From the NCBI GenBank assembly GCA_038087875.1, contig CM075989.1:20152001-20212000 (forward strand): a stretch of DNA of 60,000 nucleotides, written 5' to 3'. Positions 1 to 60,000 of this stretch are shown here, in pieces. The stretch comes from Malacoraja senta (taxonomy: Eukaryota). A program made the position numbers and the translations under genes. Each line of letters starts with the position of its first letter. The stretch's first letter is position 1. A model generated the notes under the pieces. That model had not been told where the DNA came from. It was given only the letters and a program-made list of their open reading frames with translations, and did not search any database.

Positions 1-162
1 GTTAATGGTCATGGGAGAGCCCGGGTGTCCAGTAAACATCTTTACGGAGGAATTTGAATACTCTGGTATCCACTTTGGTGCGGTTAAGTGTGGGAAGCAG
101 TAAATGGCAAGGGCTTCTCCAAAACATAATGAGAAGACAATAAGTGGAACTCAATCCTAGAA

Positions 163-394
163 GATAGACACAACATGCTAGAGTAACTCAGCAGGACAGG
201 CAGCATCCCTGGAGAGAAGAAATGGGTGACATTTCGGGTAGAGACCCTTCTTCACACTTTACCCCTCCATATCTCTAGACTCCCTTTCCCCTGACTCTCA
301 GTCTGAAGAAGGGTCTCGACCCAAAACATCACCCATTCCTTCTCTCCAGAGATGCTGCCTGTCCCGCTGAGTTACTCCAGCATTTTGTGTTCTA
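163..394. mobile_element. Penelope-derived fold-back element with TSD
   Basis: Inverted arms ~165-255 and ~300-392; TSD AATCCTAGAA at 153-162 and 395-404. Confidence 0.8.
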
Positions 395-919
395 AATCCT
401 AGAAAATTTAGCCCAAATCTAGGCACAATGCTGCAGGAAGATTAATGATCTCTTTCTTGCTTGTGGGCAAGGTCATTAAATACATGTTCAAATGCTGTAT
501 CTTACCGACTGCATTACGGGCCTCGGATATTGCCTAATTCACCACATCCTTACTTTCCATCTACCAAAATCTCTATCAACCAGAGTTCAAGTGCAACATA
601 AATTTCATATGCTTCATATTGCCCTCAGAAACAAAATGGTTGAAACAAAAATACTCATGCCAATGTTTCACTGACAACTATCAGTCACGACAAATACATT
701 ATTAAAATATTGTGAAAACAAATGCTGACTTCTGACTACTATTGTAATATATTTGAATTTCTTTCCACAAAACGTATCGGTGACTGTTCAATTGTGAGTC
801 TAATGAAAAATATGAACATGTAAACAGATAAAGATCACATAACCCATCAAGCCTGTCCCATCCAGACATGGTGTGCACATTGTGCACCATCTCAATGCTC
901 TTAAATCATTGAGAGATGC

Positions 920-1083
920 CGGGGTCAAGGAAAGAGCGTTCACGTTGCGGCCCTGTTTCCACCAATCTTTCCAACACCACGCACAAGAAGCGCAAGACAG
1001 ACTCCATTGTGCAGATGCCGAGAAGTGTGTTCAGCTCTGGCTGAACAACTTCTAATCTTGTATGTGGACTCGATAAGAAGAAG
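920..1083 (+). mobile_element. Short non-autonomous Vingi/Ingi-like retroelement with 5' ribozyme and (GAA)n tail
   Basis: TSD ATTGAGAGA(T/A)GC at 908-919 and 1084-1095; AAGAAGAAG tail. 3' part reads LHCADAEKCVQLWLNNF*, loosely resembling the LINE C-termini at 11565 and 22341. Confidence 0.75.
921..972 (+). ncRNA. Minimal HDV-like (CPEB3-type) self-cleaving ribozyme
   Basis: P1 GGGGTC/GGCCCT, J1/2 AA, P2 GGAAAGA/TCTTTCC, P3 GCG/TGC, L3 TTCACGT, J1/4 GT, P4 replaced by TTCCA, J4/2 CCAA. G-U wobble at the first pair. Confidence 0.8.
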
Positions 1084-2249
1084 ATTGAGAGAAGCAAAAA
1101 TAAAAGAGAAAATTATTTTGATCATTTCAAAAAAAACCTCAAGAAATATTTATCTTCAGTTGAATGTTTTAACTCCTACTGTATTACATTTAGAAATCCC
1201 CTTGACTCTCAGGGACTGTTTGCAGTCCTTTTTTTTAAAAAGATTGCAGTGAATCCTTACAAAAATATTTTCTTCAGGTATGAAATCATACCGTTTCTTT
1301 CAAACTGATAAGTGTTTTGCCTTTTTTGCATCTTGCATAGACAATGAATTAATATAAAGCTTAGAAATTATTATCTGTACAGTTTGCCTGTAATTTTCCA
1401 ACACTTTTGAAAAGGCAAATGATTCATTTAATAAATAAGTTTCTGTTCCATTCGAGAATGATGTTTTAGGTACAGAATTAATTAATGGCAAAAAATGACA
1501 TTTTTGATAAAAATTAAGAGGATGTGTGCATCATACGAGTTCCAATTCTATTGCACCTCGAAATCCTGCTAAAAATTGGAGTTACAAGAAACTGCGGACG
1601 CTGGAATCTTGAGCAGGTGCACATGGAAACTATCTGTTTCAACATCCTGCCAAAGTAAACAGTAAGTGCTGGGGTAACTCATTGTGTCAGGCAGCATCTC
1701 TGACGACATGGATAGGCCTCCAGAGATGCCCTCCTGAGATTCCAATCAATGTCCCCCTGAGATGCTGCCTGACCTGTTGAGTTACTCAAAGACTTTGTGT
1801 TTTGCTCAAGATTTCAGCGTCTGTAGTTCTTTGTTTCCCTAAAGTAAACACTAGTTGGGTTTCAATACATATCACCCTTATTCATCAATATTGGATCAAA
1901 TTTGTAAAAAATGCCTTCCCAACAACCTTGTTGGAGTTTTTCTCTTTAATGTCTGTAGACTCTGCACTACTCTCAGGATCAGTTGGATGAACTGTAAAGA
2001 TGGTAAAAATCAGTAAAGTTTCAGATTCCGTGCTAAGAGAGACATAGCGTGACTTGGCACCAGAGCAACACATTCATATGGATGGTGTTTACAACATCGT
2101 TATATGTACAGACTGAATAAAAAGCGAGTTGTGATGGCCAGATAGCATCACTTGGACTGGCCAACCTGACCCACATCTCACCCTCTATCCTGTGGATTTC
2201 TGGAAGAGATGAGAAATTGGCTCGAAACTCAAACCAAGTAATGTCAAGT

Positions 2250-2815
2250 AACGAAGATGTGGAGAGGATGTTTCCACTGGTGGGAGAGTCCAGGACCAGA
2301 GGTCATAGCCTCAGAATTATAGGGCACTCTTTTAGAAAGGTGAGGAGGAACTTCTTTAGTCAGAGGGTAGTTAATCTGTGGAACTTATTGCAACAGAGAG
2401 CTGTGGAGGCCAGAGAAAAACAAATTGATACCTTTATAGCCTTTGATACCATATACCATCAGTTCCTCATGGATCGTCTGGCTAGCATTGGGGTCTGTGG
2501 CACTGTGTATCAGTGGTTTGCCTCCTACCTTGCAGATAGGACACATTTTATCCAGATTCAGAATTACCGGTCAGAAAGTTTTGTTGCTTATTGTCTGTTT
2601 ATTACTGATATTATGTGATGTAAGGTGACCTTGAGTGTCTTGAAAGGCGCCATTAAATAAAATGTATTATTATTAAATTCTTGATTCGAACGGGTGTCAA
2701 GGGTTATGGGGAGAAGGCAGGAAAATGGGATTAGGAGGCAGAGATCAGCCACGATTGAATGGCGGAGTAGATGGCTGAATGGCCTAATTCTACTCCGATA
2801 ACTTGTGAACTTCTG
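2250..2815 (+). mobile_element. CR1 LINE 3' fragment interrupted by an L2 insertion
   Basis: EDVERMFPLVGESRTRGHSL...NLWN; the CR1 3' UTR resumes at ~2677. Confidence 0.85.
2430..2676 (+). mobile_element. L2-clade LINE fragment (RT piece fused to 3' tail)
   Basis: AFDTIYHQFLMDRLASIGVCGTVYQWFASYLADR followed by TGTAAGGTGACCTTGAGTGTCTTGAAAGGCGCCATTAAATAAAATGTATTATTATT. Confidence 0.75.
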
Positions 2816-5618
2816 AATGTCACCCAATGTTCAGATACGGATGAGATAAATCGATTAGCAGCTAAATTCATCCCAGTTTATTATAATTATGAGTCTAGTT
2901 ACAAGATCATTTGGAAATATTTCATCAATTTCATATATGTAGCATCCATTTTAACAACTTTATAAAATAGTATGCAGAGATATTAGTAACATATGCCTTA
3001 GGTTGTTGCACATTATTTCAGTGGTCGCCATGTATCACGTTAATTTTTTCTCCTAAAAAGTTGTTTTTAAAAAGAAAACTAAAACCGTGCACTTATTATT
3101 GTCATCTCACAGGTGTTTCACCTTGTCTGATAATAAAAGTAGCATATTGCAGTGCATGCAACCATCTGCTGCAAGAGTGAATTTCAGATTCCGTGCTAAG
3201 AGAGACCTAGCGTGACTTGGCACTGCTGGAACACATTCATTTGGATGGTATTTATAACAGGTAACTTGAAAGTTTGAACTCCTCTGCTTGGCTTTATCTC
3301 TGGTGCTTCATTTTGATCCAGATGTGAGCTGCATTATCAAATACAAGGTCTAATTTCACCTATAATTCCATCTGTTCGGCAGTCTGCCAACTGCTCTGCT
3401 ATATATTTGCTTTTGATAGGGTGCAATGTTACACTGAAAGCCTTTATTGTGGGTTTCTCCTTAGATGTGCTAATATACAGTCTAGAAAGTTGTTATGTCA
3501 CTCAGTCAGCTGAATGGCAATGAATAAGGCAACTCCAATATTCTCATACTTGGGAGGGAGTAAGAGATTTTTTGTATGCAGAATAAGTATACAAATCATA
3601 TTTTATTACTCATTGCCTTGGACATAAATAACCAAAAATTACTATTAAAATTGTTATCACAATGACATAATTTGCTAAATTCATATAAATATGCACATAT
3701 AAAGAAAAGAGAAACAATGAATTTGCAGATGCTGGTTTGCCAAGAAAAAAAGACAAAGTGTTGGAGTAACTCAGTGGGCCAAGCAGCATCTCTGGAGAAT
3801 ATAGATAGGTGAAATTCTGAGAAGGGTTTGAAGAAGGGTCCTAACCTGAAATGTTCTCCAGATATGTCTCCTGGCCTTCATAGTTACTGCAGCATTTTTT
3901 TAAAAACATATTATAACTTAGGGTTTGCCAGAAATGCCTAGAATAATTGCCATTGTAAGTTCCAACAAGTGTCATAGTAAATCTTCATGCACCAGGAGAA
4001 TATATAAACAAGATTTTGATTAAGGTACACCATTTGATTACATACTTGTATTCCAACTCCCCCAATAAATTAATTTGAGTTTTGTATTCCAAATTAGGTT
4101 TTTAAACATATAATTAAAATAACTAGCATTTCTTGCTGAACAACGCTGACACCAATGTATAGTGAACAATGCTGGCTACTCCCTCAATTTCCCCAGGAGT
4201 TGGCATGCAGTGATGATACTGTTGCCGATTATTAGGGAAACCCACCCAGCCCCGGCAAGAATTTGACTTGAAGATGTTCACAGTTACAGGCTTCATGGGC
4301 ATGTCCTTCTTTCCTTTAGGAAAGATTAGGGTACGAGAATTGCTACTGCGCAGCATTGCATTTTTTTGCATTCAATAGACTTCTATCAAAACCTCAATGG
4401 ATATACGTAACAAGTAGTATGCCATTAACATGCACGGAGAAATTCATTTAACTTACCTACACATCAAATAAACTGTCATTTTCCAGCCTATAACCTCCAG
4501 ATATTTATCAGAATGAGTGGAGGAAGTCAGTGAGCTGTGAATTCTAGTGGGGGCCAAGTATATATAGGTTGGATCCGGAACAAATTTCTGCCCTTAAGTA
4601 TTGGACAAATATAAGACAATTTTACAAATAAAATGCACACATGCGATTCCATTATTCCATTCAATAGATTTTCTACACAAGTATATCACCAAACAGTTGC
4701 CTCCACATCCAAACAAGACTGCATTCAATGCACTGAAATTGTTCTACCTGGCTAATGGAATCGGGGAGATATAGCATGGATGTAGGGCCCACTGTCCATG
4801 CTCATACCCACAGTCCATGCTCATATCAATACTCTTTTCTTGAACTGTCTTAAATTCCTAATCCTACTTTTAAACCAATTTATTTTCCTTATATTCACAT
4901 ACTCCCATCCTTCACTTCCAAGTTCTGCCATGCCAATATGTCTTTAACTCATTTTCTACATGTTGTTGGCAAGGCCAGCATTTGTTGCTACCCCGAAACA
5001 CCCTGAGAAGTGGTGGTGAGTCACCTTGAACTATGCGATCTTTCCAGTGAAGGTACCAAACCATTGCTATTTCCAACTCAATATATTGTGCAAGTTTGAG
5101 AGGAATCTGCATGCGCTTGTTACCCGTACCTATATCAATGGATATGAAGGCTTTGAGATGCTTTTGGAGCAGCCAAGGCAAATAACAGGAGTACATTTGT
5201 AAACGATACTCACAGAAACCAATATGTGACAGTGGTGGAGTTGTGAATATTCTGGGCGATTGATGGGATGTGCCAATCAGCTGAGCTGGTTTATCCTGGA
5301 TGGTTTGAAGCTTCTTGTGAGACGAAGTGCTGCCAGTCACAGAATCAGACAGCATGGAAACAGGCCCTTTGGCCCCACTCATCCCTGCTGACCAGGATGC
5401 CCCATTTAAGCTAGTCCCATTTGCCCGCATTTGGCATCCTACTGTTGTGAAGAGCGCATTGATTGAGGGAAAGTGAGAACAAAAACCCTAAGGCAGTTGA
5501 AATTAAGTAAACATAAGCATTAAAATATGAAAGAGTCGATTCAAAGTTCTCTACCCTGTGTAAAAATAATTTATTATCTGTCCCTTCAAAGTGTTCACCT
5601 TGTTCTCGAAAAGGCAGA

Positions 5619-6265
5619 AGGGCCTGTCCCACTTAGGCGATTTTTTCGGTGACTGCCGGCGACTGTTACAGTCGTAGCAGGTCGCCGAAAAAGCGGCGAC
5701 TGGACCCTCCCCTCCGTCAATGTCTACGACAAGCTACGACAACCTACCACCTAGTCGACGTCAAGCTACCAACAACCGGCGACTCATTAGGACATCCACC
5801 TATGACCACACCTACGACAACCTATCACCACACAGGCGACAACCAAAGTCAACCGACATCCATCCGCGACAAGCTACGATAAGCAACGACACTGTCGGCG
5901 ACAACTGAATACAATTCAGTTGCCGGTACCTGTCGCCGGTTGACGTAGGTTGACATAGGTAGTCGCAAATGGAATTCACCAAGGTCAGCACCCGGCGACA
6001 ACCAACAACACCTGGCAACAACCTGCCTCGTCCTGGCGACAACCGGCGAACGCACCTACGATAGGAGAAAATAAGCTGCGACAAGCCCACAGTCGCCGAA
6101 AAGTTTTGAACATTTCAAAATCCAGCGGCGACCAGAAAAACGTTACGACTCTTTAGGCGACTTGAGGAGACTACTCACGTCCATACAGGCGTCACCCCGC
6201 GACCATGTGGCGACAGCCTAATCGCCTGTAGTCACCGAAAAAATCACCTAAGTGGGACAGGGGCT
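5619..6265. mobile_element. Non-autonomous DNA transposon (MITE), PIF/Harbinger-like
   Basis: ~45-bp TIRs AG(GG/CC)CCTGTCCCACTTAGG(C/T)GATTTTTTCGGTGACT...; 3-bp TSD AGA (5616-5618, 6266-6268). CpG-rich interior with many GGCGAC/GTCGCC motifs; no transposase ORF. Confidence 0.85.
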
Positions 6266-6837
6266 AGAGTCTCTTTATTTTCCTCTGTCAAATAAACAAA
6301 GGAGTTCACATAACACATACTCATTGGCATGAATATTTTTTCCTGGATTTAGGTATTGTTGATCACTTTGGCCTTAAATGTTGTTAACGGGATCATAGCT
6401 GCAGCCTTTACTTCTGTCTAGGATTTAAAGGATCAGCAACTCTACTGTACTGTTTCAGATGCAGATGCAGCCTCAATTTTTTCTTGCCTTCGCAGCATGA
6501 CAATCTTGTCAAAATTAATATAATTGCAATGGAATTTTAATTTATTGTGCACAGAATAATTTTATGTAAACACAATATACTGTTCATAGTACAAACATCA
6601 GTTCACCATTGGTGAAACAAGGCCTTATATTTCTTATGACATCTAGTAAGCTTTGAACTCAGATGTTCATGTGCGTGTTTTCAGCCCTGCTGGAACACAT
6701 TAAGGTTAGTTTAGATTATGTGCAGCCTGTAAAGTTGGGGATTCCTTGGCAATAACAATCATCTTTGAAAGGTCTCCAGTGCGGTACATAGTTAAGAATC
6801 CTGAATATGCATTTGAATCAGAGAGAGAAGCTTGAGG

Positions 6838-6865
6838 CTGAAGAAGGGTCTCGACCCGAAACGTC
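6838..6865 (+). ncRNA. Minimal type I hammerhead ribozyme core in Penelope pLTR
   Basis: CTGAAGA-A-GGGTC-TC-GACCC-GAAA-CG-TC: CUGANGA, stem II, GAAA, palindromic ACGT helix III, GUC triplet. An identical core lies at 35096-35123. Confidence 0.6.
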
Positions 6866-7516
6866 ACCCATTCCTTCTCTCCAGAGATGCTGCCTGTCCC
6901 GCTGAGTTATTCCAGCATTTCGTGTCTATGTTCGATTTAAACCAGCATCTGCAGTTCTTTCCTACACTTTGCAGCTGATGATATTCAGGCAAACACAAGA
7001 AAATGCGGTAGCCTGGTTATTCAGCTGAATTCGTAGAGTGACAAGCATCCTATTCATATGTCCAGCAAATATGTAAGCTGCAGGTATTCCAAGTGAGAGG
7101 GACCCACTGGACACATTCATATGAGTTCATGAACTATATTTTTGGTACCAGTCTCAAATTGGTAGGATAAATTCTGTAAATAGGGCTTTAAACATACAAC
7201 AGTGGGGAAGGCTCCAAGATTGGGATGTTTAATAAATTAAGAGAAAATGGGAGAGGATGCTGGGATGGGATAGTGGGGAGCGATTGACAAATGTGTGACA
7301 GATGGTGGCAGCAAATGAAGACAAGAATGCAGCACAGATCAAATCCAGAGGTAGTAAAAACTCAAAGCTCAAAAAATAATCAAAGCTTTACTGTGTTTAT
7401 TTGAATGCACGTAACGTTAGAAGTTAAGTACTTGTATTGACAGCACAGATAACAACGTAGGAGTTTGATCTAATAGCTATTATGTAGATGTGGTTGCAGA
7501 GTGACCAGAACTGAGT

Positions 7517-7705
7517 ATAGACACAAAAAGCTGGAGTAACTCAATGAGACTGGCAGCATCTCTGGAGAGAAGGAATGGGTGGTTTCTTCAAATCCATAAC
7601 ATCACCCATTCCTTCTCTCCAGGAATGCTGCCTGTCCCGCTGAGTTACTCCAGCTTTTGGTGTCTATCTTCAGTTTAAACAGCATCTGCAGTTCCTTCCT
7701 ACATA
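7517..7705. mobile_element. Penelope-derived fold-back element with TSD
   Basis: Inverted arms; TSD TGACCAGAA(C/T)TGAGT at 7502-7516 and 7706-7720. Confidence 0.8.
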
Positions 7706-8210
7706 TGACCAGAATTGAGTTCTCTATATTCCAGATTATACAATGCACCAAAACAAAATGCCAGAAGGGAAAGTAAGTGGTGCAGCCTTGTTAATCAAGG
7801 AGAGTAACAAAGGGGTGTTGTGCCATGAAATAGTAATTGTGTTGAAATCATGAAAAGAATTACAAAATGTGATCTCTCAATAGGGTGGGTGCATAAATAC
7901 CAAGTGAATTGCAGTTGTCATGGAGGATTTCATTCAACATGTGTGGATGAACCAACAGGGTATTGTTGAAGATGAATTTGTGGAGTGCATCGGGAATTGC
8001 TTCTTAGAACCTACCCAGGAACAGACTATTTTAGATTTGGTCATGAGTAATGTGGAATGATTAATAATAGATCTTGTGGTTAAAGATTCCCGGGGAGGAA
8101 GTGACCACAATATGATAGAATTTCAGGTGCAGTTTAAGGATGACCAGCACACGACCACAGCTTCTGTGTTCAACATAAATTATGGCAGTTATAATGGTAC
8201 AAAGGTGGAT

Positions 8211-8510
8211 TTTAGTTTGGTTTAACGATACAGTGTGGAACCAGGCCCTTCGGCCCACCGAGTTCACCCCAACCAGCGAACACCGCACACTTACACTATC
8301 CTACACACAATTTTACAATGACACCAAGCCAATTAACCGACAAATCTGTAAGTCTTTGGAGTGTGTGAGGAAACCGGAGATCCCGGAGAAAACCCATGGT
8401 TGTACATTCACAGGGAGAAAGTACAAACTCCGTACAGACAAGCACCAGTAGTCGGGATCGAACCGGGGTCTCTGGCGTTGATAAGGCAGCAACTCTACCA
8501 CTGTGCCACT
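8211..8510 (-). mobile_element. tRNA-derived V-SINE (HE1-like)
   Basis: Minus strand GTGGCACAGTGGTAGAGTTGCTGCC...GGTTCGATCC...GGAGTTTGTAC...GGGCCGAAGGGCCTG. Confidence 0.88.
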
Positions 8511-8969
8511 GGGGAAATAGGCTAAGTTTACAGTTCAGTGGATGAATAGAGGCCGATAGTCAAACAGCCCTTGAGCTCGGCAGGAATTAACCCAATGAGA
8601 GAGATTCCTTGAGAAAGAGACAAAATCTGTGGGTAACAAAGGAGGTCAAGGATAATGTTAAATTGGGAAGTGGGGCATACAATGTGGGAAGAGCTAGGAG
8701 GTAGACCAGAGGGTTGGGAAGTTTAGGATCCATTGGCAAAAGACTAAAAAGCTTATGAGAAGGGAGAAAATTATTTTGAGGGAAAACTTGCATGTGATAT
8801 CAAAACCACCAGCAACGAGTTTCAATAGCAATGTAAATAGAAATTTACGTGGATTTCTATTTAATAGAAATGTAATTTTTAATATTGAATAAAAATGTAA
8901 ATTGTATCTAAAGTTTGGGCCTGAGATCTTTAGATCGTGAAGTAATAACAGACAATGACAAAATAACAT

Positions 8970-9323
8970 TTGGACACGCTAGAGGCAGGAAACATGTTCC
9001 CGATGTTGGGGGAGTCCAGAACCAGGGGCCACAGTTTAAGAATAAGAGGTAGACCATTTAGAACAGAGATGTGGAAAAACTTTTTTGCCCAGGGAGTTGT
9101 GAATCTGTGGAACTCTCTGCCTCAGAAGGCAGTGGGGGCAAATTCTCTGGATGCTTTCAATTGAGAGTTAGATAGAGCTCTTAATGATAATGGAGTAAGG
9201 GGATATGGTGAGAAGGCAGGAACGGGGTACTGATTGTGGATGATCAGCCATGATCACAGTGAATGATGGTGTCGGTTCGAAGGGCCAAATGGCCTACTCC
9301 TGCACCTATTATCTATTGTCTAT
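8970..9323 (+). mobile_element. CR1 LINE 3' fragment
   Basis: ESRTRGHSLRIRGRPF...VVNLWNSLPQ, then 3' UTR and (CTATTGT)n-like tail. Confidence 0.9.
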
Positions 9324-10089
9324 TTCCCAAATCATTTTTTTTTTAATGAGACTTCACGGTGCAATAAAACAGATGAAAACATTACAGATAACAGGGAGGA
9401 ACTTGTAAAAACTCCAATCACAAGAGATAAATTAGTGGAGAAACTAATGGGCCTAATGATGGACAATCATCAGAGCCCGATGGCACTCACCCAAGGCTTC
9501 TGAAGGAAGTTGCTGCCGATATTGTGGACGCACTGGTTGGAATTTTTCAGAACTCACAAAACTCAGGAAGGGTACCAGATGATTGGAAAACAGCCAATGT
9601 GACTTGCTTGTTCATAAAGGGAGGCAGACAGAGGTGGGGAACTACAAGCCAGTTAGTTTTACATCCAGTGCTGGCAGGATGCTAGAGTCAATAATCAAAG
9701 AGGAAATAACTAATCATTTTGGAAAGCTGAATATACCTAGACAATGTCGCTTTATGAAAGGTAAATCATGTTTGACAAATTTGATTACATTCTTTGAGGA
9801 TGTGACGCGAGAGTTAAGAGAGGAAATTTGGATTTCCAAAATGCATTTGACAAATTGCCAGTTAGAGACTGGTGCATAACTTAAGATCCCAAGGTACTTT
9901 AGGAGGTGTGTTAACATGGATTAAAAACTGGCTGTAAAATAGAAAACAAAGAGTTGGAATAAATGGGTCCTTTTCAGACTGAGAGAATGTAATTGGTAGA
10001 GTACCTCACTGCGAACATTAATAAAATGAGGGAGGGAACAAAATGTACGGTTTCCAAGTTTGTCATTGATATAAAAATGAGAAGAAGGG

Positions 10090-10272
10090 TATACAAAAAT
10101 GCTGGAGAAACTCAGCGGGTGCAGCAGCATCTATGGAGCAAAGGAAATAGGCAACGTTTCGGTCCGAAACGTTGCCTATTTCCTTCGCTCCATAGATGCT
10201 GCTGCACCCGCTGAGTTTCTCCAGCATTTTTGTGTACCTTCGATTTTCCAGCATCTGCAGTTCCTTCTTAAA
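10090..10272. mobile_element. Penelope-derived fold-back element (second subfamily)
   Basis: Near-perfect palindrome centred on GCAACGTTTCGG-T-CCGAAACGTTGC; flanked by GA(A/C)GAAGGGTAT. Confidence 0.8.
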
Positions 10273-11561
10273 TAAGACGAAGGGTATATTGTGATGAGGA
10301 TATTGTGAACTCACAACATGATATGAAAATGCAGCAAATTGAGTTTAACGTGGGGAATTGTGAAGTTATGCAAGGAAAGACACAAAATTCTGGAGTAACC
10401 CAACGGGTTTGGCAGCATCCATGAAGAATATGGATAGGTGATGTTTCGGGTCATAGCCCTTATTCAGTTCTGTAAGGGTATGCACTCCACTAAGAGGAAT
10501 ACAATGGCCAATTATTATCTAAATGGAGAGAGACTGCAAAGGAGTGAAGTTCAAAGGCATCTAGGATTTCCAGTGCATGATTCTTAGAAAGTTAGCAGAC
10601 AGGTGGAGTGGGCCGGTTGGCCCTGTCTCCATGCTGTATCTTTCAGTCAATCAATAGACCCAACTTCGTGAACTTTGAAATGATTAAACTGAGGGCACAT
10701 GATTTGACTCAAACAGCCACCGGCTCGAGACACCCTTTTCACATACTTTGTAGATTTATGGATTGGATCAGTGCCCAGTGAGTCACCAGATATGAGAAGC
10801 CAACCTGATCCAGATGCAAACTTACCATTAGTTTAGTTGCAATGGACTTGAATAAAGAGTTTAATTGGAAGAAGGCAGTAGGTGTGCACAATGAAATTGC
10901 TGAATTGGCAAGCCTGCATTGGTAAGCATGGAGGAATCAGCACTAACCTTGCGCAGGGCTTTGCATAGTGAATTGAGCTGAACTATCATGATGAAAAGAA
11001 ATATTAAGCTTCTCAGGCACCACCAGAGACATAGAATACTAGGGTCTGATGCGACACAACGAATGTGTTAGTTCAGGTTGAGTCAAGTGGCAAAAAAATC
11101 TGGACTCGGGGATATGGGGAGAAGGCAGGCACGGGTTACTGATTGTGGATGATCAGCCATAATCACAATGAATGGCGGTGCAGGCTCGAAGGGCCAAATG
11201 GCCTCCTCCTGCACCTATATTTTTATGTTTCTATGTTCCTAGTTGGGCATAAATAAAGGCACTAAAGCTCAATAATGTATGTAGATACTGACCACTGAAC
11301 TGGAGTTCACCAGGATCTGCTTACGTTTGTTTGTTGGGTATCAAAACAAAAACTTTGGGCACTAATTCGGATCGGTTTGGATTGCATAGAGTTAGTTGGG
11401 GTTTAACCCTGATTTTTAATTTGTATACGAGTAGATCTCTATCTATAATCTCTGTTAATAACAACAGTTAAAAGATATTTGGACAGGTAGATGAATAGGA
11501 ATGGTTTAGAGGGATATGAGGCAAATGTAAGCAAATGGGTCGGTCAATCTTAGATGGGGCA

Positions 11562-11740
11562 AGCCCTGCTTGCGACTGCGGACATCCAGACCAGACCATC
11601 CCACACATCGTAAATGAATGCTCACTGAGGCTTTTCCCTGGGGGCATCAAAGCCATCCACCCAGTAACTGATGCTGTCCTGGCCTGGATGTCTACCCTTG
11701 ATCTACAACTTTAGGCTGTGCACGCCATGCGCAAGAAGAA
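11562..11740 (+). mobile_element. 5'-truncated Vingi-like LINE 3' end (zinc knuckle + GAA tail)
   Basis: Encodes CDCGHPDQTIPHIVNECSLRLFPGGIKAIHPVTDAVLAWMSTLDLQL*, then GCTGTGCACGCCATGCGCAAGAAGAA. Inserted in a CR1 tail. Confidence 0.7.
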
Positions 11741-11918
11741 TCTAAGAAGGGCCTGTTTACATGCTGTATGACTCTATAATACTTTATCATACCCACTCGC
11801 CTGCATGTGTAGACTTCATACCTCTGGTTGATGTAGAATCAGATAATTAATCTTCTTATGAGAATCATTGCACAATAATGCCACCAAGTGTCATACAACC
11901 CAACTCCCCAACAACAGA

Positions 11919-12503
11919 TCTTGGTGAGACCACACCTGGAGTATTGCGTACAGTTTTGGTCTCCAAATCTGAGGAAGGACATTATTGCCATAGAGGGAGT
12001 GCAGAGAAGGTTCACCAGACTGATTCCTGGGATGTCAGGACTGTCTTATGAAGAAAGACTGGATAGACTTGGTTTATACTCTCTAGAATTTAGGAGATTG
12101 AGAGGGGATCTTATAGAAACTTACAAAATTCTTAAGGGGTTGGACAGGCTAGATGCAGGAAGATTGCTCCCGATGTTGGGGAAGTCCAGGACAAGGGGTC
12201 ACAGCTTAAGGATAAGGGGGAAATCCTTTAAAACCGAGATGAGAAGAACTTTTTTCACACAGAGAGTGGTGAATCTCTGGAACTCTCTGCCACAGAGGGT
12301 AGTCGAGGCCAGTTCATTGGCTATATTTAAGAGGGAGTTAGATGTGGCCCTTGTGGCTAAAGGGATCAGAGGGTATGGAGAGAAGGCAGGTACGGGATAC
12401 TGAGTTGGATGATCAGCCATGATCATATTGAATGGCGGTGCAGGCTCGAAGGGCCGAATGGCCTACTCCTGCACCTAATTTCTATGTTTCTATGTTTCTA
12501 TGT
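11919..12503 (+). mobile_element. Young 5'-truncated CR1 LINE, same subfamily as 35152-36450
   Basis: Near-identical to 35869-36450 (4 substitutions seen); (TTTCTATG)n tail. Confidence 0.97.
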
Positions 12504-13007
12504 TAAAGGCAAAGACCATGAGATTATTACTTATAAGGAAAATTATTTTGCCCAACTCAACTCAAGTAGGGAAGTAGAAGAGCAGGGTGGAACAGACTGT
12601 GTAGGAAGGAACTGCAGATGCCGTTTCAAACTGAAGATAGACACAGATGTGGAACAGACAATTGATTCCATGATTTTCCAGCTGCTCATTGATCCTGGAT
12701 GGATGTTAATATTCTGTACATATATCAAAATAAACATTGCATATCATTTGACGTAAAAATGCAGTTCTGTGGCCTTTATCAATATTTGCATAAGTATTTG
12801 TATTATGCAAAGAAAAATCTTAGTCCAGTTTCTCTCTGTCATTCTAATTTTAAGGTGCTCCTTAAATCCAATTAATTTGACAAGACCTTTAGTCAAGAGT
12901 ACTGATATCTCTTTCTGAGTGTTGGTGTCAATTGTACAGAGGGTAGGAGAGAAGCTGTGATATGATATATCAGTGAAATAATGCGATTGACTTAGATAGA
13001 AATAGCG

Positions 13008-13360
13008 AAAGGCTTGGATAGAGAGGATGTGGAGATGATGTTTCCACTAGTGGGAGAGTCTAGGACTAGAGGTCATAGCCTCAGAATTAAACGACATCCC
13101 TTTAGGAAGGAGATGAGGAGGAATTTATTTAGTCAGAAAGTGGTGAATCTGTGGAATTCTTTGCCACAGAAGGTTGTGGAGGCCAAGTCATGGATATTTT
13201 TAAGGCAAGATAGATTCTTGATTAGTACGGGTGTCTAGGATTATGGGGAGAAGGCAGGAGAATGAGGTTAGGAGGGAGAGATGGATCAGCTATGATTGAA
13301 TGGCGGAGTAGACTTGATGGGCTGATGGGGCTAATCCTGCTCCTATCACTTATGACCTTA
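13008..13360 (+). mobile_element. CR1 LINE 3' fragment
   Basis: DREDVEMMFPLVGESRTRGHSLRI...NLWNSLPQ plus 3' UTR. Confidence 0.9.
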
Positions 13361-14349
13361 TAAATATATGTAAGAGGGACAGAGGTAGGCAAAAACTCAG
13401 GAGGCTAAGCAGATCATCTCACAATTTGAGAAATAAATTATCTGTATCTTGTGTCTGTAAACACTTGGCATTTCAGGTGAGAATAGTTTGGCAATGCTCA
13501 CTGTCTAGACACAAATAAACAATGAGAGTAGCATGCACACAATCCCCAGAATATTTCCAGTTAAAGGAGTAAAACTGAAGAAATTTGGAGTCGTCATGAT
13601 CCTCTAAGTTTTACATACTTGTATGTTTTGAGTGTGTTTGAATATAGAACTTTACAGCATGGGAACAGGCCCTTTGCCCCACAATGTCCTTCTGAACATG
13701 ATGACAAGTTAAACTCATCTCCTTTGCCTGCCTGGGATCCATATCCCTCCATTCCCTATTCGATGATAATTGTTTTCTGTTAACATTTCCTTTGAGTCTG
13801 TAACCACATGTTAACAATCAATTTTATTGATTTGTGTCAATGTAATTTGTGACAGCTTATTTTATTCAGTCTAGTGGAGTTTATTAAACAATACTTTCAT
13901 CAACACACCTTTTAGTGATTATAGCCTGCTCTTTTCCCCAGAATTATGCAATAGAAAATAGTTTTTTTTCATGAATGAAGCATGTCAGTGATACATCTGG
14001 GACATTTTACATCACTCTGGGCTCATCCCATATGACCCCAAAGTGATTTCCATGTCTACAATAGAATGTGATATTATTCCATGTCACATCCAATGGGTAA
14101 TGTATGTAACCATTACATAGGATAATACCATTATTTTTTGGGGCACTTGGATCAGTTGGGACCATTGTGTATTCTTAGCTTAACATAGCCTGATTTCCAT
14201 GCTGCCAACCTGAAAGGAGACACGAGTTCGAAAGCAGGAGAATAGGGTTGAGAGAGAACGATAGATCAGCCATGATTGAATGACAGAGAGTCGACTTGAT
14301 GGACTGAATTGCCTAATTCTGTTCCTATAGCTTATGAACTATCAGATTC

Positions 14350-15223
14350 TGGTCAAAATGATATGTTAAAATATTCCAGTACTTAAAACGGTATTTTATA
14401 ATCTAGCCAGTTATAGTTTAGTTTCTAAATGTCAATTGTTGATTTTTCTACTACTAATTTGCTAATCCAGATTTTTCAAAAATTGAATAACGATGAACTT
14501 GAAAAATCCATGTAAAAAGCATTAACTTTTATTGAGCTGAGCAGCACTGTTGATACTGTAGAATCATTATTTTCACCAGTCATTTACATGACAAAATCAC
14601 TGATCATTCACAAGATATTCAAACAAACTCCCTTGTGAAAATCAAAAATACTACAGTAACTACATTTTTATCTCTTTGAAATACTGAATTACAAAAATTA
14701 AATGCTGTATGTAAAGCTACACATTCATCACTAGAATCATATATTATATGATATTTAATTCGACAATTGTCTACAGTGCTTCTTCAAGGAATAAATGTAT
14801 CAGATTGAAAGCAAGGTGTCTTAATGTAACAATGATTATTTAGAAAATGCATCTAGTACAGTTTATGAAATAAAGTACCATTATACCACAAAAGTATGAT
14901 TTAAGAAAAGTGTTTGTTTTACAAGATACTTAGTCTTCTTTACACATTTGATTGATTGATCAAACATACACTTTCATGCAATTGGTTCTCAGACAAATGT
15001 TCAGGATTAAATTTACAAAATTTCATCTTTTACATCTGTTGTGACACTGGGTTGCATAGAATACAATCGTGCAAAATGATAGGTACATTTTTATAGCAAA
15101 GCGCAAGCCCAGCTTGTTCCAGATGTCAGTAGTATTTTAGCTTGTGTGGTTAACGTTTCAGTGATACAGGTGCAGAGATGGAACATCTTTTATTACTGGG
15201 ATTGATGTCCTTATAATATTTTG
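14350..15223 (-). other. FGF7: FGF7 3' UTR (AU-rich, repeat-free), candidate AATAAA at 14533-14528
   Basis: Follows the stop codon. Several ATTTA motifs; AATAAA followed by a U-rich tract. Other AATAAA hexamers lie at 15194-15189 and 13866-13861, so the true 3' end cannot be determined. Confidence 0.45.
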
Positions 15224-15418
15224 TTATGATATTGCCATTGGAAGGAAATGAGATGATTTACTTTCTTTCTTTGTCCTTTTGCCTCTAATCGCTACTCCCT
15301 TTTGGTTCAAGGTTATAAACATTTGTTGGCCATTATGCGTCCACTTTGCAGAAGAATATGTATTGTAATTATTTTCCTCTATAAGCTCTCTAAAATTGCA
15401 GTCTTCGTTGCAGGTTTT
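15224..15418 (-). CDS. FGF7: FGF7 coding exon 3 (to stop codon)
   Basis: tttccacag|AAA ACC TGC... = [64 protein letters not shown]. Matches the FGF7 C-terminus. 289+104+195 = 588 nt. Confidence 0.97.
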
Positions 15419-17029
15419 CTGTGGAAACATGGAATATAAAATGTACATTAAAGCATGAGATAACAATATAAGCAACTGATGATGGCAATATTCAGAAATT
15501 ATTCCTGTCATGTATTGATTCCACATCCTCGATGATATAAATGGTTCCATTTACAATCTGGAGATGATTTTAAGCTGGTCTGTGTTGGTAGGCTTTAAAA
15601 ATAACCTGACTCTCTTAGACAGACACAAAAAGTTGTGGTAACTCAGCGGGTCAGGCGGCATCACTGGTGAAAAGGAATACAGTAGGTAATGTGTCAGGTC
15701 GAGACCCTTCTTCAGACTTCAGTTCTTTACCTCTCCGAAAGCAGCTAAATTTCCATTTTCATCGCTGATTTGAGTAGGTGCCAAGGACACCTGCTAAACT
15801 AATCTAGTGGAGCTTTTTCTTTAACATTACCTTATGGGCACCGGATAATGCAATTGCTACCCAAGTCTAGTTTCAACTCCTAGAAGGCTTTCTCACCAAT
15901 CAAAATGTTAGATTAAGTTGTTTATGTGGATCGAAAATTGGCCATAATATTTACCCATATCCTCAAGGAATGTTGAAACATATTGTGGCTGTAGATGTTT
16001 TCAAAAGGCAGAGCTTGCGTGCTTTAGTCACCCCACCTAAGAATTTCATTGTTCTAACTGGGACACATGACAATAAAACACTCTTGACTCTATAAAATTA
16101 ATATATTGTTTAGATATCTTGCACAATTCCTGGCAAGTGTAGTCACCTTGCTCCATCAAGCATAAGAAATGGCCATACCGGATTTCTTCCCCGATATACC
16201 CAAGACCAGTCTGAAATTAACCATGTGGTTGTCCTGACGTAAAAGGATACTTAATGATTTGTTTAAAAACAGGAGCAACCTGTGTTTGATGACAGGTTTA
16301 CTTAAACATTGATGAGCTATCCCCAGCCAAAATCAGAGTTATTGCATAAAAGCTCTAAACACGAGCTTGAATCATGCTATAACAGAGAGACATCTGTGGT
16401 CCAGCCACATGCAGCAATCCATGTACTTTTGCCAAACTTTTTTGTTTGGCTTGGTTGCTCGGAGAGGTGATGTTTCGTGACTATATTTGTCTCTGTACTA
16501 GATCTTTAAAATTCCTACTAAAATATATATATAATAATGAGACTCTCATCAGTAAATGCGAAAAATAATAGGTACATTAAATTTTAGTCTCCCATGATCA
16601 AATAGCAATCAATCCCAACTGTTGATTTAAATAGTGACTGGCTTTGGCATTTAAAATCATTTTTGTCCAAGATCTGTATTACCATATTTGTTACTTTAAT
16701 ATGGATTGTGTAAAGATTAAGTCAAGAGTCAGGAGTCAAGAGAGTTTTATTGGCATGTGTCCCAGATAGGCAATTAAATTCTTGCTTGTCATTATATATC
16801 ATTAAGTTGTTCAGTATCTGTTAAATTGTTCGTGTAGAAAAAGATTTGGATTCCTATACCAGTCTCAATTGTTTGTGTCATATCTTGTCTCTACAAGTTA
16901 AAATTAATCAAAGATGTCCGTGCAGGAACACCAAAGAACAATTTTATACATTGGTTTTAATTATCACCCAACAATATAAACATCGAATTCTCCAATTTTA
17001 GATAATTTACCTACAAACACACTCCTTCC

Positions 17030-17465
17030 TTTAATGCTCCCCCCCTTTTGTACCCCTCTCTTCCCTCCGCCCCACCTGCATGCACACCAATTTTTCCCTT
17101 TCCCCTTCCTTCAATCTCCTTCCACCCCTGTTCCTTCCTCTGGCTTTACATCTCACTTTTCTTCTATCCTTATCTCACACCTTTTGTCTTTTCATCTCTC
17201 GCCTTTGCCCAACCATCTACCAATCAAAAAACACCCTCACCTGTATCCACCCAACACTTGCCGGACTTTGTCTTGCCCCCACCACTCTTCCAGCTTTCTC
17301 CCTCCCACCCCCCCCCCCCCACACACATCGCAATCAGTCTGAAGAAGTGTCCCGACACAAAATGTCATCAATCCATGCTCTCCAGAGATGCTGCCTGATC
17401 TGCTGAGTTACTCCAACACTTTGTGTCTTTTTTTTGTAAACTAGCATTTGCAGTTCCTAGTTTTA
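17030..17465 (+). mobile_element. Penelope pLTR remnant (CT-rich tract + terminal unit)
   Basis: Similar to 55730-56170 and 53760-54095. Further short or fold-back copies at ~1586-1840, 3710-3900, 15618-15720, 20466-20745, 21188-21450, 22896-22985, 25495-25580, 26490-26690, 36455-36585 and 38125-38320. Confidence 0.7.
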
Positions 17466-18643
17466 TACATGGATTGGACATATGGAGAAATGTATTGTGG
17501 GTCTTAAGAGGCATAAAGTCTCAGGTTCTTTCGTTGTGAGGCAGAAATTAGCCTGTTCATAGGTATATAAGTAAGAGCTTGCTAAAATTGCTGTTATTGT
17601 GAAAGATAGCCAATTGACTTACTACCTGCTACTACCAATTGTCCAACTCTTGCCAGTCTCACAGACCCGACCACTGTCAGAAACATTTCACTGCTTCACT
17701 TTGGGGCCCTTCTTCCTCAGCCAAAAGAATGGTCCCGACCCAAAAGCTGCCTGGATCCATTGAGTTCCTCCTGCACTTTGTGTTTTGCCCAAGATTCCAG
17801 CATCTGCAGTTCCTTGTGTCTACCCGTTTCACTTAATGGGTATCTCAAAATATTTAAATTGGTGATCTATTACACATTGGACTCCCGTTGCTATTTTGAC
17901 TTCTTCAGTTCAGATGAAAAGTCATTGACCTGAAGCATTGTCTCTTGCTCCACCTGGGCTGCCTGATCTGCTGAGCGTTTTTGACATTTTCTACTCTGGT
18001 TTGCCATTTTGACAGATGGGTCTGACCAAGTGCAATCTTTTCTCCAATCAATCTTACTGTCAGCATAGCTGAAAAGACCTAATAAAGTTAAACATTTTAA
18101 TAGTTTTTACGCTGCCAGGAGCAAAGGAATGTTACTCTGGGCCTCTCAAGAATAATGTAGTCTTTTGCCAACCCAGACTCCTCACCTCCTCCAATAGTTC
18201 CAGCCTGAAACTGGAGCCTGGCCCATATCCAACACGCTGCATCAACCCATCTGTTTTAGGGGAGCAAGTTTCTGGTTCTATTTAACTGAAGCAAGAGCCC
18301 AGAAGTGGATATTTTGTCCAAAAGTTAAAATCTATCTGAATGACGTTTGAAACAGATGATCGACAAAAGCAACATGCTGTTAATTGGTCTTTTTATGCAT
18401 TGAAGCCTTTTATTAATTTCAGTTTAAATGTAATGTATTGTCTGCAAACTTCCTTCACCATAACGCACTGGAAGATTTACTGCAAAAGGTTTCGGGGACT
18501 AACTTAGATAGTGCTAGTAAATAGCAGCGGTGATTGCAATTCCTAGTTTATCCAAGTCCATTTGATCTTTTGCAGGACAGACAATATTTGAGAGGTAATG
18601 TCATTAACATGATTTTACATATCCACATGCACGCAATTTTACT

Positions 18644-18975
18644 GGGCGGCACAGAGGCGCTGCTGGTAGAGCTGCTGCCTCACAGCGCCAGAGACACGGG
18701 TTCGATCCTGACCTCGGGTGCTGTCTGGGTGGAGTTTGCATGTTTTCCCTGTGACCGCGTGGGTTTCCTCTGGGTGCTCGGGGGCCTCCCACATCCTAAA
18801 GACTTGCAGGCTTGTGGGTTAATTTAGCCTCTATAAATTCCCGCTGATGTACAGGGAGTGGATGTGAAAGTGTTGATAAAATGGAACTAGTGTGAATGGG
18901 TAATTGATGGTCACATGGGCCGAAGGGTCAGTTGTTGCATTTGTGCAGATCCATGCTGTATCTTTCAATCCAACT
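18644..18975 (+). mobile_element. tRNA-derived V-SINE (HE1-like)
   Basis: A-box-like GGCGCTGCTGGTAGAG, B-box GGTTCGATCC, V core GGAGTTTGCATGTTTTCCCTGTGACCGCGTGGGTTTCC, CR1-like tail GGGCCGAAGGG. Confidence 0.88.
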
Positions 18976-20767
18976 CAGCATCCCAACTTTGTTCCATCTA
19001 GCCTATTATTAAAATCAGCCTGCATCTGGTTTGTGGCTAGAGCAAGTGATTAACTCATCAGACTATGGTAGTTTTCTGGAAAAGGTCGCAGAGCACATAC
19101 ATGAATGGGTATTGCAATTTTCCAATATGAAGCCCACTTGGAGGAGAAGAGAATTGTCTGTACATAAGGTCAGATATCCCTCCCCGCTCATAGTGAAGTG
19201 AGAATGGCAGCACCTGCAGAAAATGAAAGCAGTGGTAGTGGGAGGAGACAACAGTGGATACTTGTGACAGTCATCTCACTTACTGATACTCCCTTTACAG
19301 TAGAAATCAATGTAAAGTTGTTGAAAAATGACACCCAAGTGTCTGGCAGTCAGGTCTGGGGATTTGGGTCAGCCAGGTGCCTGCATCTCAAACATGATAA
19401 TTGCACTTCCATTATGTTACAAAAGACTCAGATTGGGACTTCAGGACGTTCTATAAAAGATGGCTGATGAAAAGCAATGAAATGCTGCATGCATGTCTGA
19501 AAGCATGAGTAGATTGAGAAAGTACATGGGGGAGATCAAACGGCCATATAGCTTTGCAAGATGCATGGATCCCACGATGGTCTGAAGCCCAAATACAAAC
19601 ATTGGCATGATGCCCTGCCCAGGGAGGAGATGAGTTTGAGTCTCTTCGAGTATAGAGCCTATGGTTCTTTCTTAATGTAGTTGTGTGATTGACTGGTTTG
19701 TTCTACCTGGAATAGCATAGACATGATGGGCAGAATGGCCTCCTTCCATGCTTTAATAATTCTCTAATTCTGCAACTTATGCAAAATCACAGGTTGTTTA
19801 TTTCCACTGTCCATCCTCTTTGACTGCAGCACCCAGTATGCCTTAATCAACACCTCCTTGGAGAAGCAGTGTGCTTGCTCATTGCTTCTTGTTGAGATGA
19901 ATGCATGATAACAGCGACCTAAACCTGGTCGGTGTATAAGGCTGAGTATTAACACTCCATGATTGGAGGCATTCCTGTTTAAGGGAAATTGAATTTTTAG
20001 GATGAGCTTAATACTTTTCATGGCTGCTTCAAACATGAAAACAAAGCTTCCTTCTGTCCAATGTGTTGAAATAGGAAGACAGGAAGTATCGTCACGGATG
20101 TCACCATGGCCATTTTCTTTTCTCTTGTCTACCTTCTGGGAGAAGACACAGGAGCTTGAAAGCTCAGATGTCCAAAATGAAGGGCAGATTCTTCCCCCTT
20201 TCTATCTGATTCCTGAACCAAACACTTTCATACCTCCTTCTCGGAAGAGCTGCCTCGTAACTCTACATAATTCGGTTACTCCGTGTTGTACTTTTGCACT
20301 ACAATCTTGTGCCATTCTGCGGTTTTTGTACTGATCGTTATATTTACTGTTGTATTCATCAGTACCGTTTTTCTCTGTGAGCTTCATGTGAACAAGGAAC
20401 TTCATTGCATCCTTGTGTATATGACAAATTAAACTGAATTTAATAACTAAAAGAGCGCACAAAATGTGCAGGAAGGAACTGCAGATGCTGGTTTAGACCG
20501 AAGATAGACACAAAATGCTGAAATAACTCTGCAGGTCAGGCAGCATCTCTGGAGAAAAGGAATATGCGACGTTTCGAGGAACAAGAGTTCCAACTCAAAG
20601 AGCACTATGTTCTAGAGTCTGCAGAAAAGTCCCAACCCAAAATGCCGCCTGTCCATTCCCTCCACAGATGCTCCCTGATCTGCTGTGTTCCTCCAGCACT
20701 TTGTGTTTTGTTCAAGATTCCAACATCTGCAGTTCCTTGTGTCTCTATATTCTCAGCACTGACTTAC

Positions 20768-20871
20768 CTTGCTATATAATTTCCCAGATTTGTTCATTGC
20801 TAAGTAATAGTCACTTTCTACACCTCTGATGGCAACTACTCCAACGGCCACAGTTCTGATTTCCAGAATAC
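20768..20871 (-). CDS. FGF7: FGF7 coding exon 2 (104 nt)
   Basis: Not in the ORF track. Minus strand reads tttcag|GT ATT CTG GAA ATC AGA ACT GTG GCC GTT GGA ... TTA TAT AGC AAG|gtaagt = (C)[34 protein letters not shown]. Canonical 104-nt FGF middle exon with phases matching both neighbours. Confidence 0.97.
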
Positions 20872-22340
20872 CTGAAATGGTAGAAAATCATCATTAACCA
20901 ATTTAAACACATTGTGAAATATTAATTTTTAAAGCATGTTAGTTCTAGTTGTCATTAGTTCAAAATTAATCAGCATCGCCTTCTAAGTTCTTGCTAAGAG
21001 TTATTACATAGTTAATATACATTATTTAAAAACTTTATATTGGTACAATTCCACATTTGAATGGAAAAGTTTATATTTCCAGGGCAAAACATAAGCTTGA
21101 CCTCCAACGCAAACTACAAATTTAAATGCCGGGACAAAATATTGTTAGTACCAAAACCTCCACAACCAAGTCCTCAAAATAATATGGGAATACAAGGAAC
21201 TGCAGATGCTGGAACCTTGAGCAAAACACAAAGTGCTGGAGGAACTCAGCGGGTCAGGCAGCATCTGTGAGGGAATGGTCAGATGACATTTTGGGCTGGG
21301 AACCTTCTTCAGACTAACTGTAGTAGAGTTATTTTTCAGTTTTCTGCCCCCTATTTCTATCAGTCTGAAGAAGAATCCTGACCCAACACATTGCCTTCCT
21401 TTTGCAGATAGTGCCTGATCTGAATTACTCCTTTTCTCTGTGTTTTCCTCAAATAAGATTTTTTAGTGGACATAAAACAGGCATCATAAAAGCACTTTAT
21501 CAGAAAGTACCAGAATAAATTGAGTTGTAAAAGTAACGGATATGTTGCAATTAATATTGAAATATAATCAAGTGAATCATTTTAAAGAATATACTTTCTA
21601 AAGAATAAATAATTCATTGTGGGCACTAATGTGAGACTTTAAGGATCTAACACAATATTAATTCACAAAACTTGATTGTCAAAATCTTTCTAGTCGTGAA
21701 TTACATGAATACATTCAGCTGGCTTCTGTAAGTTTATTTCAGATGAACATGTGTAAAGACAGACCCTTGATTGGCAAATCAATGCTGATATTCCTTAAAT
21801 TTAGAAAATGAATATAAATTCAAAGTGTAAGTTTATTAAATTTCATTATCCCTAGAATAAGTGCTATTCAGAAATCAACTTCAGAAAGGGTTATAGTGAC
21901 AAAGTTGGTTGACACCTTTTGCACAGTTCATTTTTTAAATATTTTGGTAGTATTATAAGATGGGGACAGTCAAATTATTTACTATTATATTAGGGAGAAT
22001 TATAACATATTTTATCATAATGATATCAATGATAGATTCACTGGGAGTAGATAAGATATGGCTTAAGTAAAGATGTAACCTTCCTCCCACCACCTGTTTC
22101 CCATTGCTTAATTCTACTTCAGAAGAACACCTCCTCTATAGCATACAAATCCATTTGTATTGGCATTGATTTTCTTCAATGAGATTGCCATGTTATCGCC
22201 AACTTTTAATGACATGGTATGGACTGGTATCTGATAATAAAAATATCTGAAATATGGGAATTTTAATTCAACCGTCCGCAATTGATTCAAATTTAATCCT
22301 AAAATAGTACTGCCAGTCCATGGGCTGCAAACAAATTATA

Positions 22341-22615
22341 CTTCTTCTTCTTCTAATTGCGAATGAAACATAAACCAAAGGAATAGTTAGATCTCAAGCC
22401 GGGTGTTGAGCAGCCAGGTTGTTGTCTCTGCGTCAATGTCTGCCAGGCCCTGAGCTCCATTTGGTGGGTGGTAGAGCGGGCACCCAGAGATGACATGGTT
22501 GGCTGCCTGTTGTTCAGCTCCGCATTCACAGACTGGGCATTGGCGGAGCCCCCATCTCCACATGCTGGCATTGAAACGCCCAACACCAGTACCAAGTCTG
22601 TTGAACTTGTCTGAG
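22341..22615 (-). mobile_element. 5'-truncated Vingi-like LINE 3' end, second family
   Basis: Encodes FNRLGTGVGRFNASMWRWGLRQCPVCECGAEQQAANHVISGCPLY...WLLNTRLEI*. (GAA)4 tail; AAAT(T/C)ATAC on both flanks. Confidence 0.7.
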
Positions 22616-23435
22616 AAAATCATACCGATACTTTTTCATTCTTGATTTGTTTCATCCTTTTCTTAATTCAAATGGTGTAATATAATGGAGCTGTCTACAG
22701 CACTCCATGAGCTTCTGAAGAAAGTCCAGCACTAGATTGCTTCTCATATTATTTGTGTCTTCCTCGTGACCTCTTTAGACAACTGCCAGACCTTAATGAT
22801 GCTCTTGCAAATTATCAATCAAATCATTAATGTTGAAATGTAAAGCAGTTGAAGTGAAGATTTTTTGGTGCTAATTTACACTTGTATCCCTTTGTCTGAA
22901 GAAGGGTTTCGGCCCGAAACGTTGCCTATTTCCTTCGCTCCATAGATGCTGCCGCACCCGCTGAGTTTCTCCAGCATTTTTGTGTCCCTTTGTTCTATTA
23001 TGGTATAGTTTGTAGTAATAATCTGGAACAAGTTTTGTCAAATCTCTTACAATATTTCACAGCCCTGTACGATCAGCAAGCAATGGATCTCTTTGTTCCA
23101 TTTAAAATGCAAAATCTTAGAAATGCTATTGAGATGGGAAAATTTGGGTCTGTCTCATGATTTTTCTCTGTCCTGCTTCCAAGGTCTGAATATCTTCCTG
23201 GTCTCTCAAAAACGACTTGTCTCGGATGACGTATAATCAGAGCTCCATATTGTTTAATTATGCCTTCAGCTGTGTTTTTTTTTACTGTCATTTAGCATTT
23301 TACTACAGTTTACATCGGTTGGGTCTTTTCAGATTACCAGGTCCCTTTCTTCAATAGTTATTTCAACAACTCGTATGGAGAATGTGATACATTTTTCCCA
23401 TGTGCAGTTGCTCATATTTTCTTGCATGAAATCCA

Positions 23436-24096
23436 CCGGATGGCATTGTACGATGGCAGCCTCGCCAACAGTCTGTCTCATCCTTTTTTCTTCTTTTGTT
23501 GTCTTTAGTCTGTTGTTAAATGTATGTTTCAGTGTATCTTTAGTTTTGTTTTATGTGGGGAGGGGGAGGGGGTACTTTTTAAAATCTCTTACCTTGACGG
23601 AGATGTGACTTTTTCCGTATCGTATCTCTGTCGGCCTCTTGCTGGGATAGACTTCGGGAGCTTCATCCGTGGGAGCCTGCGGACTTAACATCGTGGAGCT
23701 TGCGATCCCTTTATCAGGGATGGACTTTGGGAGCTCCAACCGCGGGAGCCTATAGACTTAACATCATGGAGCTCGCGGTCCCTGGTTAAGGACCAAATTC
23801 AGGAGCTCCAAGCCGCAGGAGCTTCGACCGCCCCGACGCGGGAGCTCCGATCATCGGCTGCGGGAGCACAGATCGCCCCGACCGGATGGTTCGACTGCCC
23901 CCTCCGCGGGAGAATAATTTATTGCCTTCCATCACAGTGAGGAATGTGGGGGAGCCGCTGTAGTGGATGTTTATGTTAACTTTTATGTAGTTGTGTCACT
24001 TGTTGCTTTTTTGGTACGACTGTGTGGCAAATCAAATTCCTTGTATGTTTTTACATCCTTGGCTAATAAATTAATTACAATACAATACAATTACAA
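23436..24096 (+). mobile_element. Unclassified non-autonomous retroelement with internal GC-rich repeats and (TACAA)n tail
   Basis: Repeated (G/C)GGAGC-containing units at 23655-23912; ends AATAAATTAATTACAATACAATACAATTACAA. Confidence 0.6.
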
Positions 24097-26944
24097 AATG
24101 ATATTAGTTTAGTTTATTGTCTCATGTACCGAGGTACAGTAAAAAGCTTTCCTGTTTTGATTTGCTGTTCAATCCACTAGTATTTTATCCAACTTAACTG
24201 TAGTTTCTGCGTTTCCTCGTCCGATTCTACTGCACCTTCCATTTTGGTATTCTCTGCAGATTTAGCCAATTTGCTTTGAGTTTCAGAATGCAAATTGTTG
24301 ATGTAAATTAGAAACAGTAGTTGTCCCAGCACTGAGCCCTGGGGCAACTCACAGCAACCACCACCAAACTGAGCATGAATTCCTCATTAGTGACCGTTCC
24401 GTTTAACCCTTCAATTCACTTTGTATTCCTTCAATCTCCAACCCTTCAATCTCCAAGTTATACCTTAAATTCCTACAGCTTCTTAGTCTAACATGTAACC
24501 TTTGACATGGCATTTGCCTTTTGAGATCCAAGTAATATTTTGACATTTTAAATATTTTCATAGGTTCAAACCCAGCAAATTTAAAAATAACATTAATTTA
24601 TGTGTGTAAAGGTAGGTAGGTATCACTACAACCATATGTTTACAACCATTTAGTTTGAAAATCATCGTTGCCTGTTTCCCTCATTACAGAAATTGTACTG
24701 AACTACTTCATATGCTTCACACATGCAAAACATATTGCTGTTTTTAATAAATGCCTCATTAATGTTTGAATTCTCTGCAAGCATTGAAATTTAATTAACT
24801 GCATCTCTGTGTGTCAAGTTTCATAACTCTAATTAACTATGAGAGGACTACTGCACATACACCACCATGAGCAAATAAAAAAATAACTCAATCTTTCTCG
24901 CTCTGCACAAGACCTGCAGCATTCCAAGAACAAGGTTCACTTCAATGGCAAATGGGGAAGGGAATTAATCGCTGGCCTTTTGGATATGGATATCCTAATG
25001 GATATTTTTAAGGCAGAGATTGATAGATTCTTGATTAGTACGGATGTCGGGGGTTATGGGGAGAAGGCAGGAGAATGGGGTTGAGAGGGAAAGGTAGATC
25101 AACCGTAATTGAATGGCAGAGTAGACTTGATGGGCCAAAATGGCCTAATTCTGCTCCTATCACCTAAGACGTTATCCTGTAAATGACTGTAAAAAAGGAT
25201 ATTCAATACCTGAGTGAAAGCATTTTTGCCACTGAGCAACTTGTTTCTTAATTAATCCCTATTCCGGAGATCTGAACATATAATAAGGTGACACTTCACT
25301 AGATGGGAGCATTATTATATGGAGTGAAACATCCTTCAGGTAGTATTTTAAACTACATATCTGATTGTCCTTCAGATTATTCAAAGAGAGGGTATCTGGG
25401 ATATACAATGTTTTTAAGGTTAGATGGATTGTTGATAAGAAATGGGGTAAGCGGTTACAGGGCAAGATGGAAGGTTACAGGGCAGAATCGAAGAATGGTC
25501 TCGACCCGAAACTTCACCCATTCCTTCTCTCCAGAGATGCTGCCCATCTCGCTAAGTTACTCCAGCATTTTGTGTCTACCAGCAGAGTTTATATTTCAGG
25601 TTGTCAAAAACTAGGAAAGAGATCAAACAAGAATGGTGGGGACCCTTCTTCAAGCAAAACACACATCACCTACTCATTGTCACCACAGCTTTGCCGACTC
25701 GCTGAGTTACTTCAGCACTTTGTGTTTTTATTATCCCAATTGTCTGCTGTAAGTTATTGTGATAATGAGAGGCAGCATCAGGGAATGGAATCAGGGAATT
25801 TCCCATTGATGGAAATGGGGAGCGGATAAAATAAGATCACTGTAAATGGATGGTGACGATGATTGTGGCATCAAAGAGCTGAAGGGACTGTTCCCAAGTT
25901 ATATGAGTATTGGGTAAATGGCAAATGATGTACTATAAACACATACAAAGTGAATGCATTGTGCTTTTGGAATAGAGTATGAGGTAATGCTATTTTTCCA
26001 TTCAGTTCCCAAGAAATTATTTATTCTCGGTTTATATTACTAATTGAATAATAGGCAGCTATTTATGAGGTGGCAAACAGCTGCCACAGCAGTTTAATGT
26101 TATAATTGTCAAGAGGAAGAATAAATAATCATAGAGGCTCAACAATTTCCAGATTGTTTATTGCATGATTCAAAAACTGAGGTGCAAAGAGGGATGGTTT
26201 GATGTTTAACCCCCTTGATGCACGGGCAAAGCTTTCAAGTGATGACATAATGTTTTGATCACTCTAACACTGCTCTTCTGTTCCTTACTTAAGGATTGCT
26301 GTCCAGTATAAACAACAAACCTTGCCTACTTCTCCTAATCTGAAGCTAATAGAGGACTCGAGGGTCTCCAATGAGGTAGATAGTAGCTCAGGACTCTCAA
26401 GGAAATTAAATTTAGCAGACGAAACAGTGTTTTTTAAACAACCAATTTTTGCAGGTGATTGCATTGTGACTGCATTGATGCAGTTGGAGAAACAAACTGC
26501 AGATCTTGAGTAAAAAAGTGCTGGAGGAACTCAGCAGGTCGGGCAGCATCTGTGGATGGAATGGATGGGCGACGTTTTACGTTTAGATTCTTCTATCAGT
26601 CTTAAGAAGGGTCCTGACCTGAAACGTTGCCTGTCCAATCCCTCCACATTTGCTGCCCACCCACTGAGTTCCTCCAGCACTTTTTGCATCCATATAGTTA
26701 TCTAGTGTCAGCAACCATTATATTATATGGCAAAATCAAAGGCAATGGGAAAACGGCATGTGGCCACCAGCAAAATTCTATGTGATATTTCATATGCCAT
26801 TTCCAAACCGGTCTATATCTCTCTGATATAGTCCATCTCTCTGATATAGCACCATCGTCAGACCCCACGTTCCTTTGTATCATCAGCAAACATGTATAGT
26901 TTACACTTGACCATGCCTCCCCCCCCCCCCCCCCTTAATAGATC

Positions 26945-27285
26945 AGCCTTTTTTCCCCCAGTGTAGAGGATGCTCAAACCTAGAGGGCAAAGGTTTAAAA
27001 TGAAAGGGGAGAGATTGAAGAGTGACATCAAGGCAATAGTTTCACTCTGAAGAAGTCCATATCTGGAATGAGCTGCCAGAGGAAACTATAGAAGGGGATA
27101 TACTGTAATTATGACTTTTAAAAGGCATTTGGCCAGGCGCATGGAAAGGAAGGGTTTACTGGGATATGGACCAAATGCAGGCAAATGGTATGCCAACTTG
27201 GTATACCCAGTATGCCAATTTGATCAGCATTGACAAGCTGGGCCAATGGGTCTGTTTTCATGCTGTATAGCTCTGTGACTCTATC
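26945..27285 (+). mobile_element. CR1 LINE 3' fragment (older subfamily)
   Basis: CTAGAGGGCAAAGGTTTAAA...TGGAATGAGCTGCCAGAGG...GGGCC..TGTTTTCATGCTGTA tail. Confidence 0.75.
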
Positions 27286-30200
27286 ACGAACAACTCGGGT
27301 TGGGATTAGGGAAGCCATCAGGTATTCCTCCGTTAGCCATTTCTCAGTCTCTTACCTTTAAAATGGCCCATTTATTCCTTCTCCCTGTTTTCCATCTACA
27401 AACCAGTTTTTATTCCATGCAATATTACCCTGAATTCCAGGTGCTCTGATCTTGTTTAATAAACTCTTGTGTGATACCTGATCAAAGGCCTTCTGAATGT
27501 CTAAGTAGGTCACATCTACTGGTTAACCATCATCAATTCTGGTAGCTACAACTTCAAAAACCTCGAAGAGATTTGTTGAAGATGATTTTTGTTCCATACA
27601 TCCATGTTCCTATCATTACCTTCTCTGTCCCACCACCTTATTAATAAATTCTAGCACTTTCACAACTTTTTCCATTAATTTCCGGAGGCGTCCCCCAGTC
27701 ATGCTGCAGATACCGAGGGAGAAACATGCGTGGTTAGTTAATTTATAAAACCAGGCCCTACTGCATTAAACATTTTAGATTTTGAGTGTTTATTCAATTA
27801 TTTAACGGGAGAATTGTGGCAGAATCTTCCTCCACATCTGCTTCCTCTACCCTTTCCCCTTTCCTTGTCATTGCACCAAGCTCACATTACAGTTGCACAG
27901 TATCTAGCAGGCAGCAATGTTAAAATCCGTCAAATGATAGCTACAGCTGGTGAAAACCAATCTGAAGTAGGCTGCCAGTTGATAATCAGTTGAAATATTA
28001 TGTGTGGTGGGTGTGGTACGGTTGCTGGTCTTCAATGCACATTCAACATGTGGCTTCTATTTGGCAGCACTGGCATCAAATTAGCATCACGTTCAGATGT
28101 CAAAACATGCCCGTCCTGCTTCCCACAGAGGACGGTTCAGATCCACCATCCTCTGGGATATAGGCTCAGCAAGCTGGTTGTGCAGAACTCACAGTGCTCA
28201 AAAGACAAATCGCAAGGACACCCTCTAAACATCTCTGAGGGAGTCTGATTGACACTGGTCATTGGGAAGTTCAAGGAATGAATTAACCACTTTGGTGGCA
28301 ACGTTGATATGAGGGATTATCCCACTTTGAAGAACCACTTTTTATCAGGCAGCAAGATAAAGCAAACAGAAGTGAATGACAAAGACCATAGACAAGTCTT
28401 CCCTTGATCAATATAGGTGACATCATTTACAGGTTTAGTCACAGGTGAGCAGTTTGTTATCAAATGTCCTGAGGGACAGGATAAATTAGCATTTAGAAAA
28501 ATGCATGTTAGGTAAGAATAGTTGATAAAATGTATGCAAACTGCATTAAATGCAGTATCATTCAATATCCTTTAGTGACTCATCCACCACCTGTAAACAT
28601 TCAATCAGGGGTGGCCGTGTTTGCCTGAATTTTTTTAAAACAAGTTGAATCACAAAAGGTACCACATTTGGTGTAGTTTGCATGAATTTTTTGCAAGGTG
28701 TTTGATAAACTACCACATTGCAATATCAGTAAAATAAAAACGCATCCTCAAAAGGCGCCACAAAAGTGCGTGTCTGGCTTTCTGTCAACTGAAGAAGTTA
28801 TATTTTTAAAAGGCAAAACATTTTGGAAATTACTGGTATTTCCAACCTATATATTATGAAGCTTCTTCATTTGACTGGCTTTTCTTTCTTCAGGTTATCT
28901 CTAAATCCATTGGCAAAGATCAATTGTATATCACTAATAAGCTTTTGTCACAGTAAATTTGACACATAGTCTATATGAACATAAGTTTAATTTTTTTATG
29001 ATTTATAATGCACTTTTGGGAAATCATTGCTGGATACCAGTTACGCAATTATCCATGACATGCAGAGAACATTATACAACATTATCTCTAATTCACAGGA
29101 GTTAGAGACAATGCAGTGAATCTGCCACCACTCCAGTACAAAGCAGTTGTGAAACATATGATGAAACAAGAAGAATATCCTATTTACCGCTTAAAAGTAG
29201 TGACAAAATGTAACGTCCTGCTTTGAATTGGAATTGAATTGCCTGTTTAATATCAAACTTCATTGTGACATCAAACTAAGGTGTAATCAAATTTCTTGGC
29301 TACTTTAGTGTCTTAAAACTTGCTTGTGCTTCATGCTCGTGCTAAATCAAGCAAAACAAGTTAATAAATAGTCATAAAGATGTTTGAAAGAGTGTTTGGG
29401 TGATTTACCTCGCGTGTCTCACCTCCAGAGCCTTCTCTTTATGTGGAGGATTGAAAATGACAAGAATGTATGAGAGTGTTGGGGGAAGGTGAAGGTTTGT
29501 GCAGGAAAGCATGACAGTGCAATGAATAGATCCACCTTTTATGACCCAAACCAAACACTACTTCTAGAGTTGTACCTTGAAGTGATCAAATGGTGTAATG
29601 ATTAGTTAATTTAATTTGGAGTCTCAAGAAGAACTCTCTCATGATTGAATGAACATCGACTTCATCGCTTGAATTGTTAGACCAGAAGACATAGGAGCAG
29701 AATTAGGCCATTCAGCCCATTAAGTCTACTCCACCATTCAATCATGGCTGGTCTATTTTTCCCTCTCAACCCCATTCTTCAGTCTTCTCCACATAACCTC
29801 AATGCATCTCTTAAGTACTGTTCTGAACACTATGTAACGTGCATAGCTTTCAGCTGTTAAGTATCATTGCTGATTAGCCATCATTGATGTTGAGTAGCAG
29901 TTCAAGGGTTCAACTAACAGAGTGGAAGTGGTCTGAGGAAAGTACAATTGGGGCAGAAATTTGAGTTCTTTAAGTAGGTAGGACTCGTTCGCATTAATTA
30001 GTAACAGGGAATCATTCATTACTGTGTTATATTTTGTGTAGCTGAATTTGCCCAGCAGGTGAGAGGAAATTTTATGCTTCATTTGTGTTCTTTATCATTG
30101 TCAAGAATTGTAATGTCGAGATTGGTGTGGGCTTGCCTTGAGAATGATTATATTGTAAGAAAATTGTCTCTCATGAAGGAAAACATTATTTCCTGCCTTC

Positions 30201-31289
30201 CTTCCCCATCTAGCAAGCTTGCTACTTTATTACCTGTTTTGCAGTTTTTGATTTTTGGCTGCGCCTTGTGACTCCAGATAGGTTGGAGAGCTCCATGTTG
30301 TTTTTCCTCTATCATGATTGCTGCCTGTGATTGTAGATCTTGCAAGATGCCACTTTGAAGTCTCTGCAACCTGGATTGGTGATTACTGTAGTGTCCTCGT
30401 CAAATGATGGAGGCAGTAAAGTCTCATGTTTAGAAGGCTAGTGGGAGTTTCCACAGCAATGTCTGGTCATTTGTGTAATACTTGGTATGTGGGTGCTCGG
30501 CTACTGTGTTAGGAGTATAAACGGGTATGATGACCCAGGGAAATATAAGTGGGGCAAGTTTAAAACAAAAAATCTACACGGGGCGTTGAGTACCTGGAAT
30601 ATGCTGCCAGGGGTGATATTGGAGGCAAATACGATAGTGGTATTTAAGAGACTTTTGGACAGGCACATGAATATGTAGAGATATAGATTATGTGCAGGTA
30701 GATATGAGGTGGTATTGGCATCATGTTTGGCACAGACATTGTGGGCTGAAGGGCCTATTCCGGTGCTGTACTGTTCTATATCCAGGAATCTCCAGGATTG
30801 ATCTTCCTAGGATTATTCCCAGGAGTCCTCGTAAGCTCAACAATTCAGTCAGTGCTTGGGGTTTCTCAGTGGCCAGTGTACTATTTGTTCCTCATTAAAA
30901 TTAACCTAGATGGAATTGTTTGTTTTCAAATACGATGACTGTGACCGCTCTGATGCAATGATGAGCGGCGAGCTGTGAAAATGTGGTGGAGCAACTTGGA
31001 AAGAGCAAGTGGTAAGGAAGTTGAGAGTTGGGTTGACCTTGAACTTGGCAGACCAGACGTGGGAGTAAAGCCAAAGGTCGGCGAGAGTTTTGGAAAATCT
31101 GAGCTTGCTAAATGTTGCTAATCAGAGCTGTCTAGGATAGACAAACAACGCTGAGTGCCCAGCCACAGCCATAACAATGTCTTTAGGACAACTACCCGTG
31201 TTACTATATGGTGAAGAAAACATTCCCTCTCTGTTTAAGCATTCCTGTTCGGCTTTGGAAGGTGCCAGAGCTTTCTGCGGTCATCACCA

Positions 31290-31690
31290 TCAAAGCCCAC
31301 CATAGACAGGATCTATAGGAGGCACTGCCTCAAAAAGGCAGCCAGCATCGTCAAGATCCCTTGCCACCCTGGCCGCACTCTCGTATCACTCCTGCCATCA
31401 GGAAGAAGGTACAGGAGCCTGTGAGCTCCAGGGTCAGGAACAGCTTCTTCCCAACAACCATCAGGCTCTTGAACACTGCAACACCAACTAAACTATGAAC
31501 CACTAGTTGTCTTAGATGCACTTGGAGCCTTCGGCTTTTTATTGTTGTAATATTGGGAGTTTTCCTTAATTTAACTATTTTTGATTTTATCTATGAGTAC
31601 TGAGTTTACAGACCTGTTGTGCTGCTGCAAGTAAGAATTTCATTGTTCTGTTTTCCTTACATATTACTATTAAATGCTATTGACTCTCTG
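31290..31690 (+). mobile_element. Rex1/Babar-type LINE 3' fragment
   Basis: CLKKAASIVKDPCHPGRTLVSLLPSGRRYRSL...NSFFPTTIRLLN followed by a U-rich 3' UTR. Confidence 0.8.
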
Positions 31691-31749
31691 AAGTTGCCCA
31701 CTGAAATCTCCCTATGCCAGCAGAATATCTGTTAAGTAGCAAATTAATA

Positions 31750-32135
31750 CAAAGATTTATGAGGACGATGCCAGGAGTTGAAGGCCTGAGCTATAGAGGT
31801 AGGTGGGCAGGCTAGGACTTTATTCCTTGTAGCACAGGAGGTTAAGGAGTGATCTTATAAAGGTGTGTGTATAAAACAAATAATGAAGAGTATACAGTCC
31901 GTTACCCAGAATAGGGGACTCCAGAACAGAGGAGATGGGTTAAGGAGAAAGGGGAAAGATTTAATAAGAACCCGAGGAGCAACTTTTTCACGGTGGTGGG
32001 TATCTGGAATGAGCTACCAGAGGAGGTAGTTGAAGCAGGTACCATAACAGTATTTAAAAGACACCTGGACAGGTATGTGGATAGGAAAGGTTTAGAGGGT
32101 TATGGGCCAAATACAAGTAAATGGGACTCGCAAGA
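31750..32135 (+). mobile_element. CR1 LINE 3' fragment hosting the Helitron
   Basis: Degenerate RFMRTMPG..GLSY..RLGLYSL, WNELPEEVVEAG; the tail appears to resume at ~33768. Confidence 0.8.
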
Positions 32136-32430
32136 TATAATACTAGACTAAGTGGGACCCGTTGGGTCCCATGTTCACACGGGAGGGCTGTTCCTCAAAA
32201 GCAATATTCCACCTCTCCACCAATTCTAATATTGGTGGCCAGTGGCGGGGCTTTCTGGAGCGCTAGTATGGGTGTTGTGGGCTGAAGGGACTAGTTTCCA
32301 GAGGGCTAGCATGGACATTGTGGGCCAAATGGATTCTTGGGGTGGCAGCTCAGTCACTCAAGCCTGATGTGCGGGCAGCTCACTCATGGCTGGTGGGCAT
32401 GCCGTTGACTCACGGCTATTCCTTGAAATT

Positions 32431-32686
32431 CCATTTCAAGCAGGGTGCAAAGCCACCAAATTCAAATGCAGTTTCCTACCATTTCAAGCAGGGTGCAAGG
32501 CCACCAAATTCAATTGCAGTTTCCGACCACTTCAAGCAGGGTGCAAGGTCACTAAATTCAAGTGCAGTTTCATGCCACTTCAAGCAGGTTGCAAGGCCAC
32601 TAAATTCAAGTGCAGTTTCATGCCACTTCAAGCAGAGTGCAGGGCCACCAAACTCAAGTGCAGTTTCCTACCACTTCAAGCAGGGT
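32431..32686. repeat. 48-bp minisatellite (~5.3 copies) inside Helitron
   Basis: Unit CCA(T/C)TTCAAGCAGGGTGCAAGGCCACCAAATTCAAGTGCAGTTTCCTA, starting at 32431, 32479, ... Confidence 0.95.
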
Positions 32687-33091
32687 GAAACCACCATAAA
32701 ACCACACAAAACACCACATAAACACCACACTCACAGTTCAGTAGACATTCAGTGTGTTCAGTTGATTCACAGCTCAGACAGAGCCGTGACCTCTCCCTCC
32801 CCCATCTTGCAGAGACTGAGCCACACACACTCTTCTGGGTTTTATAATCCCTCCCCCCTCCCACCGGAAGGGGCGTGGCCTTCATGGCGTGATTGAGAGG
32901 AGAGAGATTCTCAACATTTTGAAAACACTAATAACACTTTTATTTTTCATTGATGAGAAGAATCCTCTGCACCTGATGAGCGGAGGGGGTCTGAGTAAAA
33001 TGGCCAAAAATTACAGCCGTAAGTGGTAGCGTTTTATCTAAAATCAATATACAGTGCAAACAGGAAGTTGTCAAGTTTTGATTTTTTATCC

Positions 33092-33358
33092 TGTGCTTTA
33101 TTTCGAAGCAACCACCACCAACAACCATTTGCTGTGCTTTATTTCGAACCAACCACGACCAACAACCATTTGCTGTGCTTTATTTCGAACCAACCACCAC
33201 CAACAACCATTTGCTGTGCTTTATTTTGAACCAACCACGACCAACAACCATTTGCTGTGCTTTATTTCGAACCAACCTCCACCAACAACCATTTGAGTAC
33301 TTTATTTGAACCAACCACCACCAACAACCATTTGCTGTGCTTTATTTCAAACCAACCA
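33092..33358. repeat. 41-bp minisatellite (~6.5 copies) inside Helitron
   Basis: Unit TGTGCTTTATTTCGAACCAACCACCACCAACAACCATTTGC, starting at 33092, 33133, 33174, ... Confidence 0.95.
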
Positions 33359-35151
33359 CATTTTCATTTCAAACCACATTAAGGGCACTCAAGGTCAGTA
33401 AAACCACACTCACAGTTTAGTAGAAATATGTTCAGTGTTATTCACAGCTCAGACAGAGACGTGACCCTCTTGCTTTCCCCATCTTGCAGAGACTGACTGA
33501 GGCACTCAACACTTCCGGGTTTTATAGTCCCTCTGGAAGGGGCGTGGCCTTCAGGAGAGAGAATCTCAACATTTTTAAAACACTAATAACTCTTTTATTT
33601 TTAATCGATGGGAAAATCCTATTGTCCTGCACAGCGGAGGGGGACTCTGAGTAAGATGGCCAAAAATCACAGCCGTAAGTGGCAGCGTTTTTTCTAAAAT
33701 CAATATACAGCACAACAGGAAGTGGTCAAGATCGGACTTTTAGTAATATAGATAACAGAATAGTAAATGGGACATCTTGGTTGCAACAAAGCTTTTTACT
33801 GCCCCTTGGTACAGGTGACAACAATCTAAACTACCAGTTGGACTACAAGGCCTGTTTCTGAGCTGTTTAGCACTGATTCTACAATGTATTCCTGATCATT
33901 GTGAGATGGTGTAGTGTGAAGCTTTGAGCTTCCTTTTGCATTATTATGGGCTGAAATAAATTTTGTCTGAATTGGGTGTGCGACCAATGCCTGGAAAATG
34001 TCAGACATGCAAACACCGATCAATGTCAAGAGTTGCTAGGTCGAACTCTATAATTGACATGTTTTTATCCAGAAACGATCGCTCATGCAAACTACTGCTG
34101 GGAAGTCAGTTTTGATATACTTAGCATTCATTAAAAAAATTGTTATGCAATCCCGTTTCCAGGCTGCTGTCTGATCCTCCATTGAGTTAAAGTAATTGAC
34201 ACACGGATTTATTTTCCCATTACTGTGAAACTCTCGCATTTATAAATACTTTTTTCTAACAACAAACTCAAATTGAAATTCTTCTCCTTTCTTTACTTTG
34301 AAATCTTTTGAAAGTAACATTGTGCTGTCAACCTTCTGGAGGTCTTATAAAATCCTATTTTGTTTATTCATTTTTCTACCATCATCACTATTATTGAAAA
34401 TTGTTGAATCTCCATACAATTATTAGGAGTATCCTAACCACAATCATCTTATGTCATCATGTTCAAAAGACAGAATAGATAATGGATACAGCTCACATTT
34501 AAATAGTTGATTCTTTTAAAGATTTTGAATTGGGTTATATTTATCGATAGGCATATTTAACATTTTTTTAAATTGCTTCCTTAAATAACAGTTTAATTTC
34601 TACTTTGATGAACAACATCACCATTATTTACCAACTCTTCATTCTTGCCATGAAAATTAAATGAAGTACAAATGCTATTGCCTTTTTCAAATCAATGTAC
34701 TTGAACATAAGTGTCCATTTCAGAACAATTTTAAGAAAGTTTAAAAGAAATCCATCACTAATCCATTGTTCAATGTTTGGGTGTTCATGCTGACCATTTA
34801 AAATGGCCTTGCATACATAATGGATTACAAGGTGCTTGAACATGCCATAGTGTGTGGTCGATGTCAGCCTGAACTTTGCGTTTAGGTCTGAAGTGGGATG
34901 TAAATCCACAACCTTCCTTCCTCACTGGAATCCTTATAAAGTGTGTTATTTCTACATCATTAAAAAAAAATAAAGGGAGAAACAAGGACCTACAATTGCT
35001 GGTTTACTAAAAAAACAAAAAGACACAAAGTGCTGGAGTAATTCAGTAACTTGCTCTCTTAAGTCATAGAGAGATCCAGTTAGGTCCTCCAGGTTCTGAA
35101 GAAGGGTCTCGACCCGAAACGTCACCCATTCCTTCTCTCCAGAGAATTTTA

Positions 35152-36450
35152 ATGGATTTACGAAAGGTAAATCATGTCTGACGAATCTTATAGAATTTTT
35201 CGAGGATGTAACTAGTAGCGTGGATAGGGGAGAACCAGTGGATGTGGTGTATCTGGACTTCCAGAAGGCTTTCGACAAGGTCCCACATAAGAGATTAGTA
35301 TACAAACTTAAAGCACATGGCATTGGGGGTTCAGTATTGATGTGGATAGAGAACTGGCTGGCAAACAGGAAGCAAAGAGTAGGAGTAAACGGGTCCTTTT
35401 CACAATGGCAGGCAGTGACTAGTGGGGTACCGCAAGGCTCAGTGCTGGGACCCCAGCTATTTACAATATATATTAATGATCTGGATGAGGGAATTGAAGG
35501 CAATATCTCCAAGTTTGCGGATGACACTAAGCTGGGGGGCAGTGTTAGCTGTGAGGAGGATGCTAGGAGACTGCAAGGTGACTTGGATAGGCTGGGTGAG
35601 TGGGCAAATGTTTGGCAGATGCAGTATAATGTGGATAAATGTGAGGTTATCCATTTTGGTGGCAAAAACAGGAAAGCAGACTATTATCTAAATGGTGGCC
35701 GACTAGGAAAAGGGGAGATGCAGCGAGACCTGGGTGTCATGGTACACCAGTCATTGAAAGTAGGCATGCAGGTGCAGCAGGCAGTGAAGAAAGTGAATGG
35801 TATGTTAGCTTTCATAGCAAAAGGATTTGAGTATAGGAGCAGGGAGGTTCTACTGCAGTTGTACAGGGTCTTGGTGAGACCACACCTGGAGTATTGTGTA
35901 CAGTTTTGGTCTCCAAATCTGAGGAAGGACATTATTGCCATAGAGGGAGTGCAGAGAAGGTTCACCAGACTGATTCCTGGGATGTCAGGACTGTCTTATG
36001 AAGAAAGACTGGATAGACTTGGTTTATACTCTCTAGAATTTAGGAGATTGAGAGGGGATCTTATAGAAACTTACAAAATTCTTAAGGGGTTGGACAGGCT
36101 AGATGCAGGAAGATTGCTCCCGATGTTGGGGAAGTCCAGGACAAGGGGTTACAGCTTAAGGATAAGGTGGAAATCCTTTAAAACCGAGATGAGAAGAACT
36201 TTTTTCACACAGAGAGTGGTGAATCTCTGGAACTCTCTGCCACAGAGGGTAGTCGAGGCCAGTTCATTGGCTATATTTAAGAGGGAGTTAGATGTGGCCC
36301 TTGTGGCTAAAGGGATCAGAGGGTATGGAGAGAAGGCAGGTACGGGATACTGAGTTGGATGATCAGCCATGATCATATTGAATGGCAGTGCAGGCTCGAA
36401 GGGCCGAATGGCCTACTCCTGCACCTAATTTCTATGTTTCTATGTTTCTA
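35152..36450 (+). mobile_element. Young 5'-truncated CR1 (HER1-type) LINE with uninterrupted RT/C-terminal ORF2
   Basis: Open frame GFTKGKSCLTNL...YLDFQKAFDKVPH...GVPQGSVLGP...FADDTK... to the stop at 36353. CR1 3' UTR and (TTTCTATG)n tail. Confidence 0.97.
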
Positions 36451-39319
36451 AACATGTAGAAACCAGGAACTGCAGATGCTGGTTTACAAAAAGTCTGAAG
36501 AAGGGACCCAACCCAAACTGTCACCTATCCATGTTCTCCAGGGATGCTGCCTGACGCATTGTTACTCCCACACATTTGTGTCTTTGCACATAAACAATAA
36601 TCCTGAGTGAGGCATTTAAACTGGGAGACATCAATACTGTCAGGAAGCCAAGATTTTGCCTGAGTAAACAGCATAAATGAGCCAATTTAGATATACTGAT
36701 GGAGCTTTTGGATAGGTACTTGGGAATGGAGGGTATGGATTATGTGTAGGCAGATAAAAGTTGGTCTTGACATCGTGTTCGGCAGAAACATTATGGGCCA
36801 AAGGGCCTATTCCCGTGCTGTAAATTCATGTGATAGGAGCAGAATTAGGCCCTTCGGCCCATCAAGTCTACTCCGCTATTCAATCATGGTTGATCTATCT
36901 TTCCCTCCTAACCCCATTCTCCTGCCTTCTCCTCACAACCCCTTGTACTGTTCTGTGTTCCATAAACATAAAGCCCATGTATAGGCACGTCGTTCCATTT
37001 AATGCCTTTATTGGATATAATTCATCAAATAAATACCCTAGTGGTAATCCACTGATAAAATGGATCATTTGTAGAAAATATTTACGATGTAATCAGTAAA
37101 TGTAATCTAACTTCAGTTTTACAGAGCCCATAGTACACGGAGCTCTGAAAGCTAGTTCATTTAGTGAAGAGATTTATGTTGCTGAGAGATAATAATCTAG
37201 ATATTTTCTTTTCCATCTTTCTGGGAATAATTGACAAATGCTGTGGCCAGTAATCTCTTAAGGTTCTGCCTCATTTGTTCTTTAATTTTCCAGACATTGT
37301 AACTGCGTATGGTTTTTTGTTTACAGATAGCACTATTAAATAATTGCTCAGGAGTTTTGAAACCAAACTTGTCCTCTTCTGTCATGAGACAGTGACTTAG
37401 AAATTCAGGTATGCCCATTATTGGAAATATTATGTACAAACAGCCTAGAAAGAAGGTGAGCCCAAAGGAAATAACATTGTTTTTGCCCTATACTATTATC
37501 TACAAACCATAAAAGGCATTGTCTTGTTTGTCTCTGGAGACGAGTCTTTATACTAGTCAACAAATAAATCCTGTCACTTTGCACAATTATCCACTTATTT
37601 TGGGAATCAAAATATGTAGATTAAATTATTATAAAACAGAAGTCAGCAAATGAGGGTAACAAAATTAAAGCTAATTTTATTGGTGAACGGTTCTTGTAGA
37701 GGTTATGTCCGGTCATTGTTATTTTTGATTTGATAGTTCAGGAATGATAAGCACATATGGAAGTGAATAAATGAGAAAAATGGGCAGAATGTTCTTCCTT
37801 TGAAAGAAATTTAGCTTTCACATGCAAACCTGGTCTCTCTTTTTGATTTGGCAAAAGTTAAAGATTCCTGCTCATGGCTATGTTTTAATACTTGTGCTGT
37901 TAACTGTTGCAGCTCTGCATCTTCAAGGCCCATCAAGTGTCATTTAACCATAGCTGATCTCCTAACTCCATCCTCCTACCTTCTCCCCATAACACCTGAT
38001 ACCTATACTAATCATAATCTGACTATCGCCTTGATTCTCAACAATTAATTAGAGTTATTACGTTAAAAAGTCAGATATTCAAGACAATATACATTATCTT
38101 GGGATGGTTAGATATTAGTAAAAAAAGCAAAGCGCTGGAGTAACTCAACGGGTCAGTAAGCTTCTGTGGAGGGAAATAGGTCGGGGCCCTTCTTCAGAAT
38201 GTCCCAAGTGGAAATGTCATCCATCCATTTCCCTCCACAGATGCTGCCTGACCTGCTGAGTCTCTCCAACACTTTGTTTTTCACTCAAGATCCAGCATCT
38301 GCAGTTTCTTGTGTTTCCTAGATACTCGTCAACTTGTCTCTAAGTGACAAAGGGTTGTGGTTAGTAATTTCTTTACAATGTTAATTGCTTAACAGTCATC
38401 AATTTGATCACTCATTTGGTACTGTTCCATGCAAATTTCTTTCTGAACATTTTGCCTGCATATGATCTGCATCTCCCAAATTATGATGAACTAACTTTGT
38501 GGTTTGGGTTTTTCTAGATTTGTTTTTCAAATTTGTTCTTTAACTCTTTACTTTGTTCTAATTAATTCCAACTACCGAATTCTGTACCTTGAGGCTGAGA
38601 TTGTGGCTGCCTTTAGGCCTGGTCTGAAATGACTAATTTAGCTGCCAGCGGATCAACACTTTGAATCTTATTTTTGCTGCATTATGCCAGCACAGACCGT
38701 AAGAGTCATAGAAAATTGATTGTAACAGTATGGACATTCTCAATGAGTGCCGTCGAACATGATTATCATTGATGCTTTACGTAACTCCGACCACAGATGT
38801 TTATAGATAGTCAGAAGATCCTAGAGTATGCATATGGAGTGCAAATGTTGCTTTATGGAATCATTGCTGTTGGAACACTTTTATGAGGTTTTCCTTCAGC
38901 TTGAGTGAATTTATCTAATTTAAGACTGCCTCTGGCAGTAAAATATAATGTAATTTGTGACTTCTCTGTACTTCCATTAATATTGATAAATATTCCCTTT
39001 GCATTTTCCTTTGATTTATTTTATTGTGCATGAAAGTCATAAAACCCACTTTTTTTCTTGGCTTCAAAGCCTCAGTCTGTGTACAGATTCATCAGTGATT
39101 ATACGTAGTTAACTGTCGAATTGTGTCTTGTATTAAGTATTGGCTTTGACATAAACACATCTGTGCAGGGACCCCTTCTCATTGCTTGCCTGAAATGCAG
39201 CAAGTTTTCCCTGTGCCCAAAGTCAGATGCTGTTTGTTTCTTTAGCTTCTACGTTTCAGCAGGTCCTGCGTATTAGCCAATTTATCCTTCCACAGTTTAC
39301 TCTTCAAGTATCAAGTTTA

Positions 39320-39652
39320 TGTTCATAAGTTATAGGATCAGAATTAAGCCATTCGGCCCATCAAGATTACTCCACCATTCAATCATAGCTGATCTATCTT
39401 TCCCTCTCAACCTCATTCTTCCGCCTTCTCCCCATAACACCTGGCACCCATATTAATCAAGAATCTGTCAATCTCTGCCTTAAAAACTCCATTAACGGCC
39501 TCCACAGCTTTCTGTGGCAATGAATTCCACAGATTCACCACCCTTTTACTAAATAAATTCCTCCTCATCTGCTTTCTAAAGGTGCATTCTTTTATTCTGA
39601 GGTTATGTCCTCTGGTCCTAGACTCTCCCATTAGTGGAAACATCCACTAGTG
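39320..39652 (-). mobile_element. CR1 LINE 3' fragment
   Basis: MFPLMGESRTRGHNLRI...VVNLWNSLPQKAVEA on the minus strand plus 3' UTR. Confidence 0.9.
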
Positions 39653-39705
39653 TCAACCTCAGACATGGGTCAATATTTAGAATGGAGAATGTATATAAAA
39701 GCAAA

Positions 39706-40035
39706 TTGGTGGTGCAGCTGGCATAGCTGCTGCCTCGTATTGCCAGAGATCCAGGTTCAATCCTGACCTTGGGTGCTGCCTGTGTGGAGTTTGCACGTTC
39801 TCCATGTGACCGCGTGGGTTTCCCCTGAGTGCTCCGGTTTCCTCCCACATCGGACTAGAGGGTTAACTGGCCACTGTAAATCACCTCCAGTTTGTGGGTG
39901 AATGGTAGAATCTGAGGAGAGTTGATGAGAATGTGGCGAGAATAAACTATCCGGTTAGAGTGGCTGGACCATTGATGTTCAGCATGGTACCATTTGGCCG
40001 AAGGCTCTGTTTCTATGCTGTTTGACTCTAAATTC
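39706..40035 (+). mobile_element. tRNA-derived V-SINE (HE1-like)
   Basis: B-box GGTTCAATCC, V core, GGCCGAAGG tail. Confidence 0.85.
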
Positions 40036-42222
40036 AACTATAACTTAAACCAAGCTGAGTTTGAAGATTTGCAGACAGCCGGTTTGTATTTCTTCACCAG
40101 GTTCTGGTGGAAATAACTTTAACAAAATTACAGATTTTGAAAAATTATGTTATGGATTATCATCAGGATAAGTAGCTTAGAAAATTGTACAGAAGTAACC
40201 AGGAGTAAACCTGCTTCATTATTCTTGATTCAGCAAATTATGCATTAAACAAATGGAAGTAAACACTTCTTTAGTTTAAGAGTTAAAATCCATGACTGAG
40301 AGCTTCCATTTTGCTGGCAAATTGAAAGCTTATGAATTCAATTTAGAGCACCTAACTTCTGGTTGATTAGTGCAGTATGAATTCCAGGAGAAATGGTGAG
40401 GTCAAGTTCTTCACAAGTTGCAGTTCAAAGTTTAAATAAAAAATACAGGTATGTTAAAATGTAAACAAAAAACAGAACTGCTGCTTCAATGTTAATACCA
40501 GCAGATTGTTAGAACTTATGTTCCACAACAGTAAAAGCATTAACAAGATACAGGATTGAATTCTAAGCTATCATTTGGGTGATCGGTATATTTCAATTTT
40601 CCTGTTTCTACTCTGGCAAGCATGCAAAGTATTCTTCGGTAGCCTTGAAGATGTGATTGACAGTGTTGGTTGTTGAAAGCAAGTGCCGTGAGTGGGGCAA
40701 GGAACTGCGGTGAGCTTTTGGTAAATAGCCAAGTTCCCTTCCACTCCTGTGTATTTGCACACTTACGGATGACTTGGTTCAAGATGGGCATTGGCAGAAC
40801 CATGACTTGGGATACCTGCCAACCCACTTGCCAGGGGGAATATGTGACCCAGAAAGAAAAGAAAATTGCAGTAAACATTTGAACGCAATCATACTTGGTA
40901 CATAAACACCCTAAAAGAACACATATATCATTTTCAAAATCTAGTTGAGATTCAGTTTTGGTCCTGGGTTTGATGGGCCTTAGCAATATCAAAATGTGGG
41001 TACTTATTCTCAATATTTCTCCCTTCAATTTTCTGCAGTAGAGACCATTTTTACATGCCTTTTCCAAGTGTGATGATATATATCAGTGGGTGGTTGACAA
41101 CAAGAATAATATAATTGAGTCTTAAGTTGTGTTCACTTGATATTCACCATAGTTGCACTCCAATACTGAATCATCATTGAAGAATGGAAAGCATTACTTG
41201 TTACCCCTCGTGACATAAAAAGCATTGAAGCCTTCCTAGTGTTTTTAGCTGAGTCTTTATTATCTGAGCCATTGAGAAGTTATCATTGTGATCTTGTGTA
41301 ATAAGCTGCAGTTTAAAAAAATGTCTACCATTGATTGCCGTTCATTGATCAACAAAAGAATAACAAATGGAGCTGGTGTTACAACAGCGCAGAAATATCT
41401 CTGCTGTAATAAGTAGAGTTATAGATGACTGGATAATAGACGAGTTTCTGAGGGGATGGTGTGATTTGTGTTGAAAAGTTGCAAAGTAAGTATATTTTCT
41501 ACGTACTCTCCGCAATGTATATATCCTCAACGTACTTTGAAACATATTTATAATGTAACAAATATAATTAACAAAACGGTTCTCCTGGGCAATATTGTTG
41601 AGTAATTGCTGATGGTATAAAAGGCATTTTGCCCTGTTATCTATTATCTGCCATGTACCCATGAAGATCTGCTATTACTCATTATCAAGGAATAAATGAA
41701 CTCTGCCTTAATTAAGAGCTTACTTTATATAATAAAAATGTTACTTTATCTCTTTGAAGCTATAGACATTTAAAATCGAAATAGGATGCTTTGAAAAGGC
41801 TCAAATTCCTCTTCTGAGTGGAGAAGACAATCATTTCTACAGTTTTGCAACTTCTCCTCTGACCCAAGTTTGCTCAGAGAGAGCAGGATTGTTTAGTGAG
41901 CTCCATCTCAATATCACTGGGTTGGCTTATTTTACTAGTTATTATGAACATCATGGAAAAAAATTAACAAGTGAAATATTGAAAGTTGGAAGGAAAAAGA
42001 TTGATCATGTTTTCACACAACCAATAATTTTGGAGTAAGGTGGCAGCTTCATAGAAAAATATCGCACCAATCTCACTCAGCAAGATACCACAAACACAGT
42101 AAGGTGAAGGAGTGATTATTCTGTTTTTTGTTAGTGTTCCTTAAGGAAGGGATGTGTCTCACTAGAACAGCTTTGAGTAGTAGCCGGGAATTATTAAACA
42201 TTTATCAGAACAAACAAACATG

Positions 42223-42436
42223 GGGTATAGGAAGGAACTCCAAATGCTGGTTTATACCACAGATAGACACAAAAATCTGGAGTAATTTAGCTGGTCAGGC
42301 AGCAACTCTGGAGAAAAGGAATAGGTGATGTTTTAACAATCTTGTGGAACTGTCCCAACCCGAAATGTTACCTATTCCTTTTCTCCAGAGATGCTGCCTG
42401 ACCCGTTGAGTTACTCCAGCATTCTGTGTCTATCTT
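42223..42436. mobile_element. Penelope-derived fold-back element with TSD
   Basis: TSD CAAACAAACATG at 42211-42222 and 42437-42448. Confidence 0.8.
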
Positions 42437-43109
42437 CAAACAAACATGAGCTTGGAATATTATCCCATTCAAATGATGGAGTCCTCAACTTTACCCTCAT
42501 TCCTCACTACTACAACGTAGAAAAACACGTAGCAGTTTACATTTATGTTACTATGACATGATAGCATGAAGTAAAACATTTTGAAATAATTTGTAGCTAA
42601 TTTTAAATAATTGGGCCATGCTGCCAGGGGTGGTGGTGCAGGCAGATACTATAGTGGCATAGAAGAGATTTCTTGATAGGCACATTGATATGGATTATGT
42701 GCAGGAAGAGATTTGCTTAACTTGGCATCATGTTCAGTTTAGTTTATTGTTACGTGTGCCAAGGTACAGTGAAAAGCTTTTTTGTTGTGTGCTATCCAAT
42801 CAGTGGAAGGAGTGTACATGGTTACAATCAAGCCATCCACAGTGTACAGATACAGGATAAAGGGAATAATGTTTAGTGCAAGATAAAGACTGATTATAGA
42901 TAGTTCAGAATAGATGTTGTGAGCTAAAGGGCCTGTTCCTGTGGTGTACTGTTGGCAGACATGCAATTTAGCAAAGGATCTGAAATGACTCCAAAGCAGG
43001 AAGGGAGGAAGAATCATTATTTTTAGCACCTTTTGCATTGCATTTGTGACTAGTATCCTGCAGCATGAAAACATTGCAAATAGTAGATTTACCAGTTTGA
43101 AGATCTTTG

Positions 43110-44136
43110 GCAATGTTGCACAAGGGAGATTGGCCAAAGGAAAAGAGTACATGAGATCCAATGCAATTTGGCAATTGAAACAGGCTTGGTGATGGGAGGC
43201 AGAGAGTGATGGTCGAGGGCTGTCTTTGTGATCGGAAGCCAGTGACTGGTGGTGTACCGTTGAGATTGATGATGGAACTCTTGTGCGTTGTATACCTCAG
43301 CAATCAGACATCAGCATAGGAGGTATGATTGTTAAGTTCACAGATGACATGAAGATTGGCAGTGTTGTGGAGAGCGAGGAAGAGTCTATGTCTACAATAT
43401 CGATCAGTTGGCAAGATGGACAAAAAAACTGGCAAATAAAATGTAATCTTTGAAAAGATAAGATATTATATTTTGGGTGAGGCGAAACACAACGAATGGT
43501 GGGATCTTGGGGAAAGAGTCAGGAACGAGAGGATCTTGGTGCACATGTCAAAAGATCCATCTAGACAGCAGCATGGGTAGATAAATTGGCTAATAAGGCA
43601 TATAGAATAGTATTTTTTAGCTGAAGGATAGAATTTATGAATAGGGAGGTTATAGCACAAATATATTAAATATTAATTACTGGGTCAGAATACTGGGTTA
43701 AAGCATAGAAGATCATGAACAAAGTACTGGTAAATGGAATTCGCTGCCTGAGGAAATGGTGAAGGTAACTTGCCCAATCAGCACTGGATTGGACAGGCTA
43801 GATGCAGGAAAAAAGGTCCCGATGTTGGGGGAATCCAGAACCAGGGGTCACACCGTTTAAGAATAAGGGGTAGGCCATGTAGGACTGAGATGAGGCAAAA
43901 CCTTTTCACCCAGAGAGTTGTGAGTCTGTGGAATTCTCTGCCACAGAAGGCAGTGGAGGCCAATTCACTGGATTTTTTCAAGAGAGAGTTTGATTTAGCT
44001 CTTGGGGCTAAAGGAATCAAGGGATATGGAGAAAAGGCAGGAAAGGGGTACTGATTTTAGATGATCAGCCATGATCATATTGAATGGCTCGAAGGGCCGA
44101 ATGGCCTACCCCTGCACCTATTTTCTATGTTTCTAT
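43110..44136 (+). mobile_element. Old CR1 RT fragment followed by a younger CR1 3' end (43783-44136)
   Basis: KFTDDMKIG (~43334), then RGRPCRTEMRQNLFTQRVVSLWNSLPQ and TTTCTATG tail. Confidence 0.85.
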
Positions 44137-44245
44137 TCAGTATTTCAGTGAAATGAAAGTATACCTGGAGCTCTAAAAGCAGTTTGGGGCATTGTAGTTC
44201 AGGAGGAATACATTGCCTTTAGAGAGAGTCCAAAACATAAACATT

Positions 44246-44393
44246 GGGGGGGGGGTGGGGGTGTGGGTGTGTGTGAGGGGGGGTGTAGGGGGCGGGGTGT
44301 GGGGTGGGGGTGTGGGTGTGGGGTGGGGGGGGAGTGGTGGTGGGGGGGGGGGGGCGGGGTGAGGGGATATGGTGGGGGGTGGTGGGGAGGGGG
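44246..44393 (+). repeat. G/GT-rich low-complexity tract (G-quadruplex potential)
   Basis: More than 15 runs of three or more G separated by short T/GT spacers. Confidence 0.9.
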
Positions 44394-44674
44394 AACATAA
44401 AATAAAAATTTGAGTCGGGCCATTTGGAAATGGTTGGAAAATATCTACACAATTAAGGAAACTTTTTTTACAAAATAGTAAATGACTTGCCCAATTGTCA
44501 ATTTTAAATCAAATATCAATATATTGATAAGTAGTTAGTAGCTTGGGGAAAGGACATGTATTGCTGCAAGTTATAGATCTCATTAAACGTCCAAAGGACT
44601 AAGTAGCCTACTTCCTTCCACGCTCCTGTTATTGGAATCATATGTGGATATGTATTTCATTGTCAATTAAAGAT

Positions 44675-45150
44675 TCATGGAGTCATGGAGCTGTACAGCA
44701 TGGAAACAAACCCTTCAGCCCACCTTGTGCATGCTAACCAGGTTGGCATACTGGACTAGTCCCATTTGCCTGCATTTAGCCCATAGCTCTCTAAACCCTT
44801 CCTATCCATATATCTGTCGAAATGTATTTTAAAAGTTATAATTGTATCTACTTCTATAGCTTCATCTGGCAGCTCATTCCAGACGGTCTACCTTCTGTTG
44901 AAAAGGTTGCCACTGAGGTCCCACTTAGATCTCACATCTCTCACCTTAAGCCTAAACCCTCTAGTTTTAGAATCCCCTACGCTGAAAAAAAGACTGAGTG
45001 TTCACTTTATTCATACCCCTCATGATCTAGTACACTTCAAGAAGGTCACCCCTCAGCCTCCTATGTGCCAAAGAAAAATGTCACAGATTTTCCCTTTAAC
45101 TCAAGCCCACAAACCCAGTTATCATCTTGGTTAATTTCTTCTGCACCCTT
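44675..45150 (-). mobile_element. CR1 LINE 3' fragment
   Basis: Reverse complement of the CR1 tail (CATGGAAACAAACCCTTCAGCCC...CTGGCAGCTCATTCCA...CCCTCTAG). Confidence 0.8.
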
Positions 45151-46319
45151 TCCAACTTTTACTTGTGCCATAATCACACCAATTCCACCTTTGCTTTCTG
45201 TATCAATGCAAAATATCTCCATTAAATTTGACAAGGAAATTATCTTAGGTACTGCCTGTTACTCTTGGCACTTGGAACTCTGTATTTTATGCAGAGATTC
45301 AAACATAATGATAATATTTCCTTGCCACACAAACGTGAGGGAAGAACAAATTAGCCCATTGGATAGCAATGATTTGTGCATCGGGTAAACCCGGTGAAAA
45401 GATTCCCGATTGCTGCTGATTCTCCAGTTGTTATTCACTCCAGCTACATGCAATAACATTTATAAAATGATCCACAAACCAGATTGTGGGATGGGAATTA
45501 TGGTGTTCACTGCATAGTTATTCATGTTTTAAATAATCTTACAACATTGAAAGTATGTGGCAAGCGTACTATTTTAAAACCAGAAACTCAAACATTATTT
45601 TATTAAATTAAAGACATCTGCACTATTGCATTTGCTTGTGTGTGTTTGTTCTTTAGGAATGATTATATCGTGCACTCATTGTTGATATTGCTGTTGCTTG
45701 ATTAATATCTCGCTGTCCTGAAAATAGAAATAATGTCAAGGAGCTCAGTAATTGCCCTGCTATTGCACATTTATCCTCACAAAGAAGCACAAATAAGACC
45801 CATGTATTTTCCTGATTTTCTGCCCCCTCCCACCCAGACACAGTGTTAGACTTTCTAAGTTATTGTCCATGGGTAGGAATTCCTTGCCAATGTGGTCATC
45901 TTTCTTTCATGTATGTTCAGACTGTTAATGAAGCCAACTTATTTTACCACAGGGCCAATCCAGTTCTCGCACAATGCCAGAAATATATGCTTTCCAGAAG
46001 AAGTCACACGATAACAATCAGATGGTGAACTTTGGCTGATTTTCTCTCTGCTTAGCTTAAGTTCTGAAGCTAATTCTAACAACCCAATCACGGAGCTGGC
46101 TGGGATTAGTTCACTGAGTGTACATGACTGATCTAATAATTCAGGGCCTCCTGATCTATTTACCTTGGTGTTGTATTAAATGACAATATTACCTGATAGG
46201 GCGAGAAAAGGAATGCCTACAATGAATGAGAAGAGATACTTGCATTCATTGCCATTCAGAGCGGGTAAAACAATGTGACAAATTGATTAAACCAGTTACA
46301 TGGATTGCTCGCCAGCCTC

Positions 46320-46590
46320 CAGCTGCCCTTCCACACTGCCCATGGATCACCCGTTCTCCCTAGTTCTGTATTATCCCACTTTTGCATCCACTACCTACAT
46401 GCCAGGGGCAATTTTACAGAGGCCAATTAACCTGCAAACCCACACATCTTCGGGATGTGGGAAGAAACCGGAGCATCCAAAAGAAGCCCACTTGGTCACA
46501 GGGGAAACGTGCAAACTCCACACAGACAGCAACTGATGTTAGGATCAAGCCTGGGTCTCTGATGCTGTGAGGCAGCAGCTGCGCCTCGGC
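46320..46590 (-). mobile_element. V-SINE, degraded
   Basis: Minus strand GCTGCTGCCTCACAGC...CTGTGTGGAGTTTGCACGTTTCCCCTGTGACC. Another degraded copy lies at ~57950-58195 (+). Confidence 0.8.
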
Positions 46591-48543
46591 TGAAGAGGCA
46601 GCATACAGATCACAGACATGCCTCAGATTTAAATTGTTGACTCTTTTCAAGATATCTGGTGTTGTACCCCTTAATTTTAGCTTGACATGAAACTGGAGTT
46701 AAACCTTTGATTTTTTGTGCACTCGGAGCACTTTGTTCATAGCTCATAAGTTCTAGGAGCAGAATTAGGCCATTCGGCCCTTCAAGTCTACTCCTCCATT
46801 CAATCGTGGCTGATCTATCTTTCCCTCTCAACCACCTTCTCCTGACTTTGCGCCATAACCCCTGACACCCGTACTAATCAAGAATCAGCAATACTTTGCT
46901 GTCACAATAAAGCAAGAAAAAAGAAGATTTTCACTGAAATTAAACTGTCTGTGACAATTGATAACTGCACTTGGCTAAGATTTGTTATTTTTTTTAAAGT
47001 TGCAGTTCATTACAGGTTTAACTTTCCGTGTCTTCAGTCAATGAGTGGAGGAAATAATCAGCAGAGGAAAAAGGGTTTCCTTACTTCCTGTACTCATGTG
47101 TGTCTCCTGGTGGGTTGCTTAAGGAACTGTTGACATTCTTCGGAACTTTAAACCCAGAGTTGTTCAAGTCAGCCAGATGCACAGGGCAGGCTGGCGAGAC
47201 GGAAAATAACATGATAAAGGATTATGTAGCGTTGTGGGCCAACATAAGCTGTCCTTTTGTGGAGCAGAAGTGCAAGTGTCGCAGATTGATACGTTTATTT
47301 GTCACAATCCAGGTTGCAATTCCCTTTCTTATAAAAATATAAGATTTTGTTGTTTTACATTTTGACCTAAATCTGGGGAATTTGGGCTGTCTTTACTTTA
47401 TTTTTTCCATTTTATTTTCATTTTTATACACAACACTGTCAGTTTTTGGGGGCAAATGCTTTATTTTTTTTACCATTTAATTTGTTGCTTTACTTTAACA
47501 TTTTGTATTATTGCTGTTACTATAGTATCCTCATTGATTAAATGTTAATGGACAAACTATACAACATTTTTATTTAACTACATGATATTGTTCATTATTT
47601 AGTTTCTTTTAAGTAATGCCTTTGACTTGTTGCTCCATTAAGAAACTCCATTGTGAGTTTATAAGCCATTGCATTGTACTTGCAATTTCTACAGCTGTTA
47701 AAGCCATAACTGTGTTTTTGAGCAATCACACCACTTTATTGCACATTGCAATCATAATCCCTGTTTATCTTTTATGGCATTGTTTCAAAATGCTGTAAAA
47801 CCATAAATAATATTCCTGAAATTGGTTCCTTATTAAAAATTTGAGGTCATTCTAAACTTGGTTCTCTTGTTAGCTCTTCAGAAATCAAACCTTGTTAACC
47901 ATCCTTAGACAGTACTAGAATAATGTTCAGGTATAAATGTAATGTTATTTCAAGCAGATCCAGATTTGAAACAACCGTCTCTGAATGTGCGTAAAATCAC
48001 AATATTTTAAAAAGGAATGTATTTGGAATAACAAATACATGTCGCTTTACCTATTTTTCAGCCATATAGATATAATAAATTGCTGTGCAAATTGTTTTAA
48101 TATCTCAACTAAAGAAATCTAGCATTAACAACAGTACAAGCTGATGCAAAAGGCAATTTCACCAAAACCCACTTTCCCGGTAATTTACTTTTCAAATGTC
48201 TACTCACATGAAACGCAGATAACTCTAATGATTTTTTACTTCAGTCTAAAGTGTTATCTGATATCTCTGTTTCTTGTCAGTTTGAATAAAAGGGATAATT
48301 TCTGCAAACGTTTACCAGCTGTCAACTAATACATTTGCAGAACTAAAATATGATGGTTACGTATCGCTGAGAGCTACACATTTAACAAAAAACGAGCACC
48401 AGATGTTTCAAACTCGCATAAATGATTTTGGATAGACTCTCAATTTGCTTTGTAAAACCTAGTAAACTTGAAATTATGCACTCATTTGATTTGTTAAACC
48501 CCTTTAATCTATATCTTTCCAAGCTAATTAAAGTATTACTTAC

Positions 48544-48832
48544 AGTAATTGCAGCTGGGATTAACCGTGCCTTTGATTTTGCCCTTTTTATCAATCCTCA
48601 GATAAAACTGTGTCCGACAGAAAAGTTTTCGTATTCTTACATCTCCACCTTCCATGTAGTCGTAACTTCTGGTGTGCCGCTCAGGACTGGTGGAACAGTT
48701 CACGCTTGCAGCTAGTTGTTCTGGAGTCATGTCATTGCAAGCGATAGACACATTCCCTGCTAGAAGAATACAATGAAAGTATAGTTTGTACAACAAAGTT
48801 GGCAGGATCCATATCTGCATCCATTTGCGCAT
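48544..48832 (-). CDS. FGF7: FGF7 (keratinocyte growth factor) coding exon 1 (aa 1-96 + 1 nt)
   Basis: Translates [96 protein letters not shown]. Signal peptide followed by the FGF7-diagnostic CNDMTPEQ and [15 protein letters not shown]. 289 nt, phase 1, GTAAG donor at 48543-48539. Confidence 0.97.
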
Positions 48833-48867
48833 TATAGTGCACTGCTCCGGGTTCTCTTGAGCGACAT
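48832..48867 (-). promoter_or_regulatory. uORF2 ([11 protein letters not shown]) whose stop overlaps the FGF7 start (TAATG)
   Basis: ATG TCG CTC AAG AGA ACC CGG AGC AGT GCA CTA TAA TG. The last A of TAA (48832) is the A of the FGF7 ATG. Confidence 0.7.
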
Positions 48868-49150
48868 GCTGCAATTTAAATGACAAATCGGATGAATGTT
48901 GCTAGTTTGGGGTCTCAGCTTCTGCCTGGATTCCGTGACCTTGGATCTCTTTTATTTGTGGCACTAGCAGTTTAGAATGTTTTTAAGCTTTCCTGAGAAA
49001 GTTTATGATGCTGAGCCAGGGTTTCTTCAGAGAAGTGATGCACTGTCAATTTTCACTATAAACAGTTCAGTTTGTAGTACTCTGGAATGTCTTGATCCTC
49101 TTTGCTATTAGAATTTTCCTCTTGTACAGAGAGTTTTGACGATAGTAAAG
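48833..49150 (-). other. FGF7: 5' UTR part of the ATG-containing FGF7 exon (acceptor position tentative)
   Basis: Candidate acceptor cttctgcttgcag at 49163-49151; an alternative is tcttttctag near 49313. ACCCGGAGCA...CACTATAATG before the start resembles human FGF7 as recalled. Confidence 0.5.
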
Positions 49151-49754
49151 CTGCAAGCAGAAGTATCACTTAACTTTAACAAGCCATTACAGTCAGCTGT
49201 TACAAATAAATTACAACCATGGCAACATGCTTGGAGGTGTATACCAATTTTTTTTTTTAAGTTCTAGTTAGTTGCCAGTTTTCACTTTAAAAAATAAATG
49301 TAAAACCCAAAACTAGAAAAGATAACTTGCTTTTCCAAATGTTGCTGTGTGCTACGATATTAGTCTTTTATCTGTAATTTAAAAAGTGTGATATGTGCAG
49401 CATGGAATATGTTCTACATTACTATTCCACTGCTGTTTCAACTGCTCGGCTAAACCCTGTTGCTTAATCAATCCTCCCGGCTTCTGTACACTTGTCATCT
49501 TGCATGCATTCATTCAAAAGTAATCACAACATATTTTATGTGGTAAAAATCAAATGCTTTCCATGGAATTTTCCCATGTTTCCTAAACACAATTCATGTT
49601 TTGCTGTATCGACTGGCTGTAAGCATTCACAACTACCTCAATGTCAATCCACATGTTTAACCTAAGCCAGTCTAATTCCCCCAAAAAAATTCCCTTGGCA
49701 AAATAGTTTTGTAGAAATAAATGCAATACTGTACAATTTCTGATAAAAACTTAC

Positions 49755-49930
49755 TTTTGTTTACGTTGAAGACAGACTGTGCACAGAAACAATCCATTGT
49801 TTTCCCTCTTCACATCATCAGCTTGTGTGTCATTGTGGACTATATCCCAGCCCAGGAAGATTCCAGCTGAATCATAATTGTTTCCATAAATCAAGTGTTA
49901 ACACGAGAGGGGTTTTCTGGGCATCATCAG
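49755..49930 (-). other. FGF7: Probable non-coding first exon (5' UTR) of FGF7
   Basis: Ends ...AAACAAAA|GTAAGT (donor 49754-49749). Contains TTGATTTATGGAAACAATTATGATTC, which I recall from the human FGF7 5' UTR. The 5' boundary is estimated from the TATA-like box. Confidence 0.75.
49840..49887 (-). promoter_or_regulatory. uORF1 in FGF7 5' UTR exon (METIMIQLESSWAGI*)
   Basis: ATG GAA ACA ATT ATG ATT CAG CTG GAA TCT TCC TGG GCT GGG ATA TAG read directly on the minus strand. Confidence 0.65.
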
Positions 49931-49953
49931 CCTGTTGTTGTGCAGTTCTGTTC

Positions 49954-49977
49954 AATAAATGCCTTTCCCTGACCTCA
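49954..49977 (-). promoter_or_regulatory. FGF7 core promoter: CRE/ATF-like TGAGGTCAG plus TATA-like CATTTATT
   Basis: Minus strand TGAGGTCAG(49977-49969)GGAAAGG-CATTTATT(49961-49954) immediately upstream of the first exon. Same arrangement as I recall for the human KGF promoter. Confidence 0.65.
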
Positions 49978-50463
49978 CTTGGAAGTAATTAGATCTTAGC
50001 CAGTCAGCTGTCAGTTGGCAGCACGAACAAAGGAGAAGTGAGGTTTCCTTTGTCAGATGTCCACATGGTCATCTGAGGGAGCTATGAACTCAGAGAGGGC
50101 TTTCTCATTTCCACACGATGTCTCCTTTCTTTATTCTCTGCTCTGTAATTCCATTCTGCTACAATCATGGGAGTAATAACGTGCTGTTCTCCACCACATA
50201 TATTCCCAGCTAGGAAAAACAAACCATTCATTTTCCCTTCATATTCATTGTGCTTTTAGGAACTATACATTCATTCAGCCACCGAAGGTAATTGGGTGCC
50301 TTTTGTTATGTATAAAATTTAACGTGCTAAAACAACTGAAAATCTTCATGTGGTCTATTATTGGTATGTTAAATTTAAAATATTCCCCTCTATCAAGTAA
50401 GATAGCAGCTGGACAGATTATACTATCTAGTTTTTTCTATTCAAAACTCTGAATGTTTCATAC

Positions 50464-50600
50464 TTCTTCTTGCGTATAGTGTGCACAGCCTAAAGTTGGA
50501 GGACAACTTGTTCTGTTTGATCTTCTGTTTGTGCACGCCTGGTCGATTGCATTCGTCGAAACAGGGTAGATCACGTGAAGGTTGCAATCTTCCCACCCCG
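50464..50600 (-). mobile_element. Short non-autonomous Vingi/Ingi-like retroelement with 5' ribozyme and (GAA)n tail
   Basis: Perfect TSD ATGTTTCATAC at 50453-50463 and 50601-50611. 3' end CAACTTTAGGCTGTGCACACTATACGCAAGAAGAA is shared with the LINE fragment ending near 11740. Confidence 0.85.
50545..50599 (-). ncRNA. Minimal HDV-like (CPEB3-type) self-cleaving ribozyme
   Basis: P1 GGGGTGG/CTACCCT, J1/2 GAA, P2 GATTGCA/TGCAATC, P3 ACC/GAT (one mismatch), L3 TTCACGT, J1/4 GT, TTCGA, J4/2 CGAA. Confidence 0.82.
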
Positions 50601-51236
50601 ATGTTTCATACGATGCCTACTGGCATATTGTTCTGTGGAGGTTTCTACTTGAGGCACTGCGGGGAAAAGATTTGCATGCTCTCGTGCTCCAAATCTTTTT
50701 GAAGGGACACTTCAATTAGAGTGGCCACCAATAATCTCAAATCCTTGATTACAAGGAACATCTCTTATCACAGTCCATTAAGGCAATGGTTTTATGAATA
50801 TGAAAACCAATAACTCATAAATGCTGTTGCCGTGAATGAGTTATGTGCTTTCATTTAAAGGAAGAGTTCCTGGAATTATTCATTAGGCTGAAATATTATG
50901 GATATGTGGTTCCAGTTAGGATCCGAAGTATCTGAAAATTAATTGAAAGCCATGATAAGTTAGTGTTATTTTGTACGTGCATATAATTAGCAATCAACCT
51001 TGTACAATAACATCTTCCTTCATCCCTTGCACATTTAATCTAATTAGTACAGTTTTTTAAATAGCCACTATATTTTAGATCTAGGAAAACAGGTTGGTGA
51101 GCTATTAAAAAAAAAGCTGATGATAAAAGTATATATTTTATGTAGCTGTAAAAACAAAGTTTCCATCAGAGTAGCACATGTTTTTATCTCCATTATATTT
51201 CATCACTTGACACATGCAAAACTTTCCTATTATACA

Positions 51237-51409
51237 AAGTGTTTAAGAAGGAACTGCAGATGCTGGAAAATCGAAGGTAGACAAAAGTGCTGGAGAAACT
51301 CAGCGGGTGCAGCAGCATCCTGAAGAGGGGTTTCGGCCCGAAACGTTTCCTATTTCCTTCGTTCCATAGATGCTGCTGCACCCGCTGAGTTTCTCCAGCA
51401 CTTTTGTCT
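51237..51409. mobile_element. Penelope-derived fold-back element with TSD
   Basis: Perfect 16-bp TSD ACTTTCCTATTATACA at 51221-51236 and 51410-51425. Confidence 0.85.
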
Positions 51410-52227
51410 ACTTTCCTATTATACATTTATTTTCATATCCTTCCCTCTGTGAAAGAACTACGAGTTAAGAGACTGACAAACATCCTACCAGTCCATAAAT
51501 ATTTCTAGAGCTACCGTCATGAACTACTTGAAGGTAGCACTTGGCATGTGCTAAGTGACCCACATCCTGATGCATTTTTCTCTTCGTTCCCCGACACATT
51601 TTCTACCCTTTTTCTCTGGGCAACTCAACCCAGTAAATTGCCCTCTAGACACTGTGTTCAATCTATCATACATCACTTGCCTCTCTTTTTTTCAAATAGC
51701 TTCATAGGAGGGCGACTAAGTTGATGAACAATCATCAGTCTACAATATTACCTTTGGATTACCAAAGCTACTCAAAATTGTAAATACTTTTTAACCTACT
51801 TGCTTGCAGTCATGATACAAGTATTTAAGTAATGGCATTTGCCTTACATTTTGCCACTCGAGCAATATTTCCAGTCATAAATCCAGATTTTCACACTCGG
51901 CTTGTTGTCTGTGAGTACATTTTTGAACTCCTCCACTATCAACCAGGCCAAACAATGAAAAGTGCACATTTGGTAAGAAAAATTACGTCGAATATAGCAG
52001 CTGTTAAGATCTTGAATTTTGTTTACCTGTAAAAGAAGTTTGAATGAAGCTCATCGAAATGGCGTTTAGTTTTCAACGACGAGAAATTATCTGAGAATAA
52101 GAGAAAACGGTCTAAATGTCTTTTAACTAACCTAACCTTCACTAAACTAACCTTGGTTGTGGGAAATTTGATAGGAATGTCCGGCAAGAACAAATTCAAT
52201 GGTCACTTACACTAATCTGCTCTAATA

Positions 52228-52458
52228 AACATAGAAACATAGAAAATAGGTGCAGGAGGAGGCCATTCGGCCCTTCGAGCCAGCACCACCATTCATTGTG
52301 ATCATGGCTGATCGTCCCCTATCAATAACCCGTGCCTGCCTTCTCCCCATATCCCTTGACTCCACTAGCCCCTAGAGCTCTATCTAACTCTTTCTTAAAT
52401 CCATCCAGTGATTTGGCCTCCACTGCCCTCTGTGGCAGGGAATTCCACAAATTCACAA
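52228..52458 (-). mobile_element. CR1 LINE 3' fragment
   Basis: VNLWNSLPQRAVEAKSLDGFKKELDRALGASGVKGYGEKAGTGY* and (CATAGAAA)n tail on +. Confidence 0.9.
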
Positions 52459-55400
52459 TCATAAAGAAAAGGCACCATTGATATGTTAAAGGCAAATCAT
52501 GTCTAGATTGAGTTTTATGATGAGGCAATAGAGAGAATGAATGAAATGCAACAGAATGGACATAAACAAAATCAAATCTAATGGACTATGAGGGGAAATT
52601 GTGGTATAGATGTGACAGGATGTGCAACAGTTTAAGAACTGAGAGATGGTGAGACAGGAACTGAGAGATGGTGAACAATTATTTCTTAGATTGAAGCAAT
52701 CTGTTCCCGACTGTTCAATGCTGAGAAACTATTTTGCTTGATGTATGCTACTTACTTCAGCCTGCATTTACAGATCTCTATTTTATAATTTCCAAATGAT
52801 ACAGAACTTGGAAAAGAACAACAAGGAGGTTAGTGATATACCTCAAAAAACAAAACAAAAGCAAGCAAGAATAATGAGCATAAAATGCAGATGAAAGTTA
52901 CTGTAGTGGGAAGTTAATGCCGTGATTTGCAAAGTAATATTAATGTGCAAGGAGGAACAATAAACCAAGTGAGTGTGTGCATATCTTTGAATGTGGTAGA
53001 CAGTCAGAATCTTTTCTCCATGGTGGAATTGTTATAGTCTAGGGTGTAGCTTTAGGGTGAGAAGGGCAAAGTTTAAAGGGGATGTGCAGGGCAAGTTTTT
53101 TTACAGCCCAGAATGTGCTGCCAGGGTTGGTGGTGGAAGAAGATGTGATAGCTACATTTAAGAGGCTTTTAGAAGGACCTTAGGGAATGGATATGGATCA
53201 TGAGCAGGCAGAGGAGATTAATTTAGCTATGCATCATGTTTGACATGGACATGATGGGCCGAAGGGCCAGTTCCTGTGCTGTACTGTTCTATGTTCCAAA
53301 TATCTTTAAGGAAGAATCTTCTGTGGCAGAAAGCTTGAGAAAACAGTTAAAATAACACATGGTAAACTTATCTTTATAAATAAAGGCATAGTCCATAAAA
53401 GTAAGGAAATCACATTGAACCTTTAAAGGCATTAGTCCAGCTTTGCTGTTGCAATGTTGCTGCATTGTGTTCAGTTCTGGGCATTGCACTTCAGATGGAA
53501 CGTGAAGTACTTTGAGTCTAGGTTTAATGGTCCTTGGGATGAAGGACATGAGCTAAGAGGAGAGATTGGGCAAGCTGAAGTTGTTCATCATCGAATAGAA
53601 AAGGTTGAAAGTTGATTTGGCTGTTTAAAATCATGAAAGGTTGTGGGTGGAAGGAAAGAGAACATTCAAATTGAGATCAGAAGTCGGTAGTTAGTAATTA
53701 TTTGATGAATACACAAATGCTCCGTTCAGTTTGTAAGTTCTGAATAAAAAAACAGTATGTTCACTCATCTCCCATCCCTGAGTCCGATATTTCCCTTCTA
53801 TCCTGTGTTTCCAGTCCCCTTTCACCTATATCCCTCCCTCTGGCTTTACATTTCACTACTCTTCTTATCTGACTGTTTTGTCTCCTTTTCACCTCTAGTC
53901 TTTGTCACTTATTCCACCCATCCATCAATCACCACCCTTGCGTGTATCCACCCACTACTTGCCTAGTTTTGCCCGTCACACTTTTCCAGCTTTCTTCCAC
54001 CTCCTCCATCAGTCCCAACACAACACATCTGTCCTTTCCCTCTACAGATGCTACCTGATCTGCTGAGTTCCTCCAGCAAACTTGTTTTTTTGCAATGCAT
54101 GACATAATTTAGACAAGTAACATTCACATCAGTGACTACCTGCAACATCAGAGAACTTAACTGTGTACCCTTCATACTCAATGACATTACAGTCAGCAAA
54201 TCCTTCAGTGCTCCAATACCTTGGGATTCACCATGGATTCAAATGGACTGGCCACATAAACACATCAGTTCCAACACACATTCGGAGGCTAGGTATTCTG
54301 CAGTGAGTGAGTCATCTGCCAGTACCCAAAAACATTTCACTATCTGCACATCACAAAACAAATGCAGGAACAGGCCCTTCGGCCCAAAAAATCTGTGCCG
54401 AACATCGTGCAAAGCTAAACTAATCTCCTCTGCCTGCTCATGATCCTTCCATTCCCTGCATGTCCTTCTAAATTCTCCACCCTCCTGGCTTACAGCTCCA
54501 ACAACACTCATGAACTTCAACACTACCCAAGACAATGTAACCTGCTTGATTGTTGCCCCATGCATCAACTGGAAGGTACATCCCCTTTCATGTCTGGGAC
54601 ATGATGACTGCATTGTCCATTAAATAAAACATTTCCGTTACTTGTCTGGCCTATTGCAAGAGCAACTCCCAAAAGATCTCCTCTCCCACCAAGAAGAACA
54701 AGGGGTTCAGGCACTTGGGAATACCATCATCTGTATGTTCTGTAACGAATTCTGATTTGGAAATATCACCATTCCTTTTTGTCACTCTCTTTCCAACAAC
54801 ATTCCCTCTCCAGAAGCATGGCAGTAGTTCAGAGTGACTGCCATCTTCTAACGGACAATTAGAAATAAGCAGTGAAGTTGGTCTTGCCAGTAATGCTCAG
54901 ATCACACAAAAAATGAAATAGTAGATCAGAGCAGGAAACCCAATGTCTGACTACATTATTAACATGTTTGATCCGTTTGTATTTCTGATCATTGGTGACC
55001 CCCAAGATGTTGATGAAGGTGGAGTCAGCAATGATAATGCTATTGGATATCAAGTGTAGTCAGATCCTTTCTTGTTGGAACCACAAATAATATAGGCCAT
55101 TTTTCAGCTTGTGGTTGGATTATGGTGTAGGCATCTAAGCCTGGGCTGCATCATCATCTTTGGAGTTGTAAATGGGGTTGAAATTATGTCATCATTGGTG
55201 TGTCTTCACTTCTGATGGAAACAATGTAATTAATGATGCAGTTGTAGTTGGTTGTGCTTCAGAGACAGGAACAACTCTCAACAAAGATGGGAACAACTTC
55301 AGAGATGACCCGCTGATTGACCCCTACAAAGCATCTTCCCTTGACGCCCATTGATTTTGATTTAATTAGTGCGCCTTGTTGCCATATACTGTTAAATTCT

Positions 55401-55519
55401 GCCGTGTTGTCAAGGGGGTGTCACTCTGACTTCATTACTGGAGATTAGCTCTTGAGTCCAAGGCTGGGATGAGATCTGAGGTCACGTTGTCCTGGTGAAA
55501 CACAAACTGAGCACCGTAA

Positions 55520-56170
55520 CAGATTTGTCATACACTTGCGCTGGATCTGCCAAAGCCTACTGGATCCCCCAGTTGCTAACCATCTTAACGTTCCCATGCC
55601 GACCGTTTTGTGCAGGGCCTCTTACTGCCAGAGTGAGGCCACATACAAACTGGAGGAACAGCGCCTCGTATCCCACTTGGGTAGCTTGCAACCCAATGGT
55701 ATGAGCTGAATTCTATAATTTTAGGTGACATCTCACCCCATTCTTTCTCTTCTCTTTCCTTCTCCCTGACCCCGATGCACAACAATTCTCCATTGATCCC
55801 ACTTCCCCACCCATTTAATCCCCCCTTCCACCAATATCCCTCCCTCCAGTTTACATTTCACTGCTGTAGACCTAATCCCAAATCTTTCAGACCTCTTCCC
55901 TCCTTCTCAACACCTTTTTGGTCTCCTTTAGCCCCCTTTTGTCAGCCTTATGTCTCCTTTTTATCTCTTGCTTTTGTCCACCCATCTGATAATCAAAACC
56001 GTATACCCAACTATTACTTGCCAGGATTTGTCCCACCCCCCAGCTCTTTTCCAACACTCCCTCCCCCACCACACTCAGCCTGAAGAAGGGTCCTGACCAG
56101 AACCATTGCCTGTGCATGACCTCCAGAGATGCTGCCTGACCCAGTGTATTACTCCAGCACTTTGTGTTCT
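55520..56170 (+). mobile_element. Penelope-like element 3' remnant (GIY-YIG endonuclease C-terminus + pLTR)
   Basis: Broken frames DPPVANHLN and CQSEATYKLEEQRLVSHLGSLQPNGM, then a CT-rich tract, CTGAAGAAGGGTCCTGACC and CCAGAGATGCTGCCTGACC...TTACTCCAGCAC. The last is the unit found in the fold-back elements. Confidence 0.8.
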
Positions 56171-56307
56171 ACCGTAACGGATTAGATGCTTTCCAACTCC
56201 AGAATGCAAAACTGGCTGGAAGAGGTATTGGCACTACTTCTGAAAACACAACATTTCAGTTACATCAACCCTTGTACATAACACGATGGAATTCATGTCT
56301 TTGACTT

Positions 56308-56600
56308 TACTTTGATTTAGAGATAAGGCATAGATAGAAACAGGCCCTTCGGCCCACTGGTCTGCGCCGACCAGCAATCAGTAGCAGTATCCTATACACA
56401 CTAGTGACAATTGATAATTTACAGAAGCCAATTAACCTACAAATCTGTATGTCTTTGGAATGTGGGAGGAAAGCGGAGCACCCGGAGAAAACCCACAGAG
56501 AGAACATACAAACACCGTACAGACAGCACCAGTAGTCAGGAACGAACCCGGATCTCTGGTGCTGTGAGGCAGCAACTCTATCACTGTGCCACTGTGCTAC
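56308..56600 (-). mobile_element. tRNA-derived V-SINE (HE1-like)
   Basis: Same head, core and tail as 8211-8510 on the minus strand. Confidence 0.88.
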
Positions 56601-57029
56601 CTTAGGATTTTGGGTTTTCTGCATTAGTATGGTGGTTATCAATTTATTGTTTGTTTTTTTGTTTATTATTTATTTGAGTGTATTGTGTTTATAGGCCTGT
56701 TATTCTGCTGCAACCAGTTGAAATATTTTACTGCCTACTATATCGAGTTTACAAACGGTTTTGTTCCCTCTCTATTCCTGAGAAGTGGAACATCATGCCA
56801 GGATTCTCAATGACGCAATGACCAGTGCAATGGAAATGTTTTGCAACAATAAATTAATTGGGAAGATTATGACTCATTATGGCATGTTACACTCCGATCA
56901 AGTGCAGTTCAATAAACGTACTGGTAGAATTTTCGTGTCACATTCCTCTCTGATTTCAGATTTCACTGGTACTTGGTGTGACAACTGTACCAGAATATTT
57001 TCTCAAGCATGTGGTGAAATGGCATGGCA

Positions 57030-57372
57030 TGAGAGGCAAAGATAGGGTAGACAGTCAGAACTTATTTCCCAGGGTAAAAATGCCCAACACTAGAGGGCAT
57101 AGCTATAAGGCGAGAGGGGGGAAATTCAATGGAGATGTGCAGGGCAAGTACTTTTTTTATACAGTGTGGTGGGGGCCTGGAACACATTGCCAGTGGTGGT
57201 GGTGGGGTCAGATACAATAGTGACAATTAAGAGGCTTTTAGGTATATGGAAGTGCAGGGAATAGAGAGACATGGATTATGTACAAGCAGATGAGATCAGT
57301 TTTACTTGGCATCATGTCCAGCACAAAGATTGTGGGCCGAAGGGCCTGTTCCCAATGCTGTACTGTTCTATG
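57030..57372 (+). mobile_element. CR1 LINE 3' fragment
   Basis: DRVDSQNLFPRVKMPNTRGHSYK and GGGCCGAAGGGCCTGTT..TGCTGTACTGTTCTATG tail. A similar copy lies at ~52995-53295. Confidence 0.8.
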
Positions 57373-59309
57373 TGTAATCTTTGCTCCTGGTTGCAGTGTC
57401 CACCATCAATGTATGCCAAGGTTATTTGCATATTAAGGACACAAAGTGGATGAGGCAGCATCTCTGGAGAACATGGATATGTGACATTGGGTCGGGACCT
57501 TCCTTTGTATTTGCATACTGTTATTGGTTCTTATTGGTTAAAAGTCAAAAATATTAAACAGTTTGGTTACGTGATAAACAAGGGCTTCCTTGCAGAAATC
57601 AATTATATTTTTTTAATTCAATAGAAGGTCCAAATTAACTAAAAGTGATATGAAAGATAGACTAGTCATTTAATGTAAATTAGTTTCAAATTTGAGGATA
57701 ATGAATTAGAAGCAAGACTGGATGTGTAGTATTTGGATGATTATCTGTAGGTATTCCTACTAAATCCTTTTTGTTAGTAGAGTAAGTGCATTTGTGAAAT
57801 GCTGCTGAGAGACCTGGGTGAGTAACTGCTGTGCATTTTTGTTGGTTCACATTACCGCTGCAATGAAGGAAGGAGTGAATGTTTTGTGTGGTGGATGGGG
57901 TACCAATCAAGTATGTACCATTCAAACAACGATGGAATTGCTTTCCAGTGATCCTGACCTCTGGTCTTGTCTGTGTTGAGCTGTGTTGTCTGTGTTGAGC
58001 TAGCACATTTTCTCTGTGATTATTTGAGTTTCCTCCTACGTCTCAAAGACCTACAGGTCCGTAGGTTAATGGGCTTCTGTAATTTGCCCCAAGTGTGTGA
58101 GGAGTGGATGCAATATTGGGAAAACATAGAAATGATTGTTGTTCAGCATGGGGAGGTGGGTCTTAAGGCCTGTTTCCATGCTGTACCCCTTCAATAAAAA
58201 CTACTAACCTGCTCTTTTAATTTGCTGCATTTTTTAAATATCCTTTTCCTGCATTGGGAAATTGTAGCCGGTCAACTTCTCAGTTTTGTTTTTACCTTGA
58301 ATGTTTATTGGTTTAAAATATGCCAAGTGTTGGCTCATCAGACATATTTCATAGGAAGAAAACACTAAATAATAAGTGATTAAAGTTGACAGTAGCTGAA
58401 GAATTTTGGAGCCTCGGGCACCATGACCCCCCGTGTGAGTCAGCCTAATTATTTTCCCCCTTGTATACAGCAAATTTAATTACTGACAAAAACAAAAGAA
58501 TAGCACATTTGAAAATGGTTCAATCAATACAAAATAATACATCTGACAATTGACTGCTTGTTGTTGCAATTTCTCTAAAGTTTTAAAACTCTGAGTAAGT
58601 CTTTTTATCTTATTGTAAATTAGATGCCAGTGAAACAGCTGTAAAAATGCCTACTGTGGTTGAGTTTAAACTCTTGATGTGACAAACTCCATGTAAAGTT
58701 GCAATGTGGGTGTCAAAGACACACAACCTGCATCTTCCTTGTGACTGGTGCATTCAAACACATACAATTCTCAATGTTTGAAGTGATTTACCAGTGGTAA
58801 TGTGATACTATTCTATGTTTGAAATCATTTGAAGTTATTCCTAACAGAACACCCAGTGGGAGAGCATGCAAACTCCACACAAGCAGCACCCAGGCTCAGA
58901 GTCGAGGCAGCAAGCAGCTCCAGAACTCTGCCATCCGCAAATTTTCTGCCTTCATTTGCAGCTTTCCTTTTCTGAATCTGTGCTCAGTTTCTCTTCTGCC
59001 TGCCAAGTTAGATCAAACCTTCACCAACATGACGAACACACTTGCAATAGTATTGGTGCTAGTCCCACTGAGATGGCACCCCTCAACCCCCGCCCCCCCC
59101 TCATCTGACCCATTCAGATTCAATCTTCCCCAGAACTGAGCCTAGTGCCCCAAGAATTCGAACATTTAAAGGTAACTTCTTATTATTTTAATTTCAGTAT
59201 TTTCTTGATATATTTTATACACATAATTATGATTGGCGAAAATGTCTCTTTTTTCAATGCTTTTTAATTAACGAACAGCTGTAGCCTGGATTGAACATAG
59301 AACAGAACA

Positions 59310-59665
59310 GCGCAGATAGATAGAATGGACAGGGTTGAGGCACAGAATATTTTTAGCCAGAGCAGGGGAATCAACCAACCAGCGGACATAGCTTTAAGGT
59401 GAGAGGGGAAAGATTTAATAGGAACCTGAGAGACAACTTTTTCACACAGAGGGTACATGGCGGGTATATGGAATGAGCTGCCAGAGGGTGTAGTTGTGGC
59501 AGCTACTATAACAACATTTAAAAGACATTTGGATCGGTATATGGATAGGAAATGTTTAAAGGGATGTGGGCCAAACTTGGGCTGGTAGGACTAGTGTAGA
59601 TGAGGTATCTTGGTTGGCATGGGCAAGTTGGGCCGAAGGACCCCTTTCCCTGCTGTGTGACTCAG
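59310..59665 (+). mobile_element. CR1 LINE 3' fragment
   Basis: GGACATAGCTTTAAGGTGAGAGGGGAAAG...TGGAATGAGCTGCCAGAGG...GGGCCGAAGG tail. Confidence 0.8.
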
Positions 59666-60000
59666 TAACAAGCCCTTCCATCCACAATGTCTATGCCGAA
59701 CATGGTATCAAGATAAACTAATCTCATCTGCCTGCACCTTGGTAAGTTATTTAAATATAATATTTTCATTCTTATGTGTTTGGAGACAAAATTTAACTGA
59801 AATTATATATACAAATATAAACCTCCTTGATAAAGTAAATAGTGTAGCCACAAAGTGAATTAAATTTTAAAGATTTATTTTTACATGAATAATATATTAG
59901 TTGCTTGATTTAAAAAAAAAATGCTATCCTGTGTAATTATTTTTCTTACCTTCCTGGAGTACTACCAAAAATCACCTGTTCACTCTTCATGCCATTTACT

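What the first reader, a model, noticed from the sequence alone, without database searches (positions are those of the whole stretch)
48832..48867. Stop-start (TAATG) uORF coupled to the FGF7 initiation codon
Seen: an 11-codon u[14 protein letters not shown] ends in TAA overlapping the FGF7 ATG. From recall, human FGF7 has ATG TTA TTC ATG AAC ACC CGG AGC ACT ACA CTA TAA TG (MLFMNTRSTTL*), with the same length, frame and overlap. Knowledge: UAAUG overlaps mediate termination-reinitiation in influenza B BM2, and overlapping uORFs repress leaky scanning. Inference: a translational control element conserved across jawed vertebrates.
Basis: partly seen in the sequence, partly recalled or inferred. 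Interest (0 to 1): 0.7.

Follow-up and report, generated by a model that had tools for sequence, protein, structure and literature searches.

The report
Ancient translation gate before FGF7
A tiny 11-codon reading frame ends on the start codon of this cartilaginous fish's FGF7 growth-factor gene and sits at the same place in a bird-like and a bony-fish copy, and it likely acts as an ancient brake on how much FGF7 protein is made.

Summary
On the minus strand, an ATG at 48867 opens 11 codons, and its TAA shares an A with the FGF7 ATG. Contigs from three close relatives splice it into the mRNA leader.

Conservation holds in DNA. A bird-like and a teleost-like locus have the same start (-35), length, frame and TAATG, and a rat primer shows TAATG. 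The peptide is not conserved. In 11 of 12 extended FGF7 predictions and 12 of 15 extended FGF10-like ones, the residues fit an ATG with A at -3. The FGF10-like ones lack the stop-start overlap (0 of 15).

The influenza-B analogy is not supported: there is no TURBS motif and no stable fold, and Denr knockdown leaves Fgf7 translation unchanged. Best reading: a repressive uORF passed by leaky scanning (0.6).

Against translation: the parts of three human Ribo-seq catalogues I could read list other FGF7 uORFs but not this one. Function is untested. This is a new member of a known kind, and an earlier scan note had already seen it in another shark.

The parts
48832..48867 (-). 11-codon uORF (ATG at -35, stop TAA); the conserved gate
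48830..48834 (-). TAATG: uORF stop overlapping the FGF7 start codon by one base
   Evidence: rat primer
48868..48874 (-). Conserved context of the uATG (TT at -42/-41, C at -39, A at -38 = Kozak -3 of the uATG); YAG-like in fishes
48544..48832 (-). FGF7 coding part of exon 2 (signal peptide and start of the FGF domain)
48833..49150 (-). Untranslated 318 nt of exon 2; holds one ATG (the uORF's) against 4.7 expected
49151..49754 (-). Intron 1, GT..AG, 604 nt, skipped in contigs of 3 of 4 presumed RNA runs of close relatives and in 0 of 4 other runs
49755..49942 (-). Non-coding exon 1 (5' end not mapped; at least to 49942) with 8 uATGs
49840..49887 (-). 15-codon exon-1 uORF (48 nt); start aligned in L001; same length as a human exon-1 uORF called translated
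   Evidence: orthology with the human ORF inferred
49795..49797 (-). Last exon-1 ATG; opens a 45-codon uORF in the usual splice form, or a signal-less FGF7 form if spliced to the acceptor at 48760
20768..20869 (-). FGF7 second coding exon (tblastn span)
15227..15430 (-). FGF7 last coding exon (tblastn span)

Best explanation
The 36 bases before the FGF7 start hold an out-of-frame uORF, kept at the same place in cartilaginous fish, bird-like and teleost-like DNA, that likely works as a last gate: scanning ribosomes would often start at it, would stop on top of the FGF7 AUG too close to restart, and FGF7 would be made mainly by ribosomes that leak past it. Shown: the uORF, its place in the spliced leader of close relatives, its conservation, A at -3 of its ATG, and the lack of peptide conservation. 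Inferred from back-translation: a homologous uATG in FGF10, 12 nt further upstream and without the overlap, which would make the gate older than the FGF7/FGF10 duplication. Inferred from the scanning model, untested: initiation at the uATG, loss of most ribosomes after termination, and shielding of the FGF7 AUG by the terminating ribosome.
For: (1) DNA: ATG at -35, 11 open codons and TAATG in the window, L001 and L002. 20 of 36 bases are invariant, against 7 and 3 of 36 in the two upstream blocks. Simulated survival of start, frame and stop at the local interior identity is 0.17 and 0.024 (about 0.004 if independent). (2) Proteins: 11 of 12 extended FGF7 predictions fit xAy-G at -35, with A and G forced in 11 of 11 while neighbouring bases vary. 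The Kozak -3 A of the uATG is forced in 11 of 11 and present in 3 of 3 DNA sequences. (3) No peptide constraint: 0-1 synonymous against 7-9 non-synonymous codon differences per pair; L002 has a stop in the FGF7 frame. (4) FGF10-like proteins carry the same motif in 12 of 15 (0 hits in 1084 background residues) with no overlap. (5) Reviews: overlapping or abutting uORFs repress and are passed by leaky scanning. Fgf7 translation is unchanged on Denr knockdown (log2FC -0.055, p 0.74), as reported for overlapping uORFs as a class.
Against: No direct sign that this uORF is translated. Ji 2015, Sandmann 2023 and the readable part of Yang 2024 list three other human FGF7 uORFs but not the -35 one; the three lists also share no FGF7 uORF with each other. 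The interior is more conserved than a start-stop gate needs (14 of 30 invariant; A at -11 forced in 11 of 11, CC at -18/-17 in 10 of 11), so another constraint exists. Pure repression does not explain why the stop stays exactly on the AUG. Only three DNA sequences span the uORF, and back-translation cannot tell ATG from ACG or TAA from TTA/TCA. No RNA of the window's own organism was laid.
Confidence: 0.6

Rival explanations
1. Coupled termination-reinitiation: ribosomes translate the uORF and restart on the overlapping FGF7 AUG without scanning, so the uORF feeds rather than blocks FGF7.
For: The exact TAATG is kept in 3 of 3 DNA sequences and a rat primer. T at -2 is forced in all 15 extended proteins, although losing the stop would still leave a repressive overlapping frame (next stop at +16 or +70). 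A short uORF could retain eIF3, as a review suggests for SLAMF1.
Against: No UGGGA within 150 nt in 3 of 3 species. No stable or shared structure: z-scores +0.5 to +2.2, no shared pair above 0.08 in all three. FGF10-like proteins never have the overlap (0 of 15). There is no distance for ternary-complex rebinding. No Denr effect, which is only weak evidence.
Confidence: 0.15
2. The block is conserved for a non-translational reason (alternative 3' splice site, RNA-binding site or DNA element in exon 2), and the ATG and TAA ride along.
For: Interior bases are conserved with no codon pattern. Pyrimidine-rich CAG lies just before the uATG in the window and L002. Annotated isoforms use several acceptors in this exon. 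The uORF is absent from the Ribo-seq lists seen.
Against: L001 has CAT, not CAG, there yet keeps the A and the ATG. The conserved block begins close to the ATG and has no indel between ATG and stop in 3 DNA and 11 protein-inferred sequences. No contig used that acceptor.
Confidence: 0.17
3. The uORF encodes a functional or ribosome-stalling peptide, or the region is an N-terminal extension of FGF7.
For: The last residue is Leu in 3 of 3, once through a synonymous change. Many gene predictions extend FGF7 or FGF10 through this region.
Against: Only the first Met and last Leu are shared by all three peptides, and non-synonymous changes dominate. L002 has a stop in the FGF7 frame inside the block. 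The window has no in-frame ATG after the stop at -72.
Confidence: 0.04
4. Chance: an AT-rich leader beside a conserved start codon.
For: The bare pattern occurs at chance level. 2.5% of shuffled leaders give such an overlap.
Against: Same position, length and overlap in three deep lineages, plus a paralogous motif in FGF10.
Confidence: 0.04

Closest known systems
Out-of-frame overlapping uORFs passed by leaky scanning (PMC10275272 section 13; e.g. Shank1 uORF3, PMC3922875 passages)
   Same: Short, out-of-frame AUG uORF that reaches the main start codon; start conserved, peptide not.
   Different: The overlap is a single base, so the main AUG is not passed. Conservation reaches cartilaginous fish and probably a paralogue.
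SLAMF1 long-isoform uORF4 with UGAUG overlap (described in review PMC5972666)
   Same: Cellular multi-uORF leader whose last uORF stop overlaps the main AUG by 1 nt.
   Different: SLAMF1's uORF has 29 codons and a TURBS-like sequence. Here there are 11 codons, UAAUG and no UGGGA.
TURBS-dependent termination-reinitiation of influenza B M1/BM2 and caliciviruses
   Same: UAAUG pentanucleotide.
   Different: Those follow long ORFs and need UGGGA motif 1 plus paired motifs 2/2*; none was found here.
Human FGF7 exon-1 uORFs in Ribo-seq catalogues (Ji 2015; GENCODE c15riboseqorf32 in Sandmann 2023; Yang 2024)
   Same: Same leader; they show that FGF7 uORFs are translated.
   Different: They are other uORFs; the -35 one is not listed.

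Membership tests
Repressive abutting/overlapping uORF (leaky scanning) | AUG in the mature 5' leader, out of frame with the main ORF | tested here: met
   (splicing shown in close relatives, not in the window's own organism)
Repressive abutting/overlapping uORF (leaky scanning) | Stop at or past the main AUG, leaving no scanning distance | tested here: met
Repressive abutting/overlapping uORF (leaky scanning) | Usable but imperfect start context | tested here: met
   A at -3, T at +4 in 3 of 3 DNA sequences
Repressive abutting/overlapping uORF (leaky scanning) | Ribosomes initiate on it | tested here: inconclusive
   not listed in the readable parts of three catalogues; full catalogues unreadable
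Repressive abutting/overlapping uORF (leaky scanning) | Removing the uAUG raises main-ORF output | not testable with these tools
   needs a reporter
TURBS-dependent termination-reinitiation | Stop and start overlapping (UAAUG/AUGA) or within about 20 nt | tested here: met
TURBS-dependent termination-reinitiation | UGGGA motif 1 upstream of the overlap | tested here: not met
   0 of 3 species within 150 nt
TURBS-dependent termination-reinitiation | Paired motifs 2/2* forming a stem that presents motif 1 | tested here: not met
   no stable or shared fold in -60..+45
TURBS-dependent termination-reinitiation | Downstream ORF depends on translation and termination of the upstream ORF | not testable with these tools
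   needs a reporter
Conserved-peptide uORF | Amino-acid conservation with excess synonymous change | tested here: not met
   0-1 synonymous against 7-9 non-synonymous per pair
DENR-dependent reinitiation target | Main-ORF translation efficiency falls on DENR loss | tested here: not met
   mouse Fgf7 log2FC TE -0.055, adjusted p 0.98 (whole-gene value, one cell line)

The most novel reading that the evidence does not exclude
FGF7 carries a TURBS-free cellular stop-start coupler conserved since the origin of jawed vertebrates. Ribosomes reinitiating after the translated exon-1 uORFs would be caught by the -35 uORF and handed to the overlapping FGF7 AUG. The conserved interior bases would act as the tether or timer, making FGF7 output switchable (for example under eIF2-alpha stress or wounding). 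The FGF10 paralogue would have kept only the plain repressive form.
Probability: 0.15. Interest if true: 0.78.

Novelty: new member of a known kind. Interest (0 to 1): 0.45.

Why it matters
FGF7 (KGF) and FGF10 are dose-sensitive mesenchymal signals for epithelial growth and repair (established knowledge). A uAUG held at a fixed place from cartilaginous fish to birds, and probably shared with FGF10, points to an untested translational control of their dose and to leader positions where variants could matter. Such depth is uncommon: a 478-species survey found only 1.82% of human uORF peptides of 10 or more residues conserved in fishes (PMC7889888, passage; that figure is for peptides, not starts). 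The FGF7/FGF10 pair, with and without the overlap, is a natural test of what a cellular UAAUG does. The class of mechanism is well known, so surprise is moderate.

Tried and rejected
No whole genome is held for this window. A genome-contig scan gave no relative (10 candidates, 0 confirmed). The metagenome scan gave 3 loci of 218 candidates; L003 was dropped for lack of upstream DNA.

The run search listed no holder on record as RNA. The RNA label of X15, X17, X18 and X20 is a guess, supported only by the skipped intron. The 8 runs laid match at mostly 95-99% identity, too close to test conservation. They showed one non-synonymous change inside the uORF (X17) and no listed change at start or stop, but withheld 31 rows.

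Conserved RNA structure: not found. A weak 4-pair hairpin over the AUG appears in the consensus and in two of three species, without compensatory change. TATAAT as a promoter box was considered and not tested. The GA-rich termination-pause motif (PMC13341110, passages) was read and not applied.

Kozak 1991 and the RAR-beta2 paper gave no usable body text. PMC8270899 concerns an E-box variant in the FGF7 leader, not this uORF. A second primer with TAATG is labelled human but resembles the rat pair, so it is not counted as human. FGF22 was not tested.

Full report
1. The observation. The feature lies on the minus strand. The stretch 48867-48832 is an ATG-started frame of 11 codons ([11 protein letters not shown]) ending in TAA, whose last A is the first base of an ATG at 48832. 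That ATG opens FGF7: 93% identity to a shark FGF7 cluster and 75% to coelacanth, with further coding exons at 20869-20768 and 15430-15227. The organism is therefore a cartilaginous fish by protein likeness. The pattern alone is unremarkable: 3 matches in the window against 3.8 expected, and 2.5% of shuffled leaders give such an overlap with an in-frame uATG.

2. It lies in the mRNA. Contigs from 3 of 4 presumed RNA runs of close relatives join 49755 to 49150 across a 604-nt GT..AG intron (one with three differing letters at the joint). None of 4 other runs does. The leader is at least 506 nt, with 8 ATGs in exon 1 and only this one in the 318 untranslated nt of exon 2, where 4.7 are expected. 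The bird-like and teleost-like leaders have additional ATGs in that part under trial splice sites, so the AUG-free stretch is not a conserved trait.

3. Conservation in DNA. A scan of metagenome contigs gave 3 FGF7 loci from 218 candidates; two have upstream DNA. L001 is bird-like and L002 teleost-like by their proteins. Both have ATG at -35, 11 open codons and TAATG; their peptides are MLFMNTQNTAL and MLFIDPHCIVL. In ungapped 36-nt blocks anchored on the start, 20 bases are invariant across the uORF, 7 and 3 in the two blocks upstream, and 26 and 14 in the first two coding blocks. In a simulation using the uORF's own interior identity, start, frame and overlapping stop survived in 17% (L001) and 2.4% (L002) of 200,000 trials. 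A published rat FGF7 primer also reads TAATG at the start (PMC3739786, one passage). Human DNA was not retrieved.

4. Conservation seen through proteins. Of 127 FGF7-like proteins, 15 are predicted with extra residues upstream in the FGF7 frame. All 15 have Ile just before Met, which forces A at -3 and T at -2 and allows TAA. Twelve are long enough to reach -35, and 11 have Tyr then Val, Asp or Gly there, compatible with ATG. The exception (P0008) is joined to exon 1 nearer the start. For one search I dropped P0008 and the three 2-residue extensions. In the 11 left, A(-35), G(-33) and A(-38, the Kozak -3 of the uATG) are forced in all, while -37, -36 and -32 vary. Back-translation cannot exclude ACG for ATG or TTA/TCA for TAA.

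5. What is not conserved, and what is unexplained. The peptide is not conserved: 0-1 synonymous against 7-9 non-synonymous codon differences per pair, and L002 has a stop in the FGF7 frame, excluding an N-terminal extension there. No stable fold was found (z +0.5 to +2.2) and no UGGGA within 150 nt. Yet 14 of 30 interior bases are invariant and the length never changes, so a further nucleotide-level constraint exists that I could not identify.

6. The paralogue. An earlier scan note (e1-8642137) claimed counterparts in FGF10 and FGF22; I tested FGF10 only. Of 90 proteins examined, 15 had upstream extensions. Twelve carry the same four-residue signature as FGF7, four codons further upstream, implying a uATG at -47. 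The signature had 0 hits in 1084 background residues. Nine of the 12 come from frogs or a frog-like unnamed source, two from one species, so they are not independent; a falcon and a clupeiform fish also carry it. The residue before Met is Thr in 14 and Arg in 1, never Ile, so none can have TAATG. By inference, the uAUG predates the FGF7/FGF10 duplication and the stop-start overlap is particular to FGF7.

7. Functional data in print. Ji 2015 lists one human FGF7 uORF, 48 nt in exon 1, conserved in mouse and among the uORFs translated over three-fold better than the main frame (supplement rows). The window has a 48-nt uORF in exon 1 whose start aligns with L001; orthology is inferred. Sandmann 2023 lists a spliced 23-codon FGF7 uORF and no FGF7 entry among 221 highly translated 3-15-residue ORFs from tissues. 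Yang 2024 lists a 9-nt uORF at -76 in a file that was cut when stored. None lists the -35 uORF. This counts against the finding, but weakly: the lists share no FGF7 uORF, and footprints next to a start codon are hard to assign (my inference). In NIH3T3 cells, Denr knockdown left Fgf7 translation efficiency unchanged (supplement row), and that paper finds overlapping uORFs insensitive to DENR (passages).

8. Mechanism. By the scanning model, 40S subunits that leak past or reinitiate after the exon-1 uORFs meet an AUG with A at -3, 35 nt before an FGF7 AUG of similar strength. Those that start there terminate with the stop over the FGF7 AUG. Reviews hold that reinitiation after short uORFs needs distance to rebind the ternary complex, and that a 1-nt overlap likely precludes it (PMC10275272, section 13 read whole; PMC5972666, passages). 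FGF7 would then come mostly from leaky scanners, and the uORF would cap output (0.6). Direct coupling stays possible because the overlap itself is conserved (0.15). A splice, RNA-binding or DNA element could explain the block instead (0.17). All functional steps are untested.

9. Novelty. Searches of the held library for FGF7 with uORF (2 papers), KGF/FGF7 with upstream-codon terms, overlap motifs and FGF10 with uORF (none of 15 listed mentions FGF10) showed no description of this element. Most hits were seen only as listings. The library lacks most subscription papers, including early KGF cloning work, which by my recall discussed upstream ATGs. Verdict: a real, deeply conserved new member of a known kind, already noticed once in this scan. 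Interest 0.45.

Noticed in passing
window 49797-49755 joined to acceptor at 48760 (minus strand): The last exon-1 ATG has counterparts in shark, bird, crocodilian, snake, marsupial and fox predictions and in a human Ribo-seq uORF labelled primate-young. Spliced to an acceptor inside the signal peptide it gives an open, signal-less FGF7 form like the annotated bamboo-shark isoform P0020 and several bird isoforms. No contig showed this joint.
   Followed up: partly
window 49887-49840 (minus strand): A 15-codon exon-1 uORF of the same length as the human one called highly translated and conserved in mouse (Ka/Ks 0.24). Its start is aligned in L001 (11 codons there) and absent in L002.
   Followed up: partly
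window 50089-49929 (minus strand): Promoter-proximal block 78-80% identical to L001 and L002, with CAGCTG, TGAGGTCA and an AT-rich TTTAT box; motif names and roles not tested.
   Followed up: no
window 51273-51415: 47-nt inverted repeat, 98% complementary, 49 nt apart; by recall it resembles a short interspersed element of cartilaginous fishes.
   Followed up: no
L001 at -26; FGF10-like proteins P0322-P0346: A second ATG in the uORF frame three codons after the first in L001. A compatible His-Glu pair occurs in 5 of 11 extended FGF7 and 10 of 15 FGF10-like proteins; it is absent in the window and L002.
   Followed up: partly
window 48820-48818 (minus strand): An in-frame ATG at codon 5 of FGF7 in the window and L002, not in L001, could serve as a second start that keeps the signal peptide.
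   Followed up: no

Follow-up and report, generated by a model that had tools for sequence, protein, structure and literature searches.

In 60,000 nucleotides of Malacoraja senta DNA (the window), a short minus-strand sequence with the fold of an HDV-like ribozyme lies upstream of the FGF7 exons, which raises the question of whether it acts on FGF7 or is the remains of a mobile element and, in the second case, what mobilised it. Our reading, which we consider well supported, is that it is a decayed copy of a 136-bp retroposon family without an ORF, that this family likely arose by internal deletion from a Vingi-type LINE, whose protein likely copies it in trans, and that the position of the copy near FGF7 is likely incidental. 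The element comprises the following features.

50464..50599, minus strand: non-autonomous retroposon of family A, 136 bp, no ORF
50545..50599, minus strand: predicted HDV-like ribozyme without P4, about 54-55 nt, cleavage predicted between 50600 and 50599
50555, minus strand: predicted catalytic C in J4/2 (CGAA), from the fold prediction
50570..50572, minus strand: 3' strand of P3, GAT, with a copy-specific mismatch at 50571
50530..50539, minus strand: 5' arm of an end-to-end stem, directly after P2
50478..50487, minus strand: 3' arm of the end-to-end stem, damaged in this copy, directly before the tail
50464..50477, minus strand: 3' end motif plus (GAA)n tail, resembling those of Vingi-like LINEs
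50601..50611, minus strand: upstream copy of the 11-bp TSD, a perfect match to the downstream copy
50453..50463, minus strand: downstream copy of the 11-bp TSD, a perfect match to the upstream copy
50600..50600, minus strand: single extra C between TSD and G1, sporadic in family A

The first-pass annotation had read P1, P2, P3, L3, J1/4 and the junction on the minus strand, and a re-parse of 50599-50545 bears out that reading. G1 of the ribozyme is 50599 (minus strand) and forms a G1-U pair; P1 (50599-50593 with 50569-50563) has seven of seven pairs, with two G-U pairs in addition to G1-U, P2 (50589-50583 with 50551-50545) is likewise complete at seven of seven, and P3 (ACC/GAT) contains a single C-A mismatch, at 50571. 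L3 reads TTCACGT, J1/4 reads GT and a 5-nt loop replaces P4. A structure descriptor run over the 60-kb window matched only two sites, this copy and another at position 921, and had no match in any of 200 order-3 Markov 60-kb control windows (200/200). The copy at 50464..50599 was unmatched in an Rfam search at E<=1; the Rfam models of the HDV clan include P4. Plain MFE folding of this copy missed the pseudoknot, and its sequence folded no better than shuffles (z 0.57 for the whole element, -0.66 for the 3' part). A tRNA-derived SINE was considered and rejected, as ARAGORN detected no tRNA gene in the element, which has no tRNA-like head, and the 5' end is occupied by the ribozyme fold.

Genome searches returned 2,756 candidate copies of family A; exact matches numbered 1,235 for the 28-base ribozyme core and 3,048 for the 3' end, with 0 for the reversed control in both cases. 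Family A is a set of at least 3,048 dispersed copies without an ORF that start at G1 and end in (GAA)n. Among the 30 closest copies, which as BLAST top matches over-represent full-length elements, 28 begin at G1, every one ends in (GAA)n, 24 have a TSD detectable within 0-2 nt of G1 and 21 keep all P1/P2/P3 pairs; TSD length is 11-12 bp in 25/47 copies of families A and B pooled. The lack of an ORF, the TSD, the microsatellite tail and the many dispersed copies are features of non-autonomous bipartite LINEs (SIDEs).

Comparison with these relatives also separates what is particular to the copy from what belongs to the family. The extra C between the 11-bp TSD and G1, pointed out in the first-pass annotation, is real here and sporadic in the family, because 17 of the 24 TSD-bearing copies have no extra base, six have one (A, C, G or T) and one has two, counts obtained with a TSD finder that tolerates one mismatch and may undercount extra bases; a constant extra C as a family feature was rejected, being present in a minority of TSD-bearing copies. 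GGT had been expected as the family state of the 3' strand of P3, rightly so, with GGT in 25 of the 30 closest copies, GAT in four and AGT in one. Since most close copies have a paired P3, the mismatch at 50571 reflects decay of this copy. Judged from the predicted fold, it would likely cut poorly or not at all. Against the commonest state of its 27 closest full-length relatives, the copy has nine differences (one inserted base and eight substitutions, four listed difference rows being a single alignment artefact of the inserted base), and the substitution at 50501, one of the eight, is common among the family-A copies listed in the 3'-end match set. Covariation, the remaining claim about the fold, is seen between families only; within family A no two-sided change occurs among 11 distinct rows, as expected of copies decaying after insertion.

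The ribozyme interior is altered in 798 family-A matches; about 58 of the 100 listed are internal deletions (hand count), some within composite repeats, and 13 listed matches with a seemingly longer P4 are composite repeats holding a broken family-A fragment (11 regions inspected). In such composite repeats (L251-L270), the ribozyme of the family-A fragment is broken or interrupted, and long tracts rich in pyrimidines follow the fragment. A separate family-A subfamily (L141-L150, L160) has a U-G pair in P1 and another loop, with identical stem arms.

The second descriptor match belongs to another family.

921..1085, plus strand: family B element, about 165 bp, 3' end approximate, with P4-less ribozyme fold, end-to-end stem, short ORF-end-like remnant and (GAA)n tail

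Family B is distinct from family A, with 1,588 candidates in the genome search, and has the same P4-less plan. All P1/P2/P3 pairs of the 921 copy are standard, and it gives a sub-threshold Rfam match to CPEB3 (28.1 bits versus a cut-off of 35, E 0.0024). That two families share one ribozyme architecture, as suggested on first pass, holds for A and B, and the architecture in fact extends to at least 12 families.

Whether the copy near FGF7 serves that gene depends on its orientation, condition and age.

48536..48832, minus strand: FGF7 first coding exon (context), best match among solved structures

The exon at 48832-48536 (minus strand) matches FGF7 at E 3e-17 versus 3e-11 for FGF10 among solved structures. 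Its start codon, at 48832 (minus strand), lies 1.63 kb from the family-A element, which is upstream of the FGF7 exons seen, and a donor-like site at 49754 with an acceptor-like site at 49151 (minus strand) suggests that a non-coding first FGF7 exon may lie between the element and the coding exon. We assume a promoter position for FGF7 placed by similarity to human FGF7. Exons of FAM227B, for which the nearest named match is from a skate (93%), lie on the plus strand on both sides of the window, 24 kb ahead of it and 13 kb beyond it; none was detected inside it (residues 329-351 unplaced). FAM227B is the only gene that could be shown to extend across the site; as it lies on the plus strand, the copy at 50599 is antisense to its host intron. 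The 921 copy runs in the sense direction of the FAM227B intron and is therefore the one, rather than the 50599 copy, that the host pre-mRNA would transcribe and that could cut. The window also holds, at 10106-10221 and 51293-51395, related near-perfect palindromes of ~100-115 bp that are MITE-like and give spurious Rfam miRNA matches.

At the orthologous site, a check proposed on first pass, the element is present in four of four related organisms, in which contigs of the unique flanks run into the family-A element and then stop. One run supports this with 28 bases on one side and 25 on the other, a second with 30 bases left of the element, and for two further relatives the support is limited to 5 and 10 aligned bases together with contig breaks. 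No contig with an empty-site joint was listed in the four organisms. Each run placed 4,500-6,100 contigs on the stretch, nearly all on the element itself, and in one run right-flank cover is absent at 50626-50679. The flanks differ by only ~3-5%. Shared by these relatives, the insertion is therefore older than the splits of the sampled species. At 50703-50705, three of the related organisms have about 41-43 extra bases relative to the window.

The regulatory role proposed on first pass, in which the copy would cut upstream read-through transcripts and thereby insulate or regulate FGF7, finds no support in these observations beyond orientation and proximity, and we regard such co-option as very improbable. 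The copy is sense to FGF7, about 1.6 kb from the start codon, and P1, P2, L3 and the predicted catalytic C are intact; its P3 mismatch and nine differences from 27 relatives are nevertheless as under neutral decay, and the gene shown to span the site runs on the opposite strand. Its retention in four of four related organisms requires no selection at a flank divergence of only ~3-5%, and with more than 3,000 copies in 1.94 Gb some would lie near gene starts anyway.

Taking the copy as a decayed retroposon, we looked for its mobiliser with a pattern for a short RT motif, applied genome-wide, which we take to be typical of Vingi/Ingi. The pattern gave 344 genome matches against 0 in the control, and these represent about 10-11 families of ~3-kb single-ORF LINEs, whose 3' ends carry a CG-containing motif and (GAA)n in most families and (TAAA)n in one. 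In family V1, two copies contain an intact ORF, 991 aa long in one and 1,002 aa in the other, that encodes endonuclease (PF03372/PF14529) and RT (PF00078) domains and no RNase H family at E<=1. Vingi is described, in the available portion of PMC13708176, as a compact single-ORF endonuclease-RT LINE without RNase H, and the matching domain content of V1 suggests that the partner LINEs are Vingi-like. Homologues of the V1 protein occur in lancelet, sea urchin, insects, fish and Anolis (the last at 49% identity over 93%), none of them named Vingi.

Among these LINEs the ribozyme closest to that of family A is found in V9 (26 nt at 85%, E 0.014-0.05), and the tails are similar. An autonomous element with family A's own ends was absent from the LINE copies retrieved; two protein searches for LINE 5' ends yielded ten ribozyme-bearing families and no parent of A or B, and patterns designed to skip family A and reveal a parent returned only subfamilies, mutated copies and composite repeats. 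In related species, another family-A subfamily has a 3' end matching the tail motif of LINE family V3. A two-ORF LINE found by a Pfam endonuclease search was rejected as a partner, because the 30 loci examined showed neither a ribozyme nor similarity to A or B. This LINE (L061-L090) is very young and present in high copy number, its 1,277-aa ORF2 is open in many copies, and the stretches examined held no ribozyme fold.

From this comparison, family A is likely an internally deleted derivative of a Vingi-type LINE, the protein of which would copy A in trans. That an RTE-clade or other LINE mobilised it instead seems to us improbable. No direct parent turned up among the LINE copies retrieved, and according to the accessible text of PMC5786205 RTE, too, gives rise to two-ended derivatives and is predicted to have ribozymes of this kind; nonetheless, the ribozyme core, tail motif and stem geometry of family A match ten resident Vingi-like families, and the abundant two-ORF LINE has neither a ribozyme nor similarity to A or B.

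An HDV-like 5' fold could be parsed in ten of the eleven labelled LINE families, V8 being too degenerate. Comparison of 12 families (the ten LINE families with A and B), using one well-preserved copy per family and stem registers set by hand, revealed standard pairs at 207/211, two-sided changes at 15 of 18 paired positions, including C-G to U-A in P1.1, and the predicted catalytic C in 12/12. The P4 region spans 18-46 nt in the ten LINE families versus a 5-nt loop in A and B, and intact family-A copies contain the nested double pseudoknot (P1, P2, P3, P1.1). Families A and B would thus represent minimal P4-less HDV-like ribozymes in vertebrate retroposons, as predicted from their sequences, with LINE relatives that all keep P4. 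In a V11 copy (L306), P1.1 is U-A rather than C-G, and its 3' end contains a stretch complementary to the 3' strand of P2, a possible alternative pairing.

The P4-less fold could also be a non-catalytic relic, in which loss of P4 left a protective 5' structure and the G1 start arose by other means, such as an internal promoter. Precedents exist in the trypanosome homologue Pr77, which is reported to act also as a promoter (PMC3383444), and in R2 templates, for which fold stability mattered (excerpted text of PMC11331408). We consider a relic unlikely, since both P4-less families retain the predicted catalytic C, L3 and P1.1, and minimal P4-less ribozymes are known to cleave, as passages of PMC10879173 report.

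Beyond the ribozyme, family A is marked by pairing between its two ends: 11 nt starting 4 nt after P2 are fully complementary to 11 nt ending 4 nt before the tail. The corresponding duplex has a predicted energy of -16.2 kcal/mol in the 50464..50599 copy versus -24.7 in family-A copy L009, the 3' part of which folds with z -3.9. The short families A and B both have a perfect end-to-end stem, though without an ORF, and in most families the stem ends 4-5 nt before the tail.

For A, B and ten LINE families, we scored how well the 30 nt that follow P2 pair with the 30 nt that precede the tail; V2, lacking a 3' end, was excluded, and the 5' and 3' ends of V4 and V7 were taken from different copies. 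Cognate ends paired at a mean of -16.2 kcal/mol versus -8.3 for non-cognate ends, and none of 200,000 permutations reached the observed sum, either for all 12 families or for the ten autonomous families alone. The result was stable for windows of 20-50 nt and gone when the 5' window was shifted by 60 nt. The stem is weak in V5 (47/234 interior windows equally good) and V11 (24/234). Because the windows were picked after some stems had been seen, only four metagenome elements count as blind: of 80 held-out metagenome loci, the 24 reaching the N-terminal region were examined, the ribozyme fold appeared in seven of these, representing five families, and both ends were present in four. In a fixed register, three of these four elements form at least 7 of 8 pairs versus 1/60 non-cognate combinations, and one has no end-to-end stem. 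Over all 16 elements, fixed-register pairing was found in 10/16 versus 6/240 non-cognate, with the stems of V4, V6 and V9 lying outside that register; as the families are related, they are not independent events. In the titles, abstracts and passages that our literature search covered, neither an end-to-end stem nor a ribozyme fold in Vingi is reported; either may be deposited in Repbase or Dfam, or described in patents, subscription papers or supplements.

We tentatively propose, with a confidence that falls just short of even, that a family-specific stem closes the RNA of Vingi-type LINEs, that this two-ended structure is what the LINE protein recognises, and that family A, with its thousands of copies in a vertebrate genome, provides a natural minimal template of 135 nt with an active P4-less ribozyme at its head. 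Another use of the stem is a serious alternative: rather than serving as a protein handle, it might loop the LINE RNA and so stabilise it or aid its translation, carry the 5' end to the site of insertion so that the 5' junction can be completed, or promote the template jump that creates a deletion derivative. The sequence data show pairing, not use. The internal deletions in about 58 of 100 listed ribozyme variants and the tandem half-ribozyme repeats in two LINE copies indicate that the RT jumps on structured 5' RNA. These two copies, L217 and L218 (G000 C8:937272 and C4:35489273), have intact ORFs of ~1,000 aa and several tandem repeats of the first half of the ribozyme (~26 nt), which suggest that RT may have slipped repeatedly on the pseudoknot. 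Weighing against a non-handle stem, both short families keep it perfectly without an ORF to translate, and in most families the 3' arm lies 4-5 nt before the tail, the place of LINE 3' recognition hairpins. For the RTE 3' end, only a local hairpin is described in the consulted part of PMC6007223.

On our main reading, the life cycle of family A would run as follows. A copy would be transcribed as a passenger in host Pol II transcripts, and its P4-less ribozyme is predicted to cut at G1, freeing a unit with an exact 5' end, while the nested fold likely shields the uncapped end. The ~10 nt that follow the ribozyme would then base-pair with the ~10 nt in front of the (GAA)n tail; the handle for the LINE protein is likely formed from both ends together, because the autonomous LINEs pair likewise across 3 kb, each family with its own sequence. 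In the established course of TPRT, the endonuclease-RT would nick DNA, copy from the tail and leave a duplication of ~11-12 bp. The copy at 50464..50599 inserted before the sampled species split and later acquired the P3 mismatch and stem damage. Release of the element from a co-transcript by its ribozyme, followed by TPRT, is described for L1Tc, R2 and RTE in the excerpts of PMC4035085 and PMC6765202.

Several known systems resemble family A in part. The trypanosome NARTc, RIME and SIDER, derivatives of L1Tc/ingi with Pr77, are similarly short, internally deleted and without an ORF, and an HDV-like 5' ribozyme frees them from co-transcripts (PMC4035085, in part); their ribozymes have P4 and at least 77 nt, whereas that of family A is P4-less at ~54 nt, its host is a vertebrate and its tail is (GAA)n, and the same text, as far as available, mentions no end-to-end stem. 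R2 SIDEs, as presented in part of PMC3414825, are also internally deleted non-LTR elements keeping a 5' HDV-like ribozyme and the 3' end, but R2 is rDNA-specific with a different endonuclease, whereas family A is dispersed with TSDs of ~11-12 bp. The CPEB3 ribozyme (RF00622) offers an HDV fold in a vertebrate intron and the sub-threshold match to the 921 copy; it is single-copy, conserved and has P4, in contrast to the mobile, multicopy family A, of which the 50599 copy is unmatched. Because ribozyme-headed short LINE derivatives are known, the single copy at 50464..50599 is ordinary.

Similar in plan are non-autonomous Vingi derivatives such as those of Vingi-1_EE, which, as family A likely does, retain nothing but the two ends of a compact LINE with a single endonuclease-RT ORF and no RNase H (passages of PMC5786205); to these, family A adds a ribozyme fold and an end-to-end stem, both recognised by sequence. 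Six clades with 5' ribozymes are named in those passages, Vingi not among them. The drz-Mtgn and theta ribozymes likewise lack P4 and keep P1, P2, P3 and a C-containing J4/2, and minimal P4-less ribozymes occur to nearly 99% in Caudoviricetes phages, often after tRNAs, with origin and function described as largely open (PMC10879173, in the portion available). Unlike these, the P4-less form of families A and B heads thousands of vertebrate retroposon copies.

A P4-less form reported, in the sources as available, almost only from phages is thus found here in two vertebrate retroposon families with thousands of copies. Vingi proteins are in use for RNA-templated gene writing from donors that contain both UTRs (PMC13708176, in part), and for these donors the stem would therefore set a design rule. 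PMC5786205, in passages, calls it unknown why two-ended derivatives arise in only a few LINE clades; the end-to-end stem offers a candidate mechanism, and two-ended recognition would explain why the Vingi-type group breeds derivatives that keep both ends.
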